Positions 1 to 64,000 of a stretch of DNA of 64,000 nt are shown piece after piece. Every line of letters starts with the position of its first letter. Position 1 is the first letter of the stretch. A program made the position numbers and the translations under genes. The DNA lies in contig NC_083279.1 in NCBI RefSeq assembly GCF_963506605.1, positions 9,052,001 through 9,116,000 of the forward strand, in the 5' to 3' direction. The notes under the pieces were generated by a model. It was given only the letters and a program-made list of their open reading frames with translations. It had not been told where the DNA came from and searched no databases. The stretch is from Zootoca vivipara. Lineage: Eukaryota.

Positions 1-723
1 ATGGGGGGGGGAGAGAAGCATGTCACCATTCAGATATTCTGAGACCTAAACTTTTATCAGCCCCAACCGGCATGGACAATGGTCAGAGCTGAAGGGAGCC
101 CAACGGCACCCAGAGTTCATGGTCTGTTGTGATGCCCATCGCTGAAGAGTATTGATGTCCGAAGCAAGGGAGGTCAGTTAGTTCCCAGTACCCCAAGCAG
201 CAGGTAGGCAGGACAGTGGGGTGAGGCAAGGGTCAGCACCTTGGAGCGAGATCAAGTTGTGGATTCAGAACCATGGGTAGTGCTCCTACAGCTGCGGCCA
301 AGTTATCTCAGTGAGGTCCTGGAGCAACTGGCTGAATTGAAAAGCAGGGCTAGGTAGTCAATGTCTGAGACATCCTTTGGTGATGCCTCTTGGCCAGCTT
401 AAAAGAGTCGATGCCTTCTTCTGCAACTATTTCCTCCTTTTGAACTCAGGGGATCTCTTCTCAGGGCGCTCTCTCTTTAGTTTTCATGTTCCATAAATGC
501 ACACATCATTATTATAGGCATCTAAAGGTTTACAATCAATTACATCATGCTTAATATTTGCATTAGATTATTCCCAATGCAAAAGAAATCACTTTTCTTC
601 TTTAAAAAATCTGTCAATTGTTAGGAGCATACGATACTACCTTAGACCAGTGGTCCATCTACCTCAGTAGATGACCAGCAGTGACTCTCTAGGGTTTCAG
701 ACAACGAGTCTTTTTTAGCTCTA

Positions 724-1079
724 GGTAAAGGTAAAGGGACCCCTGACCATTAGGTCCAGTCGTGACCGACTCTGGGGTTGCGCGCTCATCTCGCATTATT
801 GGCCGAGGGAGCCGGCGTATAGCTTCCAGGTCATGTGGCCAGCATGACAAAGCCGCTTCTGGCAAACCAGAGCAGCACATGGAAATGCCGTTTACCTTCC
901 CGCTATAGCGGTTCCTATTTATCTACTTGCATTTTTTTGATGTGCTTTCGAACTGCTAGGTTGGCAGGAGCTGGGACCAAGCAACGGGAGCTCACCCCGT
1001 CACGGGGATTCGAACTGCCGACCTTTTGATCAGCAAGCCCTAGGCTCTGTGGTTTAACCCACAGCGCCACCTGCGTCCC
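724..1079 (-). mobile_element. Sauria SINE (first copy of a tandem pair)
   Basis: It has a tRNA-derived head with a B-box (GTTCGAATCCC on the minus strand) and an (ACCTTT)n tail. Confidence 0.92.
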
Positions 1080-1092
1080 TGTATACTACTGT

Positions 1093-1444
1093 AAGGTAAA
1101 GGGACCCCTGACCATTAGGTCCAGTCGTGACCGACTCTGGGGTTGCGCGCTCATCTCGCATTATTGGCCGAGGGAGCCGGCGTATAGCTTCCAGGTCATG
1201 TGGCCAGCATGACAAAGCCGCTTCTGGCAAACCAGAGCAGCACATGGAAATGCCGTTTACCTTCCCGCTATAGCGGTTCCTATTTATCTACTTGCATTTT
1301 TTTGATGTGCTTTCGAACTGCTAGGTTGGCAGGAGCTGGGACCAATCAACGGGAGCTCACCCCGTCACAGGGATTCGAACCGCCGACCTTCTGATCAGCA
1401 AGCCCTAGGCTCAGTGGTTTAGCCCACAGCGCCACCTGGGTCCC
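1093..1444 (-). mobile_element. Sauria SINE (second copy of a tandem pair)
   Basis: It is near-identical to 724-1079. The pair is flanked by the TSD ttttagctcta (713-723 and 1445-1455). Confidence 0.92.
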
Positions 1445-3102
1445 TTTTAGCTCTACCTGGACATAAAACAGGTGCTCTGCCACTGAGCTACAGCCCGTTT
1501 CCTTTACTCCCACGACCGTTTGAATCTCGTGATTTTATTCCTCATCATTATGCCCCATATCTCCGTCTCAGGTATTTCTTTGTTTCAAAGGTTTTCAGAT
1601 GATCTACATGTTTTCAGATGGTTTTTAGTCATTTTTTAAACGTTCTTTTGGAAAGTGTGAACGTCTCTTACCCAATTTAATCCTGAAACCATTTGGCACA
1701 TGAAAACATACAGATACGCACATTCTCTTTTTCGAGAGCATTGTATGCTTTGGAAAAAAAAATAGTCACAGGTCAATGTCTACACTGGCGCAGGAAACTG
1801 ATTAGGGCAGCTGCATCAAATCTGGTAAACTCCCTGCTTTATGATGTTGACTTTTGCAGGGCTCACTATGAAGCTCATGATTACACATCATAGAAAGCTC
1901 AATTGATTTGCATTCAGAGAGAACACACTGTATATGGTGGATGCTGTAAAACAACAACCAACAACTCATGAAAACGTCAAGGGCAAGGGCAAAAGCAGTA
2001 GAAAGAAACAGCTCTGGATGCAAATCACAGGGTTTTTATGAAATGAGCGTAGAGGTAAGGGATATTATCAACTGTGACACTTTCTTCCCATCCTTTTCAA
2101 TAGGGCTTAATGGAGTGGGTGGGTGGCTTCTGGGAAGAAGGCTCAGCTGTGACAGCCCAAGATTTGCCTATTCCAAACTCGCTCATCCTGGAGGGATGGA
2201 TGACCCTACTGAAACGTTGACCCAGAGGGTGCCCTCTTGATTCTAGGGTAAGTTGTGAGATCCTGCAATCACATGGCATTGCTTTCTTGACCAGAAAATA
2301 GTATCATTTCAGGCTTCTGGTATTTTAACCAGGCTAGGCCAATCCTGAAGTTTCATATACCTTGCCAAGTCACAGGAGATGTGATGATTTTGGGTCCATG
2401 AACCAGAATGGCATAAAATCTCCAGATTAGTTGAATAGTTTCTGATGGAATTCCAGGCCTTCCTCTTCTCCAGCAACTTCCTATGGCCTTCTGGCATGTC
2501 TAAAAATGCATCACCAACTCTTATGGAAATGTCTTTGAATTGTACACTATCAGAAGAGAAGATCGTCTGGCATGTCTATCTCTCTCCTGGAACCTAAGCT
2601 GTGGTCTTTTAGGCATCAGTTGAAGACCTCCGTGTTCTCCCATGTAACTACAAGCTGTTCAGCAGGTCAGTTTTCACACCAGGTTTTGTGGTGACCTTCT
2701 GCTGGATTTAGTTCTAGCTGTTTTTTTTAATGCTGATTTTAGTGATGGGCAGAGTTTCTGCCCAGCCTTCTGCTTTGCGACCCATGTTTTTATCTTAAGG
2801 GTATTTTTTTACCATGTATTTTGCAATTTATTGCCTGCGTTAAGCACCCAGAGAACTTAGTTGGGTGGACAGCAAATGGATGCGATAATTAAACGTGTGC
2901 CAAAAAGTAAACACGGCCCACCCCTAATTCTCCGCAGCAAATGCCCCTCCCCTCCCTCCATTGGCCTTGGTTTGGCAAACTGCCAATGCAACGTCAACTT
3001 AATGAGCAGGCAAACGGGTAGCAAAAGAGGAGGTGCCCGGCTTCAGGCAGAACCGTGAATGGGAGGAGGGGGCTGGATGAAGTTCGGAATCAAGGAAGGT
3101 CA

Positions 3103-3290
3103 GGGGGCTGTGGCTCAGAGGCAGAGCACTTGCTCTGCATGCCAAAAGGTCCCAGGATCAGTCCCGAGGATCTCCAGGTACATGGATCCTGCCCCAAACC
3201 CTGGAGAGCCACTGTCAGTCCATGCCACCAGTCTTGAACTAGATGGACCAATGTCCCGACTCAGTATAAAAGGCGGCTTCCTGTGTTTCT
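3103..3290 (+). mobile_element. Older tRNA-derived SINE (squamate SINE2 type; family name uncertain)
   Basis: It has a tRNA-like head (ggggctgtggctcagaggcagagcac) and a tail gactcagtataaaaggcggcttcctgtg. Related degenerate copies occur at ~8960-9110 and ~41930-42105, and split around 640-1497. Confidence 0.6.
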
Positions 3291-3785
3291 TCCTCTCTGG
3301 AAAGAGAGTGTCATTTGGGCTCCACTTCAGGCGGCAAAATGTCTGAGGTCAGCAGTTGGGTAATGTGCAGCTCTGCCCTGATAAGAGGATAGGTGGAGAT
3401 ACGGGAGGCTTATTATATTTGTGCCAACGCATGCTCTTGTGGCAACAGCTAAGCTTTCGCTGGTGAAAGCAATAAAGGTTACAAGGGGAAATGCGTTATG
3501 CTGATAAAAGACCAAGCAGATGACAAGTCACAAAAGCCCCCTCAGGGCAGATAACCTTGAGACGCACCTGTACATAAAGATTAAACAGCAACCTGTGTGT
3601 GGAGATTTATAGCGCTTATCGAGGGCCCTGGTTTCACTATTTACATTTGCAAAACTCAACTTTATTATTGGTTTCTCTCTGTTAATATTTTGTATGGAAA
3701 CCAGCGTGTGCAATAAAAAAAAAAGTCATCTCAGAAACGAAGTTTTATTTATTCAAGTTTTACAAAGGCATTTTATGGAATGGTG

Positions 3786-3788
<3 letters not shown>

Positions 3789-3834
<46 letters not shown>
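3789..3834. repeat. (CT)n(GT)n compound microsatellite
   Basis: Directly visible in the sequence. Confidence 0.95.
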
Positions 3835-3835
<1 letters not shown>

Positions 3836-3989
3836 CCACAGAGGCACACAAATATACACTAGGCCAGTTTGTGGTTCATCAGAAGCAGAGTACATCCGCC
3901 TCATTTGGTGCCTGCTTGAAACTGTAGTGAAATATTCCTGCACTTGGCAGGCCAGAGGAAGGGTGTGTTCAGCATGTCAGGTTCTCTCT

Positions 3990-4960
3990 CTCACTTTTAT
4001 TATTATTATTAATAATATAAAACCCAAAATACAGACAAATATACAAGAAAGCATAATCAAAACAACAACAAAACATACGTTCAGCACAGAGGTAATATTT
4101 CCCATAATAAATAAAGAGCTGTTAATGAGGAAAAATAAAAGCAGCAAAACGTATCATGAACGCTAAATTTCAAAATTTGGTAGGGAAAGCGTTTGGCAAT
4201 ATCTGAATTTGACATGTAAAAAACAAAATGCAATCAAACAGCATAGATCTTCTGGGACTTCCTTACACTTAAAAGGTACCCCTGACTGGTCCGGTTACAG
4301 ACGACTCTGGGGTTGCGTGCTCATCTCACTCTATAGGCCAAGGGAGCCAGCGTTTGTCTGCAGACAGCTTCCGGTTCATGTGGCCAGCATGACTAAGCCG
4401 CTTCTGGCGAACCAGAGCAGCACACGGAAACACTGTTTACCTTCCCGCCGGAGCAGTACCTATTTATCTACTTGCACTTGGATGTGCTTTCGAACTGCTA
4501 GGTTGGCAGGAGCTGGGACTGAGCAACAGGAGCTCACCCTGTCGCAGGGATTCGAACCGCCAACCTTCCGATCGGCAAGCCCTAGGCTCATTGTTTTAGA
4601 CCACAGTGCCAGACATGCAATCCGTGAGTTAATTTTTTTGTAACAGCCAGAGTCCACATATTCTTATAGCAAAATGGGAGGTTTAAGACCTCTATTATTT
4701 TCCATTTGGGGGCCGAAAAAGGTCTTGCTGCAGCATCCATATTCATATTAGAAGTTCTTTAGATTGTAAAAATGCTGTTTGGTTATCTCACAAGTTCAAA
4801 AGAGCACGTTGTGGGGAGGTGTTTAAATCCTTAAAATATTTATTCAAAAACATCACTTCAAAATTTGGATGCCAGAGGGCATTCCCACTGTAAGTGGGAA
4901 GATGTTCCCTTGCTACCACAGCCATGCCAATCATCCTGTGGGGTATTTGTTGGCATGAGA
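3990..4960 (-). mobile_element. Degraded L1-clade LINE 3' fragment, interrupted by a Sauria SINE
   Basis: The minus strand carries WECP..SKF and AAAR....KWK-like motifs typical of the L1 ORF2 C-terminus, with an A-rich 3' end near 3990. Confidence 0.5.
4271..4612 (-). mobile_element. Sauria SINE
   Basis: It is homologous to the other copies in the window. Confidence 0.9.
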
Positions 4961-5116
4961 GAAAACTGCACGCTAGTGTGGTGTGGTGTCACCTATGCAG
5001 AATTTCCCTGAGCTGAGGTTAATTTATAGAGCTCAGGTGCCCATCTTGCATTTCACATGGAATCATCGAGTTCCAACTGTAGTTTCTTCTCCCAGGTAAG
5101 TTCAAGCCCCCCTCTT

Positions 5117-5560
5117 TTTTGTAATTATTTTTTATTAAAGATTTTCTTGGGTTACAAAAGTAGTGCAATGTCTCAGTTCCCCCCCTCCCATGTAACATTT
5201 TTACACATCAATTTTACTTGTTGAGACATTATGAGGAAGGGGGGAAAGAGGTGGGTGGGATGGGGAGTTGGGTGTGATGGATTGCCGATGTTTCTGTTGT
5301 TCTTGATATGTGTAGGGGTTCGGCGTCAGCGTCGTTTGTTCAGGTTCTCTGTTGTTTGTTCGTGCTTCTTTGTTGGTGAGAGAGGTCGGAATTTGTCTTA
5401 GGATGTGATTGTTCATTTGTGGTTGGCTGTGGTGATCCTTAGTTTCTTGTGTGAGTGGGGAGGGAGGGTGTTTTGATTAGGTTAGCCATATTGATTTGTA
5501 TGCTGACGGTAAGTTTTTGTCATTGTCTTGTTGGGCTGTATAAGTGATGAAGGGGGTGAC
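5117..5560 (-). mobile_element. A-tailed LINE 3' end (probably L1 clade)
   Basis: The minus strand ends in aataaaaaataattacaaaaaa, and the composition is strongly strand-biased. Confidence 0.4.
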
Positions 5561-5721
5561 CCAGATTTAATCAAATTCCTTCAAATTTAGTAAGGGGCCC
5601 AATGACTTGTGCCTTAAGGATCGGCCAATAAATGTTGGAACTGACAAATACGCAACCAATTAACCCCTGGGTCTCCTATAGCTGGCCTGATTCGTTGAAT
5701 AGAAAAAAGGAAGGAAGGAAT

Positions 5722-5723
<2 letters not shown>

Positions 5724-5769
<46 letters not shown>

Positions 5770-5786
5770 AGAGGGAGGGAGGGAGG
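5724..5786. repeat. (GA)n/(GGGA)n microsatellite
   Basis: Directly visible in the sequence. Confidence 0.95.
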
Positions 5787-7203
5787 TATTTAAGCGTTCA
5801 TGCTAAGGATGCAAGCCCACCCTCTGTTAAGGAATGAAATCAATGACTCAAATTGTGCACCTTTGGCAATACGCAACACCAGTCTCAATGTTGCACCAGA
5901 TCAGGTTTGGTGTTCCTACACACAGTGTGCATGGAAGGCATTTGAGCCACATACGATGGTACATCTGAGCCTGTGGCAGCATCCACAACAGTACAGTAGA
6001 ATACCAGACTGTGCAGTTCAGTAAAGAAGGGCCTGCAGTCCACAGCGAGGGATTCAGCTACTGTACACAGAAAATAGGAGATAGGAGACAGAGGCAAGAA
6101 GGTGCTAAGCGTGCCACTGAGCCAAGATGTGACTCCAGGATTTAACCCAGAGGTTGATGGAGCAGATAAAGTTCTGGGGCAGGGTTAGGGTTTTCCTAAC
6201 TTTCTGGGTGAGCTTGCAGCTTTTTGGGGGGGCTAAATTCAGCCACAGGCTCCCAGTTGCCAGTTGCTACTCCAGGGATAGTTGAGCTCTGTTCCTGCTC
6301 CATTTAACTTACAAAACCAAACAAAAAGCAACACAACTCTGGCATGCTCATTGCCCTGGACTCTTCACGCTGGATACGGAATCAGAACAGCACGAAGGAA
6401 AAGACAATTTCACCATTGTTTAATCAAATGGAAGACTTAACTTTCCAGACACAAGCAACATGTCCAGTGGGTGTCTTGTGTGGGTGTTCATTGGAGAGCT
6501 CAGACTTAGTGGGAGGAGATGCCGTTTGGGCTTACAGTACTGTTGGGAAAACAGAAATATTAACTCCAGACAACAGCCTGAAATGGAACAATTAACTTAT
6601 TGTCAAGAAGGCAATAAAGCATCCTCGATATAAGGGAGCTGTGGGACCGTATCACTTTCGAATATATTAGCAATCTAGCCAGGAAGAATCCCATTACAAT
6701 CTGCATATGGCTTAGCTTGACGGATCTTTTGATAAACCCCAAAAGCTTTGCAGCTCAAAAGCTCTGGTTTTTGTTAGAGAAATAATTATCCCAATTAAAA
6801 GTAACAGATGGCGAGGGAAGAGGAGAAGGAAACCACACGGACAAATGGAGTTTGCCTGTGACAACGCAACACTGGTCAATGCTCACCGTTTTGGTTTCCT
6901 TGACAATGTCACCCTTAAGAGTAGGGTTGGCTTTTTCACACACATCCTGCTGCCTGGGTGGTATTTTCTTGGGCTGGTCTTAATACACTGCAAAGGACAA
7001 CTTAAACCACGTGTTTATTCATTTGCATATATAAATGAGCAAATACCCGTTTTTCTCAGCAAGAGAGAGGTTGGGCATAGGAAGGGCTTGTTCCGACATG
7101 TAGACGCATCACTGCATTTCTCATCAAATTACTACTCAGTGCTTGATGACTAGCAGTTGAGTACCTGAACTTGCTCCTTTGATGGTGACACCAGGGAAGA
7201 AAG

Positions 7204-7618
7204 ACTGGTTTTCCCAGTAGTGATGTATGGAAGTGAGAGCTGGACCATAAAGAAGGCTGATCGCCGAAGAATTGATGCTTTTGAATTATGGTGCTGGAGG
7301 AGACTCTTGACTGCAAGATCAAACCTATCCATTCTGAAGGAAATCAGCCCTGAGTGCTCACTGGAAGGACAGATCCTGAAGCCGAGGCTCCAATACTTTG
7401 GCCACCTCATGAGAAGAGAAGACTCCCTGGAAAAGACCCTGATGTTGGGAAAGATTGAGGGCACTAGGAGAAGGGGACAACAGAGGACTAGATGGTTGGA
7501 CAGTGTTCTCAAAGCTACAAACATGAGTTTGACCAAACTGCGGGAGGCAGTGCAAGACAGGAGTGCCTGGCGTGCTATGGTCCATGGGGTCACAAAGAGT
7601 CGGACACAACTAAACAAC
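7204..7618 (+). mobile_element. BovB (RTE clade) LINE, 5'-truncated
   Basis: The ORF MYGSESWTIKKADRRRIDAFELWCWRR...LEKTLMLGKIEG matches BovB, and the element ends in a (CAA)n-like tail. It is flanked by a 41-bp direct repeat. Confidence 0.92.
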
Positions 7619-9250
7619 ACCTGAACTTGCTCCTTTGATGGTGACACCAGGGAAGAAAGTTGACACCAGGCATATATGGGAGACAATGTTTTGCGCTTCA
7701 CACATTAGAACAGAAGAGCTCTGCTGGATCAGACTAAAGACTTAGGACCAGCATCCTGTAAACCCACAGTGGGCAAGCGCATGCCAATGGGAAGAACATG
7801 CAGTCATGCGCTTTCTACATGTGCATGAAATACCTCTCCCATTGCCTTTGCCAAGACATTGCTCCATGAACTACATCCCTTGTATACTGTCACTTTTTTT
7901 AAAAAAAAACACACACACACCTGGTTGATTAAGCTCTGGTTTCGAATCACACTCACCTACGCAAATCAAAGCTCTGCTACGCATCTGTTAAATGGCACAG
8001 AGAATGGCTTGAGGGCACATGACACAGTTCTACTGCTGTAGCAAAGCAGTCTTCAGACTGGTCCTGTACTCTGTCTGGATAGGAGACACCTGAGGCCATA
8101 TATAAGCTGCTCTGAATTCCTTGGAAGAAATGTGGAAAGGAAGGGCTGCCTCATCCATTGAGAGCCATCGCATGACCAAGTGATGATTTGCCGTACTTGT
8201 GTGAAACAGGCATAATAGATTAAACCCACAGAGAGCCCATTCTGGCGGCATGGCACTTTTATTCTGCCCTTCAGGTATTTGCCACCCAAGGTGGTTTGCA
8301 GGATGCAGCTTACACACTGGGCTGCAAATTATCAGCAATAAGCCACTGAGTTAGGCACATGCATTAAAATTGCTCTCATAATCACTCTGATAAAGACGAC
8401 AACAGGGAGATTAAACAGGATCACGGGCTCGCCCATCTCGGGCATACAGCCATGTATGCAGGCAGCTTTGAAAAATCTGGTTGGCGTTCACCTTTCAATA
8501 AGAAATTTGCTTTGCTACACACGTAATTTGCATACATTTTGTTGAACGGGACTTATGTACCACGTAATGATCAGAACCTCTAAGTGCCTCCATAAAACAA
8601 CACAAAACCTTCACTTAAAAATACCAATATTATCAGACTTTAAAAACAAGTTGATCTAAGGTTTCTAAAAATATAAGTAAAATCACCAGGGCTTCTTTAA
8701 TAATAATAATAATAATAATTAATAATTAATAATTGCATGTTAAAATAAAATGTCTAGGCTTGCCTAAACAAAAATGTTTTTAACCAGGTACTAAAACCAA
8801 TACAGTAAAGGCACCTGCTTAATGTTTTTCTTTTGTTTGAAATCCTTACCTCTGATCCTTGCAGAAGGAAATCTTGGAACAGTGGATGTGCTCTCATCAT
8901 TTCTGTATATACCCCAGCATGCCTTGGGGTATTTCCAGCTTCCTGTGCAGATTCAGGAACACAGTCAGACCACCGGCCCATCTAGCTCAACCACCACTCC
9001 CAGGGACTTAGGCGGGACTCCCTCCCAGCCCTCCCTAGAGATACCGGGGATCGAACATGGGGCCTTCTACATTCAAACCAGATGCTGTACCAGAGCTGGG
9101 ACCCTTCCCTAAGCTAGATTAAGAGTGTGCCTCTTTCATAAGGTGAAAGTGCAATGCAAAGAGAGAAGACTCCTTGACCATGTGCTTTTTCTTCCCATCC
9201 CATTGCTGTTCCTTCTTCTCAGATACTAGATCATCAACTCTGCTTATAGT

Positions 9251-9340
9251 CATAGCTGCCAAGTTTTCCCTTTTCTCGTGAGGAAGCCTATTCAGCATAA
9301 GGGAATTTCCCTTAAAAAAGGGGATAACTTGGCAGCTATG
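9251..9340. mobile_element. 90-bp hAT-type MITE
   Basis: TIRs are catagctgccaagtt / aacttggcagctatg, with an 8-bp TSD cttatagt. Confidence 0.9.
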
Positions 9341-10109
9341 CTTATAGTGCAGAGTTGCACCATGTGCATTGATGATGTTATAAGGTATAAACCTGGAATT
9401 GCAAAATTCATTATAGATGGACAATAGCTGGGTATATTCACCGAAGAGAGAGAACGAAGAGCGGGAAAACCACCACTGTCACCCTAAAGTGTGGAGTTTT
9501 TCTACTGCTAGGTGGTTCATTCAAATCTTGTGTAGTTTACCTGCAAAACAGTAACGCCAGTGGAATTTATCAGAATCCAGGGGAAATAAGCAAGGCATTG
9601 AGGAATGCCCCTGCACTTACATGACTCCTTACCTAAACAGCCGAAAGTTGCCGGAGGCTCTATAAGGGTCTAGCGGTCAGTGGTGATGAGACAGGCGCCA
9701 GGCTGAGCGGCCGAGTGTCAGCTGGGAAGCGTTGGATCAGATAAGTGTGATCCATCTTCTGAACAGTGTGGCGACGTTTTCCAGAAAGAAGGCACCACGA
9801 AGACTGCAGTTGCAGAGGAGAAAGCTGTCGTTTCATGTGCAGGTCTTTCCCATTCTGCCCTTGTACATCTGATGAATAGAGCTGCGTAGAATATCCTTGG
9901 AAATGGTCTCCCTCGGCAACCTCCCCCTCCCCCAGTATCTTCTCCATCTTTCAATCTCCAGTGAGCTTCTTGGGGTGGAAGGTATTCACCAACATCCATT
10001 CCGGAAGATGCAAAGAGCAAGTCCACACATAAACTATGGCTTGGCATTAACAAGCTTCAGCTGGTGGTCCTGCTAAATCTCTATCTGGACAGGATGACCT
10101 GCCTTCTGT

Positions 10110-10930
10110 CTACGCTCTGGCAACCCCTAGGTTAGATTACTGCAATGTAATATACGTGGGACTGCCTTTGGAGATGGCTTGGAAACTGTAGCTAGCACAG
10201 AATTTGGTGGTCAGGTTGCTCACTGGGGAAAGACGGTTTGGGTTGTTGTTGTTTAGTCGTTTAGTCATGTCCGACTCTTCGTGACCCCATGGACCAGAGC
10301 ACGCCAGGCACTCCTGTCTTCCAGTGCCTCCCACAGTTTGGTCAAACTCATGTTCGTAGCTTCGAGAACACTGTCCAACCATCTCATCCTCTGTCGTCCC
10401 CTTCTCCTTGTGCCCTCAATCTTTCCCAACATCAGGGTCTTTTCCAGGGAGTCTTCTCTTCTCATGAGGTGGCCAAAGTATTGGAGCCTCAGCTTCACGA
10501 TCTGTCCTTCCAGTGAGCACTCAGGGCTGATTTCCTTAAGAATGGATAGGTTTGATCTACGGTTTGGGTACATAACACCAATCCTGGCCCAACTGTACTG
10601 GCTACCAATTTGTTTCCACAGCCAATTCAAAGTGCTGGTTTTGATCTATGAAGCCTTATGTGGCTTAGGAACCCAATACCTCAAGAACTGCCTCTCCCCA
10701 ACCTGAACCGATATCATCCTCCGAGTCCCTCCTTTGTGTGCTTCCTCCATCAGAGGTCCACAGGGTGGCCTTTTCAGTGGTGGGTCCCTACTTGTAGAAT
10801 GCTTTCCCCAGGAAGGCCCCCCTGGCACCATCATTACATATATTTAGGTGCCAGGCTAAAACATTTCTCTTCTGGCACGTCTTTGGTTTTAAATTATCTG
10901 TTGCCTTTTTTGGTGGGTGGGATGTTTTAA
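10110..10930 (+). mobile_element. Degraded L2-clade LINE 3' fragment (hosts a BovB insertion)
   Basis: It carries RLDYCNVIYVGLP...ITPILAQLYWLPICFHSQFKVLVL motifs. Confidence 0.75.
10244..10558 (-). mobile_element. BovB LINE 3' fragment
   Basis: It has the BovB ORF C-terminus and a (CAA)n tail, with an 11-bp TSD acggtttgggt (10233-10243 and 10559-10569). Confidence 0.92.
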
Positions 10931-11205
10931 CTCTGCCTTTTAAAAACAAGAATGTGTTTTAGATGTTCTCTCTGTTTTGTTTTATGCTGGCTTTAATGTA
11001 AATGTTGTTGTGGTTATTGCTGGTTTGTGTCTGTGGAGTCTTTTTCAGGCACAACATTGGAACCAGGTCTGTCTATGTGTTTGAGATGCCCACCAGCAGA
11101 TTGCTCTCTGTGGGGCTGCTTCCTACATCTCTGGGTCTCACGTTACAGACATAGCTGTTGGGCAGCTACAAGCCAGCGTTTATATTTCCCACAATGCCCC
11201 TGATG

Positions 11206-11295
11206 CATAGCTGCCAAGTTTTCGCTTTTCTCGCGAGGAAGCCTATTCAGCATAAGGGAAAATCCCTGTAAAAAAGGGATAACTTGGCAGCTATG
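11206..11295. mobile_element. 90-bp hAT-type MITE
   Basis: Same family as 9251-9340, with TSD ccctgatg. Confidence 0.9.
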
Positions 11296-11759
11296 CCCTG
11301 ATGTGATGTTGCTCTGTGTCACTGTGCAAGGACTAAATGGCCGGCCACAGTGCAGGTTTCCAGTTAACTTTTCAACAGCGTTTCGGAGCAATGTTACAAC
11401 AGGGGGATTGCAAGAATTCAAATGGTAGTTCAAAGACTCAGCCACTTGGAGGAGCGGGCTCAGAGCACCAGGGTATCAGAGTCAAAGCAGTAGATTTTGG
11501 GCCTAATGGAAACCTTCTCCCTTTTGTATCTACTCTCAGTGCGTAACATTGATGTACAATCTCCACAACCACCAAGATCCCAAACCACACACACTTGTTT
11601 CTTCAAAGAAGAAAATCTTTAAAAAAACAAAACAAAAGAACTCCACCCTCTTTGTGTGAAAGGTTTTGTAACAAAAACTTCCATACCGAGTAATTCCAGA
11701 GCAATCCAGAATAATAATAATAAGGGGTTGGGGTGGGGGGGTTGTTCCATACAAAATGC

Positions 11760-11765
11760 TTTATT
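11760..11765 (-). promoter_or_regulatory. Candidate distal polyadenylation signal (AATAAA) of KLF12
   Basis: Plus-strand TTTATT lies at the boundary of the repeat-poor block, with U/GU-rich sequence further downstream on the minus strand. Confidence 0.5.
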
Positions 11766-26439: not shown

Positions 26440-26575
26440 CAGGCATCCCCAAACTTCGTCCCTCCAGATGTTTTGGACTACAATTCCCATCATCCCTGAC
26501 CACTGGTCCTGTTAGCTAGGGATCATGGGAGTTGTAGGCCAAAACATCTGGAGGGCCGCAGTTTGGGGATGCCTG
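26440..26575. mobile_element. 136-bp palindromic hAT MITE
   Basis: It has long inverted arms caggcatccccaaac... and TSD ctcaagac. Confidence 0.92.
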
Positions 26576-28767
26576 CTCAAGACCCACCTTTGTAGCTACT
26601 GTTAGTGGAATATCTGCCACCTCTTCCACGAGTCTCCCACACCAGGTCAGGGCGACATAAAAACTCACAGGGCTATGTTAACAGCAAGCTTAGAACACCA
26701 CACAACTCCTTGGGAAAACTGGACTAGCTGAGTTTAGAGTTTGTTGGTTTTGCTGGATCAAAATGAAAATTAGCATCCCCCGGCTCCTTGAATCACCAGT
26801 ATACTGCACCCCAAAACAATTGATGGCTTCAGCTCCACTTTTCAATGCATTCTGAGCAGATAACAGTTGAAGATTAGGTAAAGATAGTTATAGTTGGCAG
26901 CTGGAGGGTAAGCTATAATAAACTATAATTTGCAGGTTTGACTCTAACCCAAAGGAGACCTTAGTCATTTTTCAACAGCTATTTTTAATACAAATATTTA
27001 ACATTTTCCCCAAACAGCCCTTGAACATGCCCACACGCTGAACTCCCCATTAATTACTGTTGTTAAATGATTGTTCACCACACCCATAGCCTGATACAGC
27101 AAAAGGGCAGGAGGGGGGATGATTATACTTCAAGCATGACCTGGAACCCCAGCAAAGTCCAATTAAAGTGCATGGCCACCTCGACTACCAGATTAAGTTC
27201 AAAAGGCAAATCTTTCATGCCATTTATGCTCCCATCCACTTGGTGAGGGGTGGGGGGGCGAGAGTACAGTATTTAGCCAGTAGTTATGCAGGTGACTAAC
27301 TGCATGTTGGGTTGTGCCCAAAATACACATTGCTTGGACAATAAAAGGGTTTTAATTTAATGTGAAAACATCACTGTAATTGACATAACCTCCGAGGGAA
27401 CGTGCAAACAGGGATTTGGCATTCTGTGTATGGAGTAAGACAAAGAGTGGGAACAGCTGCTGATTCTCCTTTGTTGAAAGATCTCCGGCCCCTTCCCATG
27501 TTATGCTGGTGGCCTGGGAGATGCCGAACCATGGCTCAATCTTTTATTTCCATTTTCGTTTAAGAAGGTTTTCATTTCTATTTATTTATTCACAAAACAT
27601 TATTTTATTACCAATTTTATCATTTGCACATGCCTATTTTCTTTTTATTTTCTTTCCATGTCAAAAACACATATTTTCTTATTCCCCCTTTTCTCCTTAA
27701 AAAGCAAGACACGCAATCCAGGCATTTACACACATGTGCCTGTTACCCCAAAATTGAAGGGGTGGAGAAATGAACAGTATTCCAAGCATGAGTACAACAT
27801 TCCCTTTACTAGAATTTGAATAGTGTGGCTGTTTCAAACTTGCAAGTTATAACATTTCATGTCCTAGTTTTACATGACCATAGCTGCTACACTGTGGAAA
27901 AGATGTGTGACTGGATTGCAGAATTCCCAAGAACCCATGGAAGCCACTTGGGTGAGTTTAAAGCATTCAGTTTCAGAATGCTTCCAGGTTACAATCAAGT
28001 TCTGGTACAAGAAGCTCAGCGTAGCCTGCTCACTGCAGGAATTCGGCAAGTTCCTCAAACTTGGCATCTGTTGATGCAATGTCTGTCATGAAACCTGATG
28101 AAGGACACAAAAGTCGTTTCAGGTTATTACTAGGATGAGCATCCCTACCTGCCGAGCATGTCCTAGTGTCCCAGTCTTGCTGCAGTGCCACCAAACACAG
28201 CAACAGTTCATCTAGTGCTGGGCTGGCGTGGTAGAGGAGAGGACATTAGAAGAATAGCCTGCTAGATATTTCTGTTCTTAATGCTGAATTGTAAACTGTT
28301 GCAGCCCACCTTGGGGCCTGTGAATGAAGGGTGGGGTATGCTGAAAACTGGGGCAACCACAACTTGTATTCTAACTTCACTGCACTGTGTGCTACTGGGA
28401 CCAGTTCAAGATGTTGGTAATGATATGGTCCTAAATGACTTGGGGGTCAAGTATATGCAATGCCTCCTCCAATACCAGCCAACCTAGTTATTAAGATGGT
28501 GGTTCTTATGAGTATTCGCAGTAGGGGAATGTGCAATAAAGTCTTCTTGGTGGTGGCACTCTAACTCTGGAATGTTTTTCCTTTTGGGATAGCTTTGTTT
28601 TCTTGATGCTTAGATGTCAGCTGCAGAATTTTTAAACTCAGGCTTTTATAAAGTGAGGTTAGGTTGTTTCTAATACCTAACAGTAGCAGTTTTGATGGTT
28701 CTGATTCTCACAAGTATTTTATAGTTGGTTATTGTTGCATTATTTATGGTGTTGTGTTTTTATTGTA

Positions 28768-30160
28768 GGGAGCGGGTGGTGCTGTGGTCTAAACCACTAA
28801 GCCTCTTGGGCTTGCCATTTGGAAGGTCGGCAATTTGAATCTGTGCGACGGGGTGAACTCCCATTGCTCTGTCCCATCTTCCGCCAACCTAGCAGTTTGA
28901 AAGCATACCAGTGTGAGTAGATAAATACATTATAGTCCTTGAGGTTTGGGTTTCTCAAGTCATGAATGTTGGTTGCTGGTCTGGATCTGAAGTAAAATGG
29001 TAGCATTGTCATCAGACGTGTGACTAGGGAAGTGTAAGGACAGGAATGAATAGTGGAACGGGAGTTGGAACTCCATTATCAGTAACCTAATAAGAGGTTG
29101 TTGGATTGGACCAGTGGCCTATCTAGTCCAGCATCCACAGTTCAAGAAGGATACTGACTAGCTGGAACGTGTCCAGAGGAGGGCAACCAAAATGGTCAAA
29201 GGCCTGGAAACGATGCCTTGTGAGGAACGGCTTAGGGAGCTGGGTATGTTTAGCCTGGAGAAGAGAAGGTTAAGGGGTGATATGATAGCCATGTTCAAAT
29301 ATATAAAAGGATGTCATATAGAAGAGGGTGAAAGGTTGTTTTCTGCTGCTCCAGAGAAGCGGACACGGGGCAATGGATTCAAGCTACAAGAAAGAAGATT
29401 CCACCTAATCATTAGGAAGAACTTCCTGACAGTAAGAGCTGTTCAACATTGGAACTTGCTGCCAAGGACTGTGGTGGAGTCTCCTTCTTTGGAGGTCTTT
29501 AAGCAGAGGCTTGGCAACCAAAATGGTCAAAGGCCTGGAAACGATGCCTTGTGAGGAACGGCTTAGGGAGCTGGGTATGTTTAGCCTGGAGAAGAGAAGG
29601 TTAAGGGGTGATATGATAGCCATGTTCAAATATATAAAAGGATGTCATATAGAAGAGGGTGAAAGGTTGTTTTCTGCTGCTCCAGAGAAGCGGACACGGG
29701 GCAATGGATTCAAGCTACAAGAAAGAAGATTCCACCTAATCATTAGGAAGAACTTCCTGACAGTAAGAGCTGTTCAACATTGGAACTTGCTGCCAAGGAC
29801 TGTGGTGGAGTCTCCTTCTTTGGAGGTCTTTAAGCAGAGGCTTGACAGCCATCTGTCAGGAATGCTTTGATGGTGTTTCCTGCTTGGCAGGGGGTTGGAC
29901 TGGATGGCCCTTGTGGTCTCTTCTAACTCTATGATTCTAAATAGGCACCACTGTGGTGGGAAGGTAAACCATGTTTCCGTGTTCTCTGGCTTCCATTACG
30001 GTGTTCCATTGCACCAGAAGCGGTCTGGTCATGCTGGCCACATGACCTGGAAAGCTGTTTGTGGACAAATGCCGGCTCCCTCGGCCTGAAAGCGAGATGA
30101 GTGCCGCAACCCCATAGTTGCCTTTGACTGGACTTAACCGTCCAGGGGGTCCTTTACCTT
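28768..30160 (+). mobile_element. Sauria SINE split by a compound CR1 insertion
   Basis: The 5' half spans 28768-28927 and the 3' half 29938-30160. The sequence taaata is duplicated at the breakpoints. Confidence 0.85.
29135..29938 (+). mobile_element. CR1 LINE 3' fragment with a 331-bp internal tandem duplication
   Basis: The CR1 ORF2 C-terminal segment is present twice (29182-29512 and 29513-29843), followed by a CR1 tail. Confidence 0.92.
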
Positions 30161-31666
30161 ATTTTATTGGACATCACCCTGAACATCCTTGCGGGGAAGG
30201 GAGATTCAGAAAGACAACAAATGAATGAATGAATAATGAAACCGCACCAATGTGTAAATTTTCTTCTACAGGGCAAAAGCAATCAATGATGTTTCACTTC
30301 ATTATACTGTACACTTGCCACCCAGATGAAAACACAAAGGTGATGCCAAATTGGGCCTTATCTGAAGTGTGAAAATGAGAAAAGCATTTGGCAAGTTAAG
30401 TATCTTGTTATGTGGACTCCCACATGGTTCAGACAACTTCAGCTATGACACTCACTGCAAACCAATAAAAGGACGGTGGCTTCCTGAAGCAGCCATACTC
30501 ACATGGAGAGCATTTTTGGATTTAATGCCTACATGCAGTTTCAAAGCCAAGTAGATGATCACACCACAGTTTGCATATATTGAGCTGCATCAAAGCAGAC
30601 AGAATATACTGAGTCACAAACTGGTCAGAAATGAGTGCGCCTTGAGTCACTTGGTCTCACGAGAGCGCTTTGATTCAGTATGATTTAAGTATGTGATATA
30701 AGTGAATGGGCTGAATCATCATTATCTGTTTGGGGGAAGTTATTGAACGTAAGCTTTGTAGAACCACCGTTAACAGCAAATTATGCAAATCAATGCTCTC
30801 ATTAGCACATTGACACTGAGCAAACACATGGGAACTATATGTTCTAAGAACAGAGTAGCTTCTTCATAATCCATTACGGGTCAACTTGGGGCAAAGTCCC
30901 AGAAATCGCAACTATGGATTAGTTTCCTTGTTCTAACGCTGACTCATACGGACTTTGGGCGAGTTGTGATATGATGTATAATAAATCAGGAAACTTAAGG
31001 AAGAATATACATCCCTCGTCTTATTCTTCTGTTGGTTAATGTGTCACTCCTACGTTCAGGACAAGTTCTCTTCTAAAGTTACCCTTCCCCTATTTCCTCA
31101 CGCATTGTCTGCTGTTGTCTGCAAACAATGTCGGAAAATGAGGCATAGGTCACCAAGTTGCGGTGAGGATCCTGAAGGAGATTCTAATCCAACCTTCATC
31201 AACCTGGCACCCTCCAAGTTGACAAAGGCTGTTCTAACCAATGGTTGGAAGAACTCATTGACGTTTCCTGTCCTAAGAGGCCAGCTTGAGAGATGTGCCC
31301 CAGAATCCTTTGCAGCATCACAGTAGGTCCTGTAAAACAGCCCTTGGAGTTTGCATAGCTTTCCTGACATCCCAGAGTTCCAGAGTCTGAGCAACTCTTC
31401 TCTCTGGTCCCAACTAGGTGTACTTCTAGATACAGGAGGTGTATTCTGAAAATCTGAGCCAGGAGTGAAGCTTGTAAGAGGGAAAGTGGTCCTGACCTGG
31501 CTTCCGAATCTTCATCCTGGGAACTGAAGTTTTGTGAAGGTGCTGAGGATTTTGTTAATTTGGTGGCAAGAGGAAATACATATGTATTACCATTTTACAT
31601 TTCCAGTGTAGTTCCAGTTCTTTCAGCCCATACCTAATTTTTCTATAGTCTTAAGGACCACCATTA

Positions 31667-32010
31667 CATAGCTGCCAAGTCTCCCGTATTCCCCGGGAAA
31701 CCCCCGTTTTTCCAGCTGCCCCCAGCCGAAAAAACGGATTTTTTTGTTTCCCCCGGGTTATTCTGGCGCGGCGGCCATTTTGGAACTGGGCGGAACATGC
31801 TCAGAAGCGACTTTTGATGCTGCTTTGCCCAGTTCCAAAATGGCTGCAGCGCGACTTCTGGTGCGACGGCCATTTTGGAACAGGGCAGAGCAGCATCAAA
31901 AGTTGCTTCTGAGCATGCTCCGCCCAGTTCCAAAATGGCGGCAGTGCTACTTCCGGTCTGCTACTTCCGGTCCAGTCCCTTATTTCTCAGGCCGGAACTT
32001 GGCAGGTATG
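31667..32010. mobile_element. hAT-type non-autonomous element (344 bp)
   Basis: TIRs are catagctgccaag / cttggcaggtatg, with TSD caccatta and internal inverted subrepeats. Confidence 0.9.
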
Positions 32011-33476
32011 CACCATTATCTTGGCGATTCTGAAAAGGGATTAACATTCTAATCCACGCGAGCGACAAGTGATATAGAAACGTAAGTTTTAGCAGGGAAA
32101 CGGAAAGGAAAACAGAGAAGTCAGAAAACAATATGCTAAGAATCAGCTTCCTCTACTGCTTGCCTTCTAAAGCAGGGTGAAACATGTTCCTTAGGTTACA
32201 ATGCAAAGTTTATACAGCCTTTTTCTACTACCCAAGGGTCCATAGTCCATTCTTAAGGGAGAACTGCCAAGTTGGCTGTTTGCTCAGGTACAAAGTTGCA
32301 AATGTGCTTCTTTGGCCACACCCCTTTGGTTACAACTTGGATGCAAGCAAACGACACCCAGAGAGCTTCCTGTTGAAAAAGACTGACCATTTCTACTTAT
32401 TATGAGATTACCTTGAAAGCTACCTGTGCTGAAATTATTTTTCTCGCTTAAAACAAATACTGACATCTCACCAATTGCAGCACCTTCCTTCCCGAGGAAG
32501 CTGCTGTCTAAAAAAACCCTAAAATTTCCTTGATCGAAAGTTATTTCCCCCTGTTCGTCATTACACAAATATTTGTCCCATTCAGCATACAAAGGCTGAA
32601 GCATCATAATGACTTGCAAAAGACAAGAGTCCCGCCCAGAGTGTTGGAGGTGGTATGAAGGAGATATCATATTTTTTCCGGTCCTGCTATGGTCTCTGGC
32701 CAGACAGACTGCAACTTTTTGTAGTGCTAATACCTCTCAACTTTTCCTCTGTTTAAAACGCTGGACACAGAAAACAGTTAACATTTTTAGAGCAAATCAC
32801 TTGAAGAAAACATGCTCAAGGCAATATTGCAAAACCCTAGATAAAAGAAGATGCTGTAGTAGGGGCTGGAGACAAAGCGCTGTGGTGACCAGCAAGGATG
32901 GCAATGGGAGCTTAGATTGTCTCACTTAAGAGGTCTCGTTTCTTACCAGGATGTACAACCAGAGCTCCTTGTCTCCTTGCAATTAAGGGGCCTTGAATTA
33001 CTTGCCTCTGTTTCATGGGACCTTCTGCTCTGGACTGTTGTGTTTCACCCACACTTCATTTTTATTACATTTATATCCCGCCATTTCTCCCAAAGGAGCC
33101 TAAAGATGGTTGCTATTTGGTTTAACTGAGATCCAATCTATTAAAAATGCCTGATATGGAATGCTTTTGTAACCCCTGTGATTGATTACAGGGGCTACAC
33201 TTTTTAGGAAGTATTCTTCATGTTGCTGCAAATGGAGTGTTTCCAGTGGTATCACTGGTTTTCATGTCATCTGTGGGTGATCTACCACCTGAAGATCATT
33301 CACATTGCTCTGGCAGTTGGTTAGTAAGATACCTGCTATCCTAAAGGTCTACCAACAACTATAACAGCATAATGGGACCTCTGCCTTCAGAGGCAATAAA
33401 CCTTTGTGTTCCAGATGCTGCGAAAAAGGTGGTTATGCCTTCATGCTTATGAACCTCTCACAAGCATCTTCACATT

Positions 33477-34136
33477 GTTGTTTAGTCGTTTAGTCATGTC
33501 CGACTCTTTGTGACCCCATGGACCAGAGCACGCCAGGCACTCCTGTCTTCCACTGCCTCCCGCAGTTTGGTCAAACTCATGTTGGTAGCTTCGAGAACAC
33601 TGTCCAACCATCTCACCCTCTGTCGTCCCCTTCTCCTTGTGCCCTCCATCTTTCCCAACATCAGGGTCTTTTCCAGGGAGTCTTCTCTTCTCATGAGGTG
33701 GCCAAAGTATTGGAGCCTCAGCTTCAGGATCTGTCCTTCCAGTGAGCACTCAGGGCTGATTTCCTTCAGAATGGATAGGTTTGATCTTCTTGCAGTCCAT
33801 GGGACTCTCAAGAGTCTCCTCCAGCACCATAATTCAAAAGCATCAATTCTTCGGCGATCAGCCTTCTTTATAGTCCAGCTCTCACTTCCATACATCACTA
33901 CTGAGAAAACCATAGCTTTAACTATACGGACCTTTGTCGGCAAGGTGATGCCTCTGCTTTTTAAGATGCTCTCTAGGTTTGTCATTGCTTTTCTCCCAAG
34001 AAGCAGGCGTCTTTTAATTTCGTGACTGCTGTCACCATCTGCAGTGATCAAGGAGCCCAAGAAAGTAAAATCTCTCACTGCTTCCACTTCTTCCCCTTCT
34101 ATTTGTGATGGGGCCGGTGGCCATGATCTTGGTATT
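33477..34136 (-). mobile_element. BovB LINE 3' fragment
   Basis: It contains an open ~200-aa BovB ORF C-terminus (DFTFLGSLITADGDSSHEIKRRLLLGRKAM...), with TSD ttcacatt. Confidence 0.93.
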
Positions 34137-35463
34137 TTCACATTATGCAGCTCCATCCTACACATGTTTACTTAGAAGCAAGTCCTCCAGAGTTCAGCAG
34201 GGCTTACTTCTGGGAAAAAGTAGACAAGACTGCAATGTTATGGTGCTTTCAGGCACCATAAAAATCAGCCAATATTAGCTTCCTCCTCGTTACACATGGT
34301 AACTTGCAGGGCTGGTCTCAGGATCTCTGAAAATTCACTCTTTCATACAGAAGTACAGAATGCGGCTGGGTACAGTGCAGAATGAGGCCTGTTGTCTTCT
34401 TTGTTTCCTCTGCAAGCTCTGGAAAAACCACGTCAAGGCACACAGTGTTGTGTAAGTATGGTAGCATAAACTAGCATACCTTCCTTCATACCTTGGATTA
34501 TTATTTTTTGTGGAACACTAGCTGCAAGGGTTGAATACCCCTAGAATTTTTTTTGGGGGGGGGGGGGCAGGATGGTTGTTTTGAGATTTCTGCCTAAAAA
34601 CCATACTGTTTCAGCCCTGAGAAACTGCTTACATGTTTATGAAGATGCAAATGCTTCCAAATGGCATTTCATGTTACCACAATCAACTCCATGAACTTAC
34701 ATCTGTCTACTTTAAGTGACCTTAAATCTGTAACGTATATATTTTGCACAGCCCCCACGCAGCTGCAGGGCCCGGTTTTCAATCTTGTTCTAGGAATGCA
34801 TGTGGGCTGAAGTTCTAGAAGGCACAGTATTAAGCACTGATTTGGACTTTGGGGAAATCTTATTCTTTGAACATAATGAAATCATCAGCATTCCCAGGTG
34901 GCACACACGCAGACATAAACACACATATAACTATTTAGAAAGCCAACAGTCACTGCCGAAAACCTTTTCATAACAACTCGGAGACCGAGCACAATCAAGG
35001 ATTGCTTTCCTTTATCCCTCTAAGACACTGTTGTGGGAATAACCATTGGGGATCTTTTCCAGCTGGGCACCATGTCAGACCTACAGAGCAGAGGAATCAT
35101 TCTTCAGCATGCATGTGTGCGCATTTGTGTACGCTTTATGATCACATCCTTGCAATCACATCTGAGAAGGCTGCATTAATTTGCACCTGAACCCTAAACG
35201 GAGCCCTGGGACTTTGATAGAACTTATTTCCACCATATTTATTTGCTACATTTATATTTATGGTCGCCATATTGAAGACCTGTGCTCTGGCCCTCTTCAT
35301 GCTGTTGGGACTATCATCTCCCTTAGTCTTTGACCACAGGCCATGCTGGCTGGGACTGATAGGAGTTGGAATCTAACAACACCCCTGAGCTCTGGAATGG
35401 CAAAACACTGGCCATTATCTAGAAGCACTAGATGGTGGCTCAGTAATTTACCATAGGCTACCA

Positions 35464-35466
35464 AAA

Positions 35467-35505
<39 letters not shown>

Positions 35506-35506
35506 A
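35464..35506. repeat. (AAAT)n microsatellite
   Basis: Directly visible in the sequence. Confidence 0.95.
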
Positions 35507-35507
35507 T

Positions 35508-35864
35508 GGGGGCGCGGGTGGTGCTGTGGGTTAAACCACAGAGACTAAGGCTTGCCGATCAGAAGGCGGTTGGCGGTTCGAATCCCCGTTATGGGGTGAG
35601 CGACTGTTGCTCAGTCCCTGCTCCTGCCAACATAGCAGTTCGAAAGCAAGCCAAAGTACAAGTAGATAAATAGGTACCACTCCGGCGGGAAGGTAAATGG
35701 CGTTTCCGTGCGCTACTCTAGTCCACCAGAAGCGGCTTAGTCATGCTGGCCACATGACCCGGAAGCTGTATGCCGGCTCCCTCGGCCAATAAAGCGAGAT
35801 GAGGGCCGCAACCCCAGAGTCTTCCGCGACTGGACCTAATGGTCAGGGGTCTCTTTACATTTAC
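35508..35864 (+). mobile_element. Sauria SINE
   Basis: Full-length homologue of the other copies. Confidence 0.9.
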
Positions 35865-36136
35865 ACAAAAAAAATATGATTTCCTAAATGGTCCAGTTAT
35901 CATGTCTCAGAGTCACTGCTGTCTGGTATTATCTAAGTCTTAACTTTCAGAAACTAAACATGACCATGTCCATTTAGTGTGACACAGCCTTAGACCAATG
36001 AATTTGACAATTAGAAGCCCATTTTACCTATTCTGAACAAGCAAGCAAGCAAACAAGCATCTCAAGTTCTTGGTCACCAATTCCTTATTTGCCACTCTGG
36101 GTGCTATGTGAGCAGAAGATCACAACAGTAACAACA

Positions 36137-36278
36137 ACTCAGTCAGTAGAGCATGAGATTCTGAATCTCAGGGCTGTGGGTTCGAGCCCAGCGTTGGGCA
36201 AAATATTCTTGCATTGCCGGGGTTTGGAGTAGATGAACCTCATGGCCCCATCCAACTCTGCAATTCTATGATTCTATT
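36137..36278 (+). mobile_element. Short SINE with tRNA-Lys-like head and CR1-derived tail
   Basis: The head ctcagtcagtagagcatgagattctgaatctcagggctgtgggttcgagccc is followed by a CR1-type 3' end (caactctgcaattctatgattct). Minus-strand relatives lie at ~40865-41132 and ~48715-48843. Confidence 0.75.
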
Positions 36279-36742
36279 ATTCCAGAGCCTCGTCTTTTTG
36301 TATTATGTTCTCTATCCTGATATCCTTGAGGTTTTTATTTACAATCAAGCGGCATATAATGTTTTGTTTTTTAAAAAAACAATATACAAAAATCCTTTAA
36401 CATTGCAGCAATCCGTTTGCTGACTACAAAAACAGGTAACAAAAATGAAAGCTGAAGAAAACGATTCATCTATCTATACTGCAGGCGGAACTGGGCCAGG
36501 TTATTTGCTTCTGGAAGCAGAAAATCTAAGTGGTTTTAGTTTTAGAAAATAGGAAATAAATGTCAAAACTGCTACTCTTTACTGGCAAATCAGTTTGCTC
36601 TCTGAGGCAGTTGCTTCACTATGTCTTACGACAGAGACAGCCCTGAAGAGCCCAAACACAGTAGCTTCTAGTGGTTTCCGTAGTGAAATTGGAAACACAC
36701 ACAGAAAGATAAAGCCAAACTTGAAGTACTGCTACGGTAGTA

Positions 36743-36930
36743 CAGTGGAACCTCGGTTTATGAACACCTTGGTTTACGAATTTTCGGTTTACGAATGCCA
36801 CAGACCCATCTGGAACGGATTAATTCACTTTCCATTACTTTCAATGGGAAAGTTCGCTTCAGTTTATGAACGCTTCAGTTTATGAACAGACTTCCGGAAC
36901 CAATTGTGTTCATAAACCGAGGTACCACTG
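36743..36930. mobile_element. Tc1/mariner (Tigger-like) MITE
   Basis: TIRs are cagtggaacctcggtttatgaaca / tgttcataaaccgaggtaccactg, with a TA TSD. Confidence 0.88.
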
Positions 36931-37291
36931 TATTGGTATTTCAACCTTAAAGAAGTAAGGAGTTGGGGCTGATGATGTAACCTTTCAGTCTGGCAAGGTT
37001 GTTGTGGGACAAATTCTTGTCGCCTGTGGCATAAATGAACGTGGAGAATTTGCCGTAAAGAAAGCCAAAGAGTCTACAGAATGGCGACCAACCCCGAGAG
37101 GATTAGAAGGAGAGAATGACTAGTCTCCATTCTGTCAAATGAAGGGATTACTCTAGGCAAGTAAATTTCTATCAGGTAGAGCAGACAAATAGTATTAAAC
37201 CATTCTTAACAAAACAAAAGGTACTGAATGGTGCTTAAAGGTCACAGAACAAGTCGAACTTATTTTTCATGTCTCCAGTCATGGGTCTTAC

Positions 37292-37306
37292 CTGTGCTTC
37301 CAACTA
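37292..37306 (-). other. Candidate 15-nt alternative microexon in the KLF12 last intron
   Basis: The minus strand reads gttcatgttttcccccctttcAG|TAGTTGGAAGCACAG|GTAAGA. It is frame-preserving and has no stop codon in phase 1. Confidence 0.4.
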
Positions 37307-38254
37307 CTGAAAGGGGGGAAAAACATGAACAAAGACTAATGACAGGTGCCATTTCTTATTCAAATAAATATCTGGTGGAGCCTGAGGAATGCAGAGTTTA
37401 AACAGGCTCAGACTAAACAAAACACAAAAGTTGTCTGCCATCCTCTCTTCTGCAGGTGTCTCAGATTTATTAAAAAGGAAAATACCTTGGACCACAGAAT
37501 GCCCTGTAACAAGGCTGCATTTCTGACATCTTTAGCAATGCCTCCATTGATCAGGAGCCCCAAAGTCTAGTTAGAGAGGCTTCTCTATAGCTCAGAATCA
37601 AGGCATTTTCTTTCTGGCACTATCGTGATCCTCTGAAATAATACTAAAGCCCACTGAGGCTGTGTATTGTGCCCTCAGTTTTCCTGGAGTTGGGTGTCAC
37701 CAAGAGCTATAAGCTGATCAGGCACAAACTCACAAGCTGATCTTATGCTCTCTGCCCAAGCTTTGCTCTGAAATGTGGGGACAACACCACTAGGCCTCCT
37801 TTGCAGGATTGTCAACAGGATTAATTAAATAATGTGCCTGAAGTGCTCTGCAAATTTGAAGTGTACTATCCATCACATCTGAACTGGGCTGATGGCTGCT
37901 AAGAGCTGGACTGTTGATAGGTCCCCTTCATTATATTTAAGGAGGCTCAAAGCGCTTTCTTTTAATCACAGGCCAAGTACTCTGAATTATAACATTATGA
38001 ACCCTTCAACTCCAACACTGAATCTTCCAGTGGAGATTGTGTGGACACACAAGACCTTAGATCCAGCTCCATGACTTCTGTTGCAAGGCTACTGAGACTG
38101 CAAGCTCTCTGGGGCACAGAATCGTATTTTGTCACTATTACACTGCAATGTGATGAGACAGTAAATAAATAGAAAGCTACCATTAAAGAAAATGTTAGTG
38201 TAAGCCAGTGTTAGAAATGGAGAAATGAAAGCAAGGAGCTAAATGGCACCTTGA

Positions 38255-38611
38255 GGGACCCAGGTGGCGCTGTGGGTCCCTCAAGACCACTGAGCCTAGG
38301 GCTTGCTGATCAGAAGGTCGGCGGTTCGAATCCCTGTGATGGGGTGAGCTCCTGTTGCTTGGTCCCAGCTCCTGCCAACCTAGCAGTTCGAAAGCACGTC
38401 AAAATGCAAGTAGATAAATAGGAACTGCTACAGTGGGAAGGTAAACGGCATTCCCATGTGCTGCTCTGGTTCGCCAGAAGCGGCTTTGTCATGCTGGCCA
38501 CATGACCTGGAAGCTATACGCCGGCTCCCTCGGCCAATAATGCGAGATGAGCGCGCAACCCCAGAGTCGGTCACAACTGGACCTAATGGTCAGGGGTCCC
38601 TTTACCTTTAC
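38255..38611 (+). mobile_element. Sauria SINE
   Basis: Full-length copy with a 16-bp TSD ctaaatggcaccttga. Confidence 0.93.
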
Positions 38612-40302
38612 CTAAATGGCACCTTGAACCTAGGCACAACAATGAAATGTCTAGGCACTCTTTTTTATAACAAGAATACAAAGCTGAAAGGGAATGAACT
38701 GCAGCTAAAATATTATGTTCATTTTTTTACATGGTCTAGTCCTTCCCCTGCCCCCCCCCGGATATTCTTAAGAGGGTCTCTTCTCCAATCTTCAGAGAGG
38801 AGCTGGAAGTGGGGAGGCAGAAAAAGGTCCTCCTTTCCTTCCACTCTGTAGTTTTAATCTGAAATCTTAGGCGCAGTACTGCGCCCAGAGCCCAGAAACT
38901 GCTCGCGCTAATGAAATTCCCTGTCGCAAAATGTGCCTAGAAGTTTTGAACACTGGTGTAAGCGTAGAGTCATGCATAGTCACCCTTCCCACGCTGTATT
39001 TCAAACTGGTGGGAACACAAATGTGTCATGATTTAAGTTGTGGAAAATACTGTTGACTAAAACCATTGAAATGTACGACTATGACAAATTTAGAGCCTTT
39101 AATTTCAGTGGGTCCATTCTGAGTAAAAAAAAAATTCTACAACTCTTAGTCATAAGCCCCTTCTCCTCAGGCAAGGTTGGTAAGGAATTCAAGGGCAGGC
39201 TTGTAAATAGCTACTTGCCTGCTGTGGTAAATAAGAATCCTCTCTAGGTGAATGGACAGGAAAGTTCAAGTCAGAAGATGGGGATCTTTTATTCATTTTT
39301 AATCTGTTGATATACCACACATGACTAACGTACATAGGTATTGATAGGTGGGCTGGAAAAGGGCTTGTGGGCTAGCAAGTATGGACAACTTTTTGGAAAA
39401 CAATGTACATTTGTTTCTTGTATGGCAACCAGTCCCTTTTGCCTATGGAAAAATGGTCTAGTAAGACAGAGGCCATAATTGGCACAAAGAAGTTGTTTTG
39501 TATGAAACTGCCACATAGCAGGCACTATGGTTTTTGAACTATACATGCAGAGAGACAGACTTGAACAACGGATACATATTTTGTGTATGAGTATCCAGTG
39601 TTTTTTAAATAAAAACCTGCCATCTGATTTGCACAGATTACTCATTAGCTGTTAGCAATTAGTAGAATCTATGCTGACAAATCACAGGTGATATGACCTG
39701 TGATAGTTTCTCTCTTGAAATAAGACCACACAAATTGATTCATAATCCTGTAATAATTTACATTACACATGCTATTTCTCGGCTACTTTAGATGGTTATG
39801 GGTGGGAGGCAGGGTTATGGGTGAGAGGCAGGGAATCAGAATTTAATACCTTGCATGTGTGACTCAGAATTCCTAGCTTCTGGTATGGCCATACTTGGGT
39901 TTCCAAGGAGCAGTTTATTATTAGAGTTTGCCCTCTAGCGGATTTTATGCTCAGACAAAGATTTTTGACCGTAACCCAAGCTGAAATGCCAGTGGAAGGC
40001 ACTAATCGCTGCAAAGTATCGGCACTGTTGTAGATGCTTCCAACTTTCCCCAAACATGTCTGAATCACCAGCAGAAAAGGTTGCACCAGCACAATGAAGT
40101 GGTTCACCTTTCCTTTGCTGATACAGCAGTGCTGCTTCCCATGCTATTTAGGCTATGTTTTAACCCAGGAGATCACACAGTTATTTCACATGCAGGCGGA
40201 AAAGGTTTCAGGAGAAGTACATACCATGTCAGTCCCGCCCATGCTATTTCTTGGCTTCAAAAGCTATCGGAATGGACTGGATGGAGTGAAAGGAACAAGC
40301 AC

Positions 40303-40646
40303 TGGCCTCGGTCCAGTATACCTGAAGGAGCGTCTCCACCTCCATCATTCTGCCCGGACACTGAGGTCCAGCACCGAGGGCCTTCTGGCGGTTCCCTCAT
40401 TGCGAGAAGCCAAGTTGCAGGGAACTAGGCAGAGGGCCTTCTCGGTGGTGGCGCCCGCCCTGTGGAACGCCCTCCCAACAGATGTCAAAGAGGAAAACAA
40501 CTACCAGACTTTTAGAAGACATCTGAAGGCAGCCCTGTTCAGGGAGGCTTTTAATGGTTAATAGATTACTGTGTTTTATTTTTCTGTTGGAAGCCGCCCA
40601 GAGTGGCTGGGGAGACCCAGCCAGATGGGCGGGGTATAAATAATAA

Positions 40647-40708
<62 letters not shown>
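40303..40708 (+). mobile_element. L2-clade LINE 3' end with (ATT)n tail
   Basis: It encodes GLGPVYLKERL...RAFSVVAPALWNALP...FRRHLKAALFREAF and ends in an (ATT)n microsatellite tail at 40650-40708. Confidence 0.88.
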
Positions 40709-40709
<1 letters not shown>

Positions 40710-40896
40710 GTAGTGTCTGACTCACAGGATTCTAGGCATCCAAGCTACATCCTTCCTGCTTGACATCTACTTTTCTACGGTCCATGAAAGTTTTGGATTT
40801 AAGAGCCCAGGAAGCTGCTTTCATTGAATTGAACTGAAGAGTTGAACTGAAGAGTTGAACTGAAGAGTTGAAAGGGGCCTTGAGGGTCATCTAGTG

Positions 40897-41032
40897 CAGT
40901 GTTTCCCAACCTTGTGCCTCCAGCTGTTTTTGGACTACAACTCCCATCATCCCTAGCTAGCAAGACCAGTGGTCAGGAATGATGGGAATTGTAGTCCGAA
41001 AACAGCTGGAGGCACAAGGTTGGGAAACACTG
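40897..41032. mobile_element. 136-bp palindromic hAT MITE inserted in a tRNA/CR1-tail SINE
   Basis: The TIR is cagtgtttcccaacc, with TSD atctagtg. Confidence 0.92.
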
Positions 41033-41254
41033 ATCTAGTGCAACACTCCACGGCGCAGGGATCTTTCATCCAACGTGGGGCTCGAACCCACGGCCCTGAG
41101 ATTAATAGTTTCATGCTCTATTGACTGAGCTATCACAGCACAGTCCATCCCAACCCAATACTATCTACCATGACTGACACTGGCTCTCTGGGGTCTCAGG
41201 CAGAGTTCTTTCCTATCACCTGCCACCTGAACCTTTTCTGTATGTGTATAGCAA

Positions 41255-41360
41255 CTTCAACCAGGATCTCTAAATCCGGATCCCTCAGCTTCAACCAGGA
41301 TCTCTAAATCCGGATCCCTCAGCTTCAACCAGGATCTCTAAATCCGGATCCCTCAGCTTC
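41255..41360. repeat. 34-bp tandem repeat, three copies
   Basis: cttcaaccaggatctctaaatccggatccctcag is repeated three times exactly. Confidence 0.95.
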
Positions 41361-42608
41361 TCAGGAAAACGATGAATTCCAGGCATATGAAACCATTTAG
41401 CAATTTCTGCGCAATTCTGCTTACTTAAGTATTTCGCAAGAATGCCTAATGGTGCATTTGCACTGCATGAAAAGGTAAAATTATGCAACAGCAAGTTTCT
41501 GTGATCTGGTTTTTTTCCTATTGAAGCCTGCTTATCCTTGCGTGCAGGGCTGTCATAATTCATTTATACCTAGCCAATATCATACACTAATAGCCCCAGG
41601 GCCATACATAAATAGTTGACTCACTTTGCTCTGGGCAAAAAAGCAAAGGCTCAGATATAAATGCAAGATGAGATTAGCTTGTAAAGTATGTTCACATTCA
41701 ACACTGCATGAGACTGTGCAAACATCCCAAAAGGTGCACGAAAGCAATGTAATTACGTTTTGTGGTGGTTGTTTCTTGTGGTTTAAACTATGGGATTAAT
41801 AGAGTGTGTAAGACTCACACAACTCGGTCTTTGATCCATTAATTCTGCCAAATATGGTCATCCATGGAGGCCCATAGTAAACTTCTTGGGTTGCAAAACA
41901 GGTGTGTATCAGACACTCGGAAAGCCACAATACATAGGAACATAGGAAGCTGCCTGATACAAAATCAAACGACTGCTGCATTTGGGTCAGTAGCTGTCTA
42001 GGGTTTTCAGACAGGAATCTTCCCAAGGCATAAGGAGATGCCGAGGATTAAACCTGGGACTTTCTGCATGCAAACCAATGCACTCTAGCACTAAGTTTTA
42101 GCCTTTTGCACTATACAAGGGATGGTTTTGGTTTTCTGGTTCGCCAGTTCTGTAACTTGCCTTATGCGGTCATTTACTCAGCTCAGTCTTTCATCTATTA
42201 TATTACTGCATATTACGATAAAAAGCCCAAACAAAAGCAATATAGAATCATTATTGTGCTCCCCACTTACTGGTGCCTTAATGAGGGTGGTTCTGTTCTC
42301 CCCCCCCCCTTCCCAAATGAACACTTTTGTTTAGGGATACTGAAGTCAAAAGACATTTAGTACCGAAAACACATCTAACCCAAGAGTTGCTAAACAGCTG
42401 TTTAGGTATGAGCAGCCTGACATCCAAGCACCTTTTCTTGGAACCAATTCCCTCTGATTTTAACAGAACAGCTTATTTTCCAGTTAATTGGGTTTAGGAT
42501 TGCCGCCTGCGAGTGAAATTTACAAGCTCAGGTGATTAAAACAATCAGAGACACCCTGTGATTTTTTTTGATTTTTTTTCCAGGAGGGGCTTTCCAGTGA
42601 GCTCTTCC

Positions 42609-42688
42609 GTACGATGGGTAAATTAAGGCAAAGTTGTACGATGGGTAAATTAAGGCAAAGTACGATGGGTAAATTAAGGCAAAGTTGT
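42609..42688. repeat. 24-27-bp tandem repeat, three copies
   Basis: gtacgatgggtaaattaaggcaaa(gtt) occurs three times. Confidence 0.95.
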
Positions 42689-43930
42689 GCTGCTAAACGC
42701 AGAAGCCGGTGGCAAATGCATATATTAAACCCCACACAAAATTACACTCCTCCAAAGGCAGTCTGAATTGCAGTACTTAGCATCTGGCTCCAAAGGAGAA
42801 TAGAAGTTATGAAAAGGGTTTGGTCCCTGCGCTCTGATGTTCAACCGTTAGAAGCCACAGGGCTAAGCACCAGTTATTTCATGCCCCCCCCCCCCAGTGT
42901 GGCCACGGGGAGTTCATAACCTCTCTCTGGTTTTGCAAGTCGGGTGTGGCGAACCACCACGGAGAGATGCTGAGAGCATGCGCCCCCCTTGGCTCTGTGC
43001 CTCCTACCCTCAGTTTTCAAAGTCTGTTCCAAGTGGCCTTGGGGTTCCTGGGAAGCCTTGTCGTGGGTGATCAGGGGCAACCTTCGCTGAAAGGCAGCTT
43101 ACCCGCCACTTACCAACCCTCCCCTGAGTGTGCAGCCACAGGGCAAAGCTGGGTGTGGTCTAAAGGTTCACTCTCAGTTCAGGTGCGGCTACCCCGAAGC
43201 CCAAGAGGCTGTGACCTGCCTGAACTAAGAGGGTGGCCTAGAATGCTCCACGGGAACCTCTGCAACATACTGGGGAAGGGTCTGTGGCAAAGGAACAGGG
43301 GTTCCTCCTCAGCAGGCAAGAGAACACTTTGGGGATCCCTGAGGCCCAAATGGGAAAGCTGAAGCGTTGGTTAAAGAGAGTCTATTTTGACGGCAACTTT
43401 AATCAGTTGGAATCCTGATATCTTTTTTCTTTCCCCTACCCAGCTCCATACATATTCTCCTCTTGTTTTGCTCAGATGGAAGTTCAGGACTTTTATCCAG
43501 GTCCTCTGAAGGTGGCAAGACAAAACATTTGCTTCGTTATAGGTAGCGATGGATTAATCTGCCAGTTCCCGTTTCTTCTTTTTCCAGTACTCCCTATTTC
43601 CGCATCAGTTTTGAATTTTTAAAGAAAGGAAAAGTTGCACACATTTCCCTTAACATAATGTATTTTTATACATTATTTCCACCAATATAACCATATTTGT
43701 GTGCATTTCCCCCCTAATATATGCCTTTTATTTTCTATGTTTTTCGTTGTGGTTAGAGAACTACATTGTAAAACTTTGAGAACTACAAATGTTAAAGGAC
43801 GGCTTCATTTCAGATCACATACTGGTTTAGGAAATGTGAATCAGGTAGGTTCACATTAAAATGAAAACTGAATTAATTCCTCCCCCATTCAAAGTTACAC
43901 CCTACCTTCTCTTCCTCAAATTATCTAAAG

Positions 43931-44066
43931 CAGGCTTCCTCAACCTCGGCCCTCCAGATGTTTTTGGCCTACAACTCCCATGATCTCTAGCTAGCAGGAC
44001 CAGTGGTCAGGGATGATGTGAATTGTAGTCTCAAAACATCTGGAGGGCCGAGGTTGAGGAAGCCTG
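43931..44066. mobile_element. 136-bp palindromic hAT MITE
   Basis: The TIR is caggcttcctcaacc, with TSD atctaaag. Confidence 0.92.
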
Positions 44067-44116
44067 ATCTAAAGAGAAACAGATGAATTTCTTTGGCATC
44101 AGCTGAACAACCAGTA

Positions 44117-44402
44117 CAGTGGTGCCTCACTAGACGAATTTAATTCGTTCCACGGGTCTATTCTTATAATGAAAAATTTGTCTAGCGAATCCCATAGGAA
44201 TGCATTGAATATTTTTTTAAAGAAAAATTTACCCATAGGAACGCATTAATTGAATTTCAATGCATTCCTATGAGAAACCGCGATTCGCTAGACGAATTTT
44301 TCGTAAAACGAATTTGTCTAGCGAGGCAACCTCCGCTAGAAAAATCCTTTCTTTAAGCGAAAATTTTGTCTTACGGGGTGTTTGTTAAGCGAGGCACCAC
44401 TG
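44117..44402. mobile_element. Tc1/mariner (Tigger-like) MITE
   Basis: TIRs are cagtggtgcctc / gaggcaccactg, with a TA TSD. Same family as the copies at 54254 and 55983. Confidence 0.9.
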
Positions 44403-44556
44403 TAAATTAAGTCAAACTGAACACTGGGAATGGTGAGTAGACCCAGCGAAGCTAATGGGCATGACTAACTTAGGTTAACTACTTGCAAGGGGTCTACTCT
44501 GAGTGGGACTTAGTTGAATACAATCCTGGGCATAGATCTTGGTCATAGGCCTTGAC

Positions 44557-44692
44557 CAGACATCCCCAAACTCGGCCCTCCAGATGTTTTGGGACTACAA
44601 TTCCCATCACCCCTGACCACTGGTCCTGTTAGCTAGGGATGATGGGAGTTGTAGTCCCAAAACATCTGGAGGACCGAGTTTGGGGATGCCTG
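44557..44692. mobile_element. 136-bp palindromic hAT MITE
   Basis: TIRs are cagacatccccaaactcgg / ccgagtttggggatgcctg, with TSD gccttgac. Confidence 0.92.
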
Positions 44693-45217
44693 GCCTTGAC
44701 CATGAGACAATGGCATCACCATCATCGAGTGTCAAAGCAGGAGTGCCAACTTGAGTAAAGTATTGGGGAAGGAGGGCAGGTAAGCCCCCCCCCCACATAA
44801 TCACATGACACGGTGCATGCAGACCATTTGAATGGCAATGCCCATTCAAGGGGCTCAAATATTTTATTGGGCTCAGCCTCTAGGAGTTGGCTCCTATGTG
44901 CCAAAACTTGGAATTCCAAAACTGGGCAAAAATAATAGTTCTGATTTTTCAGAGTTTGACGTTAACTGAGAAAGAACAGGAACAGCAGAAGTGTGCCCAC
45001 ATGGAAGGAAAACCTCTGATTCTGAAATCACATGATGCTGGGAAGCTTAATAACCCCCAAGGCTATATGTTGAAAATAATTACTGTTTATTACACAGTGG
45101 TGAAAGCTCATTAATGTTTACTGTGCATTTTCATCATGTCAAAAACAGAACGTGCCCGCTGAGAGACAATGCCACTAGCACTGTCCATACAGCGAAAACC
45201 TTTGGCAAAACCCTTAC

Positions 45218-45375
45218 CTGTGTGCGTCCTTCGGTGAGCCTTCAGGTGGGAGCTTTTCGTGTACACCTTGTTGCACCCTTCAAAATCACATCTGTGGATG
45301 CGGCGCTTTCTAGAGTCAGGCGATTCGGACCTTCTCTGGCGCCTTGTGCTCTCAATACTAAACGGCGAAATTGAA
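45218..45375 (-). CDS. KLF12: Krueppel-like factor 12, penultimate coding exon (158 bp; basic region and zinc finger 1)
   Basis: The minus strand translates to [52 protein letters not shown](G), matching KLF12 as I recall it. It is flanked by a pyrimidine-rich acceptor (ctttccttctgtctcgcAG; AG at 45377-45376) and a donor CAG|GTAAGG (GT at 45217-45216). Confidence 0.96.
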
Positions 45376-45838
45376 CTGCGAGACAGAAGGAAAGCAGCAT
45401 GTTAATGACTGTCTGTGCCGTTTGCTGCAAAGAATGGCAGAATGCAAGAGCTTTCACAGGGAGATTGGTTGGAATGATCTCCGAACTGCTGATAGTTAAA
45501 GACTGGTTTCAAAACACAACCTTTTTTCCCTTACCATATCTCTGTCCGTAAAGTTCAACAAGATGGGACGCTTATTTTTGTGTGGCTAGAAGCTCCCTTT
45601 TCCCACAGAAGTCTTGCACAACATGTGACCCATGGAATCCAGCTTCGTGAAACAGCCATCCCTAACCTGTTTCTGCTATCTACCTGGGACTGCAAAAACA
45701 GGGGTAGGAAAGGGCATCACATTGGCTGGTGAACTGAGTTCGGCTCAACAGATCACAAGTTGTGCAGGCCTGCTCTGGAGGCTGCTCCCAAGATAAACCA
45801 ATGCATGAATTTCTTTCCCCTCTTCAAGCAACACCGTA

Positions 45839-46100
45839 CAGTGGTACCTCGGTTTGCGACCGCCTCGGGGAGTGACCGCTTTGGTTTCCGACCACCGCGG
45901 ACCCGGAAGTGTTTACATCTGGGTTCCATGGCGCTCGGATGCGCAGAAGCGACCTGCAATGTGCAGAAGAGATTTGCGCAGTGCGCGCATGCGCATAAAT
46001 GCTCGATCGGCGCTTCACACATGCGCAGAAGCGTACCTCGGGGAGCAACAACTCTGGGGCTCCCCAGAACCAATTGTGGTCGCAAACCGAGGTACCACTG
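45839..46100. mobile_element. Tc1/mariner (Tigger-like) MITE
   Basis: TIRs are cagtggtacctcggtttgcgacc / ggtcgcaaaccgaggtaccactg, with a TA TSD. Confidence 0.9.
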
Positions 46101-46731
46101 TATTTTAAAATCTGGGTGAGCATTTAATAGCCGAGATGGATGGCTAATATAGACCCAGTAGTTAAGCTCAAATACTCAGGCCATTCTATTCTAAGAAAAG
46201 ATGGGTAAGAAAACACCTTTTTACAATTAGCTGTAGGGTTTCCGAAAATACAATATTTTATGAGTGAAAGCGACATAAGATATAAAGGAAAACCGGGGGG
46301 GAGGGGGAGAGCTAACTCCTTAAAAGGAAATAATATCTCATACTACATGCCTGTTCATGCAAGAATCTTGTTCATGCCTAGTCATGTAAGATTCAAACAA
46401 GAACTATTTCACTAGTTCTAAGAAACTTCTCTCTCTTCTCCCTTAGTTAAGGGATTAGTAAGCGGTTGATTCATGCAAATAACAAATGAATTTTGTTGAA
46501 ATGACAAATTGGATTATACTAAAGCTAGAAGCAGAGCCGTCTTCATGTGCTCCTTCCATGCAAACGCTAATCCAGGGACAGATAACCTGTTGCCTTCTGG
46601 ACTAGCTGAAATAATGCTTTAATTGAAACTGCTTTTAAAATGTCTTTAATTGTTTTGGGTTGTTTTGTTTCTGAATTGTGAATGTGTTTGCCGCCCCAGG
46701 TTTCTTCAGGCGGAAGGATCAAATCAATAAT

Positions 46732-47119
46732 AAGGTAAAAGGTAAAGGTAAAGGACCCCTGAATGGTTTAAGTCCAGTCAAAGGTGACAATGGGGTGCGG
46801 CGCTCATCTCGCTTTCAGGCCGAGGAAACCGGCATTTGTCCACAGACAGCTTTCCAGGTCTTGGGGCCAGCATGACTAAACCGCTTCTGGCGCAACGGGA
46901 CACCATGAGTGCCTGAGCGCATGGAAACGCTGTTTACCTTTCCGCCACAGCAGTACATAGTTATCTACCTGCACTTTGACGCGCTTTCGAACTGCTAGGT
47001 TGGCAGGAGCTGGGACAGAGTAACGGGAGCTCACCCCGTCGCATGGATTCAAACCGCCGACCTTCTGATCAGCAAGCCCAACAGGCTCAGTGGTTTAGAC
47101 CACAGCGACACCTGTTCCC
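46732..47119 (-). mobile_element. Sauria SINE
   Basis: Full-length homologue, apparently an older subfamily. Confidence 0.9.
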
Positions 47120-47784
47120 TCCATAATGAATGAATGAATGAATGAATAACTCATAATAAATCCCAGCCAGTGTGACCAGTGGACACAGATAATGTGAACT
47201 GTAGTCCTACAAAATCTGGAGGGCCACAAGCCTTTCCCATCTCTGCACCAGAAGCACAAAAAGGGGATAGGATTCGGCCCAATGACCCTGCCCAACGTTG
47301 CTGACTCCACCCGCAAACACCTACCCACTAAGCGGTAGGCTTCCTCGCAGTTAGAAACACCAACAATTCTCTTTGCACGCATCCTGTTCAGTGCTCATTG
47401 CTGGAGGGGGGGGGGAGGCAGTGTGTGGGACTACATCTGGATGAAATATGGTGATGTCACGGCCCTGAGGGTACCCCAGCTGTTGCTCCACTTCACTGGT
47501 GGCTATTTTTTAATCACAGCTGTCAGTTCACTGTTAACCACCTTGAATTTCTTAAGAAAACTAGGTAGGGTCAAAGTTTCGAAAAAGACAAATGAATTCC
47601 TAAATGCCATTGGGTTGCCACCACTTGTTTTCATTTGCTATGAACTAAGGGAAAAAATGAGGAAGAGGAGGGAAGCAAGTCCTGCTGGTTTCAGTAGAAG
47701 CCGTGCGATTTCCCAACATTTCCAGCCTAATTCTAATCAAATTTGTCAGTTTGATCAATTCATTTGTTCCTTGCATGAGTTAAA

Positions 47785-47824
47785 GGTATCTGAAGAAGTG
47801 TGCATGCACACGAAAGCTCATACC
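47785..47824 (+). ncRNA. Minimal type I hammerhead ribozyme motif
   Basis: The motif reads GGUAU-CUGAAGA-A-GUGUG(CAUG)CACAC-GAAA-GC-UC-AUACC. Stem I, the catalytic core, stem II and the UC cleavage site are all present. Confidence 0.75.
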
Positions 47825-47915
47825 AAAATAAAAACTTAGTTGGTCTTTAAGGTGCTACTGAAGGAATTTTTTTATTTTACTTCGATCCAGACCAACACGG
47901 CTACCTACCTGTAAC
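47786..47915 (+). mobile_element. Short Penelope-like element (pseudo-LTR-derived)
   Basis: It contains a hammerhead core and the ttggtctttaaggtgctac...cagaccaacacggctacc motif typical of reptile Penelope elements. The TSD is the 12-mer catgagttaaag (47774-47785 and 47916-47927). Confidence 0.75.
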
Positions 47916-50683
47916 CATGAGTTAAAGAGTTACTAACCTTGGGGAATGCTTTCTGTTTATGAGTGATTTCTCCCCTTGGCAACTTTAGATAGTGTTACTG
48001 ACTGTGATATCTAGTAATTCGCTTTATAGTTATTACCTCCAACCAAAGGTTTTCCTTTTTTTGCAGTGCTATCACACACAGCTACTATGCGGTCACTGTG
48101 TTACACCCCCTGCTTCTCCTGTCCTTTTCAGTGTAGCTATTGATAAATGCCATTCATATAATAGTGCAAAAAGGGGGCACACAATCTAGCCAAACAGGAA
48201 GCAGCAGCCTGGGCTGCCGTTCCTTTCCTACAGGGGTTTGAATTAAACAGAGTCCAATTATTAAATGTTATTCACAATGCAGAAAGGGTGAATTAGAAAG
48301 GGCTACAGAGAAGTAGTGGAGCATTTGTTGTTTGCTGCCAAAATGTTAAGTTGTAAAAATAAAGAAATAAAAGCCCAGGAGAAAAATGAGAAAGTATCAG
48401 TGGAGGAGTGACGGAGGAAGTTTGAAATATAACATCAATAAGCAAACCTGTAGCTTAGCAACAAATCAGGCTGGGCGAGATCAACTCTACAAGTTAGTAT
48501 ATTAGAAATGTGGTAACCATTTATTCTTTACTGGGACAAACCAAGGCAGAATAACTTTTATGTTCACAAGTATTAGGTAATCTAAAAATTGTTCTCTTTG
48601 GTATGCAATGTGATAAATTTAACATGTTTCTAATGTTAAAGGGGTCTACATGAAAGGTGATTATGTCTAGAGATAAATGCTGAAGTCAACGAATAAAAAA
48701 ACCCATAATGTTTAGATATGAGTCGTGGAGTTGGAAGGAACCCCGAGTGTCATCTAGTCCAACCCCCTGCCATGCAGGGTTTCAGCAGAACGCCCAACGT
48801 GGGGCTCGAACCCACAACCCGGAGATGTTCTACCAACTGAACTATACCTAACAACTAAACTAGGTTCCCCCAATCATTTGATGCCTAGGGCATAACTTGT
48901 TTCTGGACTAACACCAGAAGTAGAACTCACGATGACAGTCACATTTGCAACACCAGGATAGCACCCTCCACTCCCCCTTGTCCTATCAGCTGGGACTCAA
49001 AGATGGAGCTGTGCCCTGTGTCTGACACCTGTGGCAGGAGTTGGTGCCACTGACATAATGAGTCGGTGAGGTTCAGCAGTAAAACTGCTAACACACTTGC
49101 AAAAGCTAAGCAGGGTCCGGTATGGTTTCAAATTGGACGAGAGACTGTGTGTTGAGATTTCTGCACTGCAAGAGGTTTGGACTCGATGACCCTTTGGGAT
49201 CTCTTCCGACTCTATGATTCTATGAACTGCAGTGTCTCCCTCCATAATGAAGTCACAGCCCATATCCTGGCTGGGGGATGGAGCAATGCTTCACTATGGT
49301 CTTATTCAGAACTGTAAATCCATTCAACACAGTGGTCTTCCCGCAACACGCTTAATACACCCCTTATAGCCCTTCTAATAGCATACTAGTGTGCCCGGGC
49401 ACACCGATTCGGAGTTGCCACCCTGAATGAATAAATGGCTTTCAAGCAAAACTTGCATTTAGCCGCTAGGTGGAGTGAGAGATCTTCAAAACGAGCAACC
49501 AAAAAGTGGCTTCAAACAGGCTGGCAATGTTATCTTTCCCTTTCTGTCAAAGGCAAGGTGGTTCATGGAAAGCAAGGTTTCTCCTCCCCACGGCAGTTAC
49601 CTGCAACCCCCCCCCCAAAAAAAGCCTCCGGGGTGAGTGAGATAGATGCTGTCTATGCCTCACAGCCTGTCCTGAAGGTGTAACAGCTTGGCAATATATT
49701 GGTAAATTGTCTGACACTGGTTCAGATCGCGATTCCGATTTCAGACCTTTTGAGCTGGCAATACATTGTGGTGGCCAGGGAGCAACGATGTATTCCCCAG
49801 CTCAGATTGCCTGCAGATGGCAAAGGCGCCGGCAGGCAGACGGAGCTCCAGAAGGTGCTCAACTGGAACTTATTGGGTTCTGTCGGCCTACCTGCCTCCG
49901 CCCGGGCGGGCTGCCTCTTTCTCCTGGTTGGTCTCTCCTGGAGGGACCAACAGGGAGGAAAGGGCAGTCCACCTGTCTGGGGCTGGGGAATCACAGGCAG
50001 AAGCCGATGTCTGCAATTGCAATAACATCCTACTCCCATAACATTGTGTTCATTGATTTTGATATACTGAGCAAGGTACGCCACAAGGTACAAATTCTCA
50101 CTGATCTATGTGCCACAATAGCACAGCACTGAAAGTAATCTAAATTTTGCGCCAAAAGTTATTATTTGGTGTCCTATTTAAATTATGCAAGCTGGACAAA
50201 TGTGGATCGTTTCTCTTCATTCTGGATTTGGCTATGAAAGGGAGGAGTAAAGACATGATGGACTGATTTTAGGAGTCAAGAGAGCTGCAAACTGTTGGTT
50301 GTTTAACTTATTATTGATATTTCATTGCCCGAGAGGAGAGAGTTGTGAGATTTTCCGCCACAGGGATCCAAATAGGCTAAAATATTACACGCTTCAATTT
50401 GGCAGGTGTGTGCATGCACCATTTTTTGGTCTCCATCAGACAACAAAATTTTTGGAGCAGCCCTGGCAGATGCAGGGGTAGGTCTCAGCAGAATCCAAAA
50501 CGACTGGCTTTTCTCTGTCTCATGATGACGATTAACCGTGCTTCGTTTGCAACGAAGGCTTAATTTACGAAGCAGCACAGGAATTATGAGTTAACTATCT
50601 TGCTCTTAATCAGGGCATAAATAATTTGCACTCTTTTTATTACACGATGAGGGAAATATAAATAAGGCAGAGTAAACTGTTAT

Positions 50684-50835
50684 ACAGAGGATGAGATGGT
50701 TGGACAGTGTTCTCGAAGCTACGAACATGAGTTTGACCAAACTGCGGGAGGCAGTGCAAGACAGGAGTGCCTGGCGTGCTCTGGTCCATGGGGTCACGAA
50801 GAGTCAGACACGACTAAACGACTAAACAACAACAA
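50684..50835 (+). mobile_element. BovB LINE short 3' fragment
   Basis: It matches the 3' ends of the other BovB copies and has a (CAA)n tail. Confidence 0.88.
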
Positions 50836-51009
50836 AAAACAATTGGGTAAGAATGTCTTTTGTAGGACATTTCAAGCCACCTCTCCACTCTGGATTCTGG
50901 ATAATCATTGTTTAAAAATATGTTATACTTGTGCTCATTCATAACAGGAGCCTAAGTCTGAAAAGATGTGCCAACATTTGTACTGGTGCTACTTTGGGTG
51001 GTCTGCTCC

Positions 51010-51357
51010 CAGACCCTCCAAGTGTCCCTATTTTCCAGGGACATCCCTGATTTAGAGAAGCTGTCCTGGTCTCTGATTTGATCCTGGAATGTCCCGCTTT
51101 TCCTTAGGATGTCCCTATTTTCATTGGAGAAATGTTGGAGGGTATGGAGTTATCCAACCCCAGGGCCGTCTGAAGGCAATCCTGTATAGGGGAGTAGTTT
51201 TTTTTTAATGTTTAATGTTTTGTTGTGTTTTTATAGATGTTGGAAGCTGCCCAGAGTGGCTGGGGCAACCCAGTAAGATGTGTGGGCCATAAATAGTAAA
51301 ATTATCATTATGGAATGGGGCATCCCTATTTTCATCAGAGAAATGTTGGAGGGTATG
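51010..51357. mobile_element. Composite hAT-like MITE with a duplicated right end and an internal L2-tail segment
   Basis: The left end is cagaccctccaa. The right end ttggagggtatg occurs twice (ending ~51146 and 51357). An L2-type tail (ggaagctgcccagagtggctgggg) lies inside. Confidence 0.55.
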
Positions 51358-51650
51358 TGACGCAGAAGATTTAAAAATAATATTCCCTTGTACCAGATTT
51401 ATATTGCGAAAGCTTCATTTCCTGGCTCTCTGACTGGACTCTGGACTAGGCTTTTGAGACCAAATACTCCAAACAAATTTTGTGGGTCAGGTTCACCCAA
51501 GTCCAGGACCTTCTACTTACTCTTCCTTTCCTGACTATGGAAACCCTTAACCACGATTCCCCACCTGTCTTGACCTGCACTACTAGGATACACTGACTCA
51601 CAAATATGACTCAGCCTCCAGATCACAGCAATTGTGTTCTCTGTGAATGA

Positions 51651-51993
51651 CATACCTGCCAAGTTGCTGTCAGAGAAATAAGGGACCGGGCGGAAATAGC
51701 AGACCGGAAGTAGCGCTGCCACCATTTTGGAACTGGATGGAGCATGCTCAGAAGTGACTTTTGATGCTGCTTTGCCCAGTTCCAAAATGGCCGTCGCACC
51801 AAGGGTCGCACTGCAGCCATTTTGGAACTGGGCAGAGCAGCATCAAAAGTCACTTCTGAGCATGCTCCGCCCAGTTCCAAAATGGCCGCCGTGCCAGAAT
51901 AAACTGGGAAAAAACAAAAAAATCTTTTTTTCAGCTAGGAACAGCTGGGAAAACGGGGATTTCCCAGGGAAAACGGGAGACTTGGCAGCTATG
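51651..51993. mobile_element. hAT-type non-autonomous element, inverted relative to 31667-32010
   Basis: TIRs are catacctgccaag / cttggcagctatg, with TSD gtgaatga. Confidence 0.9.
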
Positions 51994-52200
51994 GTGAATG
52001 AACGATTGTTGATTTCTTAATGCTCAGACTGCCCACTGCACCTGAACGAGTGTCATGAAACAGCATTGAGAAGGGACACTTCAGAGTGAAGTTGTGACCA
52101 CAGAAGGAGGGGTTCTAAAACTTTAACTCAGCTCACAAATCTTCTGTTGGAACAAATTACCTCTGGTTGCTTTCTCCTCCTGTGGGATTCCAGATACATA

Positions 52201-52429
52201 CTGCCTTTCCCCGAAAATAAGACACTGTCTTATATTTATATTTCCTCAAGAAGACACATTATGGCTTATTTTCAGGGGATGTCTTATTTTTTATTACGCG
52301 TCCAGCCTCGCCTCTTCCTTGGCGCCCTCCAAAACATTATGTCTTATTTTCAGGGTATGGCTTATATTGCACAAATGCTTAAAAATCCTGCTACGGCTTA
52401 TTTTATGTCTTATTTTCGGGGAAACAGGG
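52201..52429. mobile_element. Tc1/mariner (pogo-like) MITE
   Basis: The inverted ends are tttccccgaaaataagac / gtcttattttcggggaaa, flanked by TA. Confidence 0.8.
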
Positions 52430-53399
52430 TATGTATGAGAATAAACACATATGTCTGGAACATATGAGGAATGGAGGATGGGGAGATTGTGAATTGAGAA
52501 GCAAAGCAGTAGAGAAGGAAAAAAGCAAGCACTCAACTTTCCCTTCTCTTTTGTGTCCAACTTGCGGCAAGGAAGCAGGCAGATGAGGCTTCATTCATGA
52601 CACACATTCAAGAATAATGTGTAGTTAGAGTCCAATATATTTATACCCCACCTTTCTCGCGAGATGGGATTGCAGTCAATCCCATTAATGACTCGTTATG
52701 ATCAACTAATGCGTGTTTAAACATGATTAAAACCTGCCTTTGGCACGATAGGCAACCATTATCATGAGAGTTAAAACAAAGCTGGAGCAGAAAAACTGGA
52801 ATTCAGAACTTTAGCACGCTCATAATTATATTCTGCCTCTCTCTTTTTGTGTGTGTATCACTAATGCGATGAATTTAATTCAGGAGATTCTGTACTGTGG
52901 GTTTTGCACTTTGAAAAATTCCACTGTTGCACAGCTTAAGCTATGATTAAGAATATAAGCTAGAGGGATATATGATATGATATTCCGCCACAGGGAAGAG
53001 AATGCAATGGAATTAAATCGTTTTCAAATCAAACTTTGCCAACGCTGCACTGCAGGGCCCACAGATTTTCTGCTCTTTGTAAGAGATAACATATCTCCCA
53101 GGGGACAGGAAAACACATTTACTCTTTATCCTGTATATCCTCTGCTTTCTTAATTTTTAGAATTTATTCTGGCTCTCTGTCACTGAACACAGAGTTGTTG
53201 GCTTGGATCCCAAAAACAGTATGTGCAAAGGGGCTTTCTTGATCCTCTTTCGACTACCGTTCCTTACACCCTTGGAGATAAGGTGAAGCTTTCAAGAATG
53301 GCCCCACTATCTTCTGGGACCCGTGGGAAACATAGTTCTCAAGGACTTAAATAAAAAATAGAAGAAATGTGCCAAAACCTTCAGCTTTAGAAAATATAT

Positions 53400-53985
53400 A
53401 TTTTAAATGCTTTTTAAAATTGATACACCAAAAAAAAAAAGGACAAGAAATACAAACCAAACCATAATATGGACGTTATGAATTACAAATCAATAAAACA
53501 AAAGCAGTCCTTGGACTGTAGACCAGACCTCGCATCCATTCCTTATTTCAATTATCTATTATTTGTTGCCAACACACGTTTTTGTGTTAAATTAACTAAT
53601 CATTGATTTATCTAAGGTTTCAGATCTTTCTTAAAACTACTACTAAAGTTATTCAAATACTGCGACAGAGTTTAAACTACTATAATTGTTTTTCAAATAA
53701 AACTTTAAAGTCTTCCCATTTTGAGATGAATTTCTGTTTTGGTTTGTTCTTTATTTTTTCTGATATCTAACTCTGATATCTAACTATCTAACTCCGTATA
53801 ATCTGTTAACTTCTGGATCCATTCATGAATAAAAGAGATTTTATCACTCTTCCACATTGTAGCGCTAAGAATTCTTGCTGCCACGGTGGCATATAAAAAT
53901 ATACTCTTCATTTTTTGTGGGATATCCAGATCTATGATCCCCAGGAGGTAATCTTTTGGTCTTCTCTTGAAGGAAGTCTATTATT
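53400..53985 (-). mobile_element. L1-clade LINE 3' fragment
   Basis: The minus strand encodes PKDYLLGIIDLDIPQKMKSIFLYATVAARILSATMWK...EWIQKL, an L1 ORF2 C-terminal motif. Confidence 0.7.
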
Positions 53986-54253
53986 TTTTTGTATTTCTAA
54001 GTGGATACTCTCCCAGAATGCCTGGATTATTAATTTTTAACGAAAATATATATTTTAAATGCTTAGTGTCATTTTGTTGTCCCCTCTGTGCTCTGAAAAC
54101 TGAAACGGTTCTGCAGGAAAATAAGATGCTATGATGCCCATTAATGAGAAGTTTACCAACTTTACATTTAAAGGCAATGGGACCAGATATCCATGATTTT
54201 GTGGGCCACAGTCCACCATTGGTTGCATGAAGAGTTACCCTGAGTTGCAAGTA

Positions 54254-54539
54254 CAGTGGTGCTCGCTAGACGAATTTAATTCGTTACACGGGTCTTTTCC
54301 TATAACGAAAAATTCACCTAGCGAATCCCATAGGAATGCATTGAATTTTTTTTTGGAATTTTTTTTTGCCCATAGGAGCGCATTAATTGAATTTCAATGC
54401 ATTCCTATGGGAAACCGCGATTCGCTAGATGAATTTTTCGTAAAACGGATTCGTCTAGCGAGGCAACCTCCGCTCGAAAAATCCTTTCGTTAAGCGGAAA
54501 TTTCGTTAAGCAGGGCATTCATTAAGCGAGGCACCACTG
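54254..54539. mobile_element. Tc1/mariner (Tigger-like) MITE
   Basis: It has TIRs and a TA TSD, and is homologous to 44117-44402. Confidence 0.9.
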
Positions 54540-55532
54540 TACATACACAGCATTGAGTGGGGATTGTAAACAGTATTCTTAATTTGTTAATGTTACTTCT
54601 TGGCTCTAGGTGGCACCACAGTCTTAAATTTGTCTAGCTGTAATAAACTCTTTGGCCTTTGTTCTTCCTCCTTGAAGGTAATTCCACACTTCCTGCTTTC
54701 TCCACAAGATACAGACCTCACTGACCTGCACAGGGGAGGAAAAATTACTGCAGAGCTTTTTTGCTAATAGGAACCGGACTGATCCCTGCGCATAAGCAGA
54801 AAGATGCTTCAATGGGCGCAAACCAAGTGTGGATTAAAAGCCTGAAGAGGGAAGGGAAAAGGAACATTCATTCCCTTTGGCTATCAGTTGACTTGTTAAG
54901 GATCACTCAGAAGAATCCTTTATCCCCCAACAAATAAAGCTCTGGAGTAGGTAGACAAAGGATTAAAACACACAAACAAACAAACAAACACACAACAGGA
55001 GGGAATAAATAAACAAGGGGCCTAACAGGATCAGTGAGGACCTGGGGTTAAGATGCTGAATCCAGGCTAAAATGAAAGTGTACACTTTGCAGATGCTTAG
55101 AAAAAATAAAACGCTGCAGAGGAAAACCAAGCAGACTATCTCGCATTTGACACAAAGGGGAAAGTTGACACATGGCACACAACCACGAGAACCCTGGTTT
55201 TACTGTGTTGGAAAGGACTGGCAATATGGTAAGCACAACTGCTGAAAGGAAACCTGGGAATGATGGTCAAAATTGTGTGTGTATGCAATAGTAATTTATA
55301 AGATTTGCCCTGCTAGACTGTTCAGATAGTGGCTGAAACATGATCGGATCAAATAGGGATGTGGGGGTATTCTTTTGTTTTTGTTCCAGCTATTTATTTG
55401 TGCTTCTATCTTGTATTTTTATCTTGTGAACCGCCCTGACATCTTCAGACGAAGGGCGGTATATAAATTTAATAATAATAATAATAATAGTTGAGACTCA
55501 AGATGGCTCAAGCGTAATCTCAGGGGCGGCTG

Positions 55533-55930
55533 TGTTAGGATTTTGTGTACCTGATGCTGGGTAGTGTGATTGGTGTGAATCGCATGAGTTGTCTGAGAAG
55601 AGTGTGGGAACTGTCTTATCTCTTCCGTCTGAGAGTGTTATTGGATTGTACTTTCACTTCTGCAGTGTATGTTTTAGGTCTTGTTTTGCCGAAGCTGGAG
55701 AACACAGATGTGCTTATGGATCCTCTGTATATATTGTAAATAAAACGTAGTTTTAGACCTACAGATGTTTCTTCTTGCTGCGATATGCCAGAAGAACTGT
55801 GTGCACTTTTCCGAGGAGGAGTGTCGCAGAGAGGAGTGAAGGGGAATGCCATTCCAGAGACATGCCTTCGCGGATACGCTCAGAGGTACTGGGGGTCTGC
55901 CGTCCCCCCCCCCCGGAGCGCATTCCGACA
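55533..55930 (+). mobile_element. Probable solo LTR (398 bp)
   Basis: It has TG...CA ends with an imperfect inverted repeat (tgttagga / ttccgaca) and an internal AATAAA at 55739-55744. The 5-bp flanks are ggctg / gggtg (4 of 5 match). Confidence 0.6.
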
Positions 55931-55982
55931 GGGTGAAGGGTGCAAATGTGATTCTACGCTGCAATTCCACAAAAGCAAAATA

Positions 55983-56266
55983 CAGTGGTGCCTCGCTTAA
56001 CGAATGCCCTGCTTAACGAAATTTCCGCTTAACGAAATGATTTTTCGAGCGGAGGTTGCCTCGCTAGACGAATTCGTTTTACGAAAAATTCGTCTAGCGA
56101 ATCGCGGTTTCCCATAGGAATGTATTGAAATTCAATTAATGCGTTCCTATGGGCAAAAAAAATTCCAAAAAAATTCAATGCATTCCTATGGGATTCGCTA
56201 GACGAATTTTTCGTTATAAGAAAAGACCTGTGGAACGAATTAAATTCATCTAGCGAGGCACCACTG
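55983..56266. mobile_element. Tc1/mariner (Tigger-like) MITE, inverted relative to 54254-54539
   Basis: It is the reverse-complement homologue of 54254-54539, with a TA TSD. Confidence 0.9.
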
Positions 56267-57117
56267 TAAATAATAGAAGGGATCTTAACAGAAGCTTGAA
56301 ATTTTGCGTTTCGGCATGGCCTTATAACATATGCATATATTATACATATGCACACTGTATTTAAACAAATTATGACAGAACACCATTCTATTTACTCCCT
56401 TTTTCTTATGTTAATAAGGCCTTAAGTCCCAACTGGAGAGCAGCTGTTAACTGTCACAAATATTCTTCATTGTTATTACTCCAAGTCAGAGAATGACTGG
56501 AAAAGGGGAAACCTAAAATGAACTGGAAAATGAAGTTCCGGATTTATTATCAAATCCATGATTTCTTATCAACTGCAAGGCTGATTGAAGCATCTAAGTT
56601 TGACAGCTGTCCAAGAATAATGCGTATAATGGGGAATGGCAAAGATACTTCATGTAAGGGCTATTTACTTACATTAAATCAGAGGTGGTAAATTTGAACC
56701 TATAAAAGTTGTTGGGGGAGTTGTAGTCCATCGACATATGCAGGGCCATATGCTCTCCATGGCTGCACTGCACCAAATGATGGCTTGTAGGCAGATGAAA
56801 AAGTCAGAGAACAAGCACAAGAAACTTACTATTCACTTCACATCTCCTGAGCACTGAAGTTAATTTCACATATTCTGCGATTAGCTGTCAAGCAATGGTC
56901 ACACATGCATGTGTGAACCAATCCAATGTTCCAAACTCACATTTACTAAAAAAGTTGTTTTTAGTTAGTGAAGTTTTATTACTCCTCATTAAAAGTTCAA
57001 GCTACATTCAAACAAAACCCTTTTGAGGTTTTTTAAAAAATTAAATTTTACAACCAAGGGGAATAGTTTTATTTTAATGAAATAAATAAAATGTATGCAT
57101 TACAAAGGGACAAAAAA

Positions 57118-57491
57118 GAGACATGGGTGGCACTGTGGTCTAAACCACTAAGCCTATCGGGCTTGCCGATCAGAAGGCCGGTGGTTCGAATCCCCGTGAC
57201 AGGGTGAGCTCCCATTTCTCGGTCCCAGCTCCTGCCAACCTAGCAGTTCAAAAGCACACCAAAAAGTACAAGTAGATAAATAGGTACCGCTCCAGGGGGA
57301 AGGTAAACGGCATTTCCGTGAGCTACTCTGGTTTCGCCAGAAGCGGCTTAGCCATGCTGGCCACGTGACCCAGAAAAACTGCCTGCAGACAAACGTTGGC
57401 TCCCTCGGCCAGTAAAGCAAGATGAGTGCCGCAACCCCAGAGTCGTTCGCGACTGGACTTAACTGTCAGGGGTCCTTTACCTTTACCTTTT
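57118..57491 (+). mobile_element. Sauria SINE
   Basis: Full-length homologue of the other copies. Confidence 0.9.
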
Positions 57492-58624
57492 TATGCATTA
57501 CAAAGCGTACATTTGAGCATTCCTTGACACAAGCTTATATCCTCATTATTCTCTGCGGGTTAGCCACATGTTTATTAATGTGATGAAGGTCAGAAGAAAT
57601 TGCCAATAAGATTTTGCGAAAATATATTTCAACGTCAGAAGCAACTGATGTGCAGAATTACACTAACAGCCAAAACTAATAAATCAAGTGCATAAGCTAC
57701 CAAGCCAACGTCAGCCGACCGCAAGATTTAGCAGTCAGTTGTTGTGACAGGTGTCTATCAACATATATATTCTTTGTTATACACAAGTGGATTTACTATC
57801 TATTGTCTGTCCTCACCTGCAGTATATCAAATCTAAGGTGTCCAGCATTTAGACAAGGCTTGTTGATTTGGAAAGAAATCTGAACATTCTGCAGGTACAG
57901 AAATTACTGAACAAAATGTATGTTTATTAAGGAATGTACCATTTTAAGCACATAAAACTTTACAAATTCTCTAATTCTATATAGATGAAGCACTATAATC
58001 AGGGTTCCTATCTTAAAAGCTGCAGACAGAGAAACTCTTAAGGGAATGACAAGGCTGGTTTTCTCAGACTGCACAAGCTGGTTAAGTTCACAAAGCAAAC
58101 ATTGAATACCTGACTCAGAGAGCGCTCCTTCCTCATCAAGGGAAATATTCCTCTGGAGCAAGAATGCCATCATCATATGACAAGGAAACTGCCTCTAGAC
58201 AATAGGGTCTTTTACAGAGACCCAGTATACTAAATTCTTTTGATGCAATGGGAACTATGCACTAACAGGCCATAACTATTGACTCAAATATTTCCAACAG
58301 GAGGCTTCTTAAAACAAGCTTTTTCAAAAAACATGGATGGAGTGAGATCTTCCTTATCTACTTCCAGGAAGAAAAACAGGAAAACGGACTAGTGCCAGTT
58401 AACCCTTTTGCAGGTGCCAAATTGCTCATGGTGGCTACCCTAAAAAGGGATTCCACAGAGCTCCGCAAACACCTCTCCTAACTGGGAGAACTGGCAGCAA
58501 AATGGCAACTGTGATTTGATGTTAGCAAGTCAAAAGCGACAAGGCAAATAATAATAATAATAATAATAATAAATAATAAATAATAATAATAATCCAATTT
58601 CACATATACAGTACGCATATGTGG

Positions 58625-59039
58625 CTTACCTTCCAAGTCCCGGACTGCTGAATCCGGGACCGGCAGCTGTGTGACACTGGAAGTTGTGTCAAAGTAACTT
58701 CCGGTGTCGCTTTGCCCTTCTATGGGCACCCAAAATGGCCGCCGCCGGCTTCGAAAGTAGCTCGTACGCATGTCAGGAAGTGCGTCGACGCAACTTCCGG
58801 TGTCGCTCCGCCCATCTATGGGCACCAAAAATGGCCGCCGCCGACACCGGAAGTCGCGTCTATGCACTTCCGGACATGCATAGATGCGACTTTTGAAGCC
58901 GGCGGTGGCCATTTTTGGTGCAAATCGGAAAGAAAAAATGGCCGCCGGCAGGAGAAAATAACGGAGAAAAACGGGAGACGAAGTGATACGGGGGACCACT
59001 GGGAAAAGGTAAGTAAAAACAGGGTACTTGGAAGCTATG
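58625..59039. mobile_element. hAT-type non-autonomous element (415 bp, CpG-rich)
   Basis: TIRs are cttaccttccaagt / acttggaagctatg, with TSD atatgtgg. Internal subrepeats include aaaatggccgccg and cttccgg. Confidence 0.85.
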
Positions 59040-59701
59040 ATATGTGGACTGAACTGCCAGGGAACTGACCAGAAATGAGCCACAGATCGCTCCATGAAAG
59101 TGTTGACCGAGTGTGCGGAAGCTGTGAATATTGTAAATTTCATGTAAGGGCTCATCAGTAAAGGCATTTTAAATAAAATTGCAGATATCATAATGTCGTT
59201 ATACAGATCTATGGTGTGACTGGAATCACAGATCTATTGTAGAGCTGGAAGAGGTTCAGGAAAGGGCAACTAAAACCAATCCCATGAGTGTAGACTTGTG
59301 GAGAAAGTAACATACGAGGCGATATGATCACATAGAGATTCCCAGCCTCTGGTGGTGATTTGGGTGCAGGGGGGGGGGTAGCACATTTGTCAATGGCCCT
59401 CCTCATACAAATTGCTGCGAAGGAGTGACTGCATTTCAACAAAGGGAGCAACAGGCATACATTCTAAGTGCAGTAGAACTGGGATGTTTCTCTGTCCAGG
59501 AAACAAAAGCCTTGCAATGAGCAAAATGTGTATTCAAACAGAATATTCAAATTTAGAATATTTGTCTCCACCCACAGTTGTGCATCTCTTACGTCAGCCA
59601 TGTCCGAGTTCCAGCAGGGTGAGATCTACCATCCAATATCAAAAACTGCCAGTGATCATCCACACTCTCCTATTGTCATTCTTCAACTTAAACATATTTT
59701 A

Positions 59702-60062
59702 CAGGTGAAAGTCGGAAAATTAGAATATCGCCGAAAAGCGCATTTATTTCAGTAATGCAACTTATTATTTTTTTCTTTTTCTTTTAATTTTGACAAATGC
59801 TTTCTTTTGGAAATTCTACAATAATAAAATGAATAGTTACAATAATACAAAAGCAAACACCGCTATTACATTGCATTAATTACATTCCATTTATGATCGA
59901 CCCGCCTAACGACAAATAATTACAATTACAACAAATACAGGCTTGACATATCTTGCTTTGCATGCCATGCATCTATCTCATATATTGGGTTTCACCTTTT
60001 AAGCTGCATTACTGAAATGAATGGACTTTTCGACGATATTCTAATTTTCCGAGTTTCACCTG
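59702..60062. mobile_element. Tc1-like non-autonomous element
   Basis: It has ~60-bp TIRs (caggtgaaagtcggaaaattagaatatcg / cgatattctaattttccgagtttcacctg) and a TA TSD. Confidence 0.88.
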
Positions 60063-61654
60063 TATTTGGCTGGGGATACCCAGCCAGATGGGCGGGGTAT
60101 GTATAAATAAATAAATAAATAAACAAATAAATAATTGTTATTATGATGATAAAAATAATAACAAAGGGGCCTTGGTGCGCAGGAAGCCAACATACCCTGA
60201 AATGTCCAATTTCCCCTTTACCAGACAAAGAGCTACGTTGGGGGGGGGCAGTGGCTTACTCTTGAGTAAATGCAGCCAGGCTGGAGATGGAAATGTGGGG
60301 AAAGTTCAGCATCCATGCAGAACTGAGGGGCAGCTTACTTTTGAGTAAACACAGCCAGGCTAGAGCTGGAAAGGTGGGCACCACAAGCCTTTCTGGGGCA
60401 GCTAGCTCACTGGGCGCCTCAGATGACTGGGCGACGCAGCCCATGCGTGCTATGGCAAGCTACGGCTTGCAGGGGGGGTAGCAGGTGCCTTGCACCTTTC
60501 CGGGGCCAGCCATCTGGCTCGGCATCGCGGCTGCGAAAGCGCCAGCCAGAGCGCTTGCTGCCATGCTGCCTGTGGAGTTGCTTCAGCTGCGGCTGTGAGC
60601 GCTCTGAGGGTGCCCAGTGGCCGTGGGAGAGGGCGGCGGGAGCAGGTGCCCCAGGCCTTGGTCGGGATCGACCAGAATCCATTGCAGGATCGACGAATCG
60701 ATTGCGATCAACACCTTGGACATGTCTGTCTTACGCTATGTGTGCTACCTGGCTGCCGATGCTTAAGAAAGTATGACCCAGCCCAGAGATTATATTATGG
60801 GAGACGACCGAACAACGTCTTGCCATGGCATAATACAAAGTAATGGCTAAATATTACACAACACAGCAATGTTGCTTGCCTCTTTCTCAAAGAGAAAGTC
60901 TTCTCAGCCTATGTTCTCGAGCCAATACCAAATCCAGGTAGCATCGTCTGAGCATGACGGGGATTTTGATGTGCTTCTGAAATGTACTATCCATTCTAAA
61001 TTCTGTGGTCTGCAGGAGAATTAGAGCCAGTTCTCGCTTTTCTCCAGTTACATCTGGTTCAAGGAAGGCCTTTTCCAAAAATGGGCCTAGCCAGCCTATC
61101 AATTTTCTTTTGCACCTTTGAATCGCAGGAGCCAGCCAGATGGCTCTCAGTCAGCCCTGTCTTTTGCTGCAGCTATTATTGCAGGGAGAGCGAGAATGAA
61201 GGGAGGGGGACCCTGGGGTGAGGGCAAAGTTAAACTATGCCCTGGATTAGCAATGAAAATGGGTGATCAGTGTAATGAGATAATTCTATTACCTTTGTGT
61301 TCAAGCAATTTAGCCTTGATTGTTGCTGACCTTTGGTGATTGTGAGCACCACTGAAGCACAATACAACCCTTTTAATAATAATAAAAATTAAAAAAATGT
61401 GCTAGTTTTGCCTGGTATTATTTGTATGCACACCCATGCACAGTGCTCTACCTGCCTCTTTTGCCTCCGTAGGTCCAGTAAATGTTATTTTTGCAATATT
61501 TATCAACTTTTCACATCCTCAGCCCAGCCATTCTCCAAGGAGCTCGAGGTGGCATGCATTGGGTTCTACCATTTTACTGCCACCTGTGAGGCAGGGGATT
61601 TATTTGGGGAACACCTTGGCAGAGCGGGGATCTGAACCCAGGTCTCCCGAAGCA

Positions 61655-61993
61655 TAAAGGTAAAGGGACCCCTGACCATTAGGGCTTGCTGATCAGAAGG
61701 TTGGCGGTTCGAATCCCTGTGACGGGGTGAGCTCCCATTGCTTGGTCCCAGCTCCTGCCAACCTAGCAGTTCGAAAGCACATCAAAATGCAAGTAGATAA
61801 ATAGGAACCGCTACAGCGGGAAGGTAAACGGCGTTTCCATGTGCTGCTCTGGCTTGCCAGAAGCGGCTTTGTCATGCTGGCCACACGATCTGGAAGCTAT
61901 ACGCCGGCTCCCTCGGCCAATAATGCGAGATGAGCGCGCAACCCCAGAGTCGGTCACGACTGGACCTAATGGTCAGGGGTCCCTTTACCTTTA
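61655..61993 (+). mobile_element. Sauria SINE whose 5' end is replaced by an inverted copy of its tail
   Basis: The SINE body starts at ~61681. Positions 61655-61683 are the reverse complement of 61965-61993. Confidence 0.9.
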
Positions 61994-63669
61994 ACCATGG
62001 TTTATCTGGAGGAGACAAACCATGGAGTCTGGCTTCAGATGACACATTTTGCTAAACCACGTCTTAGCTCTCAGCAGTAACATGGGGCTGGAAGAGGAGG
62101 AAAAAAGCTATGACCTCTATTCTGGGAGCCCATGGTTTGGCTTGGTGTTACATGCAAACCAGGTCAATGAATCAGTTTTCTCCAAAATAACCTTGGATTT
62201 AACTGCTTGATGGGACAATCTAAGGCCATCTTTGGAGTAAAGGGAGGGGAGTTCATTTCCCCATGCCACCATTAGCACACGCATAGCTGGCTATACTGAA
62301 AATTCCACACTTTTAATTCCAGGACTGGAAGCAGGAGACGAAGTGTAGCAAACATTTTATATATGGCCTAGAGACTGTCCCTAATGTACGTCACGGTTTT
62401 CCTTCTTTGCCCTCACAGGGCTGAAACCTCGCTCGTTCATAAATTCTGCCACTTAATTCCATTTAATTCTCACGATGGTTCCACAGTGGCTTGTACCCAA
62501 AACAATGTGGATTAATTGACTTTCTTTTGAGGGCAAAGAGAAAGGAAAATGGTGCAGAGAAGAGACTGAATGGAGGGGAGCAAAACTAAGGCCATTAGTT
62601 TGGTGAGGTATTGAGGGTGTGCAAGATATTTGGCGCCCCTCTGTTTAACATATCTTATTTGAAGATCTCCCATTCATACAAAGGAAACGGTAAGGAACAA
62701 GCGGTCAGTTTTTGTGACCTTTGTTTGCTCAGATTTACAATCACTTCTTGCAACCCCAGGAATTCTTATTGCATTGCCCGCTAGTCTCTCTGTTGCCAAC
62801 TGCCCTGACAAAGAAATCTCATTCCACAACTGTTCTTTACATCCTAATCAGTGAGGTTGCACTTCACCGCTTCTAATAACTGCTCTAATATTTCCACTCA
62901 AAATTCTACCTAATTATATATTGCGACTGTGTTCCCAACACAAGCCATTTGAAACAGATTAACCCGCTGGGATGAATACTTTTCAGAAACTACCTTTAAA
63001 TGCCTTTTCAAAGTAAAATGATACCAGTTTGAAACAGATCTAAGGTTAACTTTTCAACTAAAAGTGTAGCAAACACATAAATAACCAGGGTATCGCTTGG
63101 GGCAGGGAGGGGCACTGTGGGGAGGGGGCGATGAAATGGAATGGCTGAAAGTTTGAAAAGAAGTCCTCCACAGTCGAGGGCGTATTGACTTTTCCAGTTT
63201 TCAAATTCCAAAAATGAGGGTGGTAGAAAGTTGTAACACAACTTGGGAATTCAAAAGATATTTTGGTTGATTTAATAAAACTTAGTGGTAAATAAAATGT
63301 GTGTAAAAATTGCATAGAGATCATTAAAAATGATTGCCTTGTACTTGCAGTTATATTGTGTATTGATATATTATACACATTTTATATGAGCTGACACTCT
63401 CAGAAGGTAAAATTTAAAGCCTTTGGTTTTCTGAGAGCAGCTTATTTGAGGCTTAATCAAACGTAGACTTGTCAAGATATATGTTGCCCAATCACAAAAA
63501 TAATAGCAGATCTGATTCCCCACCCTGCAAAATATGCATTTTAGACCCCCCTTATTGAAGAAATCTGCAAAAATTAAGTTTCACCCCGTTGTCCACACGG
63601 CAACGGTTTATTATTCTTCCCAATGCCAATTTGAGTCCTTCTGTGCTTTTGCTTATGCAGTCAAAAATA

Positions 63670-63912
63670 CAGTGGTACCTCTACTTACGAATTTAATGTG
63701 TTCCGAATGCACATTCGTAAGTCGAAAAAATTTGCAAGTCAAATCCCATAGGAATGCATTGGGAGAAAAAATTAGTAAGTTGAAGCAACCCTATCTAAAA
63801 ATTCGTAAGTGGAAAAAATCCTATCTAAACCACATCCAAGATGGCGGACGGAGCTCCGTTCATAAGTAGAAACATTTGTAAGTAGAGTTATTCATAAGCA
63901 GAGGTACCACTG
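63670..63912. mobile_element. Tc1/mariner (Tigger-like) MITE
   Basis: TIRs are cagtggtacctct / agaggtaccactg, with a TA TSD. Confidence 0.88.
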
Positions 63913-64000
63913 TACCACCCATGCGCAACAGGGGAGAGTCAGACGACTTAGGGTCTACCTATAGAAATCTCAGCTTGGTGGTGGTTACCTGTCCAGCACA

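What the first reader, a model, noticed from the sequence alone, without database searches (positions are those of the whole stretch)
37286..37345. Candidate KLF12 microexon that would lengthen the ZF1-ZF2 linker (WT1 +KTS-like switch)
Seen: in non-repetitive sequence in the 24-kb last intron, the sense (minus) strand reads gtctttgttcatgttttcccccctttcAG|TAGTTGGAAGCACAG|GTAAGA. A clean polypyrimidine acceptor and a near-consensus donor sit exactly 15 nt apart. The intron is phase 1, so inclusion gives ...HRRTHT-VVGST-GEKPY... with no stop. The acceptor is a NAGNAG (CAG TAG), so a 12-nt form (VGST) is also in frame. Established: the TGEKP linker is important for C2H2 DNA binding, and the 3-aa KTS linker insertion in WT1 alters its DNA/RNA binding. 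Inference: this could be a splice-controlled switch of KLF12 DNA binding; I know of no described isoform of this kind. Caveats: there is no UGC (SRRM4) motif next to the acceptor, and pseudo-exons do arise by chance.
Basis: partly seen in the sequence, partly recalled or inferred. Interest (0 to 1): 0.8.

Follow-up and report, generated by a model that had tools for sequence, protein, structure and literature searches.

The report
Candidate KLF12 microexon, still unproven
A 15-base stretch with strong splice signals sits in the last intron of a lizard KLF12 gene and would add five residues to a DNA-binding linker if spliced in, but I found no transcript, annotated isoform or conservation evidence, so it is most likely a chance pseudo-exon.

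Summary
The sequence is exactly as described. On the minus strand a pyrimidine-rich acceptor (18 of 20 pyrimidines, CAG), 15 bases (37306..37292) and a CAG|GTAAGA donor lie in the 24.2-kb last intron of KLF12. That intron is phase 1 and separates finger 1 from fingers 2-3. Inclusion would give HT-VVGST-GEKP without a stop, and the TAG acceptor would give VGST.

By a simple splice-site matrix this is the only AG-(3-30 nt)-GT pair in the 64-kb window, on either strand, with both sites scoring 6 bits or more. The expected number is about 0.01 for this intron. Genome-wide that still predicts hundreds of chance cases.

Nothing shows that the exon is used:
- Three raw RNA runs and one contig set of the same species gave zero depth even on the real upstream exon, so the test says nothing.
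- About 190 KLF12 proteins with both fingers were checked, twelve of them canonical squamate isoforms. None has a 4-5-residue linker insert.
- No UGC or UGCAUG microexon enhancer motif lies nearby.

Other sauropsids do have annotated, non-homologous alternative exons in this intron, and some lengthen the same linker.

Odds: chance pseudo-exon about 0.75, noisy or cryptic use about 0.17, regulated switch about 0.06. The scan has not found this before on other DNA.

The parts
37307..37329 (-). Candidate 3' splice site. It has a possible branch point UUCAU (A at 37326, 20 nt before the exon), a tract with 18 of 20 pyrimidines, and a CAG (AG at 37308-37307). A second AG at 37305-37304 makes it a NAGNAG.
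   Evidence: sequence and pyrimidine count; score 7.1 bits, and 6.8 bits for the TAG acceptor. 23 of 4321 AGs on this strand score as well.
37292..37306 (-). Candidate 15-nt exon TAGTTGGAAGCACAG. In phase 1 it reads (G)TA GTT GGA AGC ACA G = V V G S T, with no stop.
   Evidence: the read-through translation starts VVGST.
37285..37291 (-). Candidate 5' splice site, CAG|GTAAGA(C). It matches the consensus at 8 of 9 positions.
   Evidence: score 7.1 bits. 8 of 3366 GTs on this strand score as well.
45218..45375 (-). KLF12 exon encoding ...[27 protein letters not shown] and zinc finger 1. It ends HRRTHT plus the first base of the Gly codon.
20859..21040 (-). Coding part of the last KLF12 exon: (G)EKPY, zinc fingers 2 and 3, ...HRRRHMLV and the stop codon.

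Best explanation
The candidate is a chance pseudo-exon: a strong acceptor and a strong donor that happen to lie 15 nt apart, in frame, deep in the 24-kb last intron of KLF12. It is not spliced into mRNA, or only at noise level, because an exon this short cannot be defined across itself without dedicated enhancers, and none is visible here. KLF12 is made with the canonical HTGEKP linker. The sequence, the frame and the rarity of the pairing are shown. The claim that it is not used is inferred.
For: At the rate seen on this strand (23 acceptors and 8 donors as good per 64 kb), about 0.03 in-frame-length pairs are expected per 64 kb of intron. That means hundreds per genome, so a scan of 779 windows of this genome should meet several by chance.

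179 of 189 KLF12 proteins that have both fingers show HT-GE-KP, and none has a 4-5-residue insert. Twelve squamate isoforms from 9 species are canonical, among them Lacerta agilis, which belongs to the lacertid family the scan's notes assign this genome to.

The nearest UGC to the acceptor is at -87, and there is no GCAUG within 120 nt. The RNA shows no unusual structure (z = -0.08) and there is no Rfam match. No paper links KLF12 to a microexon of this kind.

The alternative exons that other species annotate in this intron are mutually non-homologous and do not match this window. That pattern looks like splicing noise or lineage-specific exonisation in a long intron.
Against: The pairing is the best in the whole window on either strand, and it is locally improbable (0.007-0.03 expected). 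Both sites score about as well as the real KLF12 sites. The length is 3n, there is no stop, and both NAGNAG forms stay in frame. The exon regenerates ...S-T|G-E-K-P in front of finger 2. Absence of expression was not shown, because the RNA runs gave zero depth on the real exon too.
Confidence: 0.75

Rival explanations
1. The splice sites are used, but only at low level or in a lineage-specific way and without a dedicated function. One possibility is a rarely included 15/12-nt cassette. Another is that the acceptor alone opens an alternative terminal exon. If the donor is skipped the frame reads VVGSTGKTHDWRHEK-stop, which gives a finger-1-only KLF12 like the truncated isoforms annotated in other sauropsids.
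For: Many species have annotated alternative exons in this same phase-1 intron. Pogona vitticeps X4 ends HT-ELHINNADLRHFAT*. Grus, Tyto and Empidonax end HT-GLLLRGILNKAPS*. Phalacrocorax and Cuculus continue HT-AQE(S/Q)SQHKL.... Coturnix X4 ends HT-DSI*. Numida X2 has a 53-residue in-frame cassette. Rhineura floridana X1/X2/X4 have a 30-residue linker extension. The read-through of the candidate stops after 15 codons. The splice sites are strong.
Against: No transcript evidence exists for this species (one search was uninformative). The first AATAAA lies 967 nt downstream. None of the foreign alternative exons matches this region. Most are computer-predicted models.
Confidence: 0.17
2. This is a genuine, regulated microexon. 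Tissue-specific inclusion inserts VVGST (or VGST) between the last His-Thr of finger 1 and GEKP. That removes the T-G helix cap and lengthens the linker, so the protein binds CACCC boxes more weakly or differently.
For: The frame, length, NAGNAG and site strength are all compatible. The pairing is locally improbable. A KTS insertion in a WT1 finger linker is an established precedent for changed DNA/RNA preference (PMC5100589). Linker-lengthening KLF12 models exist in Rhineura and Numida.
Against: No isoform of this size appears in about 190 KLF12 proteins. Known microexons are, by general knowledge, the most conserved class of alternative exons, yet none is annotated here in any vertebrate sampled. 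No UGC or UGCAUG enhancer motif is nearby. There is no RNA support.
Confidence: 0.06
3. The acceptor is orthologous to that of the alternative exon annotated in two related songbirds (Acridotheres tristis and Mimus melanotis), which also begins HT-VV.... That would make it an old sauropsid splice site.
For: Both begin with Val-Val after HRRTHT. That is compatible with the same first six bases after the AG.
Against: No similarity exists beyond the two residues. The bird peptide has no match near 37.3 kb. About ten different foreign exon starts were inspected, so a VV start by chance has a probability of roughly 0.2 (my estimate). The bird models are submitter annotations from two sister families only. 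Bird DNA could not be fetched.
Confidence: 0.02

Closest known systems
WT1 +KTS/-KTS isoforms
   Same: Alternative splicing inserts a few residues into a TGEKP-type linker between two C2H2 fingers and changes DNA versus RNA preference (PMC5100589).
   Different: By general knowledge, WT1 uses an alternative 5' splice site at the end of an exon (9 nt), the event is conserved in vertebrates and both forms are abundant. Here the insert would be a separate 15-nt cassette 8 kb into an intron, with no evidence of use or conservation.
Neural (SRRM4/nSR100-dependent) microexons of 3-27 nt
   Same: Size, 3n length, preserved frame, and location in a structured functional domain of a regulator.
   Different: No UGC lies between the pyrimidine tract and the AG (the nearest is at -87), and no UGCAUG is nearby. 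No annotated orthologous isoform was found in any vertebrate sampled.
Intronic pseudo-exons and cryptic exons in long introns
   Same: Consensus-like acceptor and donor in a long intron with no transcript support. The rate measured in this window predicts hundreds of such pairs per genome.
   Different: It is much shorter than typical pseudo-exons, and both sites are as strong as the real ones.
Annotated alternative exons in the KLF12 last intron of other sauropsids (Rhineura floridana X1/X2/X4, Numida meleagris X2, Pogona vitticeps X4, several birds)
   Same: Same phase-1 intron. Rhineura (+30 residues) and Numida (+53) lengthen the very same finger 1-finger 2 linker, and others truncate the protein after finger 1.
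   Different: They are much longer, not homologous to each other or to this window, and mostly computer-predicted models. Rhineura's is a read-through of the donor, not a cassette.

Membership tests
KLF12 gene (host) | Exons encode the KLF12-specific segment before finger 1 and the three C-terminal C2H2 fingers ending HMLV | tested here: met
   Both exons are 100% identical to proteins named Krueppel-like factor 12. Pfam zf-C2H2 matches once in the upstream exon and twice in the last exon.
Bona fide cassette exon | Functional AG acceptor with a pyrimidine tract and a GT donor | tested here: met
   both sites score 7.1 bits, within the range of the real KLF12 sites (7.3-9.7). MaxEntScan was not available.
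Bona fide cassette exon | Spliced reads joining it to the flanking exons | tested here: inconclusive
three raw RNA runs (about 6% of each was read) and one contig set gave zero depth on the upstream exon 45218-45375 itself. Either expression is low or the human-likeness filter removed the reads.
Bona fide cassette exon | Presence in annotated or transcript-derived proteins of this or related species | tested here: not met
   no 4-5-residue insert in about 190 KLF12 proteins. Isoforms hidden inside 90% clusters were only sampled.
Neural SRRM4-type microexon | Length of 3-27 nt that preserves the frame | tested here: met
   15 or 12 nt, phase 1, no stop.
Neural SRRM4-type microexon | UGC-containing enhancer just upstream of the 3' splice site, or a flanking UGCAUG | tested here: not met
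   UGC occurs only at -87 and +123, and there is no GCAUG within 120 nt.
Neural SRRM4-type microexon | Conservation of the exon and flanking intron across vertebrates | not testable with these tools
ORFs around the site are not in the protein collection. No vertebrate genome collection is on hand.
WT1 KTS-like linker switch | Insert falls inside a canonical H-TGEKP-Y/F linker between two DNA-binding fingers | tested here: met
   In silico only: HT|VVGST|GEKP.
WT1 KTS-like linker switch | Both isoforms are made, and they differ in nucleic-acid binding | not testable with these tools
   This needs RT-PCR or RNA-seq and binding assays.
Recursive splice site | The AG is directly followed by a GT so that a 5' splice site is regenerated | tested here: not met
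   The sequence after the AG is TAGTTG.

The most novel reading that the evidence does not exclude
A real, tissue-regulated 15/12-nt microexon in lacertid KLF12 that inserts (V)VGST between finger 1 and the GEKP linker. It would be the first KTS-like, splice-controlled modulation of DNA binding in the SP/KLF family. It may be one instance of a wider sauropsid habit of making finger-crippled KLF12 isoforms from this intron.
Probability: 0.06. Interest if true: 0.75.

Novelty: not a real feature. Interest (0 to 1): 0.22.

Why it matters
If the exon were used, a five-residue insert in the most conserved linker of a transcriptional repressor would give a simple, testable switch of DNA binding in a family where none is known. 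The finger region of KLF12 is 91-100% identical from sharks to mammals. As it stands, the case mainly shows that a very clean in-frame pair of splice sites can be expected by chance at genome scale. Sequence alone cannot promote it to an exon. The by-product may be more useful: predicted KLF12 isoforms in several sauropsids lengthen the same linker or drop fingers 2-3 through unrelated exons of this intron, and that could be checked with real transcript data.

Tried and rejected
- **RNA evidence.** The look-up of sequencing runs on 11101-21100 gave three raw RNA runs of the same organism and several contig sets. Read laying on 44300-46299 was chosen because loose ends at the 45218 donor would tell GAGAG... 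from TAGTT.... All four runs had zero depth on the exon, and only an interspersed repeat at 44570-44690 collected reads.
- **ORFs as handles.** Six spurious ORFs around the site were tried as handles for homologous contigs. None is in the collection.
- **Upstream-exon word search.** The search with the 52-residue upstream exon returned only genomic ORFs of other KLF genes.
- **Foreign alternative exons.** Homology between alternative exons of other species and this intron was tested, and nothing scored below E = 0.05.
- **Recursive splice site.** Rejected, because no GT follows the AG.
- **Structured RNA or known RNA family.** Rejected.
- **Repeat origin.** Rejected within the window.
- **Upstream KLF12 exon.** None was found between 45376 and 64000.
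- **Joined spliced protein.** The joined model (finger 1 + insert + finger 2) was deliberately not built, searched or folded. The exons were searched one by one by reference.

Full report
**Observation**

The minus strand at 37345..37286 reads ...gtctttgttcatgtttttcccccctttcag|TAGTTGGAAGCACAG|gtaagaccc.
- The AG is at 37308-37307.
- The 15-nt candidate exon runs 37306..37292.
- The GT is at 37291-37290.
- A UUCAU that fits the branch-point consensus has its A at 37326.
- 18 of the 20 bases before the CAG are pyrimidines.
- The CAGTAG offers a second acceptor three bases further on.

**The host gene**

- The upstream exon (45375..45218) ends ...CAC CGA AGG ACG CAC ACA G|gtaagg.
- The last exon starts at 21040 with GA GAG AAA CCA TAC.
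- They translate to ...[12 protein letters not shown] and [11 protein letters not shown]...HRRRHMLV*.
- Pfam finds one C2H2 finger in the first and two in the second.
- The intron is 24,177 nt long, phase 1, and splits the Gly codon of the HTGEKP linker between fingers 1 and 2.
- Proteins that are 100% identical over both exons are named Krueppel-like factor 12 in dozens of vertebrates.
- Inclusion of the 15 nt would read HT-VVGST-GEKP, and the 12-nt form HT-VGST-GEKP. Neither has a stop.

**Is it more than chance?**

I scored all AG and GT dinucleotides of the window with a simple position matrix.
- The candidate acceptor scores 7.1 bits (6.8 for the TAG) and the donor 7.1 bits.
- The three real KLF12 sites score 7.3, 7.8 and 9.7.
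- On this strand 23 of 4321 AGs and 8 of 3366 GTs do as well.
- The candidate is the only AG-(3-30 nt)-GT pair in the whole window, on either strand, with both scores at or above 6. The next best pairs score below 6 on both sites or below 5 on the donor.
- From the marginal counts the expected number is about 0.08 per 64-kb strand for any length, 0.03 for lengths divisible by three, and 0.01 for this intron.
- 150 third-order Markov simulations gave 0.007 per strand.

The pairing is locally unusual. The same rate gives about 0.45 per Mb of intron, which is hundreds per vertebrate genome. This scan has already read 779 windows of this genome, so meeting one such chance pair is expected.

**Other properties of the site**

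- The 600 bases around the site have no other copy in the window.
- The RNA has no unusual structure (z = -0.08).
- No Rfam family matches there.
- The motifs that usually help very short exons are missing. The nearest UGC to the acceptor is at -87, no GCAUG lies within 120 nt, and there are no intronic G-runs.
- No GT follows the AG directly, so it is not a recursive splice site.

**RNA evidence**

The look-up of sequencing runs, given the last exon plus 10 kb downstream, returned DNA runs holding 90-96% of the words. It also returned smaller contig sets of the same organism holding 37-48%, which are probably transcriptomes with the 3' UTR, and three raw RNA-seq runs of 2026.

I laid the three raw runs and one contig set on 44300-46299. 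A read crossing the 45218 donor would show in its loose end whether GAGAGAAACC or TAGTTGGAAG follows. All four runs had zero depth across 44,900-45,700, including the constitutive finger-1 exon. Only an interspersed repeat at 44570-44690 collected reads. The tool read about 6% of each run and silently drops reads that resemble human DNA. The result therefore says nothing about KLF12 splicing.

**Cross-species DNA**

- Six ORFs around the site, tried as handles for homologous contigs, are not in the protein collection.
- Conservation of the AG, the GT and the length therefore remains untested.

**Protein survey**

The library search with the finger-1 exon and two word searches with full-length KLF12 were followed by a look into ten clusters. 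Together they gave about 200 KLF12 proteins.
- 189 have both finger 1 and finger 2, and 179 of those have the canonical HT-GE-KP.
- None has an insert of 4 or 5 residues.
- Twelve squamate isoforms from nine species are canonical: Anolis carolinensis X1 and X2, A. sagrei, Varanus X1 and X3, Lacerta agilis, Elgaria, Rhineura X3 and X5, Naja, Eublepharis and Sphaerodactylus.
- Earlier notes of this scan call the genome the common lizard, a lacertid (I did not check this). If so, Lacerta agilis is a close relative.
- Limits: isoforms within 90% clusters were only sampled, and I could not see this species' own annotation.

**What the survey did show**

This intron is a hot spot for annotated alternative exons in sauropsids.
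- Rhineura floridana isoforms X1, X2 and X4 read through the donor for 30 residues (HT-GKRISGQ...RYVYT-GEKP).
- Numida meleagris X2 has a 53-residue in-frame cassette.
- Pogona vitticeps X4, many birds, a marsupial and a caecilian end in short tails right after HRRTHT and so lack fingers 2-3.
- Ab initio models in Mimus, Hirundo and Sciurus insert 37-93 residues, and an unnamed model (P0023) inserts 110.
- An Ensembl model of Latimeria has HT-DL-GEKP.

These exons are not homologous to one another. None matches this window's intron (best E = 0.06, and nothing near 37.3 kb).

The exon of two related songbirds begins HT-VV... like the candidate. With about ten exon starts inspected and no further similarity, I treat that as coincidence.

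If the candidate's donor were skipped, the frame would read VVGSTGKTHDWRHEK-stop. That is a finger-1-only protein of the kind seen elsewhere, but the first AATAAA is 967 nt away.

**Literature**

No paper in the library links KLF12 to a microexon or a linker isoform.

**Mechanism and odds**

- **Chance pseudo-exon (0.75).** The most likely reading is a pseudo-exon that the spliceosome ignores. By general knowledge, an exon of 15 nt is too short for simultaneous recognition of both sites without dedicated enhancers. None is seen here, and no annotated protein shows the product.
- **Noisy or cryptic use (0.17).** Low-level or lineage-specific use of the acceptor, as a cassette or as the start of a truncating terminal exon. 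This is in line with the noisy exon content of this intron in other species.
- **Regulated switch (0.06).** A regulated KTS-like switch.
- **Old shared acceptor (0.02).** Shared origin with the songbird exon.

The sequence, frame, rarity and survey are shown. Non-use is inferred.

The exons were handled one by one by reference. The scan's only other record of this feature is the same stretch (s1-853944), so it has not been found before on other DNA.

Noticed in passing
window 44570-44690: An interspersed repeat collects hundreds of RNA reads in both orientations in all three raw runs and very deep contigs in X1. About 97% of the laid raw reads run on into unlike sequence. It looks like a highly abundant, transcribed SINE-like family and is not KLF12 expression.
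   Followed up: no
window 41075-41132 (-): A tRNA-like sequence, Rfam RF00005 at 35.1 bits, inside the KLF12 intron. It is probably the head of a tRNA-derived SINE.
   Followed up: no
window 47774-47927: Another note of this scan (s1-854093) calls this a hammerhead ribozyme in a Penelope-type insertion. The Rfam scan of the whole window at gathering thresholds listed no hammerhead. I did not try a permissive scan.
   Followed up: no
window 36741-36774 and 36898-36932; related copies at 45836-45868, 46064-46104, 54486-54542, 56217-56268, 63891-63919: A short inverted repeat (35-nt arms, 91% identical) lies 400-500 nt from the candidate, with related copies elsewhere in the window. It looks like a MITE-like family.
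   Followed up: no
window, minus strand, near 46927, 23158, 4430, 1250, 885: Five copies of one repeat family share a similar translated stretch (...SSCQPSSSKA...TAFPCAALV...). They turned up while I was looking for an upstream KLF12 exon.
   Followed up: no
other species (P0326, P0280, P0279; P0281): RefSeq models of Rhineura floridana KLF12 (isoforms X1, X2, X4) extend the finger 1-finger 2 linker by 30 residues by reading through the donor. Numida meleagris X2 has a 53-residue in-frame cassette in the same intron. It is worth checking against reads whether linker-lengthened KLF12 is really made.
   Followed up: partly
other species (P0325, P0284, P0297, P0332, P0285, P0302, P0304, P0305, P0306, P0293): Many annotated KLF12 isoforms in birds, Pogona, a marsupial and a caecilian end a few residues after HRRTHT and lack fingers 2-3. 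Some tails are shared between bird orders: GLLLRGILNKAPS in crane, owl and flycatcher, and AQE(S/Q)SQHKL in cormorant and cuckoo. This may be a recurrent finger-1-only form that keeps the N-terminal part.
   Followed up: partly
window 20826-20840 (-): A run of 14 A lies in the 3' UTR about 25 nt after the KLF12 stop codon. It could act as an internal priming site in oligo-dT libraries.
   Followed up: no
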